From an uncultured Verrucomicrobiae bacterium (GTDB taxonomy: Bacteria; Verrucomicrobiota; Verrucomicrobiia; Limisphaerales; JAFGQR01), in the NCBI GenBank assembly GCA_963788655.1, contig CAWBHS010000026.1:32001-96000 (forward strand): DNA of 64,000 nucleotides. The letters are read 5' to 3'. How positions within the stretch are numbered: position 1 is the stretch's first letter; each line of letters begins with the position of its first letter. The notes under the pieces were generated by a model. That model saw only the letters and a program-made list of their open reading frames with translations, was not told the DNA's origin and did not search any database. The position numbers were made by a program, and so were the translations under genes. Shown here piece after piece: positions 1 through 64,000 of this stretch.

Positions 1-762
1 AGGGGAAAGCAGAACGCTCGTGATGGGCTCCCGCGACATTTGGCTGATGGGATCAAAGAACCGCAGCGACTCGACTTCGTTGCCGAAGAATTCCAGCCGG
101 ACCGGCCAGGGACTGGTGGGCGGAAAAATGTCCAGGATGCCACCGCGCAAGGCGATTTCGCCTTTGTGGTTAACCTGCGCTTCCGGCTCGTAGCCCAAGT
201 CTTCCAGCCACTCGATCAAGTCGAGCGGATTGATTGGATCGCCGCGTTGCACGGTACGAATGCGCTGCCGCAATTGTTGCGGCGGGTAGGTGCGCTGGAG
301 CAACGCGGTCACGCTGGCCACCACGATGGGTGACGCGGAAATGTCCGAGCCCGAGGTCGCAACAGTCGCGACCGACGACAAGGCAGCCAGAGTTTCCAGG
401 CGCTCGCTAATGACGTCCACGTGCGGGAGTTTACCTTCGTGCGGCAGCACTTCCCAGGCGGGATAGAACAGGAGTTGTGAGCTCTGGTTTGCTGGCGGGG
501 AATCAGCGGTGTTTCCATTTTGGCTCGCTCCATACTTCAGCCACGTGGTGATGTCCTGATGATGACTCTCCTGCGTCTTCAAGCCCTCGGCCACCACGAT
601 GACCGGACGTTGGGGAAACAACCGATGCAAGAGCACCGCCAGGAAAGGTTGCGCACCCGCGCTGACGCCACCGCAGGGCAAAACACTCCCCTGCTCCAGT
701 CGCTGTGCCATCGCCTGCACGGTGGGAGTTTGCGCTGCCGCGGCGAACAAATCGTTTGCCAC
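1..762 (-). CDS. mfd: Transcription-repair coupling factor, N-terminal part (runs off the left edge)
   Basis: Not in the ORF track because it has no stop in the window. Manual translation from GTG at 762 gives an open frame with FYPAWEVLPHE..DVISERLETL and GEIALRGGILDIFPP..PVRLEFFGNEVESLRFFDP, the UvrB-homology module of Mfd. Confidence 0.9.
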   Translation of the reverse strand, partial: MANDLFAAAAQTPTVQAMAQRLEQGSVLPCGGVSAGAQPFLAVLLHRLFPQRPVIVVAEGLKTQESHHQDITTWLKYGASQNGNTADSPPANQSSQLLFYPAWEVLPHEGKLPHVDVISERLETLAALSSVATVATSGSDISASPIVVASVTALLQRTYPPQQLRQRIRTVQRGDPINPLDLIEWLEDLGYEPEAQVNHKGEIALRGGILDIFPPTSPWPVRLEFFGNEVESLRFFDPISQMSREPITSVLLSP

Positions 763-850
763 CGTCCTGGATTTCCTGGACGCCAAGTTCCCGCAACCTT
801 GCAGTCAGGGGCCAACTCGTCAAGAATGGGCTGCTGTCCTCCAGTGGTTC

Positions 851-1283
851 CAACGTGCTGCCGGCATCCTGCCGGCAGCACGTTGGAACGAAGGCTTCGA
901 ATCAATGACCAATGCTCAAAACCCAATGACCAGAGAATGCCCAATCCTCAAAATCCAGGGACCGGCTAATCGGCCGGCGGTCGTTTCGTCGTTTCACCTT
1001 GGTGCTTGGACCTTGGGCCTTCATTGGTCATTGGCCGTTGCTGATTAATCAAACGTAACGTCCTAAACTGTCGTTCCCGCCATTGCATTCGTCTGCCCGC
1101 AGGACGCCGGCAGCACGTTGGCCCAGCGTGCTGTCGGCATCCTGCCGGCAGTTTGGAACGGGCCATTCGAATGTTAAGTCCCTCGAGTATTTGGACGCAG
1201 CTCTTGCATCCGACTCTGCCGGCGGGACGCCAGCAGCACGTTGCTGAGAGTTATCCGGTCCGCCTCCTTACGTCGGCGGCTAC
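851..1283. repeat. Cluster of intergenic palindromic repeats
   Basis: AACGTGCTGCCGGCATCCTGCCGGCAGCACGTT at ~852-884 with variants at ~1092-1152 and ~1214-1242; AATGACC-type heptamers at ~904-960 with inverse at ~1000-1035; CCGCCTCCTTACGTCGGCGGCTAC at 1260-1283. Confidence 0.8.
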
Positions 1284-1304
1284 CACGAGTGTGAAAGGTG
1301 CGGG

Positions 1305-3404
1305 CTAAGCCGCCGGGTAGGTCTTGTAGTAGTCTTTGTAGCGGTAGTAATAATACTCGCCGGTGGAGGCGCGGACGGCGTTGAAGACCACGCCCAGCAC
1401 ATGAGCCTGGCGTTGATACAACAAGTCCAGCGCGGCGCGGGCCACGCGCGCCGAGGTGTGCTCCGCACGCACTACAAAGATCACTCCGTCCACGTGCGGT
1501 GCCAGACTGCTGACATCGTCCGCAGCCATAACGGGCGGTGAATCCACCAACACGTAATCGTAGGCGCCTGCTGCTTCTTTCAGGAGTTTTTCGGTCGCCT
1601 GGCTCAACAACAATTCGCTGGAGCCATACGTGCTTTCGCCCCGCGGGAGCAGCGACAAGTTGCTGACGGTGGAGCCTTTGACCGCTTCTTTCCAGGGCAG
1701 ATGTCCGGCCAGTACCTCGCTGAGCCCGGGCTGACTTTCGAGGTTAAACCGCGAGTGGAGGGTGCCTTTGCGCAAGTCGCCATCGACCAGCAAGACCCGG
1801 GAACCCGCCTGCGCCATGTTGATGGCCAGGTTGGCCGTGGTAATGGATTTGCCGTCGTTGGGAATGGAACTCGTGACCAGGAGGATCCGCGGACGCTGGC
1901 CATTTTCGGACCCAAACAACAGCGAGGACCGGAGGTTGCGGTAGGATTCGAGGAACGCATGGCGCGTGTCGGCCGGCTGAAGCAATGCCAGATCGCCGTT
2001 CTTGCCCAGGGATTTTTCCCGCGGGATTTGTCCCAGAATCGTTTCATCGAACAACTCCTGCATTTCGGTAAACGAACTCATACGGTCATCCAACCGATCG
2101 ACAAACAGGAGGATAACCAACCCCAGGATCAGGCCACCGGCTGCCGCCAGGGCGAGGCTGCGGACCAAACCGGGGCGATCGAGCATGGCCGGCGAGGCCG
2201 TTTCCATAATGGTCACGTTTTCCGGATTGATGCCTTTGTTGACGTCCAGCGTCTGCATGGTGGCCAGCAGGCGATCATAAAGCTTTTGCGTCCGCTCGTA
2301 GTTGGATTGGATGTTCTTGTATTCGGCCATTGCCTTACTGCTTTGCAGCGCCTTCTTCTCCCACTCCGTGATGTCCTTTTTCAGGTTCTCGATCTGGAGC
2401 GCAATCGATTTCTTTTTGCTGTCCAGTTGTTCCACGTTTTGCTCGCGATAAATCCCCAGCAACCGTTCACGGCGGGCGATGTCTTCACTCAGGGCGATCA
2501 TCTTGGGATGCTTGGGCCGCAGAAACTCACTCAACTCCTGTTGCTCCGCCTTGAGCATGAGGATTTGCTGTTTGGCTTTGAAATAATCCGCCGTCAAGCC
2601 CACGATGCTCGCCTTGCTGGCCAGGTCCTGCAGGAGACCTTCGTTCAACGGGGTGAGGCCTTCCTTTTGCTGCTCACGTTCCAGGTTTTGCTCGAGCGTC
2701 AAGGATTTCAACAGTTCGTATTCGGACTTGAGCGCTTCGACCTGGGCGTTGAGCAGGGCCAGACGGTTGCCGGCGCTGTTGCCTTGCTCCTGCAAAAAGA
2801 CGATGCTGTTGCTGCTTTGGAAATTCACGAGGTCCTGTTCGCCCTTGCGCAGGTTCCCTTCGATGCGACTGACGTCCTCGGTCAGGTTGGCCAGCGTGCT
2901 GTCGGAGGTCTGCTCGCGCATTTCCTTTTTCAGGTTGGTGTATTCCTCCATGCTGGCCTGCAGGAAAGCCCGGGCATAATCCGGATCGTCCGCGGTAACC
3001 CGCAGATTGAATATCGTGGTGCGGGGGGATACAGAAACTTTGAGATCCGGTTCCAAAGTCGCCCAATCTTGATTGCGGGCCAGGACGCGTTTTTGCGCGC
3101 GATTCAGGACCACGCTGCTTTGCATCAAAGCGGCCTGAGTGCCGAGGAAATTGCTGAGTTCCTCCGTGTACACCGAGCCTTCCGGAATCGAGAGCTTGAT
3201 GCTGACAATCATGCGCCCAACAGAAAAGAAAGAGGGGGGCGCGTAATAAAGGTAAGCACCTTCCCCCGCGAGAGCCACCAGCATGCACAGCGGCAAGACC
3301 CACCAACGTTTGCGCAAGAGGTTTTTATAACGGTTGAACCGGGCGAAAAATTGCGCCGTCCGGGTGGACCGGTCCGGGACGAAGGTGTTGGGTTGATCGG
3401 TCAT
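1305..3404 (-). CDS. wzc: Polysaccharide co-polymerase / tyrosine autokinase (Wzc/GumC family)
   Basis: Two TM segments flank a coiled-coil region; Walker A SSIPNDGKS, LLVDGDLRK, VLVDSPP; C-terminal tyrosine cluster EYYYYRYKDYY. Confidence 0.92.
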   Translation of the reverse strand: MTDQPNTFVPDRSTRTAQFFARFNRYKNLLRKRWWVLPLCMLVALAGEGAYLYYAPPSFFSVGRMIVSIKLSIPEGSVYTEELSNFLGTQAALMQSSVVLNRAQKRVLARNQDWATLEPDLKVSVSPRTTIFNLRVTADDPDYARAFLQASMEEYTNLKKEMREQTSDSTLANLTEDVSRIEGNLRKGEQDLVNFQSSNSIVFLQEQGNSAGNRLALLNAQVEALKSEYELLKSLTLEQNLEREQQKEGLTPLNEGLLQDLASKASIVGLTADYFKAKQQILMLKAEQQELSEFLRPKHPKMIALSEDIARRERLLGIYREQNVEQLDSKKKSIALQIENLKKDITEWEKKALQSSKAMAEYKNIQSNYERTQKLYDRLLATMQTLDVNKGINPENVTIMETASPAMLDRPGLVRSLALAAAGGLILGLVILLFVDRLDDRMSSFTEMQELFDETILGQIPREKSLGKNGDLALLQPADTRHAFLESYRNLRSSLLFGSENGQRPRILLVTSSIPNDGKSITTANLAINMAQAGSRVLLVDGDLRKGTLHSRFNLESQPGLSEVLAGHLPWKEAVKGSTVSNLSLLPRGESTYGSSELLLSQATEKLLKEAAGAYDYVLVDSPPVMAADDVSSLAPHVDGVIFVVRAEHTSARVARAALDLLYQRQAHVLGVVFNAVRASTGEYYYYRYKDYYKTYPAA

Positions 3405-3409
3405 GGGTC

Positions 3410-4117
3410 TTACAAGTTGAAGATTCGTGCCGGCACGATAATAAAGTCATCCGGCTCCAACACCACGTCCTGCTCGATTTTCCCCTCTTCAAGAATTTCT
3501 TGCATGTTCAATTCAAAGATGTGTTTGGTCTCGGCCTTCGAGTCCGGATTGCGGATCAATTTCACCTTCTTCTTGTTGGCGAAATCACCGAAGCCTCCCG
3601 CGCGCAGGATAGCTTTGCCCGCCGTGAGATGTTCGTTCACCATTAACTCAATCGCCCCTTGATTCCGCACCTGCCCCCAGACATAAACCCGCCCCAGGAT
3701 TTTGTTGGCCTGATCGAGCGAGATGATCACCGTGGCGCGGTAATAATACTCCTTCTCAAGCTGGGCTTTGATTTCGTCCGCCAACTGTTTGCACGTCTTG
3801 TCGGCGGCGGCAACGCGTCCCAAATACGGAATGTCCAACTCACCTGAATCCGTCACCACCAGGCTTCGGGGCAACTCACGATCCTCGATAATCTGGAAGC
3901 TGATGCGGTCCCCTACCCGCAGCTTGTATTTGTCATCCGGCACGTAACCGCTCGGGGTGGTGGGTACCGTTAACGAGGGCAGGCCGAGGTAATTGGTTGG
4001 GCTGTAAACCACACCCGCGCTGGGATTTTGCGCGTAACCAACTCCCGTCCCCACCAGGGTAACGGCCAGGCCTGCGAGTAGAATCATCATCCGACGCATA
4101 GATAAGTTCATGATCAT
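3410..4117 (-). CDS. Polysaccharide export protein (short OPX/Wza family, Poly_export + SLBB)
   Basis: Signal peptide; YKLRVGDRISFQI..V.DSGELDIPYLGRV.AA.KT motif; VYVWGQVRNQG..AILRAGGF SLBB motif; ends LEPDDFIIVP. Confidence 0.88.
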   Translation of the reverse strand: MIMNLSMRRMMILLAGLAVTLVGTGVGYAQNPSAGVVYSPTNYLGLPSLTVPTTPSGYVPDDKYKLRVGDRISFQIIEDRELPRSLVVTDSGELDIPYLGRVAAADKTCKQLADEIKAQLEKEYYYRATVIISLDQANKILGRVYVWGQVRNQGAIELMVNEHLTAGKAILRAGGFGDFANKKKVKLIRNPDSKAETKHIFELNMQEILEEGKIEQDVVLEPDDFIIVPARIFNL

Positions 4118-5433
4118 CAGAAATTGTAGCCAAAGTTCAAGGAAACACTATTGACCATATAATCGCGAAGATTCGTTTGCGAATCCTTCCAATAAAACTG
4201 GTAGCCCAAACTGGCGGACAATTTGTCCGTGAGCATCCGGCCCATCGACAATCCGGCTCCCAGCCGATAGAACGTTTCCGACCCCGACCCCGACTCGGTG
4301 CCGTACTCGAAAGCCAACGGTGTCGAAATCCGGGTGTCCCGCACCCAATTCCAATTCATATTCAAGCGAATAAAGGTCAAATCCAAGTTCCGCAAACTGG
4401 TGCCGTACTGCAACCCCAGTTGGATGCTGCGCCCGGCGCTCAGTGAATAATTCAAAATCCGGTTCAAGCGGTGATCCAGCACCAATTGACCATAAACCGC
4501 ACCCGAATTCCCCACATCCGGCGCCATTGTGGTCGGCGACTGGACGTAAAGCGTATAACCGGCCATCGCCTTTACCTGCATATATCGGCTGATTTGTCCG
4601 CCATAAAAGAGCCCGACACTGTATTGCACCCCGTCAGTGAGGATCTCATTGGCGTAATTGACCAGTGTCGACCCGAATTCCACCCCACCCGAAGTGGTCG
4701 AGCTCAGCCGCAAACCGCCACGCGCAAAGAACATTTCCGACTGTCCATCGGAAAACTGGTAGGTCGAATTGAGCGATACATAGTCCGCGTGATCATAACC
4801 GAAGGACACCAGGATCTTGTTAAGGTCCCAATTTCCAGTGAAGCCCACCACGTTTTCGAGCCGTTGATAATCACCACGGCCGCTGACGGTGGGCACCTCA
4901 TAAACACTCATGGGAATGCTGAACCGGTCATGGATGTTGAACAAAAAGTCACCCACGTAAAGGTCGAAGGCGATTTCCGAACCGGGCCGGATAAACAATC
5001 GATCCAGGTCGGAATGGCTCAAATACTTCGAATATCCCAGACCAATGGCGAGGTTCAATCGGTTGTTTTCCGTTACCGGCCACAATATCCGCGTGGTGAG
5101 TTGCGGACGAAGAATTAAGTCGCTCTCCGCATTATCGCTACGGTAGCGGACGTTGTCATTGTATGTGACGCCCATTCCACCTTGAAATCGCAAGCCCACC
5201 GGGCCGAGCTTCAAATTGTAGTAGCCAATGGACGAATTGGCTCGCCTGCGGGCTTCAGCGGCGTCTCGGCCGGTAGCCGACATTCGAATGGCCTCCTGCC
5301 CGCCGGACACGCCGGCCCAAAACAGGCACAGCAGAACCCCCCCCGCTTTTAAGGAGGACGCCCTTCCGGCCAGCCAACTGCCCGCACACTGGCGCAATAC
5401 AGTCAAAGCATCAGGCAAAACTCTGAAAAACAC
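4117..5433 (-). CDS. Outer-membrane beta-barrel protein associated with polysaccharide export
   Basis: Alternating amphipathic strands, YNDNV motif, C-terminal VSLNFGYNF (terminal Phe); first gene of the barrel-OPX-wzc operon. Start codon uncertain. Confidence 0.75.
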   Translation of the reverse strand: MFFRVLPDALTVLRQCAGSWLAGRASSLKAGGVLLCLFWAGVSGGQEAIRMSATGRDAAEARRRANSSIGYYNLKLGPVGLRFQGGMGVTYNDNVRYRSDNAESDLILRPQLTTRILWPVTENNRLNLAIGLGYSKYLSHSDLDRLFIRPGSEIAFDLYVGDFLFNIHDRFSIPMSVYEVPTVSGRGDYQRLENVVGFTGNWDLNKILVSFGYDHADYVSLNSTYQFSDGQSEMFFARGGLRLSSTTSGGVEFGSTLVNYANEILTDGVQYSVGLFYGGQISRYMQVKAMAGYTLYVQSPTTMAPDVGNSGAVYGQLVLDHRLNRILNYSLSAGRSIQLGLQYGTSLRNLDLTFIRLNMNWNWVRDTRISTPLAFEYGTESGSGSETFYRLGAGLSMGRMLTDKLSASLGYQFYWKDSQTNLRDYMVNSVSLNFGYNF

Positions 5434-5529
5434 GTGTCAATACTCAACGGCAGCGAAGCCGCCAATGCAATCCTCTTCGGGAAATGTAACGCGAAAGGGC
5501 CATTATTTGCCGGGCCGCGAGCGAAGGAA

Positions 5530-5606
5530 TGGCGGGAGTGGCGGGGCTCGAACCCGTAACCTCTGCCGTGACAGGGCAGCGCTCTAACCAATTGAGCTAC
5601 GCCCCC
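5530..5606 (-). tRNA. tRNA-Asp(GTC)
   Basis: GGGGGCGTAGCTCAATTGGTTAGAGCGCTGCCCTGTCACGGCAGAGGTTACGGGTTCGAGCCCCGCCACTCCCGCCA: cloverleaf, GTC anticodon, encoded CCA. Confidence 0.93.
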
Positions 5607-5624
5607 GCTCAGTGCGGGAGGCAA

Positions 5625-5653
5625 AAAATAGTGGATGCCCCCACCCGCGTCAA
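5625..5653 (-). promoter_or_regulatory. Sigma70-type promoter of tRNA-Asp
   Basis: TTGACG-17 nt-TATTTT just upstream of the tRNA on the minus strand. Confidence 0.55.
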
Positions 5654-6068
5654 CGCCGAATTGAAAAAGGTGCGAGTTTGTGGGCACCCGCAACTTGCTG
5701 CGGCGTCGATCCGCTGACTTCATTCTCAGGGCTGACGGGCGGAACATACGATCCATCGATCACGTTTATCGCAAACGCATTGTCCGAGCGTGCAAGCTGG
5801 ATTCATTCCATCTAAGCTCTGGCGGTCGCCCAACGGATCGGTTAATCTCGCCCTGGAGTTGGCCCGGAGCGGAGGCTGGCTAACACTACAGCGACAGTTC
5901 CGGCAAATCGCAGCAGGAGCGCGGCGTTTACGCCGCTTCACGGTGCTATCCCATAAGCCGCTGGTTGGTCTTGGGTGCTTGAAGCGGCCTAAAGGCTGCG
6001 CGCCTATCTGTGAAAGTGTCGTTGGAGTGCTAACACGGAGTTCGCACGACGGGAGACGGCCGACAAAC

Positions 6069-6395
6069 ATGAGTATTCTCAAACAAGCCAAAACGTGGGC
6101 TGCCCAGACGGCCGCCCGGAAATATCTCAACCGTTATTATTCCGATGTGGGGGTAATGACCAAATTGGAGATCGATCCGGAACAAAAAACGATTCTGGTG
6201 GAAGCGCAACTCAACGGAGAATCCCAACCTGTGTCCATCCGGGTGAATCGTTACCGGGTCATCCAAACCGGCGGCAAAGCTTACCTCGAAGTGGCCGATG
6301 CGCTGATTTCCCGGGATTGGATGAACGCGCTGTTCCAGCGGACCGTCAAAGGGCGGCGCTTTGAAGTGCCGGAGTTGGTCCGGCTGGTTTTGTAA
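6069..6395 (+). CDS. Hypothetical protein (108 aa)
   Basis: ATG at 6069 (MSILKQAK...), protein-like composition; the longer upstream extension in the ORF track looks non-coding. Confidence 0.65.
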   Translation: MSILKQAKTWAAQTAARKYLNRYYSDVGVMTKLEIDPEQKTILVEAQLNGESQPVSIRVNRYRVIQTGGKAYLEVADALISRDWMNALFQRTVKGRRFEVPELVRLVL

Positions 6396-6446
6396 GCAAT
6401 GGCATTGGCCTCCCGGGCCAGAAATCGTCTATTCGGCCACGCCCGT

Positions 6447-7089
6447 TCAATGCTCGAAGCTCATTTTCTCCGGGCGGACGGTCTCGGGCTTCACCATAAA
6501 TTCCACATTTCGGGTGGTCTGCAAAGCGTTGGTGATGTCCACCGTTTTCGTCCCAACGGGAATGGATTTCACGAAAACTTCGTAATATGAACCGGACCAA
6601 CTGCGGCTCAGCACTTCGAGCGGGATGCCGTCATTGCCCACGATTTCCACGAAATCGAAGGATTTTCCCTCGGCTATCTTCGCATACTCGACCCGAATCC
6701 ACGACGCGTCGCTGCTGCTCCACGAACCGCCGGTGATGTCCGGCTTCCGCGCAAACTCCGTCAAACTGATTTCCACCCCGCCGACGCGGTTGGTGATCGT
6801 CAGGAAATTGGTCTGGCCTATGGCTGGCACCGGCACGTTGTTAAAGGTAACCAGTTCTTCCGGTGCGAATCCCCGCGTGCGCCGCAATTCCAACGTCAGC
6901 CGCCAGGCAGGCCGGTCCCACCGAATGATTGGTGCCGTAGGTTGCCGTCACGAACTGATACTGCATGCCATTGGGCAACGTGATGGTCGGCAACGTTGCT
7001 GATCGCGTCCGTCGCCACCAAAGCCCGGCTGCCAAAACGGCGGCCAGCAAGATTGCGATCCCCAACCAGATTCTTCCGCGTTTCATCAC
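6447..7089 (-). CDS. Hypothetical membrane-anchored/exported protein split across two frames
   Basis: 6841-7089 has an N-terminal hydrophobic anchor (RIWLGIAILLAAVLAAGLWW); 6447-6893 continues with beta-rich sequence; the frames switch near 6900. Confidence 0.5.
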
Positions 7090-7111
7090 TTCTTAACCTG
7101 CCAGTTGCGAT

Positions 7112-7258
7112 GGGGAGTGCGCCCGCCTCGGGCGCTGTGGTTGGCGCCTCGCCAACCTCTCCAGAAGCCACGAACTGTTCACTAATCAGTGACTTCTCAG
7201 ACGCCGGTCCAACCGGCTAGGGCGCCCGTTGGCAGCGTCCGGAGCAGGCGCGCTCCCC
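7112..7258. repeat. MITE/REPIN-like element with terminal inverted arms
   Basis: GGGGAGTGCGCCCGCCTCGGGCGC...GCAGGCGCGCTCCCC; both arms match the element at 63700-63992 in inverted orientation. Confidence 0.75.
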
Positions 7259-7295
7259 AGGTTCATTTGCATAGTCACGGTTTGGCCTGCTTTCC

Positions 7296-8771
7296 TCAAC
7301 GCACCGCAGCGTCGTGGACGGTCAGTTCGCCGAGTTTATACCGCCGTTGCCCATCACTTTCTGGCAGCGGCAAGGCAATCAACGGGGTGCCATCGCGGCG
7401 GCCCACGGACACATACACGTCGTATGTTCCGGGCTTGGTAGCCGGCGCAAACGTGCCGCGCGGATCCAAGTGGCGAAATCCGACAATCAACGTGGATTTG
7501 AGCTTGCGACTGGAGGCCTGACCTGGCGCTGCGACTTTGAGTTCGCGCACGTTGAAAGATTCATCCACGTGGACGGACACGATTCCGCCCTGGTCGTCTT
7601 TCAGCGTAAAGGTCCAAAAGCCTCCATGGTAGCACGGGGCCACGCCGGCATTCGCCCATTCGGTTTCCACGTCGAAGAGCTGGCTCAACGCCACCTGCTC
7701 CGGCCAACTGATCGCGCGGAGTTGCAACCGATAGCCCAGGCGCCGGTTGATACGGTCGATGGTTTCGCGGTTTTCGTTCAACTCCACCCGCGGCCACCAG
7801 TGAATGGACATGTAACTGGCATGATAATCTTCCACGGACTTCAACAGCAGGTCGCCGCTCCAGGCGCCCCGTTGCTTCGACGAACCGTAATGCTCGTGTT
7901 CAAGAATGACCGGGAGCGTGGGCCAGAATTCCTGGGCCATCTCCGCGTGATACCACGAGTGCGGCGGCGGTTGTACCAGGATGCTGTCATCGCGCATCGT
8001 GACGCCGTGGGCCAGGGCATAGTCCATCGCGGGAAAATGGCGGCCCGGTTTGCTGCTGCCGGCTACATCGTCGCTGATGCACAGTTGCGTCCGCTGGAAA
8101 TGTTTCAGGTGCAGGTCAATGTGCTTTTTAACGACGGCCAGGGTTTGTTCCTCGTTCAACCGGCTGCTGAAGCCCGTGTGGCCTTCGCCCCACATGCCGA
8201 ACGAGCCAATGTCGATGAATGCCACGTTGGGATTGCCATCATACCGGCGGGCCAGCGCGGCCAGGAAATGATCCAGTTTTTCAAGAAACACCGGGTCCAG
8301 ATAGTCCGGATCCCACAGGGCGCCGCCGACTCGCGGCCCTTTGCCGAAGTCGAACTCGATCCCTTTGGCCCCGGCGTCCTGCACCCATTTGGGAGTGGCG
8401 TAGCGCATCCAACTTTCCGAGCAGCTCACCCGAATGGCAATTTGTTTGCCTTGATCGATCCAGCGCTGGGCCGGGGTGTCAAACAGCGACCAATTGAACT
8501 GGCCTTCCTTCGGTTCCAGAAACGACCACGGCACCCGCAGATAAATCGCCGACAGCCCCGGCCAATCTTCGAGCGTGTCCGATGGCGCCAGGCGGGAGCC
8601 GTAGTTCTTGATGATGTTCGAGTAAAAGTGGAAGGTCCACCCCATGCCTGGATTGACCAGCGCCTCGCCGGTGTCCTCGGGATGAACAACGACTCGCTTT
8701 TCAGCGCCGGATCCAGTTGAGCCCAAAACCAACCAAACAGCGGGCAGCAGAAATAACGAAATGGCTTTCAT
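7296..8771 (-). CDS. Secreted glycoside-hydrolase-like protein (TIM barrel + DUF4832-like C-terminal domain)
   Basis: Signal peptide from ATG 8771; NPGMGW, YLRVPWSFLEPKEGQFNW, RYDGNPNVAFIDIGSFGMWGEGH, LGYRL, NAGVAP motifs. Confidence 0.65.
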   Translation of the reverse strand: MKAISLFLLPAVWLVLGSTGSGAEKRVVVHPEDTGEALVNPGMGWTFHFYSNIIKNYGSRLAPSDTLEDWPGLSAIYLRVPWSFLEPKEGQFNWSLFDTPAQRWIDQGKQIAIRVSCSESWMRYATPKWVQDAGAKGIEFDFGKGPRVGGALWDPDYLDPVFLEKLDHFLAALARRYDGNPNVAFIDIGSFGMWGEGHTGFSSRLNEEQTLAVVKKHIDLHLKHFQRTQLCISDDVAGSSKPGRHFPAMDYALAHGVTMRDDSILVQPPPHSWYHAEMAQEFWPTLPVILEHEHYGSSKQRGAWSGDLLLKSVEDYHASYMSIHWWPRVELNENRETIDRINRRLGYRLQLRAISWPEQVALSQLFDVETEWANAGVAPCYHGGFWTFTLKDDQGGIVSVHVDESFNVRELKVAAPGQASSRKLKSTLIVGFRHLDPRGTFAPATKPGTYDVYVSVGRRDGTPLIALPLPESDGQRRYKLGELTVHDAAVR

Positions 8772-9044
8772 GAGGCGGCACGATAGGGCAAGTCGCGGAT
8801 CAGCGACAAATCTTTTCCCCGAGGTCAAGCCTCTCGCCAGAATTCCAAGTGGCGGAGGATTTCAAATTCATCCAAATCGAGCCCTGGACCAAGCCGCTGG
8901 CCGAGCTCGAAGTGCGGCCTCAGGGCGAACATACGCGAAGTCTGGTGCTGGCGCGAGTGCCCAAAGAATTGGAAGGCAAGAAAGTCACCATCAGCGTTGC
9001 CTTTGACTTGGACCCGCTAACCCCTGTCTGCAAACCAGTCGAAG

Positions 9045-9557
<513 letters not shown>

Positions 9558-9870
9558 TCAATTCAGTCATGAATGGACAGCGCACCAACGTTCTTGAAGC
9601 GCTGAAGAGTTGAAGGGGTGAAGCGGCGGACAATTTGCGCGGCCTGCGTAAGCGGCGAGAAGTAGTGGTGCGTGTAAACACCAACGCCGACCGGCAATGC
9701 GCTGGCGAGCTGGGTGAAGACGAGCAGTCACCGAGCGGCGACTTTCGCAGTAATTCACCACCGGCTCTTCTCGCCCAGCTATTGGTGTTCATGAGTTTCT
9801 TTGTGTCGAATTTCTGTGCGTCGAAGTCTGGTCGGCTCTTAAACCGCGAAGACTTCGAACGGAGTTATCT

Positions 9871-9941
9871 AACCGCAAAGACACGAAGAGCGCAAAGAGT
9901 TGCTGCAATTCCGCTGCTTTGCGCGCTTCGTGCCTTTGCGG
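9871..9941. repeat. Inverted-repeat pair (REP-like)
   Basis: AACCGCAAAGACACGAAGAGCGCAAAG ... CTTTGCGCGCTTCGTGCCTTTGCGGT. Confidence 0.65.
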
Positions 9942-10127
9942 TGAAATTAGGCCATTCGCCCACAGCCGTAACCTTCGAAGTCGATCATTGCGTCGCTTGG
10001 GTTGCGGCTCGTTGCAATCATCGAAATTCTTCGCAAGCTGCATCCATTTTCGACCGCTTCAATCCTTCAATGAATCAGCCGCAGTCTTGCCCTACCAGGA
10101 TTTGGTTGCCGCACTGCCGCGCTGGAT

Positions 10128-10637
10128 TCATTCATGGTTCATACGGCTGAGTGCCTCTTCGATGACCCAATCATTGCGGCCGTCAGGATGGCAATGGCAA
10201 TGCGCGGAGAAAAAGCCGCCCCGACAGCGCCAGAACAACGGCCAGATTTGTTCGCGATCGGTTTGCGGCAGCGTCAAGTCTTCCAATTCACTGGTCGGGA
10301 AAAAATGAAAATTACCCTCCCGATGCGGCGGCGGGAGCGTGTGCAGGCGTGGCTTGACTTCGAAGAGAAACATCAACCAGTGGGCCTGGCCTTCGTAGCC
10401 GTGTTCGCTGATGAGCCCGGTCAGGTGCAAATCGTTCGTGGCGAGCGAGAGGCCCAATTCCTCGTGGGCTTCCCGGCAGGCGCAAGCGTACGGCGACTCG
10501 CCGGTGTCGGTGTTCAATTTGCCGCCGCACGGACTCCAGAGTCCGCGGTTTGGTTCCTGGGCACGTTCCAGCAGCAGCACTTCGTCGCGCGCGTTGAAAC
10601 AATAAAGCAGCGTCGATATTTTGTAGGGCAACGCCAT
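10128..10637 (-). CDS. NUDIX hydrolase (MutT-like)
   Basis: From ATG 10637 (MALPYKISTL); Nudix box GGKLNTDTGESPYACACREAHEELGL. Confidence 0.88.
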   Translation of the reverse strand: MALPYKISTLLYCFNARDEVLLLERAQEPNRGLWSPCGGKLNTDTGESPYACACREAHEELGLSLATNDLHLTGLISEHGYEGQAHWLMFLFEVKPRLHTLPPPHREGNFHFFPTSELEDLTLPQTDREQIWPLFWRCRGGFFSAHCHCHPDGRNDWVIEEALSRMNHE

Positions 10638-10808
10638 GCGGGGAGTGAAGCAGGAGCACCGGCCGAATTCAATGCGAGCTTGGCGTTTGCGTTTTTCCAG
10701 ACGTTGGGTTGCTTGCGGCGACGAAAGCAGGCAGATTTCCTTCAGTCGCAAGCCACGTTCGATCAAGCGGCTGATGATGAACAACAAATCGCAAGAGAAA
10801 GTGACTGT

Positions 10809-11081
10809 ATGGCCCAGGCAATGATGGATCCCGCGGAGGTGCGGCGTTTCGCCGAAGAACTGAAGCGGTTCAACATTGATCTCCAAAACCGGATGGGATT
10901 GTTGCAGGCGCGGTTTGCGTCGCTGGGTGAATCCTGGCAGGACCAGGAGCACACCAAGTTTTCCGATGAGTTCAAACAAACCATGAAGGCGCTGAAGAAA
11001 TTCGTCGAGATTTCCAACCAGCACGCGCCTTACCTCTTGCGCAAGGCTCAGCGCATCGAAGAATATCTGAACCAACGTTAA
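10809..11081 (+). CDS. WXG100/ESAT-6-like protein (central W-Q-D variant), 90 aa
   Basis: MAQAMMDPAEVRRFAEELKRF...LGESWQDQEHTKF...IEEYLNQR: helix-turn-helix hairpin of about 90 aa with a central Trp turn, upstream of an FtsK ATPase. Confidence 0.85.
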   Translation: MAQAMMDPAEVRRFAEELKRFNIDLQNRMGLLQARFASLGESWQDQEHTKFSDEFKQTMKALKKFVEISNQHAPYLLRKAQRIEEYLNQR

Positions 11082-11085
11082 CCGG

Positions 11086-11691
11086 ATGGCCGACAAAGCG
11101 CATGTTACCTCGGTGGAAGCGCTGCAAGCGTTCCGGACCAGCTTGGTCCTGTACCTCAGCAAGGCGCGGCCCACCCTGGACGAAGTCGGCGGCGACGTCG
11201 TCCGCACCCGTTTGTGGCTGGAGAATGACCAGCGGAGTTATTGGGAGGGACAAGTGCGCCGGCGTTCGCGAGTTCTGGAACAGGCGCAAGCAGCGCTGTT
11301 CGGATCGCGGTTGTCCACGTTTCGGGAAGCCTCGACTGCCGAGCAGGCGGCGGTGAACAAGGCACGGCGGGCGTTGGCCGAGGCGGAGGAGAAACTGCGG
11401 CTGGTGAAACGCTGGTACCGCGAGTTCGAGAACCGGGTGGAACCGCTCGCCAAAGAGTTGGGCAAATTGCAGTCGTTTCTGACCGATCAAATGCCCAAAG
11501 CGCTGGCCTATCTGGCCCAGGCCGTGAAAACCCTCGAGGACTACGCGCAACTGGCGCCCAGTCCCCCGGCGGAAGCCTCCGGATCGTCCCCCAGTGCGGC
11601 CAGTACGGATAATTCCGCATCCTCCGACGCCCCGGCCGCTGCGGCCAATCCCACTGGCGGCGAAACTGCTTCCCGGAAAGGCAGCCCGTGA
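11086..11691 (+). CDS. Helical coiled-coil protein, putative WXG100-like partner/substrate
   Basis: All-helical ~155 aa core ending TLEDYA, followed by a P/S/A-rich tail; 4 nt after the WXG100 gene, GTGA overlap with the next gene. Confidence 0.7.
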   Translation: MADKAHVTSVEALQAFRTSLVLYLSKARPTLDEVGGDVVRTRLWLENDQRSYWEGQVRRRSRVLEQAQAALFGSRLSTFREASTAEQAAVNKARRALAEAEEKLRLVKRWYREFENRVEPLAKELGKLQSFLTDQMPKALAYLAQAVKTLEDYAQLAPSPPAEASGSSPSAASTDNSASSDAPAAAANPTGGETASRKGSP

Positions 11692-11900
11692 ACATCAAGG
11701 CAAACGGCAACAAGCTGACCGCCATCACGAAAGAGATTTCGAACCAGTGGCAGTTGACGCTCGACCAATGGCAGGATGCCAAAAGCCGGGAGTTTGAGCG
11801 CAAGTATTTGGAAGAACTCTTCGCCGCGGTGGATTCGGCGGTGACGGTCATTGGGCAACTGGACAAACTTGTCACAAAAATCAGGCAGGACTGTGAGTAG
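11688..11900 (+). CDS. Small WXG100-like protein (W-Q-D motif), 70 aa
   Basis: NQWQLTLDQWQDAKSREFERKYL repeats the WQD..(K/E)F turn of the 10809 protein; translationally coupled on both sides. Confidence 0.72.
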   Translation: MNIKANGNKLTAITKEISNQWQLTLDQWQDAKSREFERKYLEELFAAVDSAVTVIGQLDKLVTKIRQDCE

Positions 11901-14900
11901 TCATTCGGGTGTCGCCAAAACCATCGAACTGGTGAACCGCCTCAAAGAGACGGTGCGCGAGTTCACCGTCAACGAGGAAAAACTCACGCACCAGCTTAAC
12001 GCCGGCATCGGTGAAGCGCGACGTCGCCGGGACGCGGCGACTGAAGAACTGGAGAGCGAATCTGCGCTGGCGCTGGATCAGGCGGAGGCCGCCTTTCAGA
12101 CGGCCCGGCAAGCGCGGGAGTCAAAATATGCGCAGCGCCACGCACGCATTCAGAAAGGTCGCCGCACCAGCCAAAAGCAGCAACTCCAGCAAATCGACCG
12201 CACCGAGGGAGGCCGCAAACACAAGCTCCAAACCGAAACGCTGCAAGCGCAACGGGACCACGATAACGGGCTGGCGCAAACGGAAACAACCTCGAAGAAT
12301 TCAAGCGCAGCCTGGCTGGCCGAGCAGGAACTGCTGCAATCCATTGCAATCGCGAGCATGGTCTGACTTTTCGCGCTTCTAGGAAATTTCGCGACTTGAT
12401 TTCCCCGACGGAACCGCAGTGGAAAGCGCACCGGTGGCGGACGACAAGGATGAATATCAATTGTTCACGTGAACTGCGCCAGCGACTCGATGCTGCCCAG
12501 GCCGACTTGGGCCGTTTCCGGAAATTGCTGGTGCCCCATCTTCTCAAATATCCCAGTCTGTGGTTGGTGATCCTGTTTTGCCTGATCCCTTTGGTTCCGC
12601 TACTGCAATACTTCAACATCACTTCCTTTACCTACGTTCATGCGGGCGCAGCAATTGGGGGATGTCTCGTGCTGGGCTTCCTGTTGCACTACTTGGGCCG
12701 GCGGCAGGGCCAGCCGCTCGCCAAAAAGTTTGCCGCCGAAATTGCCTCGGCCGCTCGTTTGCACGATGTCTGCCTGGAAACGGCCGAGACGCGGCGCACC
12801 CAGGAAATTGCCCGGATCGAAAACGAGTTCGAAAGCCGCAATCAGACGATCGCTCAGGAATGGCAGCAGGCCATCGAGACCGCCGCGCAGCTTCGCGAAA
12901 CCGCGCCGCGAACGCTCGAGGAAAAGGCGGCGCGTGTTTCCGCCCGGAACGAAAAACAACATCGCCTAAAGACTGAACAACTCGAACGCCACCACACCGC
13001 GGAAGTCCAGCGTTTGAAAGGCGAAGCCGAAACTCGGCAGCGGAAATTGGTGAGCGTTTGCGCAGCGTTGGAGACGAAGTACAACTCTGATTCCAGACGA
13101 ACCTGCAGGCTTTGGAAGCCGAATGGAAACAGCAAATCCAGCCGATTTACAAAGTCATCCAGACCGCCAACGCGGATGCGGAAAAGCTGTTTCCGCCGTG
13201 GGACGCGGAACGGTGGGATCGCTGGACGGCTCCGAAGGAATTCGCGCACGCCGCTCAGTTCGCGCACCTGGACGTGGACGTGGTCAATCTCGCCGGCAGC
13301 CCGCCCAAAGATGAGCGACTCGCGCTTCCGGGCCCCAGCCAGTTTTCGTTGCCATTACTGCTGACGTATCCCCACGAAGGATCGATTCTCTTCGAGACGG
13401 TGGCGGCCGGGCGGGAGGAAATGATCGGCGCGCTGAACAATCTCATTTTGCGGTTGCTCTCGGTGGCGCCGCCGGGACGGTTGAGCTTCACGCTGATTGA
13501 TCCCGTGGGACTGGGGCAAAGCTTTTCCGGCGTGATGCACCTGGCGGATTACGCCGAGCACTTGATCAACAGCCGCATCTGGACCCAGACCGGGCAGATC
13601 GAGCAGCGCCTGGCCAACCTGAATGAGCACATGGAGAAGGTCATTCAGATGTATCTCCGGAACGAGTACGCCACGATCACGGAATACAATGAACAAGCCG
13701 GCAACATCGCGGAGAAATATCACTTTCTGGCGGTCGCCGATTTCCCCTCGAACTTCACCGAGGTTGCCGCCAAACGGCTTTTGAGCATTGCCACCAGCGG
13801 CGCACGTTGTGGAGTTTATACGCTGATTCATTGGGACCGCCGGCAGCCGGTGCCGCCGGAGTTTGTTCCGGAGGAACTTCGCAAGAGCAGCGTTTGCATC
13901 AGTCTCAAAGGCAACACCCTGGTTTTGACCGGCCAACCGATGGCCGGCACGCGCGTACTGCTCGAAGCCCCGCCATCGCCGGAACGCGCGACCCAATTCA
14001 TCCAAAAAGTTGGCTTGAGTAGTCGCGACTCGAATCGCATCGAAGTGCCGTTTGCCCACGTGGCACCAGCCGGAGACGAAGTGTGGAGCCTGGACTCCGC
14101 GGACGAACTGCGCGTGCCGATTGGCCGCACCGGCGCCACGAAGTTGCAGTATCTTGCCATCGGCAAGGACACCCGCCAGCACGGGTTGATCGCGGGCAAG
14201 ACCGGTTCCGGCAAATCCACGTTGTTTCACGTGATCATCACCAACCTGGCGTTGTGGTGCAGTCCGGAGCAGGTCGAGTTTTACCTGGTGGATTTCAAGA
14301 AAGGCGTGGAATTCAAATGCTACGCGGCCCGACATCTGCCACATGCGCGCGTCGTCGCGATCGAGAGCGACCGGGAGTTCGGCTTGAGCGTGCTCCAGCG
14401 CGTGGACGCCGAGTTGAAACGGCGCGGCGACTTGTTTCGCAAGCTCGGCGTGCAGAACGTTCCCGGCTACAAAAAGGCAGGCGGCACCGAAGCCATGCCG
14501 CGCTCGCTGCTGATCATTGACGAGTTCCAGGAATTTTTCGTTGAAGACGATCCCATCTCCCAGACGGCATCGGTGCTTCTGGATCGAATTGTCCGGCAAG
14601 GACGCGCGTTTGGCATTCACGTATTGCTGGGTTCCCAAACACTTGGGGGCGCGTACACCGTAGCGCGCACGACCCTCGGCCAAATGGTCATTCGTATCGC
14701 GCTCCAGTGCAACGAAGCCGATGCTTACTTGATCATGGACGACAACAATCCGGCTCCCCGGCTGCTAACCCGTCCAGGCGAGGGCATTTACAACGACCGG
14801 GCCGGGAACCTCGAAGGCAACAGCCCATTCCAGACGGTGTGGCTGCCGGACGCGGTGCGCGACGCGTCACTCGAGCAGGTCCGCCAGGTGGCCGACCAAA

Positions 14901-15793
14901 GCGGGACCGCTTATCCAGGCCCAATCGTGTTTGAAGGAAACGCGCCCGCGGACATTCGGGAAAACGCCGCGCTGGGCGCGTTGCTGAAGGCCGAATCGAT
15001 CCAGGTTCCACCTGCAGCGCAAATGTGGCTGGGTGCGCCCAATTCCATCAAAGGTCCGACGGAAGCGGTGTTCCATCGACAAAGCGGCAATCACCTTTTG
15101 ATGGTCGGCCAACGCGACGAAGCCATCCTGGCCATTTTCTCAGTTGGCCTGGTTTCGTTGGCGACGCAATATCCGATCGGCCGGGCGCGGTTCTATTTGC
15201 TCGATGGCACGCCGCCGGGTTCGCCGCAACGCGCCTTCCTTGAGCGGGTCAGGCAAGCGATCCCGCATGACGCGGTGAGCGTGAAACCAAACGAATTGGC
15301 GGACGTGCTGAGCGGATTGGCCGAGGAAGTGAAACGGCATACCGAAGACGTTTCGGCCGGCGAAGCACCGGCAACGTTCTTGTTGATTCAAGGGCTTCAG
15401 AAATTCGGCAAGCTGCGTTACGAAGAGGATTTTGGGTTTTCGACGGACGATTCCGCAACGACGGCCAAGCCGGGCGCATTGCTCAACACACTGATTGATG
15501 AAGGCCCCAGCGCGGGCGTCCACGTGATTGCTTCGTGTGACACCTACAACAACGTCAGCCGGTTCCTCAGCCGGAAGGCCCTGAGCGAGTTTGAAATGCG
15601 GGTGCTATTCCAGATGAGCCCGAACGATTCAGCCAGCCTGATCGACAGTCCGAAAGCCAGCACGTTGGGGTTGCACCGGGCGATTTTCTACAACGAGCAA
15701 CAGGGTTACATGGAAACGTTCCGTCCGTATGCCCTGCCGCCCGGTGACTGGATTGAGCACGTAGGTGGCGAACTCGGGCGGTTGCTGAAATAG
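11893..15793 (+). CDS. FtsK/SpoIIIE-domain ATPase, EssC/EccC-like (~1300 aa; split by apparent frameshifts at ~12.3-12.45 kb and ~13.1 kb)
   Basis: GTG 11893 overlaps the previous stop; coiled coil, two TM helices (~12550-12700), then HGLIAGKTGSGKS, FYLVDFKKGVEF, LLIIDEFQ, RQGRAFGIHVLLGSQ, flanked by two degenerate FtsK-like repeats. Confidence 0.88.
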
Positions 15794-15807
15794 CCGTTCT
15801 CCCTACC

Positions 15808-16833
15808 CTACCGTTTCCACCAGGAGCGGTGCTGCGGTCTGGGTTCCGGGGCGAAGGACTGCTGTTGATTGATCTGTTGCACCAGTAACTGGCTGCGCGC
15901 CGCGGTCAGGGCCATGATGAAATCATCGTACGTGGGGTAGCGATCATCCGGGTTCTTGGCCATCGCGGCGCAAATCGCGTCACTGGTTGGCTGGGTGATG
16001 TTGACATTGATGTGATTGGGCGGCGTCAGGGGGGCGTGGACATGGTCGGCCACCACTTGCTCAATCGTTTCCGCCTCGAACGGCACGTGGCCGGTCATCG
16101 CATGGTAGAGCGTGCCGCCCAGGCTGTACATGTCCGAATGAAAATCTTCGCCACGACGCTGGATCTTTTCGGGCGCCACGTAATAAGGCGTTCCCCATAT
16201 CGAAGAGCCGTATTCCTCTTCTTCCTCCGCTTTGCGGGCCAGGCCAAAGTCCACCAGTTTCGGTTCGCCTTCGGCATTATAGAGGATGTTGAGGGGTTTG
16301 ATGTCGCGATGGAGCAAGTCCTTTTTTAGTGCCGTTTGCAGCGCGGAGGCGACTTTGATGCCGACGTCCAACACGTCGAGTTCGGGCACGGCCCCTTCGG
16401 TTTCAATGCGATTGTCGAGGCTACCATGGTCGGCCAGTTCCATCACCAGGAAAGGTTGCCCGTCAAAATCGTCGAACGCGTAAATATGGATGATATTGGT
16501 GTGATTCAGGGCGGCCCCGGCGCGGGCTTCGCGATAGAAACTATCCATCACTTGCGGATCTTCAGTCAGTTCGCGTTTGAGGAATTTGACTGCCACCATT
16601 CGTTCGAGCGTCAGATCGAACGCCCGGTACACTGTGCCCATGCCGCCGGACGCGATCACTTCCCGTAATTCGAACTGGCGGATGCGCACCGGAACAATGA
16701 CCGGGTGGCCGCACTGGTTGCAGGGAGTTGACGCCATCGGTTCACCGCCGCTTGGCAGCCAAAGCTGTTTCTTGCAGCTTCCACAAATAGATAAACGCAA
16801 CGGGGCGCTGGGTTGACCGGTGGCCTCGGACAC
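15808..16833 (-). CDS. Hanks-type Ser/Thr protein kinase with N-terminal Zn-ribbon
   Basis: CGSC..CNQC; IASGGMGTVYRA, VAVK, HRDIKPLN, DFGLA, GTPYYVAPE, SDMYSLG; no TM segment. Confidence 0.93.
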   Translation of the reverse strand: MSEATGQPSAPLRLSICGSCKKQLWLPSGGEPMASTPCNQCGHPVIVPVRIRQFELREVIASGGMGTVYRAFDLTLERMVAVKFLKRELTEDPQVMDSFYREARAGAALNHTNIIHIYAFDDFDGQPFLVMELADHGSLDNRIETEGAVPELDVLDVGIKVASALQTALKKDLLHRDIKPLNILYNAEGEPKLVDFGLARKAEEEEEYGSSIWGTPYYVAPEKIQRRGEDFHSDMYSLGGTLYHAMTGHVPFEAETIEQVVADHVHAPLTPPNHINVNITQPTSDAICAAMAKNPDDRYPTYDDFIMALTAARSQLLVQQINQQQSFAPEPRPQHRSWWKR

Positions 16834-16986
16834 GAGAGCAAGATAACAGGTGTTGTTCGCCCGACAAGCGTGGAAATAGCCCGACCGCGCCGAGGTGGCG
16901 AACGAAGTCAGCTTTCCGCTACCGGTCCAACCCTCACGGCAACGGCACCTCTCGCTGGGAAGGATTGCCCGCCTGACTCATTGCGG

Positions 16987-17200
16987 TTGACAAGGACTCC
17001 GCTTTGCGGTTTCTTAAGCGCGTTCATGATGGATAAAACAATTAGCACCGATCCGCCGCATGCTCACGGGAGCAAGCGCACGGGCGTACGGTGTCACTCC
17101 GCCCGAAAGGCTGGCGGCATCGTGGAGGGAGGGCCTTAGCCCCTGACGAAAGCAATTTTCCCCACCCACGATTGTCCGGCAATCGTGGGTTTTTTGTTTT
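16987..17200 (+). promoter_or_regulatory. Promoter, short leader ORF and intrinsic terminator (attenuator/riboswitch-like leader)
   Basis: TTGACA at 16987; 37-codon ORF 17026-17139; hairpin ACCCACGATTG-TCCGG-CAATCGTGGGT followed by TTTTTGTTTT, 44 nt before the next ATG. Confidence 0.55.
17164..17200 (+). terminator. Rho-independent terminator
   Basis: Perfect 11-bp stem, 5-nt loop and U-tract. Confidence 0.85.
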
Positions 17201-17243
17201 ATTCCGGGCCGTCGGGCTCATCCCGGATGCCGGAAAGTCACTA

Positions 17244-17588
17244 ATGAAATCAGACAAAAACAGAACAAAGGATCAAGTCATGCGCGACCGGGAGTTACAC
17301 CCGCCGGCCGTTGGAGCACCGGTGTTTCAAGGTGCCACCGAGAGCGAATTCGAACAATTCAAAGACCAGTTGCTACTGCGCTTGCTGCGGCAGACCAGCG
17401 ACGCGGAGTTGGACGCGGCGTTGCGTCATGCCGCCAATGAAGCCGCCGCCATGGCTTGGACGACGCCGTTTCCACTCTTGTTTCTGCCCGCGCTGGTGGA
17501 AGAGAAAGCCGAGTCCGTCCGCCGCCAGGCAAAGGATCAGGCGCCAAGCCGACCTCGCCGTTCAAAAGCGTTAAAGCCGGCGGCGTGA
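17244..17588 (+). CDS. Hypothetical protein (114 aa)
   Basis: ATG 17244; helical core LRHAANEAAAMAWTTPFPLLFLPALVEEK. Confidence 0.65.
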   Translation: MKSDKNRTKDQVMRDRELHPPAVGAPVFQGATESEFEQFKDQLLLRLLRQTSDAELDAALRHAANEAAAMAWTTPFPLLFLPALVEEKAESVRRQAKDQAPSRPRRSKALKPAA

Positions 17589-17827
17589 GAAGGAGAGAGA
17601 GTCCTGACGCTGGATACTTGATACCGGGTGCCGGAACTGGCAGCTTGATATTGGATACCGGCCGGAATGTCCCACCCACTGCTGCGTAGTGGCGGCATTC
17701 GAATCGTCCAACGGTTCGAATGTGTGGCGCCTGAACAGCGTGGCCAACCATTGCCCGCGACGGTTTTGGCCGCGCCTCGCCGATTCAGTTTGACCAGCTT
17801 TCCTTTGCCTCAGTAGGCTTCGCCGCC

Positions 17828-19252
17828 ATGGGTTACGAACCGAATCCCGCGATGATCGCACCGTTCGTCGTTTTGCTCGCGACCATCGCATTGGCGCCAC
17901 TGGCCTTTCCGGAATGGTGGCTGAAGCATTACCCCAAAGTGGCGCTGGCTTTGGCGGCGGTCACGCTTTCATACTACCTGCTAGTTTTACCCGGCACGGC
18001 GAAACTTACCGTGTGGCACACCACCGAGGAATACATCAGCTTCATTGTGTTGATCGGCTCATTGTTCGTGGTGTCGGGGGGCATTCATATCAACATCAAA
18101 GGACAGGCGACGCCGCGGGCCAACGTGGTGTTTTTGCTCATCGGCGCAGTGATCGCGAACGTGCTCGGCACCACGGGCGCTTCGATGTTGATGATTCGCC
18201 CCTGGCTGCGCATGAACAAGTATCGGATCACCGCGCATCATGTGGTGTTTTTCATCTTCATTGTTTCCAACGTCGGTGGCTGCCTGACCCCCATCGGCGA
18301 TCCGCCACTGTTTCTGGGATTCCTTAAAGGAATTCCTTTCTGGTGGGTTGCCGAACATTGCTGGCCGATGTGGGCGGTGGGTATTGGGATGCTGCTGGCG
18401 ACGTTTTACGTCATTGACCGACATAATTATGTCCGGGCGCCCCGCACCATCCGGGAGGAACAAGCGGAGCCGCCGGATAGCTGGCGGTTCGACGGTTTGG
18501 GAAATCTGTTCTTCCTGGCGGTCATCCTGGTGGCCGTGTTTGTCGAGCACCCGCTGTTCCTGCGGGAAGCTATCATGGTCGGCGCGGCAGCCTGTTCGTA
18601 CTTTATGACTCGCCAATCCGTGCATGAGGCCAACCACTTCAACTTTCATCCGATTCAGGAAGTGACGATCCTGTTCATTGGCATTTTTGCCACCATGATG
18701 CCGGCGCTGGATTGGTTGCAGTTGCACGCGAGTTCGATCCAGAATGCCACCCCGGGCATGTTTTATTGGGGCACGGGCGTGCTCTCCAGCGTGCTGGACA
18801 ACGCGCCGACCTACCTGAGCTTTCTCAGCGCCGCCACGGGCTATTTTGTTCCCATGGATCTGCTGAACGAGTTGTTGGTCTATGTCAAAGCGCACGGGCC
18901 GGATGCGTCGGCGCTCGTGGGTCCGCACGCGGAAATGTTGCGACACGCTTTGGACACCTTGGTCAAGTACCGCGCCGCCGAAGTGAGCGCCCAGGACATT
19001 ACCGCGACCCATGGGCAAGTGGCGCTGCTGCTGGGTAATCTGCAAAGCAGCCGTACGCTGGTGGCCATCAGCGTGGGCGCCGTATTCTTTGGCGCCTGCA
19101 CGTACATTGGCAATGGCCCGAACTTTATGGTGAAAGCCATTGCCGAGCACCAGAAAGTCCACGTGCCATCGTTTGTGGGATATGTGTTCAAGTTCACCCT
19201 GTTGTACCTGCTCCCCACCCTGGCGGTGGTCTGGTTGATCTTCTTCCGATAG
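17828..19252 (+). CDS. Ion-transporter superfamily sodium:proton antiporter / citrate-transporter-like protein
   Basis: About 12 TM helices; GTTGASM, SNVGGCLTPIGDPPLFLG, SSVLDNAPTYL, TYIGNGPNFMVK. Confidence 0.85.
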   Translation: MGYEPNPAMIAPFVVLLATIALAPLAFPEWWLKHYPKVALALAAVTLSYYLLVLPGTAKLTVWHTTEEYISFIVLIGSLFVVSGGIHINIKGQATPRANVVFLLIGAVIANVLGTTGASMLMIRPWLRMNKYRITAHHVVFFIFIVSNVGGCLTPIGDPPLFLGFLKGIPFWWVAEHCWPMWAVGIGMLLATFYVIDRHNYVRAPRTIREEQAEPPDSWRFDGLGNLFFLAVILVAVFVEHPLFLREAIMVGAAACSYFMTRQSVHEANHFNFHPIQEVTILFIGIFATMMPALDWLQLHASSIQNATPGMFYWGTGVLSSVLDNAPTYLSFLSAATGYFVPMDLLNELLVYVKAHGPDASALVGPHAEMLRHALDTLVKYRAAEVSAQDITATHGQVALLLGNLQSSRTLVAISVGAVFFGACTYIGNGPNFMVKAIAEHQKVHVPSFVGYVFKFTLLYLLPTLAVVWLIFFR

Positions 19253-19516
19253 GCGCCACGCGGCGCAGACTAACAACCGGTCGTCCGGCCGTCACAAACG
19301 ACACCGTTGCCAGCCGGTCAATTCCGAGGCGATTGCCATCGGTGGCCAGTGGGAGTTGCGACGTGGCTTGTCTTCTGCTGCGGCAATTTGGGCAGAATCC
19401 GGACCTCGCGGAAGATACCGCCCCGGCTGGTTGGCCGTTTCCAGCGAATTAAAGAAAAATGGTTTTGCCAGACAGGCCCAAATTATGTGAGATAACGAAG
19501 CGCTTTTACCCTCGCT

Positions 19517-20865
19517 ATGCGGCGATTTTACAACATTTTATTTACACTGTCCTTTCTGCTCAGTTCGCCCTATTACTTTCTCCGGCTGCGTCGGAGGGGC
19601 AATTGGCGGGCGGATTTTTCCCAGCGGTTTGGACGTTACAGCTCCAAAGTCAAGCAAGCCGTCTCCAATCGGCACGTGCTGTGGATCCACGCCGTCAGCG
19701 TTGGGGAGGTCAATATCTGCACGCAGCTCGTCAAAGCGCTGGAGCCCCGGCTGCCCAATTTGAAGATCGTGGTTTCCACCACCACCACGACGGGTATGGG
19801 CGAATTGCAAAAGAAATTTCCTTCCCATATCCAAAAAGTCTATTACCCAATTGACCGCCGGGAGTGACGTCAACCGCGCCCTGATGACGATCCATCCGCA
19901 GATTATTGTGCTGGTGGAAGCGGAAATCTGGCCCAATTTTTTATGGCGTTCTCAGGCGCTACGCATTCCGTTGTTCTTGGTCAACGCCCGGTTGTCCGAA
20001 AAGTCCTACCGTGGCTACAAGCGGTTTGGCTTTTTGTTTCGGCAGTTGTTCGCCGCGTTTACCGGGGTTGGGTGCCAAAATGAAACTGACGCCCAGCGGC
20101 TGCGCGAGTTGGGTTGCCGGCCGGAGAGCATCTGCGTGGTCGGCAACATGAAGTACGACTCGGCCAAACTTGAAGAGCGCCGAGTAGTTGATGTGCCCGG
20201 GTTGCTACGCCAATTGGGGGTGCCGGACGGCGCGCGCCTGCTCATTGGCGGCAGCACCCATGCCGGAGAGGAAGCCATTCTCGGGGAAATCTACCAGCGG
20301 TTGCGAAAGCGGTTTCCGGATTTGTTTCTGATTGTGGCACCCCGTCATTTCGAACGCGGCAAGGAAGCCGGTCGGGATCTGAGCGCGCAGGGCATCAAGT
20401 TCGCTTACCGCAGCGAAATGAGCGTGAGTTCCCGCTACGAACCCAACTCCATCGAATGCCTGTTGTTGAATACGACCGGGGAATTGAAGTACTTCTACGA
20501 ACATGCCGCGGCCATCTTTGTGGGCAAGAGCCTCGTCGCCGACGGGGGCCAGAATCCGATCGAGCCGGGCGCGTTGGGCAAAGCCATGGTCTTTGGCCCC
20601 AACATGCAGAACTTCGAGGCCATCGCCCGGAGTTTTGTCGCACAGGCGCGCCGCGCTCCAAGTGCAGAACGCGGCTGAGTTGGAAACCGCGCTGGACCAC
20701 ATTCTGGGTGATGCCCAACTGGCCGCGGAATTGGGCCGCAACGCGGTGCAGGTAGTCAAAGAAAACTCGGGCGCCATCGAGCGCACCGTAGAGATGATCG
20801 TGGAGGCGTTGAAAGACAGTCCGATTTTTGTCGCCGGCAAACGCTTTCGCGCTCGGCAGGGTTAA
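19517..20865 (+). CDS. waaA: 3-deoxy-D-manno-octulosonic acid (Kdo) transferase, split by frameshifts at ~19860 and ~20645
   Basis: LWIHAVSVGE, STTTTTG, EAEIWPN, VNARLS, GNMKYD, GSTHAGEE, APRHFER, FVGKSL..GGQNPIEP, FGPNMQNF spread over three consecutive frames. Confidence 0.92.
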
Positions 20866-21950
20866 GAGAGAATGCGGCCTTCGTCGAGGAAGATGCCCTT
20901 GAAGTTCATTTCCAGCGCCTGAGGATTGGTCGCCTTGGCCAAGGCTTCTTTCTTGGTGACTTTGCCTTCCTTGACCAGTTGGAACAGCGCCTGGTTGAAA
21001 TTCAGCATGCCTTCTTCGCCGCCGGTTTCAATCGCCGCGGGGAATTTGTCCAGCCGGTTTTCTTCGATCATTTTCCGCACCGTGGCGGTGTTGATCAGGA
21101 TCTCCAGCGCGGGCACCATGCCCGTATGGATGGCCGTGACCATGCGCTGACAAACCACCGCCCGCAGGGTTCCCGCCAGTTGCCGGCGAATTTGCTCGCG
21201 GTCATCGGCCTTGAAGAAATCCAGGATGCGCGTGACGGATTGGGAGGCCGATGGTCGTGTGGAGTGTGGAGAGCACCAGGTGCCCGGTGTCGGCTGCGCT
21301 GATGGCGGCGGTGAAGCTGATCGCGTCGCGCATTTCGCCGATCATGATGACATCCGGGATCCTGGCGCAGCACGTGCTTGAGCGCGTGGTGGAAGGACAA
21401 GGTATCCAAGCCGACTTCCCGCTGTTCGATGACCGATTGGTTGTCTTCAAAGACGTATTCGATCGGGATCTTCCAGCGTAATGATGTGCTTCTTGAAGTT
21501 GGCGTTGATGTGCTCGATCATCGCGGCCAGCGTGGTGGATTTGCCGGAACCGGTGGAGCCGGCGACCAGAACAATGCCGCGCGGGGACTCGGCGATTTCC
21601 TGTAATACCGGCAGCAGGCCCAGTTCTTCGAAGCTGGGAACCTGCACCTTTACGTAGCGCATGGCCAGACAGCACTGGCCGCGTTGTTGAAAGAGATTGG
21701 TGCGAAAGCGGCCAACGTCAGGCACGAAATAGGAGAAGTCCACTTCCCGTTCTTCCTTCAGACGGTTTTTGGCGTGCGGAGGCACCATGTGCTCCACCAC
21801 GTTGTTCATCCACTCCTCAGTGGGGAAGGGGCACTCGATGGCGACGAGTTGGCGATTGATGCGGAAGATCACCGGCGTTCCGATCTTGAGATGCACATCG
21901 GAAGCCCCGCCTTCAACGGCGGTTTTCAAAATGCGATTGAAGTTTTCCAT
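20862..21950 (-). CDS. pilT: Type IV pilus retraction ATPase, PilT/PilU family, split by several frameshifts
   Basis: [80 protein letters not shown]. Confidence 0.88.
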
Positions 21951-21982
21951 GCCCCGACGCTAGCAGGCTCCCTTTCGGAAGG

Positions 21983-22303
21983 CTAGCGCGAAAGCGCCAA
22001 AGCGCTGAGCCGGGTCTGCGTCTGCGGGGATACGTTGGTGAAGACCATGGACACCAAATAACCGGCGTGCCGGTTGCCATTGCAGGCAACGACGACCCCC
22101 GTGCAGTTCAGATCACGGGGTTCTCCCGGCGTTTGCAGGGAGACGGTCATTTCCGCCCAAACGTTAACCGGAGTGCTGCTCCGAAATTCGATCCCGTTCC
22201 TTCGGATTTGAATCGCGCTGGCGGGCAAATCCAAACGGGTTGTCTGTGACGCAACGGTCACTGGTTGGAAATCTTGTGCGTTACCTAATTTGCTGCCGCT
22301 CAT
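21983..22303 (-). CDS. Hypothetical protein, PilZ-like beta-barrel
   Basis: IRRNGIEF....V..W.EMTVSL......LNCTGVVVAC......Y.VSMVF pattern; adjacent to pilT. Confidence 0.5.
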   Translation of the reverse strand: MSGSKLGNAQDFQPVTVASQTTRLDLPASAIQIRRNGIEFRSSTPVNVWAEMTVSLQTPGEPRDLNCTGVVVACNGNRHAGYLVSMVFTNVSPQTQTRLSALALSR

Positions 22304-22390
22304 ATCTGGTAGCTTAACATACGGAAGCCGAACGTCAACGAAGCGTGATAACAAATTTGCAACGGATCAGGACGCGCCCAGCGATCCCCT

Positions 22391-23422
22391 TTACCATTCG
22401 ATCACGGCAGCGGCCCACGTCAAGCCGGCGCCGAAAACTACCAACAACACCAAGTCGCCCCGTTGTATCCGGCCGGATTCCACCGCCTCATCCAGGGCAA
22501 TGGCCACGGAGGCGGCCGAGGTGTTGCCGTATTTGTCGAGATTGACGAATACCTGCTCCGGTTTGGCGCCCAACCGTTCGCCCATCGCATCAATGATCCG
22601 CCGGTTGGCCTGATGGGGAATGACGCATTTGATGTGCGAAATATCGAGGTCACACCGGCGCAAAGCTTCCAAGCCCGCGGTGTACATCGCGGTGACGGCG
22701 CATTTGAACGTTTCCTTGCCATCCATTTGCAAGTAGTGCAACGAACCGGCCACCGTTTCCGCGGTTGCGGGATTGCGGCTGCCGCCAGCGGGCATGTAAA
22801 TGAGTTCGCTTTTCTCGCCGTTGGCACCCATGCAGGCGGTCAACAAGCCATGCGCCGCCGGACGATGCTGGAGAATGGCCGCCCCGGCCCCGTCGCCAAA
22901 GAGGACGCAGGTGTTGCGCTCCTTCCAGTTGACGATGGCGGACAGTTTTTCAGCCCCGATCACCAGCACCGTTTCGTAGGTGCGCGACATGATGAACTGC
23001 TGCCCAATCTCCAAAGCATAGATGAACCCGGAACAAGCCGCTTCGATGTCAAACGCTGCCGCGCGGGTGGCGCCCAGTTTCTGTTGCACCAAACAGGCGG
23101 TGGCGGGAAACGGCATGTCCGGCGTAATGGTGGCCACAATGATCAAATCGATCTGGTCAGCCGTGATGCCGCCTTTCTTCATCGCTTTTTCAGCGGCGCG
23201 GGTGGCGATATCGGAAGTAAATTCATCCTCCGCGGCCAAGCGACGCTCCTTGATGCCAGTGCGCGTCGTGATCCAGTCGTCGGAGGTATGCACCATTTGC
23301 TCCAGTTCCTGGTTGGTTAACACACGGTCAGGCACGTACGAACCGACCGAGAGAATGGAACAGGTACGCCCTTGGAACCCGTGCCGGGCGCGGGGATTGG
23401 TGAATGGTTTGCTCGTGGTCAT
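22391..23422 (-). CDS. fabH: 3-oxoacyl-ACP synthase III
   Basis: WITTRTGIKERR, AACSGF, LFGDGAGA, PHQANRRI, YGNTSAAS, FGAGLTW. Confidence 0.97.
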   Translation of the reverse strand: MTTSKPFTNPRARHGFQGRTCSILSVGSYVPDRVLTNQELEQMVHTSDDWITTRTGIKERRLAAEDEFTSDIATRAAEKAMKKGGITADQIDLIIVATITPDMPFPATACLVQQKLGATRAAAFDIEAACSGFIYALEIGQQFIMSRTYETVLVIGAEKLSAIVNWKERNTCVLFGDGAGAAILQHRPAAHGLLTACMGANGEKSELIYMPAGGSRNPATAETVAGSLHYLQMDGKETFKCAVTAMYTAGLEALRRCDLDISHIKCVIPHQANRRIIDAMGERLGAKPEQVFVNLDKYGNTSAASVAIALDEAVESGRIQRGDLVLLVVFGAGLTWAAAVIEW

Positions 23423-24471
23423 GCGGAAATCGTTACCGCGGGAAGAGGGACAATCTGGCTTTTACTCAGGCGCTCATTGGCCTGGGCAATTTCATGGGTG
23501 ATGTTTTCGGTAAGTTTGTGTTGAATGCTTTCCATGGCCACCCGAATCGCATTGGTGATCGCCTTGGCGCGGGCGGAACCATGGGCTTTGATTACCGTGC
23601 CGTTTAATCCCAGCAATGGCGCACCGCCGTAAGCGTCGGGATCCATCCGGCGCTTGATGCTGCTGAATCCGCCACTGGCCAGGGCCGCCCCAACTTTGCG
23701 CAGCGGATTGCGGTTGAGTTCGCGTTTCAAAAGTCGTCCGACCGCCTTGCCCATGCTTTCGATGGTTTTGAGCACGATGTTGCCCGTGAAGCCATCGGCC
23801 ACCACCACTTCCACGCGGTCAGCAAAGAGGTCGTGGCCTTCCACATAGCCAATAAAATTCAAGTCAACCTGCTGGCACAGCCGGGCGGCTTCACGCGTCA
23901 AGTCGTTGCCCTTGGTGTCTTCCGTCCCGTTGCTCAGCACTCCCACCCGCGGGTGTTTGTGGTGCAGCAGTTCTCGGGAGTAAACACTGCCCATGATCGC
24001 AAATTGCAGTAAGTGGGCGGGCTTGCACTCGGGATTGGCCCCGGCGTCCACGAGCACAAACTCCCGACGATCCGCCGGGATCACGGTGGCGATGGCGGGG
24101 CGGTCCACCTGGTCCAATCGGCGCAACTTGAGGGTCGCGGCGGCCACCAGTCCTCCCGTGTTGCCGCGGGAAATGACGGCCTGGGCTTTGCCGTCCCGCA
24201 CCAATTCGATGGCCCGCACCATCGAGCAATCCTTCTTCTTGCGGACAGCATCCAGGGGTTTGTCCTCCATCGTCAGCACTTCACTGGCGTGAAGAATTCG
24301 CAGGCGGGAATCCTGGCAGCGATGACGGCCCAAAGCCGCTTCAATATTCCGCTCGTCGCCCACCAGGTAAAGCTCGGCAATATCCGGGTACGCGGCCAGA
24401 GCCAAACGGACGCCATCGATAACCACCCCGCAACCGAGGTCGCCCCCCATGACATCCACTGCAATTTGCAT
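23419..24471 (-). CDS. plsX: Phosphate acyltransferase
   Basis: IAVDVMGGD, GNTG, RPAIA, DAGAN, DGFTGNIVLK, YGGAPLLGL, KAHGS; canonical rpmF-plsX-fabH order. Confidence 0.97.
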   Translation of the reverse strand: MQIAVDVMGGDLGCGVVIDGVRLALAAYPDIAELYLVGDERNIEAALGRHRCQDSRLRILHASEVLTMEDKPLDAVRKKKDCSMVRAIELVRDGKAQAVISRGNTGGLVAAATLKLRRLDQVDRPAIATVIPADRREFVLVDAGANPECKPAHLLQFAIMGSVYSRELLHHKHPRVGVLSNGTEDTKGNDLTREAARLCQQVDLNFIGYVEGHDLFADRVEVVVADGFTGNIVLKTIESMGKAVGRLLKRELNRNPLRKVGAALASGGFSSIKRRMDPDAYGGAPLLGLNGTVIKAHGSARAKAITNAIRVAMESIQHKLTENITHEIAQANERLSKSQIVPLPAVTISA

Positions 24472-24525
24472 AGAACAATGAAAAAGCGCAGTTAAGCTCG
24501 ACAGCTTTACCGCGCTTGCAACGTT

Positions 24526-24714
24526 TTATGATCCCGCAGTGACCGTCAAAACCTGGCGCCCCTTGTAATAGCCGCAAGCCGGGCAAACCCGGTGCGGTAC
24601 GTACGGCGCCGCGCATTGCGGGCAGGTGCTGAGTTGCGGCAGCTTCAGCGTACTGTTGTAGGCTCGCCGCATTCGCTGGCGACTTTTCGACGGTTTTCTC
24701 TTCGGTACACCCAT
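24526..24714 (-). CDS. rpmF: 50S ribosomal protein L32 (Zn-binding type)
   Basis: MGVPKRKPSKSR..RR, CPQC..PHRVCPACGYYKG. Confidence 0.97.
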   Translation of the reverse strand: MGVPKRKPSKSRQRMRRAYNSTLKLPQLSTCPQCAAPYVPHRVCPACGYYKGRQVLTVTAGS

Positions 24715-24721
24715 AATTCAA

Positions 24722-25202
24722 TCACAGTTTCAATTTGTCCAACGGCTCCCAAACGGCGGAAGCCGCCTCCGTTTCCCAGTCGTTGGAAGACTCTTCCCGA
24801 TGCACATCGGCCAAGCCATTGCACTGGGGACTACACAACGGATGTTGCGGAAACGCGAGGAAAATATCGTCACGGATGTAAGGCGTCAAGTCCACGCAAT
24901 CGTTAATAATCGCGGCTTTTTCCTCGCCCTCCAGCTCCAAGAGGCAATTCCAATGATCTTCCTTGATCTCCTGGACAAAGGGTTTGAGACAGCGAACACA
25001 CTCGCAATCCAGACACCTGCCGCAGGTGGCCGCGCACCAAAATCCCGTTTTCCGTCTTCTCCGCCTGCAGATCGTATTGCAGCGGTTGCTGGATATGAAT
25101 CATTTCGTCGCGCGTGTCCCAATCCATTTCCGCGCACGACAGTTCTCCTTGCAGGCGTACGTCGTTGGTGGCGACCTGCTGAATATTGACGAGCAATGGC
25201 AT
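24722..25202 (-). CDS. yceD: DUF177/YceD family protein, frameshifted near 25010
   Basis: N-terminal part in 24903-25202; C-terminal VDLTPYIRDDIFLAFPQHPLCSPQCNGL..WEPLDKLKL; upstream of rpmF. Confidence 0.85.
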
Positions 25203-25217
25203 AACAGTGTTTAGCGT

Positions 25218-25724
25218 TCAAGTTTTCGAACCTTCGGGAAACAACACCGAGGCGAATTGACGCTGCAACGCACTGACCACGTGGGCCGGCACAAAGGGCG
25301 AGACATCGCCGCCCAGCCGCGCAATTTCTTTGACGATGCGCGAACTGAGAAAGGTGTATTCGTCTTTGGGCATCATGAACACCGTCTCAATCCGCTCGTT
25401 CAACTTACGGTTCAACAAGGCCAACTGAAATTCAAATTCAAAATCAGACACCGCCCGCAAGCCCCGCATCACCGCCTGCCCCCCACGATTTTCGACATAA
25501 TTGATCAGCAGGCCGTCAAAATCCTCGGCGGAAACCGTCTGATAGCGGCGAATGGAGGTTTTAACCAGTTGCAGTCGTTCCATTTGGGAAAACAGCGGGC
25601 CTTTTTCCTCACTCCGGGCCACCGCGACGATGACCCGATCAAATATCTTGGCTGCGCGCCGGACCAGATCCAAATGCCCATTGGTAATTGGATCAAACGT
25701 GCCCGGATAAATGACGATGCGCAT
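25218..25724 (-). CDS. coaD: Phosphopantetheine adenylyltransferase
   Basis: MRIVIYPGTFDPITNGHLD, RGLRAVSDFEFE, LSSRIVKEIA. Confidence 0.97.
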   Translation of the reverse strand: MRIVIYPGTFDPITNGHLDLVRRAAKIFDRVIVAVARSEEKGPLFSQMERLQLVKTSIRRYQTVSAEDFDGLLINYVENRGGQAVMRGLRAVSDFEFEFQLALLNRKLNERIETVFMMPKDEYTFLSSRIVKEIARLGGDVSPFVPAHVVSALQRQFASVLFPEGSKT

Positions 25725-25827
25725 AAGGAGGTGAAGCTTAGACAACTCCGCCACCAATTCCCACTGAAAATTTCAAAATCAATGGTTGCGCACTCCGGCG
25801 GATTTGCGTTAGCAATACCCGCATTCG

Positions 25828-27054
25828 ATGAGCACCCTGCGCTCAGTCCTGTTGATCAGCGTTGCCCTGGGCAGCGCCGCCTCATCTTTGGCGCAGATTG
25901 ATCCTGCCCATCGCGAGCTGATTCAATTGGGTTACAATCAACCGATTACCGGGAAAGGCCCTTTGGCGGCGTACGCCTTCTATTACCTCAACAAACCCTT
26001 CACCAATCGTTACACCAATCTGACGCTCCGTTTGGCAATTGCCCCCGTGTACGTCGATTCGGAATTGGGCATCAGCCGGGCGCTCGGCCCGCACACCGAC
26101 TTGGGCCTCGGATTGGCAGGCGGGGGCTTTGCCGATGGCTACAGCGAGGTCTATCGCGGCACATACTATCAGAACCAGTCTTTCGATGGGCACGGCGGTG
26201 AAGTGGGATTAAGCATCTATCACCTGTTTAATCCCCGTGACGTCATCCCCCTTTACGCCGTGTTACGTGGAGCCGTCCACGGAACGGTTTTTGACAAAGA
26301 CAATCGCACCGCCCCTGACTTCGTCCTGCCGGAAAATCAATTCATGTTCCGGGTGCGCTCCGGATTGCGCTGGGGCGGCGTGGAACCAGTGATCATGCCG
26401 GAACTCGCGATGGAATTGTCGGGATGGTACGAAGGCAGTTTCCGAATGGCGCCGGGGCGCTACGGCTTTAATGGCGACCGGGAGTTGATTCCGGCAGCGC
26501 ACAAGCTCTGGGGACGCGCACTCCTGGCATACACCCTGCCCAAACTGGAGCACAGTTTCCGTGTGTCACTTACCGGCGGGGGCAGTTTGAACGCCGATCG
26601 TTACAGTGCTTACCGGCTGGGGGGCAACCTGCCGCTGTACTCGGAATTCCCCTTGTCATTGCCCGGGTATTACTTTCAAGAGTTGAGTGCCGAATCGTTC
26701 GTGCTGCTGGGCGCCAGCTATGACATTCCCTTGGATCATCAGCATCACTGGAAATTGGGCGTGCTAGGCACCGCCGCCTATGTTAATTTTTTGGATGAGT
26801 TGGAACAGCCCCGTCACTGGAACAAAGGGGCTGGGGCCTCTCTTAGCTACCGTTCTCCCAGTGATTCCTGGCTGGTTGCCATCGCCTACGGCTACGGCTT
26901 CGACGCAATTCGTGACGATCACCACGGTGCCCATAGCATTACTTTTCTGGTTCAATTTGATTTGGGAAGAACCCTCCGACGAATATACAATCCCAACGTC
27001 AACTTGAACCGCTCCGGTGGCCTGCAATCAATCATGCGCAACATATTTCGCTAG
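25828..27054 (+). CDS. Hypothetical exported protein, probable outer-membrane beta-barrel
   Basis: Signal peptide (ASSLA-Q); Gly/aromatic-rich amphipathic strands. Confidence 0.6.
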   Translation: MSTLRSVLLISVALGSAASSLAQIDPAHRELIQLGYNQPITGKGPLAAYAFYYLNKPFTNRYTNLTLRLAIAPVYVDSELGISRALGPHTDLGLGLAGGGFADGYSEVYRGTYYQNQSFDGHGGEVGLSIYHLFNPRDVIPLYAVLRGAVHGTVFDKDNRTAPDFVLPENQFMFRVRSGLRWGGVEPVIMPELAMELSGWYEGSFRMAPGRYGFNGDRELIPAAHKLWGRALLAYTLPKLEHSFRVSLTGGGSLNADRYSAYRLGGNLPLYSEFPLSLPGYYFQELSAESFVLLGASYDIPLDHQHHWKLGVLGTAAYVNFLDELEQPRHWNKGAGASLSYRSPSDSWLVAIAYGYGFDAIRDDHHGAHSITFLVQFDLGRTLRRIYNPNVNLNRSGGLQSIMRNIFR

Positions 27055-27075
27055 GGGTCAGACCCGAATGGTTTA

Positions 27076-29637
27076 TTATTGTGCGATGGTATGTTCTGAC
27101 CCCGTTTCAAACTGGTCTTGGGTTTTGTTGTAATGCAGTTTCGTTAGGCTCAGGCTGGAGGCGGCTTCGTCCAGCAGGGCGGCAATGGATTGCTGCATGA
27201 GCAATTGTTCGTGCTCCAATATCCAGTTGGCCAGCGGCAACGTTAGCAGCAACATCCAGATCCAGGGTTGGATGGAAGCCAGCAGGCTGATAACCAGCAG
27301 TTCGGTGCCCAGCAACATCCAAAACAGAATCTTGGCAGACAATGACCAATGAGTCTCCAACCGACACCGCAAATTGATCCGTCCGCGGTCGAGCTGTTCG
27401 GTAACGGTTGTTAAACGAAGACGGCTCCAGCGCGGCCCAAAGATTTCCAAATCGTGGTCCGCCCAACCCGTATCGGTTTTGGTTTGCCACTGTTCTTGAT
27501 CCAGTTTGGCGACCACCACGTTCAGAAAGGTGTACCGATCCACATTCCCTTTTGACCAGTAATACAAATGCTCAAGTTGATCGCGTTTCCAGGGACTGGT
27601 CAAAGAGCCGAGACGCTTGTCCGACGGATGATGAATCGAGCGGAGGCGCAACCGTTGGCGGTAACGCGCCAGCCCGCGCTCCAGGGGTTGGAGAAAGTAT
27701 AACAACGCGATCAGGGGCCGCGACCAAAAGCGGCTTTGCTTGCGGGGCAACTCCGCTTGGGCCGCGGCAACGGCGCAGACCGTCAAGGACAAGATGAGGC
27801 TGGTGATCGCCAAGGGCCACAACGGAGGAAACGCCGCCGCCAAAACCATTAAGGGCAACGTGATCAAGGCGTGGTATTCCAGAGAAGTACCCAGCATCAC
27901 CGCATAAGCGGGGCGGGACGCGTAGAGCTTTTGGAAAAAGCCGCTGCCGAAGATGCCGTGGTAAATGATCGAAGGTTCCACCACGACGCCGAATTTGGAC
28001 GGCGCGTAAATCCGGCCCCGCCAAATACTGCGACCCACCGAGTTGAAATATTCCGGGTGCTTGCGGGAAAGCAGCGCCTCGGCTTCGCCATAGCCGCTTT
28101 GTTGCTGCAGATAGGCGCGCACGGTGGACCGCCGGTAGTGCCACACAAACCCAGTCGGGCTAAAGCCGATCCGGTGACCGCGTTGTTGCAGGCGCCAACA
28201 GACATCAACGTCATCACCGGCTTTACGGAACGTGGGGTCGAAGCCGCCGATCTCCGCGAGCGCCCATTTATAGAAAGCCATGTTGCAGCCGGGAATGTGT
28301 TCAGCCTCGCGGTCAGAGAGCATCACGTGCGCGGGCCCGCCGGGTGATACCATGACCGCGGAAGCAACCAACGAATCGTCTGGCGGTAAGAAATTGTGGC
28401 CCCCCATGCCCACGTAATCATCTTGTTGCCAATCAGCGACCAGGTAGTACAACCAGTCTTCATCCGCCCGGCAGTCCGAATCGGTAAACGCCACAATTTC
28501 GCCTGAGGCCGCCGCAATGCCGGCGTTCCGGGCGGCCGACAATCCGAGATTGGCCTGATGGATACACCGTAACGCCGGAAATCGTTTCGCAATCTGCGCC
28601 GTATCATCAGTCGAGCCGTCGTCCACCAGGATGACTTCGTAATCCGGATAATTCAGGCGGAACAGCGACTCCAGGCAGGCCAGCAACGTGCGCCCGCCGT
28701 TGTAACTGGCCACCACCACGGAAACCTTGGGTTGCCGGCGTACCGGGAAGTACGGGGCCTGCCGGTAAACTTTTTGAACGGCGCCGAACGCTGGTTTGGG
28801 TTGCCGGTCGCGCTTGGTCAAGCCAAACGCCCAGTCGTCGATCGGCACGCCTCCGCGCCACCAGTCATCCGTGAAACTGAATACAACGGCACCGGCGACT
28901 CCGTTGCAAAAAGCGGATTCAATTTGCCACGAAAGGAAGTCGGCTTGCTGTTCTTCCCCTTGCCGCAGCGAGTCCATACCGAATTCAGCCAGTACCAGAG
29001 GTTTGGTGTCGGCGATCATCTGCAGCCGCGCCAGGTAACTCTCGAAGGCCGGGCGCTCGTGCAGATAGACGTTCATGCTGATGAAATCCACGGTTTGCGG
29101 ACGCAGAAACTCCGTGGGCGGAAAACTGGTGTAGGTACAAAGCACGTCGGGATCGATGGCTTTGGCTTCATCGACCAGTTCATCGATGAAGGCCTCCACC
29201 CGGCGCACCCCGCTCCAGCGCACGATCTCGGCCGGGATTTCGTTGGCGAGGCTGAAAGCCAGGATTGCCGGGTGTCGCGCGCAAGTGCTTGCTGCCTGTC
29301 GTACCGCCGCGCGGGTTTCACGCTGCAACTTCGGCGAATCTAAAAAGCACAGGTGCTTGGGCCAGGGAACGTCAACGAGTACCTTGAGGTCAAACTCGTG
29401 CGCCAAATCCAGAAACCATTGGGGAGGGACGTAATACACGCGAACCGTGTTGGCCCCCAGCGTGCGAAGCTGCGCAAAATCCTGCCGCACCGGTTCCGTC
29501 CCAAGGAACGTCTCGTTGCGCTCATTCGGCGCAAACGGACCGTAGGTCACTCCTTTGATGTAGAACTTGCGCTGCCCGAGCCGCAAAAACTTCCCGCCCA
29601 CAGTGACGCGAATCGACGATGGGGCGGTGGCGGCCAT
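27076..29637 (-). CDS. Fusion of a clan GH-A (GH2-like) TIM barrel, a GT2 glycosyltransferase and membrane segments
   Basis: KGVTYGP, GANTVRVY, LANEIP, LAEFG; then VSVVVASYN, VDDGSTD, GLSAARN, FTDSDC, GCNMAF, GDDVD; C-terminal TMs. Confidence 0.88.
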   Translation of the reverse strand: MAATAPSSIRVTVGGKFLRLGQRKFYIKGVTYGPFAPNERNETFLGTEPVRQDFAQLRTLGANTVRVYYVPPQWFLDLAHEFDLKVLVDVPWPKHLCFLDSPKLQRETRAAVRQAASTCARHPAILAFSLANEIPAEIVRWSGVRRVEAFIDELVDEAKAIDPDVLCTYTSFPPTEFLRPQTVDFISMNVYLHERPAFESYLARLQMIADTKPLVLAEFGMDSLRQGEEQQADFLSWQIESAFCNGVAGAVVFSFTDDWWRGGVPIDDWAFGLTKRDRQPKPAFGAVQKVYRQAPYFPVRRQPKVSVVVASYNGGRTLLACLESLFRLNYPDYEVILVDDGSTDDTAQIAKRFPALRCIHQANLGLSAARNAGIAAASGEIVAFTDSDCRADEDWLYYLVADWQQDDYVGMGGHNFLPPDDSLVASAVMVSPGGPAHVMLSDREAEHIPGCNMAFYKWALAEIGGFDPTFRKAGDDVDVCWRLQQRGHRIGFSPTGFVWHYRRSTVRAYLQQQSGYGEAEALLSRKHPEYFNSVGRSIWRGRIYAPSKFGVVVEPSIIYHGIFGSGFFQKLYASRPAYAVMLGTSLEYHALITLPLMVLAAAFPPLWPLAITSLILSLTVCAVAAAQAELPRKQSRFWSRPLIALLYFLQPLERGLARYRQRLRLRSIHHPSDKRLGSLTSPWKRDQLEHLYYWSKGNVDRYTFLNVVVAKLDQEQWQTKTDTGWADHDLEIFGPRWSRLRLTTVTEQLDRGRINLRCRLETHWSLSAKILFWMLLGTELLVISLLASIQPWIWMLLLTLPLANWILEHEQLLMQQSIAALLDEAASSLSLTKLHYNKTQDQFETGSEHTIAQ

Positions 29638-29638
29638 G

Positions 29639-30013
29639 TCATTCTTGTTCGGCCAGCTTGAGTGCCCTTTCGAGCGTGGTCCAGGATCGTCGTTCGAGCT
29701 CGTTACTGACGGTCCAGTGGTACTTCCAAATCAGATTGTCAGTGTCAGGTTTTTGTGGATTGACCAGCGTCAGCGTCCGTTGGAAGTCGTCGATCACTTG
29801 TTTGTTTGAAATGTTTTCCAGATCGACGATGAGCCGGTTGTATAAATGTTCGGCCTGCTTTTGATACCCTTTGGTGTACAGCAGGATAAACGCCTCCCGT
29901 AGCTCCACGTGCTTGGACTGATTGGCGTTGATTTGGTGAATCACCATCACGCTGCAAACCACGAGGAACACCGCAAACACCAGCATTGATCGATAACGAC
30001 GAACAAATCGCAT
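29639..30013 (-). CDS. Hypothetical membrane-anchored protein
   Basis: N-terminal TM, helical body; stop 1 nt before the GH/GT2 start. Confidence 0.65.
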   Translation of the reverse strand: MRFVRRYRSMLVFAVFLVVCSVMVIHQINANQSKHVELREAFILLYTKGYQKQAEHLYNRLIVDLENISNKQVIDDFQRTLTLVNPQKPDTDNLIWKYHWTVSNELERRSWTTLERALKLAEQE

Positions 30014-30464
30014 GACATCATTGGACTGTGGCCCGCCACAACGAATTCAGAGGCCCGTTCACTCCACTCGAAGAACGAACGCCACGGTGTTGTTGCGCCA
30101 GTGCCAGCAAGGCCCGTTGGACGAAGTCCCATGAAATAACATTTTGAAGCCGAGAATTCAACTGCTCGGTGATTCTGCAAAGATGCTCAACCTCTAAAAA
30201 GTGTGTGCCGACAGCATGCCTTTGTTTTAACGGAACCAGAGGGAACTGAATTTGGTTATGCCGCTGATTGCTCACCGGAACCAAGCAACGGAACTGGTGT
30301 TGACGGCTGTCTTTTGTCGGGAACGAATCACCGATTGGCGCAGACGCGTCGGAATTCGTGGCTGGGTTTCGTTACCACGCGGCTCCCAAAATCCGGTCGG
30401 TGCAGCAACGCCGCCCTGCCCTGTTCTTGTCAAACCCGACTTCGTCGTCCCAAGTTTTCACGCT

Positions 30465-32176
30465 CTACTGCGTCCACTCGAACACCAGCAATGACACGGC
30501 TTGTCGCGGAAGGCTGAAATGCAGCGATTGTCCTGCCGATTTTCCGCGCGCACAGTTTCCGGTGCGTCCAACGTTGCGAGTTGGCCGGCTTGTTCGAGAC
30601 GCTCGTATTGTTCGGGGGTGGGCGCTTGGGGCGAACCCATCTTTTGCCAAAGAGCAAAGGCGTTACTGTGTTCGCCATCGATCCGAAAATGCCGGAGGCG
30701 TAGCGCGTCGGCCGGGTGAGGCAGGCCAGCGACGACCAGTTCAACCTCCGCATCCGGGCCGGGCACATCGTCATCATGATAGTGCCAGGTCATCACGCAT
30801 AGGCGGTTTCTCTCGCGGGAGGCCAATGCCGAAACATCGGGCCGGTTGCGCACCCCTGATTTCAGGATGGTGGCAAGTGGCACCGCGCCGTCGCTGTCGG
30901 CGGCCACTCGTTCGCCGCTCATTTGACTGAACATGCGAAAGACGTTGAGCACGGGTTTGTCAACGCCATGGGTGGCGAGTGCGCGAAAGCCGGCAAAGAA
31001 CGGTTGGTTCTCGAACTCGAACGCCCAGGTCAGCGCGCCGGCGAAGTTGACGCCGTGCCGGTCGGCCAGGTCCTGCTTGCGCGCAAAACTCGCCGCAGTG
31101 TAGCTCGAATACATGGTGCCGTTGCGATAGGCGAGTTGCGGTCCCTGACAGGCAGCGCAACCTTCGGGATCGGATTCGCCAATGACAATGGGCGTATTCC
31201 TCAGTTCCGGATACGACGCAATCATGCCAAAGCCCTCATCGATGGTGCGCAATTGATTGGCAATGCCCATGCGCACGTGGCCGGCAAGGAAGCGCGGGGA
31301 ACCTTTGGCGTGGAAGGATACAAAGTCCAGGGGCGTGCCCCGGTGGCCCGTGGCGTAGTTGGTGCCGCGCAGGCAGTGCTCAAGGAAATCCCGCATGAAC
31401 TGTCCGCCGCTACCCGCCGTGTCGGGACCGCCCACGCGGGCGTTCGGTAGCGCGCGGCGCACGGCGGCTACGGCGTAGTCGTGCAGCCTGCGAAATTCCG
31501 CCGGCGTGCCGCGCCAATAACCGATGTTCGCTTCATTCCAGGTTTCCCAATACCACGAGGCCACTTCGGCGGCACCGTAACGATCGACGCAATGCTTGGC
31601 CCACTGGTAAACCAATTCGGACCAGCGCTGGTAGTCCTTCGGCGGATAAGCCCAACCGGTATAGATCTCGTCGTATTTGGCGCCGGGCCGCCAGTGATGT
31701 TGATACGGCTCCGGCTTGATCGAGAGATCCTTGGGCATAAAACCAATCTCGACGTACGGCCGCACACCCCGTTCCAGGTAGGTGTCGAAAATGCCATCCA
31801 TCAGGACCCAGTTGTAAATCGGTTGCCCGGCTTCGTTTTCGTGGTAAACGCCGGTCGAGCCCCATTTCAGCGCGGGCGTGCCGTCGCCGGAACACAGGAG
31901 GCTATGCGCGCGAAAATAGACTTGCTGCAGCGCCAACTCGCCCAGTTCGGCGATCAGTTTGCGACCGTAAGGCATGGTGGCGTAGTTGGGTTCGTCCGCT
32001 CCAAAGAAACGCCAGATCGGTCGCAACTGCCCGAGCGAGCGGCCGGCGTCCACGCGAATGTGAACGGGAAAACTGGCAGCAGATGACGAGGCGGATTGCT
32101 CGGTGTCTGGTGCTGCCGGAATCTGCGTGCCGCCGAGCAACAGTAAGATCGAAGTTAGCGTAAACTGGGTGCGCAT
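30465..32176 (-). CDS. GH39 beta-xylosidase-like glycoside hydrolase (frameshift near 30530)
   Basis: FFGADEPNY, RPYVEIGFMP, WETWNEAN (acid/base), VGGP, IVIGESDPEGCAAC (nucleophile); true C-terminus LPRQAVSLLVFEWTQ lies in the 30465 frame. Confidence 0.9.
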
Positions 32177-32265
32177 TGCAGGGCACAGTATCCGCCTCCG
32201 CGCTAAGTTAGGTCAAAATGAAACGGTAATGAAACGGTAAGGTGTTCTGTGCTGAGATTCCCTTT

Positions 32266-32582
32266 AGATGTAGCGCAGAATTGAATTCTGCTGTATCGCT
32301 GAGTTGCACTCGGCGGGGCATGAGCAATACGGGCGGCATTGGGAAGTGTGAACGCCAGGCGGTCTGAAAGTCCGCGATCCGGAAGATTGGAAATCTGCTC
32401 TGCGCCTGACGGCGGTCTCGGCGCCGATCAAAGGTCGCGCCAGCGCATGGAGTGCGTCCGGCTTGCCGGCGCTTTCGAATGCGGAGGGTTTGGATGATAC
32501 CCATGCAGGTTGGTTCTTTCTTTGTGACCTGCGTGAAATGAACGCGGGAGCAAGCTCCACGCACTCCAAACGCTGGCGCGAT
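32266..32582. repeat. Cluster of intergenic palindromic repeats
   Basis: GTAGCGCAGAATTGAATTCTGC...; GGAGTGCGTCCGGCTTGCCGGCGCTTT paired with GCGGGAGCAAGCTCCACGCACTCCAAACGCTGGCGCG (same family as 35084-35337 and ~56028-56067). Confidence 0.7.
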
Positions 32583-32626
32583 TCACTAGCCGCAAGCAGA
32601 AATGACGCGGTCACATAATCCGATGA

Positions 32627-35006
32627 TTACTTCGTCACCGCCGCCAGGTATCCCCAAGTATAGGCGTTGGCGGCCATCGGGTGTTGCACGGTGAATTCGC
32701 AAACAATCGGATACCAAAATACGTCCCAGTAGGCTTCCATGACGGGCCATTGCGCGGGCGGAGGATAACAGAATGGCGCGACGACGGTTTTGATAAACAA
32801 GTCGTTTTTCGCCGTCGGATCGGCGGGGCCAAAAACTGTCAGACCTTCCGGAGGCAACTGGCCGGTGTGACGCGAATCCAGGTGCAACGGATGCCGCGGC
32901 CATCGCCGGCCAACGCCGGTGGTGTAGCAGAGGTTCAACGGATTGGCGCCCAAACCCGCCTGGCAGGCGAGTTCAATGGCGCGCAAATACTTTTCGTCCT
33001 TGGTCAGGCGATGCGCTCGAATCACACTGATCACGTCAGAGACGCTCAAGGTCGTGGTCGGCGGCGCCCAATCATTTTTGGTCCAGCCAAAACCGGTTCG
33101 GGTTTGGGTGCGCAATCGTTCCTCGGCTTCGCGGACCGTTGCCTTGCGGCAGAATTCCTGGAGATCTCGGTTTACCGCCGGCCGATGCGTGTTGAGATAG
33201 GCCCAGGCGGCTTCCCGTTGTTCGTGGCTTTGCCAGACATAAAGTTGGGCGCCGGCCTCATTGAGATATGGTGGTCTCCAGGAAGACACGGTGCCAGCGT
33301 TCGTCCCCGGTCAAACGGAACAGTTCGGCCGCGGCATAGTTGCGCTTGTTCCGGACGTCGATATGGTTGTCCATGCGCTCGATCTTCACCCCGCCGGTTT
33401 CGTAGGTGGCCGGTCGCGACTGGCGTTGGGCGTAGTCTTGTTCGGCCCATTCCATGGCGCGCAGGGCGCTGGTTTGATAGATCGCAGCCAGGCCGGGTTT
33501 GCCCAATGCTTTCAACACTCCGGCCGCTTTGGCCGCCACGCCGGCGTAATAGTAACTTGACCAACTGCCCGGCGCATAAGCCATGACGGTGAGCGACTCC
33601 TGCCAACTGGTTTCCCCGAGGTTGGGATGTTCGGCGGACTCGATGCCGCCACGAATCCCGCCCGCCGGGGTTTGCAAACGTCGGTAGCAGTCGAGATTGA
33701 AGAGTGCCTCGTCCACCACGTCGGGCAGAGCGTTGGTGGATTCTGGAATGTTCAAAGACACGCTGGTGGTGAAATCAGGAAACATGGCGCCCAAATCTAG
33801 CAAATAGAGCGAGGCGATCAGATGCTGAATGCGCCGATCCCAGTCACCGGCGTCCATATATCCACCCCAGGCGTTGGTCACCAATTCGTCGGTCTTGCCG
33901 GCGACCAGGTTGCGGAAGTTATTAGGATCGGATCGACTCAGACCATTCCGGGTGTCCATCAGGCGTGTCGAAGAGGCATACACCTTGACGCCGTCTGCCG
34001 GATGAAACGAACGCGGACGGCGGAAGGAAGTAAACGGCGGTCCCAGGTCGATGCCACTGCGTTGGTGATAAAAACCGCGCGCGGAAGTGATGAAGGCCTC
34101 CTTCCAAACCTGGGGGCTGATGCGAAACGGATACGAGCACCCGATGCCCTCCACATAAACCTGATAAAGTCCTTGCTCCCGTACGGCGGAGAAGTCCATT
34201 TCATAAACGTTGGCCAAGGTGAAATTGCGGTGATAAGCATCTTCATCCGTTGCTTTCTTCGGCTTGGTCAAACGGCAAAGCCCGGAATAAACGCGGGTGC
34301 GGTTGCTGGCTTTGATCAGGTGGAATTGAAGGTCGGACGGATAGACAACCCCGCCGCCATCCCCCAGCCAACAGGACAGGAAAGCTCGCTTGACCGGATC
34401 GTTGGGACAAAAGCCGATTTGCGAAACGTGAATCGCTTCGCTGCGCAGTTCCATGGGCTTATAGTCAAACGTCTGGTCGGGGATCGGGAGGCCGTTGAAG
34501 GCAACAGTGTAGCTCGCGTTTTCCTGCAAAGAATGAGGCAGTTTGAGATACAGATGATATTGCACCGGCGCTTTGAACTTCCAATCGTCGGTCCGCGCCA
34601 CCCCGATTGGTTTGTGTTTGCGGCAGACGGCAACCGGATGCTGGTCCGCCTGGTAATTCGGATCGCTGGCCGAGGTGATCCGATAGCTGTTTTGCTCGCC
34701 CAGATTTTCGGTCTCGAGCAAATCGTCGGTGAAGACATCGAAGGGGCAAAGGATATCGCGATCATGGCCGACGAGGACTCCCAGTTCCTTGCCGTTACGA
34801 ACAAGGTAGTGGTTCCGGCCGCCCTCCTGGATGACGTCACCCGTTTGTTTTCGGTAAGGTTGTTGGGTTCCGATACGGACTTCGCCGGCCCGGACGATTA
34901 CCTCCAAAATGTCCGGGGCCACCAAGCCGACATGTTCCACTGTGACGGCCGCGTGCCCCAGCCAAGTGGTTAGGAAGGCCACGGAGAAGGCGATCAGGTT
35001 TTTCAT
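32627..35006 (-). CDS. GH9 cellulase-like protein with N-terminal Ig-like domain (frameshift near 33260)
   Basis: Signal peptide MKNLIAF..; IHVSQIGF, FYHQRSG, GGYMDAGDWDRR, AAAELFRLTGD, LGANPLNLCYTTGVG, EFTV. Confidence 0.88.
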
Positions 35007-35083
35007 GAGCTGAAGTATTTCAGGCTTGGCTGCGGCTGTCGATGGGGATGAGCGGTTACTGCGGAAGGGCATACGGTTGGTCA

Positions 35084-35620
35084 CGCCAGCGTTTGGAGTG
35101 CGACCGGCTTGCCGGCGCTTTTAATATGGTTGCGGCCTTTGACTTGGCTACTTACTCACAATTACCGTAGCGGCCGACGTAAGGAGGCGAATCCGAGATA
35201 ACTGATCGTGTTCTGCTTCCTTACGTCGGCGGCTACCGCAATTCGGCTGTTGAAACCGCGTGTGAAATTTCCAGATTAAAGCTCATGCGCAACGCAACAA
35301 AAGCGGGAGCAAGCTCCCCGCACTCCAAACGCTGGCGCGCTTTTTCGAGGTGCCCATTGCCAGAGACGCGGTTCGTTCAGGAACAAGCGGCCGCTGAGAT
35401 TTCGGGACAGGCGAGACGCCCTGTCCTACGCGTCTTCGCATCCGCACGCCAGTTTATGCGCGGCGAGTCTGTTCCAATCCGCGGCCGGCAAGCTGGCGTA
35501 GCGTGCTGCCGGCGTCTCGCCGGCAGAAACGATTGGAGAGGGGCGTTCTGCAATTCAACATCCGCCAATCTTTGAGAGGCTTGTGCCAATCCGCGGCCGG
35601 CAAGATGCCGGCAGCCCGTT
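35084..35620. repeat. Multi-family REPIN cluster
   Basis: Arms 35084-35122 and 35299-35337 enclose a GTAG-REP doublet at 35167-35236; GACAGGCGAGACGCCCTGTCCTAC at ~35406-35430; GTGCTGCCGGC...GATGCCGGCAGC at ~35500-35615. Confidence 0.8.
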
Positions 35621-35628
35621 GGGGTGGA

Positions 35629-36330
35629 CTATTTGTTGAAGCGGAAATTCACCACGTCGTAATCCTGCATCACGTAAGTCTTCAGTTCCAACCGCTGTTT
35701 GTTGGCGCGTTTGGCCTGCGTTTCACCGCCGGCTTCAATGAAGTCGGCGTAACTGATGATTTCGGCGCGAATGAATCCCTTTTGAATATCCGTGTGAATT
35801 GTGCCCGCTGCCTCCCACGCAGTCGTTCCCTGGCGAATGGACCAAGCGCGGTTTTCTTTGCCGCCGACCGTCAGAAAACAAATATGATCGCTTTCTTGAA
35901 AGGCCCGCACCAGCAACGTTTCCGGCGCGGCGACTTCCTCGGCCGTGGCGACCACGATGGGTTTGTTGGAGCTGAACGAATGAATGGCCAACGGTTCCAT
36001 CTCCTGCGGACTTAGCCGGGCCGCGTACACGGTTTGGTCGGCTTCGAGTTGCGCCTTCAGTTTGAGCAACGCGGTTTGTTCGTCTTCCGTCGGATTACGT
36101 CCCAAGCGAGTTTCAATGAAGTCCAGATCCTTGAAGATCAACTCGAGGAAGCCATCCTGGTTGGTCAGCACACTATCGGCATCCACCAGTTCATCGTCGC
36201 CCACCACGTCCACCTGGGCATAAATTTTCTTCTTCGCCTCGACGAGTTTGTCAGCCGCGTCAAGGCGGGGATCTTTGATATTATGTTTGCCACTCGGAAT
36301 GGCGGACAGGCCGAACGCACAGATTTTCAC
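35629..36330 (-). CDS. DUF933 (YchF C-terminal/TGS) protein with a truncated, degenerate NTPase domain
   Basis: FLTVGGKENRAWSI..GTTAWEAAGTIHTDIQKGFIRAEIISY..YVMQDYDVVNFRFN; only 233 aa, with no GxxxxGKS. Confidence 0.8.
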   Translation of the reverse strand: MKICAFGLSAIPSGKHNIKDPRLDAADKLVEAKKKIYAQVDVVGDDELVDADSVLTNQDGFLELIFKDLDFIETRLGRNPTEDEQTALLKLKAQLEADQTVYAARLSPQEMEPLAIHSFSSNKPIVVATAEEVAAPETLLVRAFQESDHICFLTVGGKENRAWSIRQGTTAWEAAGTIHTDIQKGFIRAEIISYADFIEAGGETQAKRANKQRLELKTYVMQDYDVVNFRFNK

Positions 36331-36389
36331 GCGGCTTCATTAAGTGGCCCGCGCTCCGTGGTCAAGGAAGGAACGGGAAAAAACGCGCT

Positions 36390-36737
36390 TCAACCGAAGG
36401 TACTGCCTCGCCAGCCCCAATTGGAAGCCGGCACATCGGTAAAATTCACATAGACGCGTTCCGGCGGAATGGCCAAAGAAGTCTCCAAAAGCCCGCAGAC
36501 TTTCTGGCAAATCTTCTGGTTCACTTCCCCGTTGAGGCCGCCGATGCTGCGCACTTCCACAAACGCCGCCGGGGCTGTTTGCCCGGACATCCGGATGGCG
36601 GCGGGCTCCAGCACGGCCATTACATATTGCTCCGGCTTGCCGATGCTCTCGACCAGCAACTGGGAAAGCTGGGGCAACAGTTCGGCTTGTCGGTCGTCCG
36701 CGACCGGCACCGAGGTATGGACTTTGATTAGTGGCAT
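36390..36737 (-). CDS. MIF-family (phenylpyruvate) tautomerase
   Basis: Catalytic Pro1 (M-PLIKVHT), IGKPEQYVM, SIGGL, RVYVNFTD..NWGWRGSTF. Confidence 0.9.
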   Translation of the reverse strand: MPLIKVHTSVPVADDRQAELLPQLSQLLVESIGKPEQYVMAVLEPAAIRMSGQTAPAAFVEVRSIGGLNGEVNQKICQKVCGLLETSLAIPPERVYVNFTDVPASNWGWRGSTFG

Positions 36738-36874
36738 AGCACCCGGAGTTTAATCCCCACGGCCAAAAGCACAAATGAATCCCACAGTGTCACAAGGAAG
36801 CCGGTGAAGTGTTAGCGGGTTGGAGGGTTGAAGGTGAATTTTTCAGACGCCAAAACCGTCAACAGCAGAACACT

Positions 36875-37897
36875 ATGAAAATCACATCGCTCAAATCGAT
36901 TCGCACGTTTTTATCCGTGGCGGCCTTGACCGCCGTGTTAGCGCCCGCCTGGGCGGCTGATAACCCGTTTGTCGGCCGCTGGGCTTTGACCATTCCCGGT
37001 GGCGGGGCCGGCTGGCTCGGGGTGACCCACGAAAACGGTTATTACGACGCTTCCCTGCTATGGGGCGGCGGCAGCGTAATGCCTATGGACAGCGTGTTCT
37101 TTAACAACGACCAGGACACGATGTTTGTCGTCCGCATTAACGAGGTTAAACGCAAGGATAAACAGGGCAAGGTCGTACGCACGCAACGGTTTCCCGAGGT
37201 CCTCATGGCCAAGGTATCGGGCGACACCCTGGAATTAACTCAACTGCGTCCTGGCGACAATGGGATTTCGCGGAACGAGTTCACCGGCAATCGGATTCCG
37301 CCCGTGCCACCGGCTCCCGACTTGTCCGCAGTCAAGTTTGGCAAACCTATCGTGCTCTTTGACGGCAAGAATTTGGACGGTTGGCGCTTGACCAATCCGA
37401 ATGGCGCCAGCGGCTGGAGCGTGCAGGATGGGGTGTTGATAAACCGCCCGGTTCAGCAGGAGGGCAAGCCGCACAAGAATTACAGCAACCTGCGAACTGA
37501 TCAGGAATTCAATGACTTCAATCTTAAACTGGAAACCCGGGTACCCAAAGGCGGCAACAGCGGCATCTATCTGCGGGGCATTTACGAAGTGCAGGTCGCC
37601 GATACTTACGGAAACGCGCCGGATTCGCACGGCATGGGCGGCGTCTATAGTCGCATCACGCCCAAAGTCAATGCGGCCAAGCCCGCCGGAGAATGGCAGA
37701 CGTACGACATCACCCTGGTGGATCGCCATGTGACCGTGGTGCTGAACGGGCAGAAAGTCATCGACAACCAAACGTTGCTCGGCTGCACCGGCGGTGCCCT
37801 CTGGTCCGATGAATTTCGTCCAGGCCCGCTGTATCTCCAGGGCGATCACACTGGTGTGGACTACCGCAACATCGTGATGCGCCCGGTGATCAAGTAG
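36875..37897 (+). CDS. DUF1080 / 3-keto-disaccharide hydrolase family secreted protein
   Basis: Signal peptide; LFDGKNLDGW, NSGIYLRG.YEVQ, GEWQTYDI, LQGDH..V.YRNI. Confidence 0.88.
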   Translation: MKITSLKSIRTFLSVAALTAVLAPAWAADNPFVGRWALTIPGGGAGWLGVTHENGYYDASLLWGGGSVMPMDSVFFNNDQDTMFVVRINEVKRKDKQGKVVRTQRFPEVLMAKVSGDTLELTQLRPGDNGISRNEFTGNRIPPVPPAPDLSAVKFGKPIVLFDGKNLDGWRLTNPNGASGWSVQDGVLINRPVQQEGKPHKNYSNLRTDQEFNDFNLKLETRVPKGGNSGIYLRGIYEVQVADTYGNAPDSHGMGGVYSRITPKVNAAKPAGEWQTYDITLVDRHVTVVLNGQKVIDNQTLLGCTGGALWSDEFRPGPLYLQGDHTGVDYRNIVMRPVIK

Positions 37898-37918
37898 ATC
37901 AACCGCAGCCCTTGACCC

Positions 37919-37987
37919 GTAGCAGCCGACGTGAGTCGGCTCTGATTCCAACTTTCGGAAAGAGAGCGGACTCACGTCCGCTGCTAC
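37919..37987. repeat. GTAG-type REP doublet
   Basis: GTAGCAGCCGACGTGAGTCGGC ... GGACTCACGTCCGCTGCTAC, between convergent genes. Confidence 0.75.
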
Positions 37988-38048
37988 GAGGTTAATGGGG
38001 TTGGGTGAGAGCCTCAGACGTCGCCGGCGTGCGTTTGTGAAATCCCAA

Positions 38049-39458
38049 TCAAACCTGCTTGGTCAAGCGCACTCCCAGGCGCAGCAACTTCTGCGCATCT
38101 TCCGGCGAACGGGCTTCGGCATAAATCCGCAAAATGGGTTCGGTGCCGGAGCCCCGAAGCATCAGCCATGAAGTGTCCTCAGCGATGTATTTAACGCCGT
38201 CACAGGTGACCATGTTGCCCACGGGCGAACGGAGCAAGCGCGTTGGCGGATTGGTCCGGCAGTATTCCATCAAGGCCGCGCGTTTCTCCAAGGGAAATGA
38301 CGCATCGATCCGTGCGTAATGGTGGGGCCCGTAACGTCGGGCAAGCTGGGCCAGCAATTGTTTGATGGACCGCTGCTCCGTTGCCAGCAACTCGAGCACC
38401 AGCAATCCCGCGAGAATCCCATCGCGTTCAGGGATGTGGCCGCAGAAACCGATCCCGCCGCTTTCCTCCGCTCCCAGCAGCACGTCGCCTTTCAACATCT
38501 CGGCGGTGATGCTTTTGAAGCCCACGCTCGTCTCGGTGAGCGGCAACCCGTATTCCGCGCACATTTTGTCCATCATCGAAGTCGTGGTGAGCGCCTTGAC
38601 CACGCGCCCCCGCTGACCACGGTTCTTCAGAAAATGATGTAACAACAGGCAGATTACCTGGTGCGTGGAAAGCGGATTGCCGTGCCCATCCATGCCGCCG
38701 ATGCGATCGGCATCCCCGTCAGTCACCAAACAAAAGTCGTGCGGATGTTTGCGCAGGTAGGCGGAACTCTTCGCGTAATTCGCCGGAATGGGTTCGGGAT
38801 TGATCCCGCCAAAGTTGGGATCGTGCGCGTTGTTCAAGGCCGTCACCTGACAGCTCGTGCCGGCCAGCAGCGTCTCGAAACAACCCGCCCCTACGCCGAA
38901 AAGCGCATCATGCGCAAAGCGTAACCGGGCGCGCGCGATTCGCTTGAAATCCACTTGCTTCTTAAGCGCGTGGAAATACTCCGGACACACCTCGTGCAGT
39001 TCAATTCCGCGCGTCGTCCCCGCAGGCAACCGGCGCACTGGATTCTGGTCGATCATTTGTTCCACCTGCTGACACAACGAGGCGTCCGCTGCCCCACCAA
39101 AATGGCCTTTGAGCTTGTAGCCATTGAACACCGCAGGATTGTGGCTGGCGGTAATCATCACGCCGCCCACCGCCCGGCGCTGTTTAACCGCAAACGAAAC
39201 CGCGGGCGTGGGCGTGGGCTGCGGCGTGAGGATGACCTGAAATCCATTGGCCGCCAAAACCTCCGACGTGCATCGGGCAAATTCGCTCGATAGAAAGCGA
39301 CGGTCGTAGCCCACGACCATCAACCGATTGGTGCCGGGTACCGGCCGGATCCGCCAGTAGTCCGCGGTGGCCTGGGCCACTCGTTTCACATTGGCAAAGG
39401 TAAACTCCTCCGCAATGACTGCCCGCCAACCGTCGGTTCCGAATTTTATGTCCGCCAT
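38049..39458 (-). CDS. Phosphoglucomutase/phosphomannomutase
   Basis: FGTDGWR, GYDRR, ITASHNP, DGDADR, GAEESGG, RGSGTEP. Confidence 0.95.
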   Translation of the reverse strand: MADIKFGTDGWRAVIAEEFTFANVKRVAQATADYWRIRPVPGTNRLMVVGYDRRFLSSEFARCTSEVLAANGFQVILTPQPTPTPAVSFAVKQRRAVGGVMITASHNPAVFNGYKLKGHFGGAADASLCQQVEQMIDQNPVRRLPAGTTRGIELHEVCPEYFHALKKQVDFKRIARARLRFAHDALFGVGAGCFETLLAGTSCQVTALNNAHDPNFGGINPEPIPANYAKSSAYLRKHPHDFCLVTDGDADRIGGMDGHGNPLSTHQVICLLLHHFLKNRGQRGRVVKALTTTSMMDKMCAEYGLPLTETSVGFKSITAEMLKGDVLLGAEESGGIGFCGHIPERDGILAGLLVLELLATEQRSIKQLLAQLARRYGPHHYARIDASFPLEKRAALMEYCRTNPPTRLLRSPVGNMVTCDGVKYIAEDTSWLMLRGSGTEPILRIYAEARSPEDAQKLLRLGVRLTKQV

Positions 39459-39578
39459 GGTCCTACAATCCCAAGCTGCTTTTTCAGGCGACGCAAGTTT
39501 CTGCCGCTTCAACCCTTCAACTCTTAAATCCTTCAACGCCTCCGGTCACGGCTTTCAGCAACTGGTGAGGCGTCCTTC

Positions 39579-40265
39579 TCAAGCCAGCACGGCTTCAGCT
39601 CGCCGCGGCGCGTTGGCAGTCGCCAGGTCCCGCATCCTTTTCACCGCCCGTTTCATTTGGCGGTGGTGAAAGAGACACGTGCCGCTCACGAACGTATCCG
39701 CCCCCGCCCGGGCGCAATCCACGACAGTATTGAAATCGACGCCGCCGTCCACTTCGATCCGGTAGTTTAGATTCTTTTCCCGCCGCCAAGCCGCCGCTTG
39801 CTGGATTTTGGGTACCATTTCGTAAATGAACGATTGGCCGCCGAAGCCTGGATTCACGGTCATGATGTTCAGCAAATCGATCTTGGTAAGAAACGGCAGA
39901 ATATGGCTGATGCCGGTGGGCGGATTGATGGCCAATCCCACCTTGAATCCCAGGGACCGGATCTTCCATAGCAACGAATCCACCCGGTCACCCAATTCGA
40001 CGTGAATGGTCACATTGGTCGCTCCTGCTTCTTTGAATGGTTCGAGCAAAATCTCCGGACGCTCACACATCAAATGCACATCAAAAGTCATGCGCGCGTA
40101 GGGCCGGACTTGTTTAACCACCGCGGGGCCGAACGAGATGTTCGGCACGAAATGACCGTCCATGATGTCCAAGTGCAACCAATCGGCTTTGGCGTTCTTG
40201 GCCCGCAACACCTCTTGGCCAAAGCGGTCAAATTTTGAAGCCAACAGCGAGGGCGCGATAATCAT
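39579..40265 (-). CDS. rpe: Ribulose-phosphate 3-epimerase
   Basis: IAPSLL, HLDIMDGHFVPNISFG, DVHLM, MTVNPGFGGQ, EVDGG; start at ATG 40265. Confidence 0.97.
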   Translation of the reverse strand: MIIAPSLLASKFDRFGQEVLRAKNAKADWLHLDIMDGHFVPNISFGPAVVKQVRPYARMTFDVHLMCERPEILLEPFKEAGATNVTIHVELGDRVDSLLWKIRSLGFKVGLAINPPTGISHILPFLTKIDLLNIMTVNPGFGGQSFIYEMVPKIQQAAAWRREKNLNYRIEVDGGVDFNTVVDCARAGADTFVSGTCLFHHRQMKRAVKRMRDLATANAPRRAEAVLA

Positions 40266-40526
40266 GGGCGGAAGGGTACGGAAAAGCGGATGACCGGTCA
40301 ACTGTGGCGACGCCATGGCCCAATCGTTACCGAACAGGATCGCCGAAACCGGCAGCGACAATCTTGGATCGGTAGGACAGCGCGTCCCGCCGGTCCCGAA
40401 TTTCCCGGGAGCGCTCGACTCTTCGGGGATCCACCAATGACTCAGTGAGCGGTCTTCGGACATTCGCGACCGCCGGAACATCCGTCCCACCTCGGCGGCA
40501 CGAAATATCTTCATCCAAATCCGAAT

Positions 40527-41792
40527 TCAACCGACCTCCGGCACCGATTGCGCGGTTCTTTTGCCCAAAACGTACGCGACCACCTTCCGGATGCTCAGGC
40601 CCTGGCACACGATGGAAAAGACCACCAGGACATAAGTGATGGCCAACACCATTTCCCGTTCACGGCTCGGCGGCAGCGACAACGCCAACGCGACCGAAAT
40701 GCCGCCACGCAATCCGCCCCAAGTCATAATGGTCACTGCGCCCGGCGTGAAACTGCGCCAGCGCCGCATGATGCCGATGGGCAATCCCACGCTGATCCAT
40801 CGCGCCAGCAAAATGGCCGGGATCGCCAGCAAGCTGGCCAGCAGCAGGTGGCGGGAAAACGTCAGGACGAGCACCTCCATGCCAATCAGCACAAACAGGA
40901 TGGCGTTAAGAATTTCATCAATCAATTCCCAGAAGGTGTCCAAATGTTCACGGGTTTCTTGCGACATGGCAAACCGGCGTCCGTGATTGCCGATGAACAA
41001 TCCGGCAATCACGATGGCGATGGGTCCGGAAACATGAAGCGCGCTGGCCAGGGCATAGCCGCCCATCACCAGCGCCAGCGTGAGCAGGATTTCCACCTGA
41101 TAATTGTCCACGCTCTTTAACATGCGGTACCCGATCCACCCCAAGACCAACCCAAACACCGCGCCGCCCACCGCTTCTTCGAGAAAGACCAGTCCAATGT
41201 GGCCCGCGGAAACGTGTTCGCCGCCAATCGCAATGCCGTGCAATACGAGAAACGCGACCACGCCGATGCCATCGTTGAACAGCGATTCCCCGGCGATTTT
41301 AGTTTCCAGAGTTTTGGGCACCCGGGCGGTTTTCAAAATGCCCAACACCGCCACCGGGTCGGTGGGGGATATCAACGCGCCGAACAACAGGCAATACGCG
41401 TACGCCATCGGCACCCCCACTGCGGCGAGGATGAAATAAATCGCGGTGCCGAACAGGAACATGGCCAACAGCACGCCGCCCACGGCCAACACCGGGATCA
41501 CCACCTTTTGTTCGGCCAGATCATCCAGGTTGATCTGCAAGGCGCCGGCGAAGAGCAGGAAGCTCAGCATCCCTTGCATCAAGGCATCGTCAAAATGAAT
41601 CTGCCGGAGCAACAATTCCGCCTGCCGGGCAATGGCGGGCTGAATCAGACCCAGGCCGATCAACGCCAGCGAAAGCACCAGCGCGATCAGCATCACCCCA
41701 ATCGTGGTCGGCAGTTTGACGTAACGATGGTTGAGGTAGCTGAACAACGCGGTCAGCGTCATTAGCACCGCGATGATTTCGATGATCGTCAT
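40527..41792 (-). CDS. CPA1 (NhaP-type) Na+/H+ antiporter
   Basis: FGALISPTDPVAV, GESLFNDG, WGGLRGGISVALAL. Confidence 0.93.
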   Translation of the reverse strand: MTIIEIIAVLMTLTALFSYLNHRYVKLPTTIGVMLIALVLSLALIGLGLIQPAIARQAELLLRQIHFDDALMQGMLSFLLFAGALQINLDDLAEQKVVIPVLAVGGVLLAMFLFGTAIYFILAAVGVPMAYAYCLLFGALISPTDPVAVLGILKTARVPKTLETKIAGESLFNDGIGVVAFLVLHGIAIGGEHVSAGHIGLVFLEEAVGGAVFGLVLGWIGYRMLKSVDNYQVEILLTLALVMGGYALASALHVSGPIAIVIAGLFIGNHGRRFAMSQETREHLDTFWELIDEILNAILFVLIGMEVLVLTFSRHLLLASLLAIPAILLARWISVGLPIGIMRRWRSFTPGAVTIMTWGGLRGGISVALALSLPPSREREMVLAITYVLVVFSIVCQGLSIRKVVAYVLGKRTAQSVPEVG

Positions 41793-41813
41793 AGTTTGGT
41801 TTCAGGCACGGTT

Positions 41814-42053
41814 TCAATCCTTAAACATCCGCTTGATTTCGGCCAGGAACAGCCATAACACGATGACCAGTTCCGGCGCGATCAGCCATCCCCACGCCTG
41901 ATAGAAGACTGGTACCGCAATGGCAGACGCCAGCCACAAAACGAGCGCCGCGGTACAGGCGATCCGTGCCGGCGCGCTTTCCAGGAAGCAAATCCCTCCC
42001 AGCAGCAGCATGGGCACGATCAGGAATCCAGCTATGGCTCCGCCGGGCAACAT
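41814..42053 (-). CDS. Small hydrophobic hypothetical protein
   Basis: Three hydrophobic segments; same strand as and just upstream of the antiporter. Confidence 0.4.
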   Translation of the reverse strand: MLPGGAIAGFLIVPMLLLGGICFLESAPARIACTAALVLWLASAIAVPVFYQAWGWLIAPELVIVLWLFLAEIKRMFKD

Positions 42054-42252
42054 AAATGGGTCATCCGCCGCATGTCATGGGACAGGCTAAAGCCCCTTCC
42101 GGTCGCGGACAATCCGGAACTGTGGATGATGCTGGCCAGGCAACCTTGAATCGAGGCTTTCCAGTTTGGTTTGAACCAGGCAACCTCAGTCCTCAGATGA
42201 CGCCCGGCGCGAGCCCGGCGATTGAACTGATGAACCACTGACGATCCAAACC

Positions 42253-43044
42253 ATGAACCGACGAAAATTCCTGACCCTTTCGAGTGTCGCTGGAGCAACG
42301 GGGTTGACTCCGTTGACACGAGCGGCGGCTGCCAGCTCCCCGATGAAACAAACCCCACGCGACTATTACGAACTGCGCCGCTATCACCTCGACACCGAGG
42401 AACAGCGAAACGGTTTGGACACATTCTTACGCCAGGCGGCCATTCCGGCGATGAACCGTTTCGGCGTGGAACCGGTCGGTGTGTTCTATCCCGAGAAGGA
42501 TTTGAGCCCGGTCTATGTGCTGTTGCGCCTTCGCTCGCTGGCGGAGGTGGCCACGTTGACGCAACGGTTACTGGCGGACCCAGAATTCGAAAAACAGGGT
42601 GCGGCGTTTCTGAATGCCCCGGCCGAAAAGCCTGCCTACCAACGGATGGAGAGTTCGCTGCTGATTGCCTTCACCGGCATGTCGCAACTGGACCGTCCCG
42701 TGCGCTCGGCTGGTCGCGTGTTGCAACTGCGCACTTACGAAAGCCCCAGCGTCAAGACCGGGCAAAAGAAGATAGAAATGTTCAACAGCGCCGAAATCGC
42801 CATCTTCCGCAAGGTGGGATTGCACCCGGTGTTTTATGGGGAAACGCTGGTGGGATCCAAAATGCCCAATTTGACTTACATGCTAGCCTTCGAGAGCATG
42901 GAAGAGCAGAAGGCCAACTGGAGGAAGTTCGGCGCTGATCCGGATTGGCAGAAACTGCGCGCCATTCCCGAATACGCCGACAAGCGGATTCTCTGCGGAA
43001 TAACGAACCTGATTCTGAAGCCGGCGCCGTACTCGCAAATTTGA
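42253..43044 (+). CDS. Tat-exported NIPSNAP-family protein (two domains)
   Basis: MNRRKFL twin-arginine signal; YELRRY and LQLRTYES repeats; PNLTYML..F.ADPDW, ILKPAPYSQI. Confidence 0.88.
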   Translation: MNRRKFLTLSSVAGATGLTPLTRAAAASSPMKQTPRDYYELRRYHLDTEEQRNGLDTFLRQAAIPAMNRFGVEPVGVFYPEKDLSPVYVLLRLRSLAEVATLTQRLLADPEFEKQGAAFLNAPAEKPAYQRMESSLLIAFTGMSQLDRPVRSAGRVLQLRTYESPSVKTGQKKIEMFNSAEIAIFRKVGLHPVFYGETLVGSKMPNLTYMLAFESMEEQKANWRKFGADPDWQKLRAIPEYADKRILCGITNLILKPAPYSQI

Positions 43045-43112
43045 GTTTTCGCGGCGATCCAGGCACGTTGTCATTGCCAAAAGGGCGGGGAATGGGTTAG
43101 CGTTGCCGTGCT

Positions 43113-43187
43113 GGGCGATTAGCGCAGCGGTAGCGCAGCTCCCTTACACGGAGTTGGTCGGCGGTTCGAATCCGTCATCGCCCACCA
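43113..43187 (+). tRNA. tRNA-Val(TAC)
   Basis: GGGCGATTAGCGCAGCGGTAGCGCAGCTCCCTTACACGGAGTTGGTCGGCGGTTCGAATCCGTCATCGCCCACCA. Confidence 0.95.
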
Positions 43188-43349
43188 GCATTTTCCCAAG
43201 CCGCCCAATACCCCCGCTTTGCATGCAAGGCGACTGCGAATGTCTGCTTGGACTTCCTTCGCAAGTCCATTTAAACAAAACCGCTCCTTCCGGCAGGAAG
43301 AAGCGGCACACTTTGCGTTGAAGAGGAATTGCCCCGGCGTGGCCAGCCG

Positions 43350-45227
43350 TCAGCCCGCTTCCTGAGTTTCCAGGAAGCCTTGGAGTTCGCGGGCGCGGGT
43401 GGGATGGCGCAGTTTTCGCAGGGCTTTGGCTTCGATCTGGCGGATGCGTTCGCGCGTGACTTTGTATTGTTTGCCGACCTCTTCGAGCGTGTACTCGTAA
43501 CCGTCCTTCAGGCCGAAGCGCAGTTCCAAGACGCGCCGCTCCCGTTCGGTCAGGGTGGACAGCACGCCGGCCAGTCGACTTCGCAGCATGAGGTAGCCGG
43601 TCTTTTCGGCTGGGTCTTCCGCGGTTTTGTCTTCGATGAAATCGCCCACGTTGGCATCGCCGTCATCACCAACCGGCGCATGCAGCGAGATGGCTTGCTG
43701 CGACATCTTCAGCAGCGAGCGCACCCGTTCCACCGGCAACTGCATTTCGTCGGCGATTTCCTCGGGAGTCGCTTCCCGGCCGAATTCCTGCACGATTTGC
43801 TGCTGCATCCGGATGGCTTTGTGGATGATCTCGATCATGTGTACCGGAATGCGGACCGTACGGGCTTGATCGGCCAACGCCCGCGTTACCGCCTGACGAA
43901 TCCACCATACCGCGTAGGTTGAGAACTTGTAGCCGCGGCGGTATTCAAACTTTTCCACTGCGCGCATCAATCCGAGGTTGCCCTCCTGGATCAGGTCCAG
44001 CAGCGAGAGGCCGCGGTTGGAATACTTGCGGGCCACGGACACAACGAGCCGCAAATTGGCTTCCACCATTTCGGTTTTGGCAATCCGCGCGCGGGCGGCG
44101 GCTTTGTTCATTTCCGTGCAAGCCTTCAGGTATTCGGGACAAGGCATCCGCACAAAATCCTCGAGGGCTTTGATCTTCTGACGCTCGCCCTCCATCAGCG
44201 CCTGGCGGCGAGACGGCGGACGCAAATGTTCCAATTCATTAAGAACTCGCTGGCCGGCCAGCATTTGCTCGCGGACATTTCCGGCCACCACCGTCATTTC
44301 TTCAATGATCTTGGGTTGGTAGCAGAATTGCGGAAACAATTGCTGCAGTTTCCGGTTGAGCTTGTTGAACTCGGTCAACGTTCTTTCGCGGGCCTTCTTG
44401 CTCGAAGCCTTCTTCCATTCCGCATATTTGGCATCGGCTCGTTGGTCGAAGGAACGGACGCGTTTGACCAGCGCGCGCAGGAATTGCAGGTGCTGAGGGC
44501 GCGAGGCGGTTTTGGTGTCCACAATCACCCGGTCGAAGCGCTCTTTGGGCGGTTCGGAATAAAGCTTTTCGGCCAGGGCAATATGTTCTTTGGCGGTGAA
44601 CCCGAAGCTGTACAGGAGCTGTTGCACTTGCTGTTCGGCTTCTTCGATGCGTTTGCAGATCGCTACTTCCCCTTCGCGGTTGAGCAGCGGCACCCGTCCC
44701 ATTTGTTTGAGATAAAGCCGGATGGGATCATCCAGCGTGTCCATGCGCGAGCCTTCTTCAGGTTCGTCAGCTTCTTTGGAGCCGGAGGATTGGGCTGATT
44801 TGGCGGGAGCCCGTTCGACCACCTCGATGCCCGCGTCGCCAATAGCGCGATAAATATCGGCATACTCGTCAGGAGTCAGATCATCCAACACGCAGGCCTC
44901 GCGGACGTCTTCGAACGTGAGATAGCCTTGCTCATGGGACAATTCCAAGAGCTCGCTTACGCGCTCCGTAACATCCACACCCGATTGGGTCTTGACCGGT
45001 TTGGTCGGTAACTGAGGGCCAGCCTTGGGCGCGGTTGCCAACGATAGCGCGGGCAGAACCACCGCCGGGCGGGTGCGTGATTTGCGAGGCCGGGAGGCGC
45101 CGTTGGAACGCGAAGCCACACTGCTTTCGGGAAGTTTGGACTTCTTGCCCGAAGCGGTTCGCCTGGTTAGTTTCAAGTTCTTTCTGGCGGTGCCAGAGTG
45201 ATTGGCACGATGGTGTGCTTTTTTCAT
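43350..45227 (-). CDS. rpoD: RNA polymerase sigma-70 factor, RpoD type (possibly a paralog)
   Basis: Region 1.1 (GYLTFEDV), 1.2 ([12 protein letters not shown]), non-conserved region, 2 ([39 protein letters not shown]), 3 and 4 ([26 protein letters not shown]). Confidence 0.9.
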
Positions 45228-45890
45228 TCGCTATTCAAACGACAATTACTGCAATGCGGCCGTAATGGGAGGTGCTGTCGTTCACCTTTCGGCCCAAAAA
45301 TAGACGAGGAAAACCAAGTTGTTGAGGAAACTGACTTCTGATTACATTAAGGTGTATAGACCACTGCACCGAGGCGATTATTCAAAATCGAAAATGTCGC
45401 CATACGTTCATCGCGGAGTAAAACCCGCCGGATAACCTGAGTTTTGGTCGCGCTCATTATTAGGTGCCGTCTCGCACAAGCCGCGAAGGCTCCAGCAATA
45501 GAGCAAAGAAAGCAAGAAACAAAAGAATAAAATTGTAAGGATCGTGAAATCCGCGATTGCTGCAATAGCAGGGTTGCCGCACCAATCATCCTATTTTTGA
45601 GGGTTTAATTGGCAAAAACTTGCTAATATTAGCGATAAAGCTGTCACCGGACTGCCGCGGCAATCCAATCACAAACTGAGTTCTCTCGATTGCCCATCCG
45701 GACTTCTGTTGGGAATTACAATATTTAGCGTTGTTGAAACCGCCGCAATCGGGTACGCATCGAAGCGAAACACGGCGCGGATAGGGTATTAAGAATCGGT
45801 TCTTGATGCTCGGGAATGTTTGGAATCGTCAAATGTCATTCTTGAGGCCAGTCAACGGGATTTTTGATTCCGCTCAACAGACCACCAGTT

Positions 45891-46835
45891 ATGAAAAAAT
45901 CAGCGGTCGCAAACCAATCTACCACCGGAAAGAAAGCGTCCCGGAGTGCTCCTACACGAAAGATTCATCCGGTAGTTATCTATCCGTTTCGGCAAGCGGT
46001 GGATTATTCGGACTTGGAGGGTCTGTATCAATTGATCGCCCGGTTGGATGCGGACCAAGGCCGATATGCGCGCCCCATCACGGTCATGGATCGGAAGACC
46101 CATTTCTCCGTGGAAGGTTCCCAAGCTTTCCGGAGATTTCGCGAGCAAACCGTGTCCAAGCACTCGGATATTCTGGATGCTTGGTGTGTGGATACATGTC
46201 AAATGTGGTACACCGGATTGGGTCAGGCGTTTGAGCAAGGCGAGTCCGACGATGTGTATTGGCTGATTCCGGGAGATTTCAATTACGGCACAGCCGTGGG
46301 GCAGGAGGTTTTGGGCCGCTTGCACGACCTGCCGGAGATTATCGGCGAACTCGACCAGGACTTGTGCATCGGTGAGATTGCCACGGACCACAACAATTCC
46401 AAACAACTGATGGATACCTACGGCACCTTTGCGTTGCTGTACAACTGGTTTCCCGCGGAAGCTCAGGAAATTCGACAAATGACCGAACGCCCGCGTTCTG
46501 AATTCTTCGCCATTCGCCACGGTTTCTTGCGGGAATTACTGCTCCAACGCTGGTATGCCTACGAACAGACGGTGGTCATCTTGTTGAAAGCCGTGTTCAC
46601 CCGCAAACGAATCAGCCGCTTTTTCGTGGGAAATGTAACCGACCTGCCCGAAGGTCGCGAGTCCCTGGCCTCGGCCCTGCAACAGGTGGAACGGACGGAA
46701 CGCGTACTGAAATCAGTGTGGCGGGAACGCCATCAACCCAAGCCGAATTGGTTCCAACAATACGGGCTCTTGGAGAAGCAATCCGAGCGGGTCCGCCGAA
46801 CCGCACAGATCATTTTGCAGAATCTTTTGGGATGA
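45891..46835 (+). CDS. Hypothetical protein, possible divergent GT-A fold
   Basis: Clean 314-aa ORF from ATG 45891; DDVYWLIPGDF and RPRSEFFAI resemble the DxD-strand and downstream motifs of GT-A enzymes (weak). Confidence 0.65.
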   Translation: MKKSAVANQSTTGKKASRSAPTRKIHPVVIYPFRQAVDYSDLEGLYQLIARLDADQGRYARPITVMDRKTHFSVEGSQAFRRFREQTVSKHSDILDAWCVDTCQMWYTGLGQAFEQGESDDVYWLIPGDFNYGTAVGQEVLGRLHDLPEIIGELDQDLCIGEIATDHNNSKQLMDTYGTFALLYNWFPAEAQEIRQMTERPRSEFFAIRHGFLRELLLQRWYAYEQTVVILLKAVFTRKRISRFFVGNVTDLPEGRESLASALQQVERTERVLKSVWRERHQPKPNWFQQYGLLEKQSERVRRTAQIILQNLLG

Positions 46836-46921
46836 ACGGGTGGTCTATTCTCGCGTTTTGGCCGGCTTTGGTTATGTTCCTGGCTGAACTTTTGGGACGA
46901 ATTATTTGAGATCGATTTGAC

Positions 46922-47239
46922 ATGCCACATCGGAACTTACCGCCCTTTGGACCGTTAAAGCGCCCGACGCCGAAGAAGACCTTGCGGGCAGTTAATTTTA
47001 TTTGCAACGCCCCGCAGGCCCGGGCCGTCAGCTTGGTGGGCGACTTCAATGATTGGAATCCGGCGACGCATGCTCTGAAACAAATGCCGGACGGCGCGTG
47101 GTTGTTAACGGTGGAACTGCCGCACGGCCATCACCGGTATGCCTTTATGGTGGACGGGAACTTGACCTTGGACCCGCGCGCGCAGGGCATCACCCGCAAC
47201 GACCAGGGCGAGCGGGTATCGCTCGTCCCCGTCAGTTGA
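46922..47239 (+). CDS. Stand-alone glycogen-binding CBM48 / isoamylase early-set domain protein
   Basis: APQARAVSLVGDFNDW, DGAW...L..G.HRYAFMVDG...DP. Confidence 0.9.
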   Translation: MPHRNLPPFGPLKRPTPKKTLRAVNFICNAPQARAVSLVGDFNDWNPATHALKQMPDGAWLLTVELPHGHHRYAFMVDGNLTLDPRAQGITRNDQGERVSLVPVS

Positions 47240-47355
47240 CCACGCCCGGACGTCACTCGCCATTTGACACCCCGCGGCCTGCTCCCTATAAAGACGGGCG
47301 TGCGGACTCTCTAATCGTCAACAATCAAAAGACTGAAATACAGGAAGAAAACATT

Positions 47356-47835
47356 ATGGCAATATCAGTTGGCACAAAGGCGCCGGATTTTTCGTTGAAA
47401 TCCAAACAATCCTCCGGTCTGGTGGACGTCAAACTAAGCGGGAATTTTGGCCAGAAGAATACGGTGCTGCTCTTTTTCCCGTTGGCCTTCACGGGCACCT
47501 GCACCCAGGAGATGTGCGACATCACCGCCGGCCTAAACTCCTACCAGAAACTGAACGCCGAAGTGATCGGTGTCAGCGTGGACAGTCCGTTCGCCCAAGA
47601 AGCTTGGGCGCAGAAGGAGAAGATCGGCATTACCCTGGCCAGCGATCTCAACAAGAAGATCGCCGAAGCCTACGGCACCTTGTTGCCAGATTTGTTAGGG
47701 ATGGGTGCGGTTAGCGCCCGGGCGGCCTTTGTGATCGACAAGCAAGGGGTGGTGCAATACAGCGAACAAACGCCGACGCCCAAGGACTTGCCCAATTTCG
47801 AGGCGATCCAGGAAACACTCGCCAAGCTGGCCTGA
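47356..47835 (+). CDS. Peroxiredoxin (AhpC/TSA, AhpE-like)
   Basis: VGTKAPDFSL, FFPLAFTGTCTQEMC, GVSVDS, RAAFVIDKQG. Confidence 0.92.
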   Translation: MAISVGTKAPDFSLKSKQSSGLVDVKLSGNFGQKNTVLLFFPLAFTGTCTQEMCDITAGLNSYQKLNAEVIGVSVDSPFAQEAWAQKEKIGITLASDLNKKIAEAYGTLLPDLLGMGAVSARAAFVIDKQGVVQYSEQTPTPKDLPNFEAIQETLAKLA

Positions 47836-48209
47836 CGCACACGATTGGCCCCGATTCACCTGGACGCGGGCCATTCTGGCAGGGACGCTGTTTGGACGGG
47901 TTCGTTCGAGATAGGCGACTAGCGTGATTGCCGGTCCGTTACTGCTCAACGTTGGGTGAGCGTTTGCGGTCTGGGGAGCGCGCGTTTGATTTGTTTTCTC
48001 AGAGCACACGGCATGCAGAGGACACTGGCGCGAATGCCCTCCAGACAATACGAAACTGGACACCGCGAATGCGTGGTCACAGGCGAACGAGGACGAACTT
48101 GCCCATTAGAAGATCAGGTGGGGTGAAAATTGCCGCGCAGGATTTGCCGAGGTTGTGCCGCGACCCGTTCAGGAAACCCCGGCTTTGCTTCCAGCGCCGG
48201 TTTCGATTC

Positions 48210-48225
48210 TGGAATTGATATTGCT
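48210..48225 (+). promoter_or_regulatory. Possible sigma54 -24/-12 promoter
   Basis: TGGAATTGATATTGCT (GG-N10-GC) about 90 nt upstream of the hybrid kinase. Confidence 0.3.
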
Positions 48226-48311
48226 GCGTAGCGTGTCAGTTAATTTTCTGCTGTGGTCCTAAACAAAGACTTGGTCTGTCGAACCGTCAATGATTACGTT
48301 GGCGGTAAGTA

Positions 48312-50709
48312 ATGCCTTTTGTCGGTATGCCCAATGTTGCGCGAATACAATCATTGCCGGACGCTGAGCCGCCGCGGCCCGACCCCCCGGCGAGCCATGC
48401 AACCGAACCTCGGTTGACGGTCGAGTTGCCAGGGGTTGCGTCGGGTGGTTCCGCCTCGGCGACCGCAATCAAGGTTCTCCTGGTGGAAGACATGGCCGAG
48501 GACGCGGAGTTGATCGAACGCGAATTGAAACGGGCCGGCTTGCTCCTGACAACCTTGCGGGTCGAGACGCGCGAAGCATTCATGCGGAGCGTCAAGGACT
48601 TTGCGCCCGACCTGGTGCTGGCGGATTATAGCTTGCCCCAGTTCAGCGCGTTGGAGGCCCTGCGATTGCTCAAAGCCCAGCAGTCGGACATTCCGCTCAT
48701 TTTGGTCACCGGCTCACACTCCGAAGAAGTCGCCGTCGAGTGCATGCGGGAAGGCGCTGAGGATTACATTCTGAAGTCCGCGCTGCGCTTCCTGCCGTCG
48801 GCCTTAAACCGGGCGTATCGGAAGACCCTTACCGAACGAGAACGCGCCGCGGCCGAAGCTGCCTCGCAGCGCAGCCAGGAACAATTCCGGTTGATTGCCG
48901 AAAACACGCGCGACCTGATCTGGCTGATTGATCTGGACTACAATTTTCTCTACGTCAGCCGCTCCCATCAAACGGTTCTGGGACACGATCCGGATTGCTT
49001 GTTGAACCAACCCTGCCTGCCATACATCCATCCGGAGGATGTGCGGCTCCTCCAGGAAATCCTGGACGAAGCGCGCTTCTTCCGGACCAGCCGGCAAGCC
49101 GAATTGCGTCTCAAGAACCAGCAGGGCAACTGGCAGGTGTTTGAGTCGGTGGCCAATTACATCTTTGAAGCCGGGGGCCGGCCGCAACGCGCCCTCATTG
49201 TTTCCCGCGATCTCAGCGAACGCAAACGCGCGGAAATGCAGATTCGCAAACTGGCGGCCTTTCCGCGGTACAATCCCAATCTCGTGCTGGAATTTGCGGC
49301 GGATGGTTCGCTCACGTACTTCAATGACGCCGCCTTGGAAATGGCGCGTTCATTCAAGAAGCATCATCCCCAGGCCCTGCTGCCGCTCAACGCCTCGACC
49401 ACGGTCCGGATGTGCCTGGCCACCGGCCAAAGCAAACTGCGGGTGGAAAACCTCGTGGCGGGACGAACCTTGTCGTGGTCGTTTTTCCCGATCTTAAGCA
49501 GCCAAGTGGTACACTGCTACGCCGAAGATGTCACCGAACGATTGCACCTCGAGAGCCAACTGCGGCAAATCCAGAAGATGGAATCGGTCGGCCAGTTGGC
49601 CGCCGGGGTGGCGCATGATTTCAACAACATCCTCACGATTATTCAGGGCCATTCCGGCTTGCTGCAGGCCGATCCCCGCATGCAACTCGAAGGCCAGGAA
49701 TCGGCCCGTCAGATTTCCATCGCGGCCGAACGGGCGGCCAACTTGACGCGCCAGTTGCTGATGTTCAGTCGCAAACAAGTCATCCAGCCGCACTTGCTGG
49801 ACTTGAACGATGTGATCAACAACGTCTCAAAGATGTTGCGGACCTTGTTGGGTGAACCGGTGAAGTTGTGCCGGGATTTGCACACCCGCCTGCCCGCCAT
49901 CTACGCCGATCCCGGCATGATTGAGCAGGTGCTGGTGAATCTGGCGGTGAACGCGCGCGACGCCATGCCGCGCGGCGGGACCTTAACCATCACCACCGAT
50001 ACCGTGACGATTTCGGAAGCGCATGCCCAGGCCCATTCGGAATCCCGGCCAGGATCGTTCGTGTGCCTGGGAGTGACCGACACGGGCAGCGGCATGGATG
50101 CCGGCACGTTGGGGCGGGTGTTCGAGCCATTCTTCACCACCAAGGAAGTCGGCAAGGGCACTGGATTGGGATTGGCCACCGTTTACGGCATTGTCAAACA
50201 ACATCAAGGTTGGATCGAAGCCGACAGCGAAGTCGGCCGCGGCACCACCTTCAAGGTCTTTCTGCCGATCCAATCCAAAGCACCATTCCAAGCCAAAGAC
50301 CCGGCCCAAAATCGGACTCCTGGCGGCCAGGAAACGGTCTTGGTCGTCGAAGACGAACCGGCCTTGCGGGAGCTTGTGAAGGAGATCCTGGAGAAGAAAG
50401 GCTACACTATCTTGGAAGCCGATAATGGCGTGCAGGCCCTGGAGATTTGGGAAACGCAACAGCACACCATTGACCTGTTGCTGACCGACATGATGATGCC
50501 GCAAGGCATTTCGGCGGGATCTGGCGGAAAAGTTGTTGACGGAGAAAGCACAACTCAAAGTCATTTACACCAGCGGTTACAGCTTGGAAGTTATCAGTCC
50601 TGATTGCGTAATCAAAGATGGGTTGAATTTCCTGCAAAAACCGTATCACCCGGAGACCCTGGCGCAAACAGTGCGCAACTGTCTGGATGCACCGCCGGCT
50701 TCATCCTGA
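48312..50709 (+). CDS. Hybrid sensor histidine kinase REC-PAS-PAS-HisKA-HATPase-REC (frameshift near 50515)
   Basis: [64 protein letters not shown]-terminal REC finishes [14 protein letters not shown] in another frame, TGA at 50707-50709. Confidence 0.92.
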
Positions 50710-50775
50710 AGCAACCCCGAGCCGAATAATCGCAATGCTCCGGTCGTTTGATCGGCGTTAGCTTTTGGGTGTAGC

Positions 50776-50804
50776 TTGCGTTGCCGGAACGCCGACCTTA
50801 CAAT
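50776..50804 (+). promoter_or_regulatory. Sigma70-type promoter of tRNA-Arg
   Basis: TTGCGT-17 nt-TACAAT, 12 nt upstream of the tRNA. Confidence 0.6.
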
Positions 50805-50816
50805 TTCCTCAACGAA

Positions 50817-50893
50817 GCGCCCGTAGCTCAGTCGGATAGAGCATCTGCCTTCTAAGCAGAGGGTCGCTGGTTCGAGTCCAGCCGGGCGTGCCA
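50817..50893 (+). tRNA. tRNA-Arg(TCT)
   Basis: GCGCCCGTAGCTCAGTCGGATAGAGCATCTGCCTTCTAAGCAGAGGGTCGCTGGTTCGAGTCCAGCCGGGCGTGCCA. Confidence 0.96.
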
Positions 50894-51132
50894 GTTTTTC
50901 TTGGGAAAAACTCACTTTTGCCCCGTTTGGTGGGAAAGGGAGGCGGGGTGCAAACCAAGCGTTTCTTGAGGAGACGGATGACCGGACCATTGACGACTTG
51001 GAAACGTTCCAGCGAGATCAAAGATGTTCCACGGACTATACGCGCGGGCAATAAGCGTTGAAGAACATCGGGGATTGAGAAGCCCATTTCCGGATTTGCT
51101 TTGCGGTCCCGTTTGGCGGTAAAAGTTCCGCC

Positions 51133-52659
51133 ATGCTTTCGAAGGTTTGTTCAGCAGCGGTGAATGGGATCGAGGCTTACCCGCTTGAGGTGGAAGTCAA
51201 CGCGGGCTGGGGGGATACGGTCGTCGTGATCGTTGGCCTGCCGGATGCCGCCGTCAAGGAGTCGCGTGACCGCGTGAGCACCGCGATCACCAACTCCGGC
51301 TTCAGATTCCCGATGGGCCGCACTACCATTAACCTCGCGCCGGCTGACGTGAAGAAAGAAGGGCCCAGCTTCGACTTGCCCATTGCGCTGGGCATGCTGG
51401 CCGCTAGCGAACAAATGGAGACCGACCAGTTGGACAATTTCGTCATCGTGGGCGAATTGGCGTTAACCGGCGCGGTGCGTCCGGTCAAAGGTGTTTTGCC
51501 CATCGCGCTCCAGGCGCAAAAGGAAGGCAAGACCGGCGTGCTGGTGCCCGCCGACAACGCGCCCGAAGCCGCAGTGGTGAGGGGCTTGACGGTCATTCCC
51601 ATTCAAAACCTGCGGGAAGCCGCCAGCTTCCTCGAAGGCGAAATCAAGATCACGCCCACCAAAGTTGATATCACGAAGATCTTCGAACTGGCCGCGGATG
51701 GCGAATTGGACTTCGCCGACGTGAAGGGCCAGGAATCGGTCAAACGCGCGCTCGAAATTGCGGCGGGCGGCGGACACAACGCGCTGCTGGTCGGGCCCCC
51801 GGGCACGGGGAAGTCGATGCTGGCCAAGAGGCTGCCGACGATCCTGCCGCCGCTCACGCTGGTTGAAGCTCTGGAAACCACCAAGATTCACAGCATTGCC
51901 GGATTGCTTCAGCCTGGCCAGGCGCTCGTGACGCAACGGCCTTATCGCAGTCCCCATAACACCGCCAGCGACGCTGGATTGTTGGGCGGCAACGTGAATC
52001 CTACGCCGGGCGAAATTTCACTCGCCCACAACGGCGTGTTGTTCCTCGATGAGTTGCCGGAATTCAAACGCAGCGTCCTTGAGACGCTTCGCCAGCCATT
52101 GGAAGACGGTCGGGTCACCATCTCGCGGGCCGCCGGTTCGATGACCTTTCCCGCGCGGTTCATGCTGGTGGCGGCGATGAATCCGGCGCCCGACGGCAAG
52201 ATGCCGCATGAGTCCCGCTGCTCGCCGCGCGAAATCCAGAATTACCTGGGGCGTATCTCCGGGCCGTTGCTGGACCGGATCGATCTGCACGTGGAAGTGC
52301 CGGCGGTCAAGTTCCAGGAAATGACCGGCGAACGGTCCGGCGAAAGCTCGGCCGAAATCCGCGCGCGCGTCATTGCGGCGCGCGAACGGCAGCAAGCCCG
52401 GTTCAAAGCCCGGCCGCACATCATCTGCAACGCGCACATGGGCACGCGCGAGATCAAACAGTTCTGCGCGCTAAACGAAACCACCATGGAACTGCTCAAG
52501 ATGGCAATGGCCGAAACGAATCTCAGCGCCCGCGCTTACGACCGGATTCTGAAAGTGGCGCGGACCATCGCCGACCTCGACGGCAGCGAACGCCTCACGT
52601 CCGACCATGTTTCCGAAGCGATCCAGTATCGCTCACTGGATCGGCAATTATGGGGCTGA
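51133..52659 (+). CDS. comM: YifB/ComM Mg-chelatase-like AAA+ ATPase
   Basis: [72 protein letters not shown]. Confidence 0.95.
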
Positions 52660-52716
52660 GGTATTTCTGTTCCCTCACCGGGATATTGTGCATTGAGCTT
52701 AAAACGCCGACAGCCT

Positions 52717-52786
52717 GTAGCCGCCGACGTGAGGAGGCGGAGCACAATCAGCTACGACGGGGCCGCCTCCGCACGTCGGCGGCTAC
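52717..52786. repeat. GTAG-type REP doublet (REPIN)
   Basis: GTAGCCGCCGACGTGAGGAGGCGG ... CCGCCTCCGCACGTCGGCGGCTAC. Confidence 0.8.
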
Positions 52787-52963
52787 AGCGCGGGTGAAAT
52801 GTTTGGGCTAATGCTCGATGCCCATCGCCGCTTCACCGACCTGGTTGTCTGGTAATGAAATAAAACAGTTCCAAGTGGTGGATGTTCGCGATTGATTTAA
52901 CCAATGCCCGTTCTGATTTTATCGATTCATGGCTGACGGTCGGAATCTGCTAAAGTTGGCCGC

Positions 52964-53191
52964 ATGAAACAGACATCATTTTCTTATGTGGCGCTCCGCG
53001 TCGTGCTTGCATTGTTCACACTCTTGATGCTGACATTTTGCGGATTTGGTTTCCTGGCCACTTTCGAGCCGCTGCCGGAGGCGCAGCAGTGGTTGTGGCG
53101 GACGATTTATGGCGTCGTGGGGCTCGGTTGTGTCTGTGCGCTGGCCAGGCTGGTGGCGAGTTGGAGCCGGAACTCGAAGGCCCAGGAATGA
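52964..53191 (+). CDS. Small two-TM membrane protein
   Basis: Two hydrophobic helices around FGFLATFEP; extended -10 box TGcTAAAGT 7 nt before the ATG. Confidence 0.6.
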   Translation: MKQTSFSYVALRVVLALFTLLMLTFCGFGFLATFEPLPEAQQWLWRTIYGVVGLGCVCALARLVASWSRNSKAQE

Positions 53192-53611
53192 TTGGCAACG
53201 ACCGCGCGGCCAAGTGGGAAGAGTGGATAGTAACCGCCTGCTGCGCGGGATTGTGCCGTCCGTATCTATTCAGTGGCTAGACCAGAGACGAGACGATTCG
53301 GCACGGTAGGACACCGGTTTCGAATATCCCAAGGCTTTCTTCACCTTCTGGTGACCTTGAGAAATTGTGGGCGACGTAACGCAACTCCTCGGTTTACTTC
53401 CGTTCGGGACAGGCGAGACGCCTGTCCTACTGATTTGTTCCGGCCAAGCATGGTTTTTCTCTTCCAGAACGGCCGGCTCAAACAACTCATTTGCCCAAGA
53501 TGGGCTATTGCATCGGCGTCCGCCCTTCGGGTAAAGTTCCCCTCAATCGTGAAACAGCAGGTCAGAAATATGGTCCGAATACGTGGTTAGTAACTGAAGC
53601 AACCGGTCATC

Positions 53612-54241
53612 ATGACAATCACCGGCAGAGAAATTACGCTTGTTATTGCCAGCTACCTGCTGGGCTGTTTTACCACCGGCTATTATTGGGTGCGCTGGCG
53701 GAGTGGGCAGGACATTCGCCAATCGGGCAGCGGGAGCGTGGGCGCGCGCAATGTGGGCCGTACCCTGGGACCTTGGGGATTCGTGATCACCTTGCTCGGC
53801 GACGCGGCCAAAGGCGCGCTGGCGGTGGGGATGGCGCTATACTTCGAAGTCAGCCAGGAAGCGCTGGTGGCCGCCATGGTGGCGGTGGTGGTGGGACACA
53901 ACTGGCCGGCGCAACTGCGCTTCCGCGGCGGCAAAGGGGTAGCCACTTCATTGGGGGCGATTCTGGCTTATGATCCATTCCTCGGAGTGGTTTTGGGGCT
54001 CCTGTTTTTACCGGTGTTTGCCGTGCTGCGCAGTTTCACCTTGAGCGGCATGGTGGCGTTTGCCGTGTCGCCATTGGTGGTCTTCTTCTGCCACTTGGGC
54101 AATGTGGAGGTGGCGGCGGTGTCGTTTGTGGCCATTGCGGTCTTGTTCGCTCATCGGCGTAACATCCGGGAGGAGATCGCCGGTCTGCACGCGGAACCTT
54201 CCGTAAAAGAACGGCGCGGCACGCACCACAAAGGGCGCTAG
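53612..54241 (+). CDS. plsY: Glycerol-3-phosphate acyltransferase PlsY family
   Basis: SYLLG, DIRQSGSGSVGARNVGR, DAAKG, GHNWP..FRGGKGVATSLG, AHRRNI. Confidence 0.9.
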   Translation: MTITGREITLVIASYLLGCFTTGYYWVRWRSGQDIRQSGSGSVGARNVGRTLGPWGFVITLLGDAAKGALAVGMALYFEVSQEALVAAMVAVVVGHNWPAQLRFRGGKGVATSLGAILAYDPFLGVVLGLLFLPVFAVLRSFTLSGMVAFAVSPLVVFFCHLGNVEVAAVSFVAIAVLFAHRRNIREEIAGLHAEPSVKERRGTHHKGR

Positions 54242-55882
54242 ATGAAAGAGACGGAATCACTCCAATTTAAAATCGCGACCGAAGAATGGGAAATCGAAGC
54301 CATTCATCGGCTCAACTACCAGACGTTCGTCGAGGAAATCCCGCAACACGAACGGAATCCCGAGGAACGGCTGGTGGACAAGTTCCACGCCGAAAACACG
54401 TATGCAATTTGTCTGCACGGCGGGCAATTGGTCGGGATGGTGGCCGGGCGGAGCAACCGTCCGTTTTCACTCGACCAAAAGTTGCCGGACCTGGACCAGC
54501 ATCTGCCTCCGGAGCGGCGGGTGATCGAAGTGCGTTTGTTGTCGGTCGAAAAGGCCTATCGCAATGGATTTGTTTTTTCGCGGTTGACGGGTTTGTTGGC
54601 GCAACATTTCCGGTCGCTGGGATTTGATTTGGCGATCATTTCGGGCACGGTGCGCCAGTTGCGCTTGTACAAGCATTTGGGCTTCGTTCCCTTCGGACCG
54701 CTGGTGGGTCCGGCGGAGGCGCAATTCCAGCCGATGTATCTAACGCTGGAAACCTTTGCCCAAGTGGCCAAGTCGCTATCGCCGCCGTCGGCCGACACCG
54801 AGAAAATCATCTCCAATTATCTGCCTGGACCGGTGGACGTCCACGTTGAGGTGCGGAAAGCTTTCGAGCGCGGGCCGGTTTCGCACCGTTCGGACTCGTT
54901 TATGGCGGATTTCCAAAACACCAAGAAGCGGCTGTGCGCGATGACCGGCGCGCGGCACGTGGAAATCCTGGTCGGCTCCGGCAGTCTGGCGAATGACGCG
55001 GTCTGCGCCCAACTGACGCTACTGAAGAAGCCCGGCCTGGTGTTGAGCAACGGTGAGTTTGGCGACCGATTGATCGATCATGCGACGCGGCAGGGGCTCG
55101 AGTTTGAAACGCTCCGAGTCGAATGGGGCGAGCCGTTCGACTATGCGGAAGTGCGCCGGCAGGTTGCCGGTCGCGCGAATCCCGGTTGGATGTGGGCGAC
55201 CCATTGCGAAACGTCCACCGGCATTTTAAACGATCTGGAGTTGCTGAAGCAGATCAGCCGCGAACACGACTGCAAGTTGTGCCTGGATTGTATCAGTGCC
55301 ATTGGCACCGTGCCGTTGGATTTGCACGATATTTACCTGGCTTCATGCGTCAGTGGCAAAGCGCTGGCCTCCTATCCGGGCTTGTCGATGGTGTTCTACA
55401 ATCACGAATTAACTCCCGCCCCCCAGTCACTGCCGCGTTACCTCGACCTGGGATATTATGCCGCGCAGTCCGGCGTGCCGTTCACGCACTCTTCGAATTT
55501 AGTCTATGCCCTGCAAACCGCGTTGACCCGGATGGATTGGCCGGAAAAATACGCGCAGATCGCCGACGTGGCGGTTTGGCTGCGTGGCCGATTGCGGGAA
55601 TTGGGCTTTCAGATTGTGGCGCCGGACGAGCATGCGTCGCCGGCGGTGGTCAGCATTGCGTTGCCGTTGGAAATCAGTTCCAAAGCGGTGGGTTGGCAAT
55701 TGCGCAAGGAGGGTTATCTGCTCAGCTATAACAGCGAGTATTTGCGGAAGCGGAACTGGATCCAGGTCTGCCTGATGGGCGAATGGTCGCGCGACCCCCT
55801 CGAGGCGCTGCCGAACGTGATGGCCGAACTGTGCTCGCAGCGCCGGCTGCGAAAAGATAGCACCCAACTCCAGCCGGCGTAA
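54242..55882 (+). CDS. Fusion of a GNAT N-acyltransferase and a class-V PLP aminotransferase
   Basis: N-terminal ~175 aa GNAT (IHRLNYQTFVEE, EVRLLSVEKAYR, LYKHLGFVPFG); then LPGPV, SHRS..F, SNGEFGDRL, HCETSTG.LN, LDCISAIG, SGKAL..PGL (PLP lysine). Starts immediately after the plsY stop. Confidence 0.9.
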   Translation: MKETESLQFKIATEEWEIEAIHRLNYQTFVEEIPQHERNPEERLVDKFHAENTYAICLHGGQLVGMVAGRSNRPFSLDQKLPDLDQHLPPERRVIEVRLLSVEKAYRNGFVFSRLTGLLAQHFRSLGFDLAIISGTVRQLRLYKHLGFVPFGPLVGPAEAQFQPMYLTLETFAQVAKSLSPPSADTEKIISNYLPGPVDVHVEVRKAFERGPVSHRSDSFMADFQNTKKRLCAMTGARHVEILVGSGSLANDAVCAQLTLLKKPGLVLSNGEFGDRLIDHATRQGLEFETLRVEWGEPFDYAEVRRQVAGRANPGWMWATHCETSTGILNDLELLKQISREHDCKLCLDCISAIGTVPLDLHDIYLASCVSGKALASYPGLSMVFYNHELTPAPQSLPRYLDLGYYAAQSGVPFTHSSNLVYALQTALTRMDWPEKYAQIADVAVWLRGRLRELGFQIVAPDEHASPAVVSIALPLEISSKAVGWQLRKEGYLLSYNSEYLRKRNWIQVCLMGEWSRDPLEALPNVMAELCSQRRLRKDSTQLQPA

Positions 55883-56067
55883 CGTGCTGCCGGCATCTTG
55901 CCGGCAGTTGGCGGCGTTCGTGGCCCCAGACATACGCCCATCAGGATGCTTCGGTCTTCGCACGTCGCAACGTTCCAAACTTGCTGAGGACGCACTCCGC
56001 GGCTTTTTCTGGACGCCTGCCAATGTCGCGCCAGCGTTTGGAGTGCGTGGCGCTTGCTCCCGCTTTC
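55881..56067. repeat. Intergenic palindromic repeats
   Basis: AACGTGCTGCCGGCATCTTGCCGGCAG and GCGCCAGCGTTTGGAGTGCGTGGCGCTTGCTCCCGCTTT, matching families at ~852 and ~35084. Confidence 0.7.
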
Positions 56068-56252
56068 CCAACGCGTGCGTGCATCCGCCTTCTCTGACGG
56101 CCGGAAGCGGACGTCCGCTGGCGCGACTGATCGTCTGCCGGCATTGCGTCATTCTGAATGGTCCTGCAGTGTTGCGCTACCGGTCTTTGACCCTCGGAAC
56201 GTGGTTCGCTCCGGCTTTGACCCCGCCATGTCGGGCTGTTACAAAGGGATTC

Positions 56253-56900
56253 ATGCGCAATACAGCCGCCACGATTCTCGTTTTCCTGAGCGGTTTTGCC
56301 ATTATGGTGCTCGAGATTATCGGGGCGCGGTTTTTGGCCAAAGATTTTGGGGGTTCGTTTTACGTGTGGGTCAGCCAGATTGGGGTGGTGCTGGCAGCCT
56401 TGGCGGCAGGGTATTACGCCGGTGGCGCCTTGGCGGATAGGTTTCAACGGCTGTCTGTTTTGGGGTGGCTGTTGATTCCCGCGGCGGTTATCACGTGGTT
56501 TATCCCGGAGTTTTCCGGACGAATTGTCGAGGCCTTGATCATGCGACATCCCGTGGACCGGGCAATCCCGTTACTGTGGCAAAAGCTCGATCCGGCGATG
56601 GGCAGCGCGGCGGTTTTTGGGCTGCCGTGTTTCGTGTTGGCGATGTTGCCGCCGTTCATGATCCGGTTGGCAGCCCGGCACCTGGAGCGGGTGGGACAAA
56701 CGAGTGGATTGATCTTTGCGGCCAGTACGGTGGGCAGCATCGTCGGGGTGTTTGTTTCCGGTTACGTATTGATTGAGGTGCTGACGGTGACGCACATTTT
56801 TCGAATAACTGGCGCGCTAACGGGGTTATTAGGGGTGAGTTGCCTGGCGGTGAGCCGGTGGTTTGGCGCCGAGCGCACCCAGGCCGAAGTTGAGTCATGA
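56253..56900 (+). CDS. Membrane domain of the 'fused MFS/spermidine synthase' family
   Basis: FLSGFAIMVLEIIGARFLAKDFGGSFYVW..IGVVL.ALAAGYYAGG.LADR, FAASTVGSIVG; ATG 56253. Confidence 0.82.
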   Translation: MRNTAATILVFLSGFAIMVLEIIGARFLAKDFGGSFYVWVSQIGVVLAALAAGYYAGGALADRFQRLSVLGWLLIPAAVITWFIPEFSGRIVEALIMRHPVDRAIPLLWQKLDPAMGSAAVFGLPCFVLAMLPPFMIRLAARHLERVGQTSGLIFAASTVGSIVGVFVSGYVLIEVLTVTHIFRITGALTGLLGVSCLAVSRWFGAERTQAEVES

Positions 56901-57838
56901 GAACACGAATTGTTGGATTTGTTTTAGGTGTCCTGCTGGCTTTCGCGGGTACGGTTACGACGTTGGCGCAGGGCAAAGTGGTCTTCGAGGCCACCTCGCC
57001 GTATCACCATATTCGCGTGCTGGACGATAATTGGGTGCGCACACTGAGTTTCGATGGATCGACCGAGAGCCAGATGTCGCTCACCGATCCGTTGCGTCGG
57101 CACTTCGAATACACCGAGTATTTCCAAATGCCCTGGCTGTGGAATGGCAAGATTTCGCGGGTGCTGATGATTGGTCTGGGCGGCGCCAGCGCGCAACGGG
57201 CTTACGAGCATTACTATCCGCAAGTGACGGTGGAAACGGTGGAACTGGACCCGATGGTGGTCAAGGTGGCCAAGGAATACTTCCACTTCAAGGAAGGCGA
57301 CCGACAAAAGGTTTTTGTCGAGGATGGCCGGGTATTTTTGCGGCGTAATTCACAGCAATACGATGTGATTGTCATTGATGCTTACACCACCGGACGGTAT
57401 GGGTCATCGATTCCGTATCACCTGGCGACGAAGGAGTTTTTTGAGTTGGTAAGCAAGCGATTGGAGACCAATGGCGTCGTGGCCTACAACGTGATTGGTT
57501 CGCTGCGCGGTTTCCAGGCCGACATCCTGGGAGCCATGTATCGGACCATGCGATCAGTGTTTCCGCAAGTGTACCTGTTCCCGGCCCGGTCATCGGACAA
57601 CGTTGTCCTCGTGGGAACCAAATCGGCCGACAAAGTGACGTTGAGCGAACTGCAGCGACGGGCCAACGCGCTCATCAACGCCAAGCGCATCACGTTGTGG
57701 AGTTTTCGTTCGCGGTTGGCGTCGTTTCGTTCCGAGCCGCCACCGAATGCGCGATCGTCTCCCCTGCTGACCGATGATTTTGCGCCGGTGGACGGCTTGC
57801 TCAACAGCCGCAGCTTGGGGCCCTTGAAACTGAAATAG
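56897..57838 (+). CDS. Spermidine-synthase-like SAM-binding protein
   Basis: SPYHHIRV, VLMIGLGGAS, VELDP.VV.VA..YF, EDGR.FL, YDVIVIDAY, PYHLATKEFF, LTDDFAPVD; ATGA overlap with the upstream gene. Confidence 0.85.
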   Translation: MRTRIVGFVLGVLLAFAGTVTTLAQGKVVFEATSPYHHIRVLDDNWVRTLSFDGSTESQMSLTDPLRRHFEYTEYFQMPWLWNGKISRVLMIGLGGASAQRAYEHYYPQVTVETVELDPMVVKVAKEYFHFKEGDRQKVFVEDGRVFLRRNSQQYDVIVIDAYTTGRYGSSIPYHLATKEFFELVSKRLETNGVVAYNVIGSLRGFQADILGAMYRTMRSVFPQVYLFPARSSDNVVLVGTKSADKVTLSELQRRANALINAKRITLWSFRSRLASFRSEPPPNARSSPLLTDDFAPVDGLLNSRSLGPLKLK

Positions 57839-57879
57839 GCGTTGGTTGTGGCCGATTCAATGATGTTCTAAAGTGACTT

Positions 57880-58865
57880 GTGTCTGTTGAACGAATCTTG
57901 GTTTTAGTTGCCTTGGGAACTGTCTTGCTGGCCGGAGCGGCAAGCGGTTCCTCGCATGTATCGTCTCCAGTCTATTACCGTGGAATGTGCGATGCCTCGG
58001 CCGGGGTGGCCGTTTCCTCAAACCTATTCGTGGCAGCGGACGATGAAGGAGACCAGCTTCGCTTGTTTAGCGCGGACCGGGGCGGGCCGGCTTTGCGCAC
58101 GTACGATGTGCGCGGGTTTCTCAACCTGACGGGCGATCATCCCGAAGCCGACTTCGAGGGTGCTGCGTGGTTGGGAGACAAAGTGTTCTGGATCAGTTCC
58201 CACGGACGGAATCGCGAAGGCAAGTACCGGGCAAACCGGCACTGCTTTTTTGCCACCACCATTCGTGAAGACAAATATGGAGTCCATTTGATGCCGGTGG
58301 GATTTTGTTACAAAAATCTGCTGACGGATCTAATTTTTGAACCGCGACTGCGGCCGTTCAATTTGGCAGGGGCTTCGGTCCTGCCGCCCAAAGCCAAAGG
58401 GGGGTTGAATATCGAAGGCTTGTGCGCCACGGCCGATGGGCATCTGTTGATCGGGTTTCGCAATCCCCTGCCGAAAGGACGGGCGCTGATCGTTCCGATA
58501 TTGAATCCGGACGAAGTCATCCGTGGCATTTCCGCGCGGTTTGGCGATCCGGTGTTGCTTGATTTGGGCGGCTTGGGCATTCGGGATATGGGGTATTGGA
58601 AGGGGAAGATTTACCTTCTGGCGGGATCGTATGATACCGAAAAAAAGTTCCGGTTGTATCAATGGGGTGGCGGAGCGGAGGCGCCGAAACTAATGCCGAA
58701 AATCGATTTCAAGAAACTGAATCCGGAAGCCTTGGTGTTCTATCCGAATCAACGCGGTTCCAAGTGCTCAGCGATGACGGGACGCGCAAAGTCGAGGGCG
58801 TCAAGTGCAAGGAGTTGGCCGACCCCGCGCAGAAGCGGTTTCGCAGTGCCTGGGTCTCGCCGTAA
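57880..58865 (+). CDS. Secreted DUF3616-like beta-propeller protein (frameshift near 58750)
   Basis: Signal peptide; CDASAG, VAADDE, DFEGAA, ISSHGRN, GLNIEGL, IGFRNP, LGGLGIRD, NPEAL; C-terminus VLSDDG..FRSAWVSP in the 58662-58865 frame. Confidence 0.75.
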
Positions 58866-59006
58866 ACCATCCCTAAATCGACGCTTTGGTGCGGCTGGGC
58901 AGGAGCGCAGATATTCCAATCGGTTCGAACGGCCCACCACCATTCGAGCCAACAAGAATGTCAGCGCTCCTTTCGTTGTGGTCCGCCGCGTCGGGAAACA
59001 CCCTGG

Positions 59007-59468
59007 CTAAAGTGAAATGAAACGCGGTTCGAGGTCATGCTCCCCTGTTTCCATCACCACCACCGTGCGCGGAAGGTTGAAGCGAGGTTTGCCGGCGTAA
59101 CCGGGATTCAAATACAGGGTCTCACCGATCGTCTCACTGAACGGGCGGTGGGTATGGCCAAATACGACAACATCCGGTGCTTCGCGAGCGATACGCAATT
59201 TGAGTTGTTCCTCGAGCGAATGCACCGCAACGATGTGATGCACGAGGAACTTGCGCGCCTCCAGCGTAACCACCTCGGTGAGATTGGCATGAACCAGCGA
59301 ATCGGTGTTACCCAGCACAGCGGTTACCGGTGCGATTCGCTCGAGCTCGAGCAGCACCGAGTGCAAACCAATGTCGCCGGCATGGAGGATGTGTTGCACC
59401 CCGGCGAAAATTTCCGGGATTTGAGGATCAACGAAACCGTGTGTGTCTGAAATGATGCCGATTAACAT
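59007..59468 (-). CDS. YfcE-family metallophosphoesterase
   Basis: ISDTHG, HAGDIG, VLGNTD, FGHTHRP, NPG. Confidence 0.92.
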   Translation of the reverse strand: MLIGIISDTHGFVDPQIPEIFAGVQHILHAGDIGLHSVLLELERIAPVTAVLGNTDSLVHANLTEVVTLEARKFLVHHIVAVHSLEEQLKLRIAREAPDVVVFGHTHRPFSETIGETLYLNPGYAGKPRFNLPRTVVVMETGEHDLEPRFISL

Positions 59469-59539
59469 GCGAATTTAGGCCGGCCATTGATGACAATTCC
59501 ATTGGCCGAAAAAAGCACCAGCAGCCGAAAGGGGCCGAC

Positions 59540-60175
59540 TCAGGCTTTGGCTTCTTCCGGTTCGGGGTCTCCCGCGACTTCGGCTGGTTCTTCTTCCGCC
59601 TCCGCCAATTTCTTTTCTTCTTTGGATTCGCTCGGGGCGGTGAGTTTCATTGAGGCGGCAAAAAGCCCGGTGAACAGGCCCCCACTGAGCAGCGTGTTGC
59701 GGAAGAAAGTCCACGTGGGCGGATAGCCGGGAATACCGGTGCTGAGCGCTTGAATCCAGCCGGCAAGTGTTTTGGGGTAGCCGGGATTCTGGATCCAAGC
59801 CGCAGTGTTCGTGAACAAATAAAACACCAGCGCCCCCAGTATCCCTCCCAGCACCAGGCGAATCCAGGGCATCCGGGCCGAGTGCTGGCGCCCCAACCAG
59901 ATCAACGCGAAATAGACCGGATAATTGAGCAGCATGTAGCCGTTCAGCGGTGCTGTGTGGTAGTAAAACAAATTGAGCAAAACGTCGGTGACCGCCAACG
60001 TGCCCAACGGCAGCCAATAGGCCAGGTGACGCGGAAAATAAACGCCCGCGCAAAACGCCAGGGCATACGCGGCGCTGAAGTTCTTCAGCTCGTCGGGCCA
60101 AAGACCGGGCCAGCGAGTTAACGCAAAGGCCAGCATCAGAATGATCGGCAAAGCGGCATTCCATTTCTCTTTCAC
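59540..60175 (-). CDS. Integral membrane protein, DUF6580 / ECF S-component-like
   Basis: Five to six TMs; NFSAAYALAFCAG, FYLFTNTAAW, YPKTLAGWIQA, FFRNTL. Confidence 0.6.
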   Translation of the reverse strand: MKEKWNAALPIILMLAFALTRWPGLWPDELKNFSAAYALAFCAGVYFPRHLAYWLPLGTLAVTDVLLNLFYYHTAPLNGYMLLNYPVYFALIWLGRQHSARMPWIRLVLGGILGALVFYLFTNTAAWIQNPGYPKTLAGWIQALSTGIPGYPPTWTFFRNTLLSGGLFTGLFAASMKLTAPSESKEEKKLAEAEEEPAEVAGDPEPEEAKA

Positions 60176-60397
60176 AGCGCCGGATCATAAGCGAAGAAGC
60201 CTGCAAGACAAGCGCTTGATTTCGGGGAAGCCAAGCCTGGATTTTTGCCGCGTCGGAGCATGGACTCTCGCCGGGCATTCCTTGTTTGGCACCTACGTAG
60301 CAACGGTACGAGATGCGTTACGATAGCGTTTGGAGTTCAGGTTATTGATGTTTACTCGTGCTTTTTGGCAAACGTGGCATAAATCATTGGAAATCCC

Positions 60398-61149
60398 ATG
60401 ACTGACGGATTGGAACAATTGGAAATTGTCTTTCGAAGACCACGGGCTGTTGGCGGTGAACAAACCCGCGGGGCTCCTGAGCCATCCGACCAAGCCGGAT
60501 GGATATTCCAGCCTTGTCAGTCGCGTCCGGAATTACTTGGGCCCGAAGATGCAGCTTCATTTGCTCAACCGATTGGATCGGGAAACGAGTGGATTGGTCT
60601 TGATGGCCAAGGAGTATGGAGCCATGCGCATTTTGCGTTGGCGGTGGGAACGCCGAGAGGTTCGGAAGGAATACTTGGCGATTGTCCATGGACATGTTTC
60701 GCCGGAACAAGGATTTATCGATGCGCCGCTGGGCCCGGATGACCGCAGCCAGATTGCCGTGAAGAATGCCGTGCGGCCTGATGGCTGCCTGGCGCAGACC
60801 AGCGTACAGGTTGGAACGTCGGTTTTCCCGAATCGAAGGGGATTTTTCCCTGCTTCGCGTTTGGCCCGTAACCGGACGCAAGCACCAGATTCGAATCCAT
60901 CTGGCGCACCTCGGACACCCGGTGGTGGGCGACAAGCTCTACGGCGAGGACGAGGATTGCTATTTGGCCCTTGTCCGAAAACAGCTTACGAGTGAACAAC
61001 AAAGCCGATTGATCCTTGCCCATCACGCGCTCCACGCCCGCGCGGTGGGTTTTGAATGGGGCGGTAAGTGGCTGGTGTTGCAGGCGAAACCGGAAAACTG
61101 CTTCCTGGAATTTCTCTTGGCAGAGCGGGGCCAATCAACTAAGCCGTGA
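60398..61149 (+). CDS. RluA-family pseudouridine synthase (frameshifts at ~60430 and ~60810)
   Basis: [68 protein letters not shown]. Confidence 0.9.
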
Positions 61150-61156
61150 CTATTCA

Positions 61157-61289
61157 GTAGGACAGGCGTCCCGCCGGTCCCGAACGAGTGCCAACCAACA
61201 ACTTGTATCACGGCGCCGTGAGTTTTCCCATGTCACCAAACGGTGAGGATGCCTTGAGTTATCCGAGACAGGCGAGACGCCTGTCCTAC
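61157..61289. repeat. GTAGGACAGG-type REP doublet
   Basis: GTAGGACAGGCGTCCCGCC ... GACAGGCGAGACGCCTGTCCTAC; related copies at ~35406, ~40372 and ~53306-53430. Confidence 0.75.
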
Positions 61290-61446
61290 CCCGCCGAACT
61301 GCCTCCTCGCCGCGCCAGCCACTGAATTGATACGGCTAACACCCATGCCTTTGGCACACGAGAAAGCGCGGTAAACACGTAAGTGTTTATCAGTTAGCGC
61401 ATTGCACAAATGGACTGAGGGTGCGGTAACTATTTAGAAAGTGTTC

Positions 61447-61494
61447 AAAAAAAATTAAAAAAATGTTGACACGGAATTGTTGACCTGAGATATT
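61447..61494 (+). promoter_or_regulatory. Strong sigma70-type promoter with A-tract UP element
   Basis: AAAAAAAATTAAAAAAA, then TTGACA (61466)-17 nt-GATATT with an upstream TG. Confidence 0.6.
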
Positions 61495-61535
61495 TGGCGC
61501 ACACACAGAAAATCAAAATAAAGTCACTAGTCATT

Positions 61536-62204
61536 ATGAGAACAAAATCATTAATTCTATCAGCAATGGTGGGCATCGCAGGAGTTGTCTCCTCGTTCGC
61601 TCAAGGAAATGTTTATTCGGTCAATGTGGTTGGTTATATCAACCTGGACTTGCCGCCGGGTTCTCGATGATTGCCAATCAACTTGACAACGGCCAGGGCA
61701 ACTTGGTCACAGGACATAATTCCGGAACCCCAGGAATACCCGTTGGCACAAAGGTGTTACAAATTCAATGGTATTTCCTATGACACGTGACTTATCAGGG
61801 GGTTCCTTTCGAACCGTGGATCTGACAACCCTCGCTGAACCATGACCATGGCACCAGGCGAAGGCGTGTTTGTATCAATCCAAGCAGTCCTACGCCAATC
61901 AACGTCACATTCGTTGGTGAAGTGATGCAGGGAACGTTGGTTAACCCAGTCAGCACTGGATTTGGAATCTACAGTGCCATGGTGCCTCAAGACGGGCGGT
62001 ATTCAGTCCGGCATAATTACGTTCGCCTATCCAAACGACAAGGTATTACAGATTCGATGGAATTGCCTACGGCAACCTCCACGTATCGTGGGGCTCCATT
62101 TAACGGTTGGAGCGCCCCTGGTGAGCCCGTGCTTACAGTTGGCGAGGCTTCTTCATTCAACGTCCGTGGCCAAAGACTGGTCTCGGGATTTCACCGTTCA
62201 ATAA
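61536..62204 (+). CDS. Secreted Verrucomicrobia-type 'VYSxNVVGY' protein, multiply frameshifted
   Basis: Not intact in the ORF track: MRTKSLILSAMVGIAGVVSSFAQGNVYSVNVVGYINL..; later pieces MIANQLDNG, PGEGVF, FVGEVMQG, PV.TVGE and C-terminal WSRDFTVQ lie in different frames. Confidence 0.7.
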
Positions 62205-62257
62205 GCGAAATCTAAAACATACCAATTAATCAAAAAATCCCAATAAAACACAATCAT

Positions 62258-62785
62258 ATGAAAAAACTAATCCTAATCACAACTTTTCTTGCTGCTGGGG
62301 ATGTGGGCCTTATGGCTCAAGGGCTTGTTAAGTTTACGAACGATCCGGCTGAATACCCAGATTCTGTTGATCGCCTGTTTTATCAGTCACCTGGTGTTCC
62401 CATCAGCAGTGATCAATGGAGTGCTACCTTGCAGGAGAACGTAGGTGGAACGTGGCGCTCGGTCGGGGCAGCAGTGAACTTCTATGGCGACTTCGGTGGA
62501 GCATACCCCGAATATGCCGGAATTTGGCCGGATGATTCCAATCTTAGAGTTCTTTTTGTTCCCCCACTGACGCAGACTTCACTGCGAGTTGCGGTCGACG
62601 ACGGTGCCGGTAATACTTACTTCACTCCAGCATTCGACTTTACGCAGGCCTATCAGTTCCTCCGTCTCCCGATGATGTGCTGATGCTTAATCTCCCGGGC
62701 CTTTGCACGTTCCGAACCGTCCACCATCGCCTTGGGCGTGCTGGGGCTTGGAGCTTTGTTATTGTTCCGCCGTCGTAAGAACTAA
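62258..62785 (+). CDS. PEP-CTERM sorting-domain protein, frameshifted near its 3' end
   Basis: Signal peptide MKKLILITT..AQG; the 3' end reads V(P)EPSTIALGVLGLGALLLFRRRKN-stop at ~62709-62785. Confidence 0.85.
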
Positions 62786-62802
62786 GTTAGTGTGTTCTCA
62801 TC

Positions 62803-62833
62803 AAGCCGCCCGAAAGGGCGGCTTTTTTGTTTT
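62803..62833 (+). terminator. Rho-independent terminator
   Basis: AAGCCGCCC-GAAA-GGGCGGCTT followed by TTTTGTTTT. Confidence 0.9.
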
Positions 62834-62885
62834 CAATTGACTTTGGCGGCAATCAATTCTAAACAGATCATTGCTCGTGGCGCCA

Positions 62886-62960
62886 GGCGCGTTCGTCTAT
62901 CGGCTAGGACACGGCCCTCTCAAGGCTGAAAGACGGGTTCGATTCCCGTACGCGCTGCCA
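62886..62960 (+). tRNA. tRNA-Glu(CTC)
   Basis: GGCGCGTTCGTCTATCGGCTAGGACACGGCCCTCTCAAGGCTGAAAGACGGGTTCGATTCCCGTACGCGCTGCCA; TTGACT-17-TAAACA upstream at 62837. Confidence 0.95.
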
Positions 62961-62990
62961 AGCTTTTTGTTGTTCCCGGAAGAAGCTTAG

Positions 62991-63170
62991 CCACGAATGG
63001 CCACGAATAAACACGAATGAAGTCAACCGTTCTCTACTTAAAGTGACTGGCAAAATGCTTCAACGGTGCCCTTGAATCCCAAACAGGATGTCAACTCAAC
63101 GGGTCAATTCTTCGGGAGACACGAATTGCACGAATTATCACCAATTCGTGAAAATTGGTGCAATTCGTGT
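62991..63170. repeat. CACGAAT short-unit repeats and inverted repeat
   Basis: CCACGAATGGCCACGAATAAACACGAAT; ACACGAATTGCACGAATT...AATTCGTGAAAATTGGTGCAATTCGTGT. Confidence 0.65.
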
Positions 63171-63261
63171 CAACTCTGTTCTGAGATCCCATGGTGGATT
63201 CGTGTTCCTTCATGATCCTTGGCTTAAGAATTCCGGTTGAAAGTTGCTGCCAATTGGACCA

Positions 63262-63627
63262 ATGCGACCTTTCCAAATCATTTTCAATCCGACCAGCGCT
63301 GCTGAATTGGGCAAAATGCCCAAGGATCTGCAACTTCACATTTTGGGCGAGTTCCGCGGGCTGCCGCAAGAGGTGATCAGCACCGAACTGGAGCGGTTCG
63401 GCAAATTGGAGCGAGCTGGTCGAATATTGCACCGCTTCCGTCTGGGGGACTACCGGATTTACTTCGAACGCCACGAACTCGGTGTGGTCGTTCACCGCAT
63501 TCTCAGCAAGAATACGTTGAAAGATTTCCTGTTCCGCTCGAGCCTGCCGGTGGGAGAAGATGAAGCGCTTCAGGATAACCCAAAATTCTGGGAGTTGATC
63601 GAATCCGCCAAATCCGTCACCGCGTGA
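63262..63627 (+). CDS. RelE/ParE-fold protein without an adjacent antitoxin
   Basis: FQIIFNPTSAAELGKMP..Q, GKL, HRFRLGDYRIYF..VVVHRI, plus a ~35-aa C-terminal extension. Confidence 0.7.
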   Translation: MRPFQIIFNPTSAAELGKMPKDLQLHILGEFRGLPQEVISTELERFGKLERAGRILHRFRLGDYRIYFERHELGVVVHRILSKNTLKDFLFRSSLPVGEDEALQDNPKFWELIESAKSVTA

Positions 63628-63699
63628 AACTGACGGTTTGACGATGCACCGAATCGTCCGGCGAATGGTGGGCATACTCGTGGATGTCCATTCCGCCTT

Positions 63700-63992
63700 G
63701 GGGAACGCGCCCGCCTCGGGCGCTGCCAACCGGCACCCTCGCCGGTTGGCCCGGTAACTGATTCCAATTCGCTTTCAAGTTGAGACGAAAGCGGAACCGG
63801 ATTGGAGCGCGGACATTCTTGTCCGCTTCGGTGGGGATTGTGGTGCGCAAGCGGACAAGAATATCCGCGCTCCGTGGAAAGTCTCGTTTTGAAAGCGAAA
63901 TGGAATGAGAGGCTATTGAAGGGTTGACCAGCCGGTGGTCGAGCCGTGGTTGGCGAGGCGCCAACCACTGCGCCCGAGGCGGGCGCGCTCCC
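63700..63992. repeat. MITE/REPIN-like element containing a nested second repeat family
   Basis: Outer arms match 7112-7258 inverted; inner GGAGCGCGGACATTCTTGTCCGC...GCGGACAAGAATATCCGCGCTCC at 63804-63873. Confidence 0.8.
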
Positions 63993-64000
63993 GCCCGTGC

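Follow-up and report, generated by a model that had tools for sequence, protein, structure and literature searches.

A conserved plsY and acyltransferase–aminotransferase gene pair as a candidate source of serinol phospholipid backbones in Verrucomicrobiota

Introduction

Why should the gene for a PlsY-type acyltransferase be joined, stop codon to start codon, to the gene for a protein that combines an N-acyltransferase with an aminotransferase? To our knowledge, PlsY is so far known only as a glycerol-3-phosphate (G3P) acyltransferase. The two genes lie in the stretch of DNA analyzed here, 64,000 nucleotides from an uncultured Verrucomicrobiae bacterium, which we call the window. An earlier reading, made from the sequence only, had proposed that they form a pathway from dihydroxyacetone phosphate (DHAP) to serinol-based phospholipids. 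Our analysis supports that proposal through the linkage of the genes, the presence of the fusion protein in Limisphaera, single-chain fusions of all three domains, atypical residues in the linked PlsYs and the residues of the aminotransferase. We give a probability of about 0.55 to the reading in which DHAP is converted to serinol phosphate, which is then N-acylated and finally O-acylated by the window PlsY, so that one operon would make the backbone of a serinol phospholipid.

Organization of the locus

The plsY-like gene (53612–54241, + strand) encodes a protein of 209 residues, which its PF02660 match and its fold place among the seven-helix, acyl-phosphate-dependent acyltransferases, in an atypical PlsY group. 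PF02660 was matched with an E-value of 7.6e-42 (143.6 bits, cut-off 24.1), and the AlphaFold model (pLDDT 93.8) superposed on the Aquifex PlsY structures 5xj5 and 5xj6 by Foldseek with TM 0.82–0.86 and an rmsd of 1.8–1.9 Å at 32% identity, bearing out the earlier family assignment. The second gene (54242–55882, + strand) encodes a two-domain protein of 546 residues. Its GNAT domain, of the N-acyl amino acid synthase type (FeeM, OlsB-like; residues ≈7–180, 54260–54781, + strand), was identified by PF21926 and PF13444, and its class-V (fold-type I) PLP-dependent aminotransferase domain (residues ≈190–541, 54809–55864, + strand) by Foldseek and profile matches. With PF00266 also matched, the two domains are indeed joined in one protein, as had been proposed.

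At the junction of the two genes the sequence reads TAGATG (54239–54244, + strand): the plsY stop codon, TAG, occupies 54239–54241 and the ATG of the fusion gene begins at 54242, exactly as had been described. This arrangement indicates translational coupling of the two genes. Any PlsY requires acyl-phosphate from PlsX, and a plsX gene (acyl-ACP:phosphate transacylase; 23422–24471, − strand; PF02504, E 2e-107) was confirmed elsewhere in the window. It is not linked to the pair, lying 30 kb away in the usual plsX–fabH arrangement with the adjoining fabH (22394–23422).

Conservation of the gene pair

From 108 relatives we kept 80 loci, of which 76 were informative; the other four had less than 200 nt of sequence upstream of the fusion gene. 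A PlsY gene was found directly upstream and on the same strand in 68 of the 76 informative loci, and chance abutment of two reading frames was rejected on this count. The two genes overlapped in 52 of the 68 pairs, by 4 nt in 39 of them, while the remaining pairs were separated by 0–12 nt (10 pairs), 13–100 nt (5 pairs) or 259 nt (1 pair). The flanks were not conserved: among 132 flanking ORFs from the 68 loci, the commonest neighbors were rhodanese (11) and DnaX (6). Since the flanking genes vary, conservation is confined to the pair itself. No conserved third gene, such as CdsA, Pss or a phosphatase, was found beside the pair among the window ORFs and these 132 flanking ORFs, nor were dedicated head-group genes linked to it in the window or in the flanks of the 68 loci. 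The plsY gene and the fusion gene are thus a conserved unit.

Thousands of close relatives of the fusion protein occur in Verrucomicrobiota from soil, freshwater and hot springs, and the pair was present in 49 loci named as Verrucomicrobiota. Outside that phylum it was found in two Bacillota isolates (L050 and L054), a Kiritimatiellota MAG (L045) and Chloroflexota MAGs. Cultured carriers include Limisphaera spp., Pseudalkalibacillus caeni and Pseudoneobacillus rhizosphaerae. This distribution bears on an alternative in which plsY encodes an ordinary G3P acyltransferase, the fusion protein separately makes N-acyl serinol or its phosphate, and the linkage reflects co-expression only. We consider this alternative unlikely. 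The recurrence of the pairing in Bacillota, Kiritimatiellota and Chloroflexota argues against it, whereas the eight informative loci that lack an upstream PlsY, five of them from Acidobacteriota, speak for it by suggesting that the fusion protein can work alone.

Mere co-regulation would also leave unexplained the inherited proteins in which the three domains form a single chain. P0273, a protein of 768 residues attributed by name to a Nibricoccus sp. MAG, and P0392–P0394 each contain PF02660, PF21926 and PF00266. These four proteins are 59–73% identical to each other over their full length, across the junction, and the P0392 cluster has five members on several contigs from three sources. Given this identity across the junction and the recurrence of one cluster on several contigs, a gene-calling artefact was rejected as the source of the fusions. 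P0391/P0461 is a fifth, more distant case. Overall, the five best-scoring PlsY-containing proteins of more than the usual length had both PlsY and GNAT domains, and four of the five had all three parts; the sixth, P0396, is a short form with only PlsY and an aminotransferase domain.

The aminotransferase domain

PF00266 (Aminotran_5) was matched at residues 213–391, and profile matches to 1vjo, 7e7g and 1m32 had E-values of 1e-36 to 1e-38. The best Foldseek match was 7e7g, a 2-aminoethylphosphonate (AEP) transaminase, with TMt 0.85, and the Foldseek matches as a group had TMt 0.79–0.86. The Schiff-base lysine of the SGKAL motif, previously noted as intact, is K373 (codon 55358–55360, + strand); it aligns with the lysine of the SGK/SQK motif in 7e7g and 1vjo, and both K373 and D349, the aspartate that faces N1 of PLP, are invariant in the 33 aligned relatives.

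Two further features of the domain stand out. The first is the pair His215–Arg216 (an ‘SHR’ motif; codons 54884–54889, + strand), invariant in 33 of 33 relatives, which aligns with positions ≈41–42 of the phosphoserine aminotransferase (PSAT) model NF003764 (residues 213–429 to model positions 39–249) and is proposed to bind phosphate. Extracts from the PSAT literature describe His41 and Arg42 as binding the distal acid or phosphate group of the substrate. The second is Gln508 (codon 55763–55765, + strand), likewise invariant in all 33 relatives, which stands opposite the class-V Arg for the substrate carboxylate (or phosphonate) in all four printed alignments, those to 1vjo, 7e7g, 1m32 and 2dr1. 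This Arg, absent here, binds the alpha-carboxylate and is described in an excerpt from the literature as ‘found in all aminotransferases’ (PMC6797613). DHAP has a CH2OH group in place of the carboxylate, and a Gln at this position would fit it. Gln508 does not account for how the carboxylate of the amino-acid donor is held, a point that counts against the pathway.

The sequence-only reading had allowed that the enzyme might prefer another substrate. By the family cut-offs, the domain is not a PhnW, AGT or PSAT: the PhnW-type models scored far too low (TIGR03301, 150 bits against 360.8; TIGR02326, 85.8 against 400.8; NF010006, 89.9 against 296), and the SerC equivalog NF003764 gave 24.3 bits against 253, with only the His–Arg motif common to both. 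Neither the 45 window ORFs nor the 132 flanking ORFs included neighbors of the PEP-mutase type or of a phosphonate pathway. With these scores and this neighborhood, a PhnW phosphonate pathway was rejected.

A broader alternative has an amine other than serinol phosphate: the aminotransferase would take phosphonoacetaldehyde, phosphohydroxypyruvate or a sugar phosphate as its carbonyl substrate, and the product would be a different N-acyl amine lipid. The AEP transaminases are the best matches by both family (TIGR03301) and fold (7e7g), and serinol phosphate as the product is itself deduced, so this alternative is not without merit. Nevertheless, we regard it as very improbable: apart from the missed cut-offs and the absent PEP-mutase-type neighbors, 33 of 33 relatives have Gln at the position of the acid-binding Arg in PhnW and AGT, and neither N-acyl-AEP nor N-acyl-phosphoserine would have a free hydroxyl for PlsY to acylate. 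We propose the aminotransferase domain as a candidate DHAP to serinol-3-phosphate transaminase. In a search of the aminotransferase against the PDB, no match carried an RtxA- or Cj1437-type name.

The GNAT domain

The GNAT domain of the window protein matched PF13444 with 30.0 bits (cut-off 22.4) and, marginally, PF21926 (FeeM) with 28.2 bits (cut-off 27), both over residues 20–153. PF21926 was matched by 33 of 33 relatives, with a best E-value of 4.3e-13. The domain was modelled as a separate unit, followed by a low-confidence linker at residues 178–187. A PDB sequence search with residues 1–181 returned no solved homologue, only chance matches with E ≥0.3. From its family, the domain is a candidate N-acyltransferase acting on serinol phosphate.

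Extracts on a comparable enzyme describe the nas gene of Gemella haemolysans as producing N-acyl serinol when expressed in E. coli (PMC13012048, PMC11271093, PMC10407893). This observation cuts two ways. N-acyl serinol is thereby a known end product, as it would be if plsY were an ordinary G3P acyltransferase. Equally, the GNAT must accept an amine that is not O-acylated, since the Gemella enzyme acts alone, and this argues against a second alternative, which yields the same products in another order. There, the PlsY-like enzyme would first O-acylate serinol phosphate, or DHAP that is transaminated afterwards, and the GNAT would then N-acylate the lyso-form, in the role that PlsC has for glycerolipids. 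The fusion of the aminotransferase to the GNAT rather than to PlsY in almost all cases further suggests that the amine is handed to the GNAT first, and the eight loci with a fusion gene and no PlsY point the same way. We judge this order to be distinctly unlikely, for all that the PlsY residues described below lend it some support.

The PlsY-like protein

The window PlsY scored 129.8 bits against TIGR00023, below the equivalog cut-off of 137.2, and ten other linked PlsYs scored 105–132.5 bits, so that all 11 fell under the cut-off. The phosphate clamp for G3P is retained, with S40, R50, K108 and N184 corresponding to Ser35, Arg45, Lys104 and Asn180 of Aquifex PlsY, as are the equivalents of His92 and His177 (H96 and H181). 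With its whole clamp and His181, the window protein may nonetheless act as a normal G3P acyltransferase, which is a point against the pathway. In motif 1 (codons 53735–53749, + strand; aligned to 5xj5), Ser42 and Arg46 replace Asn37 and Thr41, the canonical acyl-phosphate and oxyanion residues.

These replacements are common among the PlsYs linked to fusion genes. The position of T41 was Arg in 62 of 69 linked PlsYs, with Thr in four, and that of N37 was Ser in 49 of 69; the corresponding frequencies in a set of 7,288 homologues are given, in the excerpted part of the Aquifex PlsY study, as 3.0% and 6.0% (PMC5700162). Similarly, S142, there a ligand of the glycerol 2-OH, was Gly in 52 of 69 and in the window PlsY. 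Arg45 was missing from 8 of 69, including all three Limisphaera loci, and the same excerpt reports 1% activity for a change of this residue in the Aquifex enzyme. N37 and T41 are retained in the Opitutales-type fusions, where N180 has changed instead. When S35, N37, T41, R45, H92, K104, H177 and N180 were considered together, only one of 66 complete linked PlsYs (L071) was canonical throughout; the published residue frequencies lead one to expect ≈63% canonical at four of these eight positions. The linked PlsYs are thus atypical by sequence, although their residue signature is not uniform.

For the notion of an ordinary plsY, these results are mixed. Conservation of the phosphate clamp and His177 in most linked PlsYs favors it, and neither the window nor the ≈6 kb flanks of the related loci showed a second plsY. 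On the other hand, 65 of 66 linked PlsYs are non-canonical at functional residues, and the Limisphaera clade has lost the clamp Arg45, the residue whose change left 1% activity in the Aquifex enzyme. Genomes of the Bacillus cereus group may have several plsY copies; our search for literature on PlsY paralogues found nothing useful.

The order in which PlsY acts before the GNAT can also draw on these residues. Of the analogues of G3P, serinol phosphate is the closest, differing by an NH2 at the position of the 2-OH, and would fit the PlsY pocket with few changes, among which is that of the 2-OH ligand S142. In addition, N180 is Asp in the Opitutales-type fusions, in L050 and in others, and an Asp there could pair with a 2-ammonium group. 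Under the order that we prefer, with N-acylation first, the window PlsY is a candidate O-acyltransferase for (N-acyl)serinol phosphate.

In a tree of 68 linked PlsYs and 140 unlabelled representatives, from which the frameshifted L051 and representatives outside 170–260 residues were left out, the linked genes did not form one clade and forced at least seven changes, with 95 of 204 inner branches open and the representatives lacking genomic context. Given that lack of context, this poorly resolved tree is no basis for delimiting a subfamily or for claiming co-transfer. The nearest ESM Atlas cluster to the P. caeni PlsY was a PlsY cluster of 725 members, mostly from Bacillota. Prediction of a complex between the fusion protein and PlsY gave a score of 0.00 and a mark of 0.32, and allows no verdict.

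Occurrence in Limisphaera

Limisphaera ngatamarikiensis has been reported to produce serinophospholipids (Vyssotski et al. 2025, J Nat Prod 88:373). The sequence-only reading suggested looking for the genes in this reported producer. The fusion protein is encoded there (P0125, WP_165106257.1, 550 residues) and is 92% identical to that of the sister species Limisphaera sp. 4302-co; the adjacent plsY–fusion pair was present in all three Limisphaera loci that we fetched (L014, L016 and L020). That a genus carrying the pair includes a reported maker of serinol phospholipids also argues against an amine other than serinol phosphate. The Limisphaera species paper and one supplement held no lipid or plsY data, and the literature searched, the original report aside, held no assignment of genes to serinophospholipids and no link between serinol and PlsY.

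Proposed pathway

In the pathway that we favor, the aminotransferase domain would first convert DHAP to serinol 3-phosphate, with the phosphate held by His215–Arg216 and the CH2OH group facing Gln508. The FeeM/OlsB-type GNAT domain, by analogy with its family, would then attach a long acyl chain, for which acyl-ACP is the probable donor, to the nitrogen of the new amine. Finally, as the linkage and the single-chain fusions suggest, the PlsY-like enzyme would O-acylate the remaining hydroxymethyl group with acyl-phosphate made by PlsX. The resulting N,O-diacylserinol phosphate would be a counterpart of phosphatidic acid, and its head groups could come from the ordinary CdsA, Pss, Psd and methyltransferase enzymes.

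More tentatively, and with the odds somewhat against us, we suggest that the pair is a complete committed route to a phospholipid backbone of a third kind, beside glycerol and the sphingoid bases, by way of a re-tooled PlsY. If so, serinol phospholipids would be common in a highly abundant soil phylum rather than the curiosity of one thermophile, and with the atypical group a PlsY would for the first time have a non-glycerol acceptor. The pair would predict which uncultured lineages make serinol lipids and could serve as a marker in lipid biomarker work. It also suggests a logic for DHAP transaminases, in which the carboxylate Arg is exchanged for Gln and a PSAT-type His–Arg pair takes the phosphate. 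As the best candidate yet for serinol lipid synthesis, the two genes make the question experimentally testable.

Comparison with known systems

The window PlsY has the fold, phosphate clamp, His92 and His177 in common with Aquifex aeolicus PlsY (PDB 5xj5–5xj9; PMC5700162), from which it differs by the changes Thr41 to Arg, Asn37 to Ser and Ser142 to Gly. In contrast to stand-alone PlsY, it is coupled to an enzyme that would form and N-acylate an amine. As in the PlsX/PlsY/PlsC pathway, acyl-phosphate from the PlsX encoded in the window is its expected donor, but for its acceptor we propose (N-acyl)serinol phosphate instead of the G3P of the known pathway.

Among characterized aminotransferases, PhnW (1m32, 7e7g and 9kk8) is closest to the window domain by both solved fold and NCBIfam model. 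Its carbonyl substrate, with a phosphate or phosphonate two to three atoms from the carbonyl, resembles the one proposed here. Unlike PhnW, the window protein has Gln508 where the ‘FRIG’ motif has its Arg, and possesses the His–Arg pair of PSAT. The proposed first reaction is catalyzed by RtxA of Bradyrhizobium elkanii, through its N-terminal domain (PMC3222319), and by Cj1437 of Campylobacter jejuni (PMC11800397), both described in extracts as converting DHAP to serinol phosphate. The likeness described is one of reaction, and these enzymes are said to feed rhizobitoxine synthesis and capsule amidation, respectively, whereas the proposed window pathway would feed lipids.

The Gemella N-acyl serinol synthase reportedly carries an aminotransferase domain as well. 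The window fusion would share this plan of an N-acyl synthase domain joined to an aminotransferase. As far as the excerpts describe it, the Gemella enzyme, hm-NAS (Cohen et al. 2017, Nature 549:48), is a PF13444/FeeM-kind N-acyl synthase, the same kind as the window GNAT. It yields a signal lipid, free N-acyl serinol, without a linked PlsY; the window fusion, in contrast, is coupled to a PlsY-like O-acyltransferase, and in some lineages the two form a single chain. The serinophospholipids of L. ngatamarikiensis, finally, belong to the product class proposed for the pair; this species carries the fusion protein, and three of its congeners carry the pair.

A plsY-like gene abuts a gene for a GNAT–aminotransferase protein

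The plsY-like ORF (209 aa; 53612–54241, + strand; Pfam PF02660, E 7.6e-42) terminates at a TAG that is directly followed by the start codon (ATG) of the gene for a 546-aa protein, here called the fusion (54242–55882, +). The AlphaFold model of the window PlsY has a pLDDT of 93.8 and fits the crystal structures of Aquifex aeolicus PlsY at TM 0.82–0.86, with 32% identity. The fusion was delineated by Pfam and NCBIfam profiles and its predicted structure: residues ~20–153 match the GNAT families PF13444 and PF21926 (FeeM N-acyl amino acid synthases), and residues 190–541 form a class-V PLP aminotransferase. The lysine of its SGKAL motif, K373, and the PLP-binding Asp349 are each invariant in 33 of 33 relatives. 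An ORF scan of the window placed plsX at 23422–24471 (−), beside fabH. This is the arrangement described in the sequence-only reading: a PlsY-family stop codon abutting the start of a GNAT and class-V aminotransferase protein with an intact SGKAL lysine, and plsX elsewhere in the window.

Just 3′ of the pair, two ORFs (55884–56900 and 56897–57838, both +) jointly match NCBIfam NF037959, ‘fused MFS/spermidine synthase’, residues 139–325 of the first covering model positions 3–183 and residues 12–301 of the second covering 195–480. By these matches, a protein that is usually a single fused chain is encoded here in two pieces, and the first ORF probably begins well 3′ of 55884. MFS/spermidine synthase genes 3′ of the pair recur only in L048 among the loci compared. 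A GH9 cellulase gene (32630–35084, −) is split over two overlapping ORFs, 33261–35084 (CelD_N and the first GH9 part) and 32630–33289 (the last GH9 part), which may reflect a frameshift or sequencing error. At 35632–36774 (−), a distinct 144-aa ORF (36343–36774), with no Pfam match at 1e-5, lies 5′ of an ORF for a YchF C-terminal domain (35632–36330); ychF, too, may be split.

The pairing is conserved

Relatives of the fusion were sought in one genome per species (GTDB). The search found 108, and the analysis kept the 80 best loci (handles beginning with L); upstream PlsY was detected by tblastn with the window PlsY. A PlsY gene lay immediately 5′ of the fusion, on the same strand, in 68 of these best 80 loci. 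Four loci (L005, L039, L063 and L070) had less than 200 nt upstream and were counted as uninformative, and in eight (L049, L052, L053, L056, L059, L062, L077 and L079) tblastn found no upstream PlsY despite room for one. The estimated gap was negative in 52 of the 68 pairs, with a 4-nt overlap in 39 and 11 nt in 8; it was 0–12 nt in 10 and 13–100 nt in 5, and a single locus, which is frameshifted, had 259 nt. The outer neighbours varied, the commonest being an opposite-strand rhodanese (11 loci) and dnaX (6 loci), and no recurring lipid gene was found among the 132 flanking ORFs. With its surroundings so variable, the pair itself is the conserved unit.

By record label, the 68 pairs belong to Verrucomicrobiota (49), Chloroflexota (6), Actinomycetota (3), Acidobacteriota (2), Bacillota (2) and Kiritimatiellota (1), with five unlabelled. 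Both Bacillota pairs come from isolates, and distinct sequences represent Kiritimatiellota and Dehalococcoidia. A tree of the PlsYs was poorly resolved. Nine loci (L003, L022, L024, L032, L037, L040, L060, L075 and L076) are labelled Bifidobacterium, Limnocylindrales, Acidoferrum, Angelobacter or Acidiferrales. The two proteins of each fall within verrucomicrobial clades, at 54–74% identity to the window; the labels of these MAGs seem unreliable, and several (Bifidobacterium, Limnocylindrales, Acidoferrum, Angelobacter), found deep in such clades, are probably wrong. In Pseudalkalibacillus caeni (L050), the gene directly 3′ of the fusion encodes a 618-aa Sulfatase-family protein (PF00884; 7634–9487, +) whose size resembles that of LtaS or phospho-head-group transferases. 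In the ESM Atlas, the P. caeni PlsY fell nearest to a PlsY cluster of 725 members, chiefly Bacillota.

Two of the loci without PlsY, from Acidobacteriota (L052, 4967–8575; L053, 3344–8390), have the fusion flanked by an EamA-family transporter and a calcineurin-like (metallo)phosphoesterase. This gene set could plausibly make, dephosphorylate and export free N-acyl serinol, and the PlsY-less loci are consistent with a shorter pathway ending in that product.

PlsY and the fusion occur as single chains

Queried exhaustively by HMMER, the window PlsY matched 14,235 protein-database representatives (handles beginning with P) at E ≤0.001. Among the 66 matches of a search for longer PlsY-containing proteins, the best five (P0391–P0395) all combine PlsY with a GNAT domain: P0395 is a shorter form with these two, and the other four are complete three-part fusions, PlsY–GNAT–aminotransferase. 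The sixth-best, P0396, has PlsY joined to an aminotransferase domain only. P0273 (768 aa), one of the HMMER matches and labelled as from a Nibricoccus sp. (Opitutales) MAG, has PF02660 at 14–184, FeeM at 225–357 and Aminotran_5 from 423, and shares 50% identity with the window fusion over its last 530 residues. The P0391 cluster includes a Bipolaricaulia MAG protein, and in the 90% cluster of P0392, the five members come from three sources and lie on several contigs.

P0273, P0392, P0393 and P0394 share 59–73% identity over 710–753 aligned residues, through the junction. A sequencing slip was rejected as their origin, since the architecture has diverged this far yet is intact across the junction; for the same reason, it is inherited. 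The three-part fusions are classical ‘Rosetta stone’ evidence for PlsY and the GNAT–aminotransferase acting together, and the plsY and fusion genes very probably function in one lipid pathway.

The linked PlsY proteins have an atypical active site

According to PMC5700162, Aquifex PlsY clamps the G3P phosphate with Ser35, Arg45, Lys104 and Asn180, binds the glycerol 2-OH with Ser142 and His177 and the acyl-phosphate with His92 and Thr41, and uses Asn37 as oxyanion helper; residue frequencies are tabulated there over 7,288 homologues. In the alignment, the window PlsY retains the clamp, His92 and His177, with Asn37 replaced by Ser, Thr41 by Arg and Ser142 by Gly. Among 69 fusion-linked PlsYs, most of them mutually related and not uniform in signature, Thr41→Arg occurs in 62 (3.0% in the published set), Asn37→Ser in 49 (6.0%) and Ser142→Gly in 52 (5.2%). 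Of the 66 complete linked PlsYs, L071 alone has the canonical residue at each of eight positions (35, 37, 41, 45, 92, 104, 177 and 180), L037, L047 and L051 having been left out as truncated; about 63% canonical would be expected at four of the eight from the published frequencies, assuming independent variation. All 11 linked PlsYs tested scored under the NCBI PlsY equivalog cut-off (105–132.5 bits vs 137.2).

In the Limisphaera clade (L001, L002, L014–L017 and L020), clamp residue Arg45 is lost, replaced by Thr, Ser or Ala; R45A left 1% activity in Aquifex PlsY (PMC5700162). The same proteins do have Arg at the Thr41 position, four residues N-terminal to the lost one, and it may be a shifted arginine. 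The Opitutales-type fusions P0273, P0392, P0393 and P0394 keep Asn37 and Thr41 and have Asn180 replaced by Asp or Lys. At the level of sequence, the linked PlsYs show an altered active-site constraint, short of a defined new specificity.

A housekeeping plsY might merely be co-expressed with an independent N-acyl serinol synthase. We consider this unlikely, as it is weakened by the non-canonical PlsY residues, the inherited three-part fusions and the recurrence of the pair across phyla.

The aminotransferase domain and the proposed pathway

The nearest families and folds to the aminotransferase domain are 2-aminoethylphosphonate transaminases and alanine:glyoxylate aminotransferases (7e7g, TMt 0.85; profile E 1e-36 to 1e-38), with all equivalog scores far below their cut-offs (e.g., TIGR03301, 150 vs 360.8). 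In each of the four profile alignments inspected (1vjo, 7e7g, 1m32, 2dr1), the invariant Gln508 takes the place of the ‘(F/W)R(I/V)G’ arginine, the residue that binds the substrate α-carboxylate and is described as common to all aminotransferases (PMC6797613). The invariant His215-Arg216 (‘SHR’) align with approximately positions 41–42 of the phosphoserine aminotransferase (PSAT) model (residues 213–429 matching 39–249), where His41 and Arg42 are described as holding the substrate's phosphate or distal acid group. The PSAT substrate, 3-phosphohydroxypyruvate, and DHAP are alike except that DHAP has CH2OH instead of COO−. A site built for DHAP would be expected to pair PSAT-like phosphate binding with an uncharged residue, such as this Gln, where the carboxylate would sit.

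In the scheme that we favor, at a probability of roughly 0.55, the aminotransferase domain would convert DHAP and an amino donor to serinol 3-phosphate, which the fused FeeM/OlsB-type GNAT would N-acylate. The PlsY-like enzyme would then O-acylate the remaining CH2OH with PlsX-made acyl-phosphate, giving N,O-diacylserinol phosphate to be handled by ordinary head-group enzymes. Transamination of DHAP to serinol phosphate is described for RtxA and Cj1437 (PMC3222319, PMC11800397), and the Gemella haemolysans nas gene alone is described as yielding N-acyl serinol in E. coli (PMC13012048, PMC11271093, PMC10407893). A PDB sequence search with the GNAT domain only returned nothing informative. The same products would arise if PlsY acted first on serinol phosphate and the GNAT performed the ‘PlsC’ step, an order that we regard as rather improbable. 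An amine other than serinol phosphate, such as AEP, is very unlikely: the aminotransferase scores under the equivalog cut-offs, Gln508 stands in place of Arg, no phosphonate genes turned up among 45 window ORFs or 132 flanking ORFs, and PlsY needs a free hydroxyl.

Relation to Limisphaera and to known systems

Limisphaera ngatamarikiensis reportedly contains serinophospholipids, an observation attributed to Vyssotski et al. in 2025 (cited in PMC13388977). The search in this species proposed in the sequence-only reading found a fusion orthologue (P0125, WP_165106257.1; 550 aa), 92% identical to the Limisphaera sp. 4302-co fusion used as search query. PlsY lies directly 5′ of the fusion in all three loci examined from its congeners (L014, L016 and L020). 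In Limisphaera sp. 4302-co (L014), a prokaryotic STING-domain protein (PF20300, E 2e-9; 7831–8688, −) adjoins the pair. The Limisphaera species paper and one supplement make no mention of polar lipids or plsY.

The literature search returned no gene assignment for serinophospholipids, nothing informative on PlsY paralogues and no serinol–PlsY link, the sole co-occurrence of the terms being the word ‘serinolysis’; Vyssotski 2025 or Cohen 2017 may contain earlier proposals. Each component's family is already known, as are N-acyl serinol synthases. New here are the tight coupling of the GNAT–aminotransferase to an atypical PlsY, its three-part fusions with PlsY, the tie to an organism that makes serinophospholipids and the rationale for the change from Arg to Gln in the transaminase.
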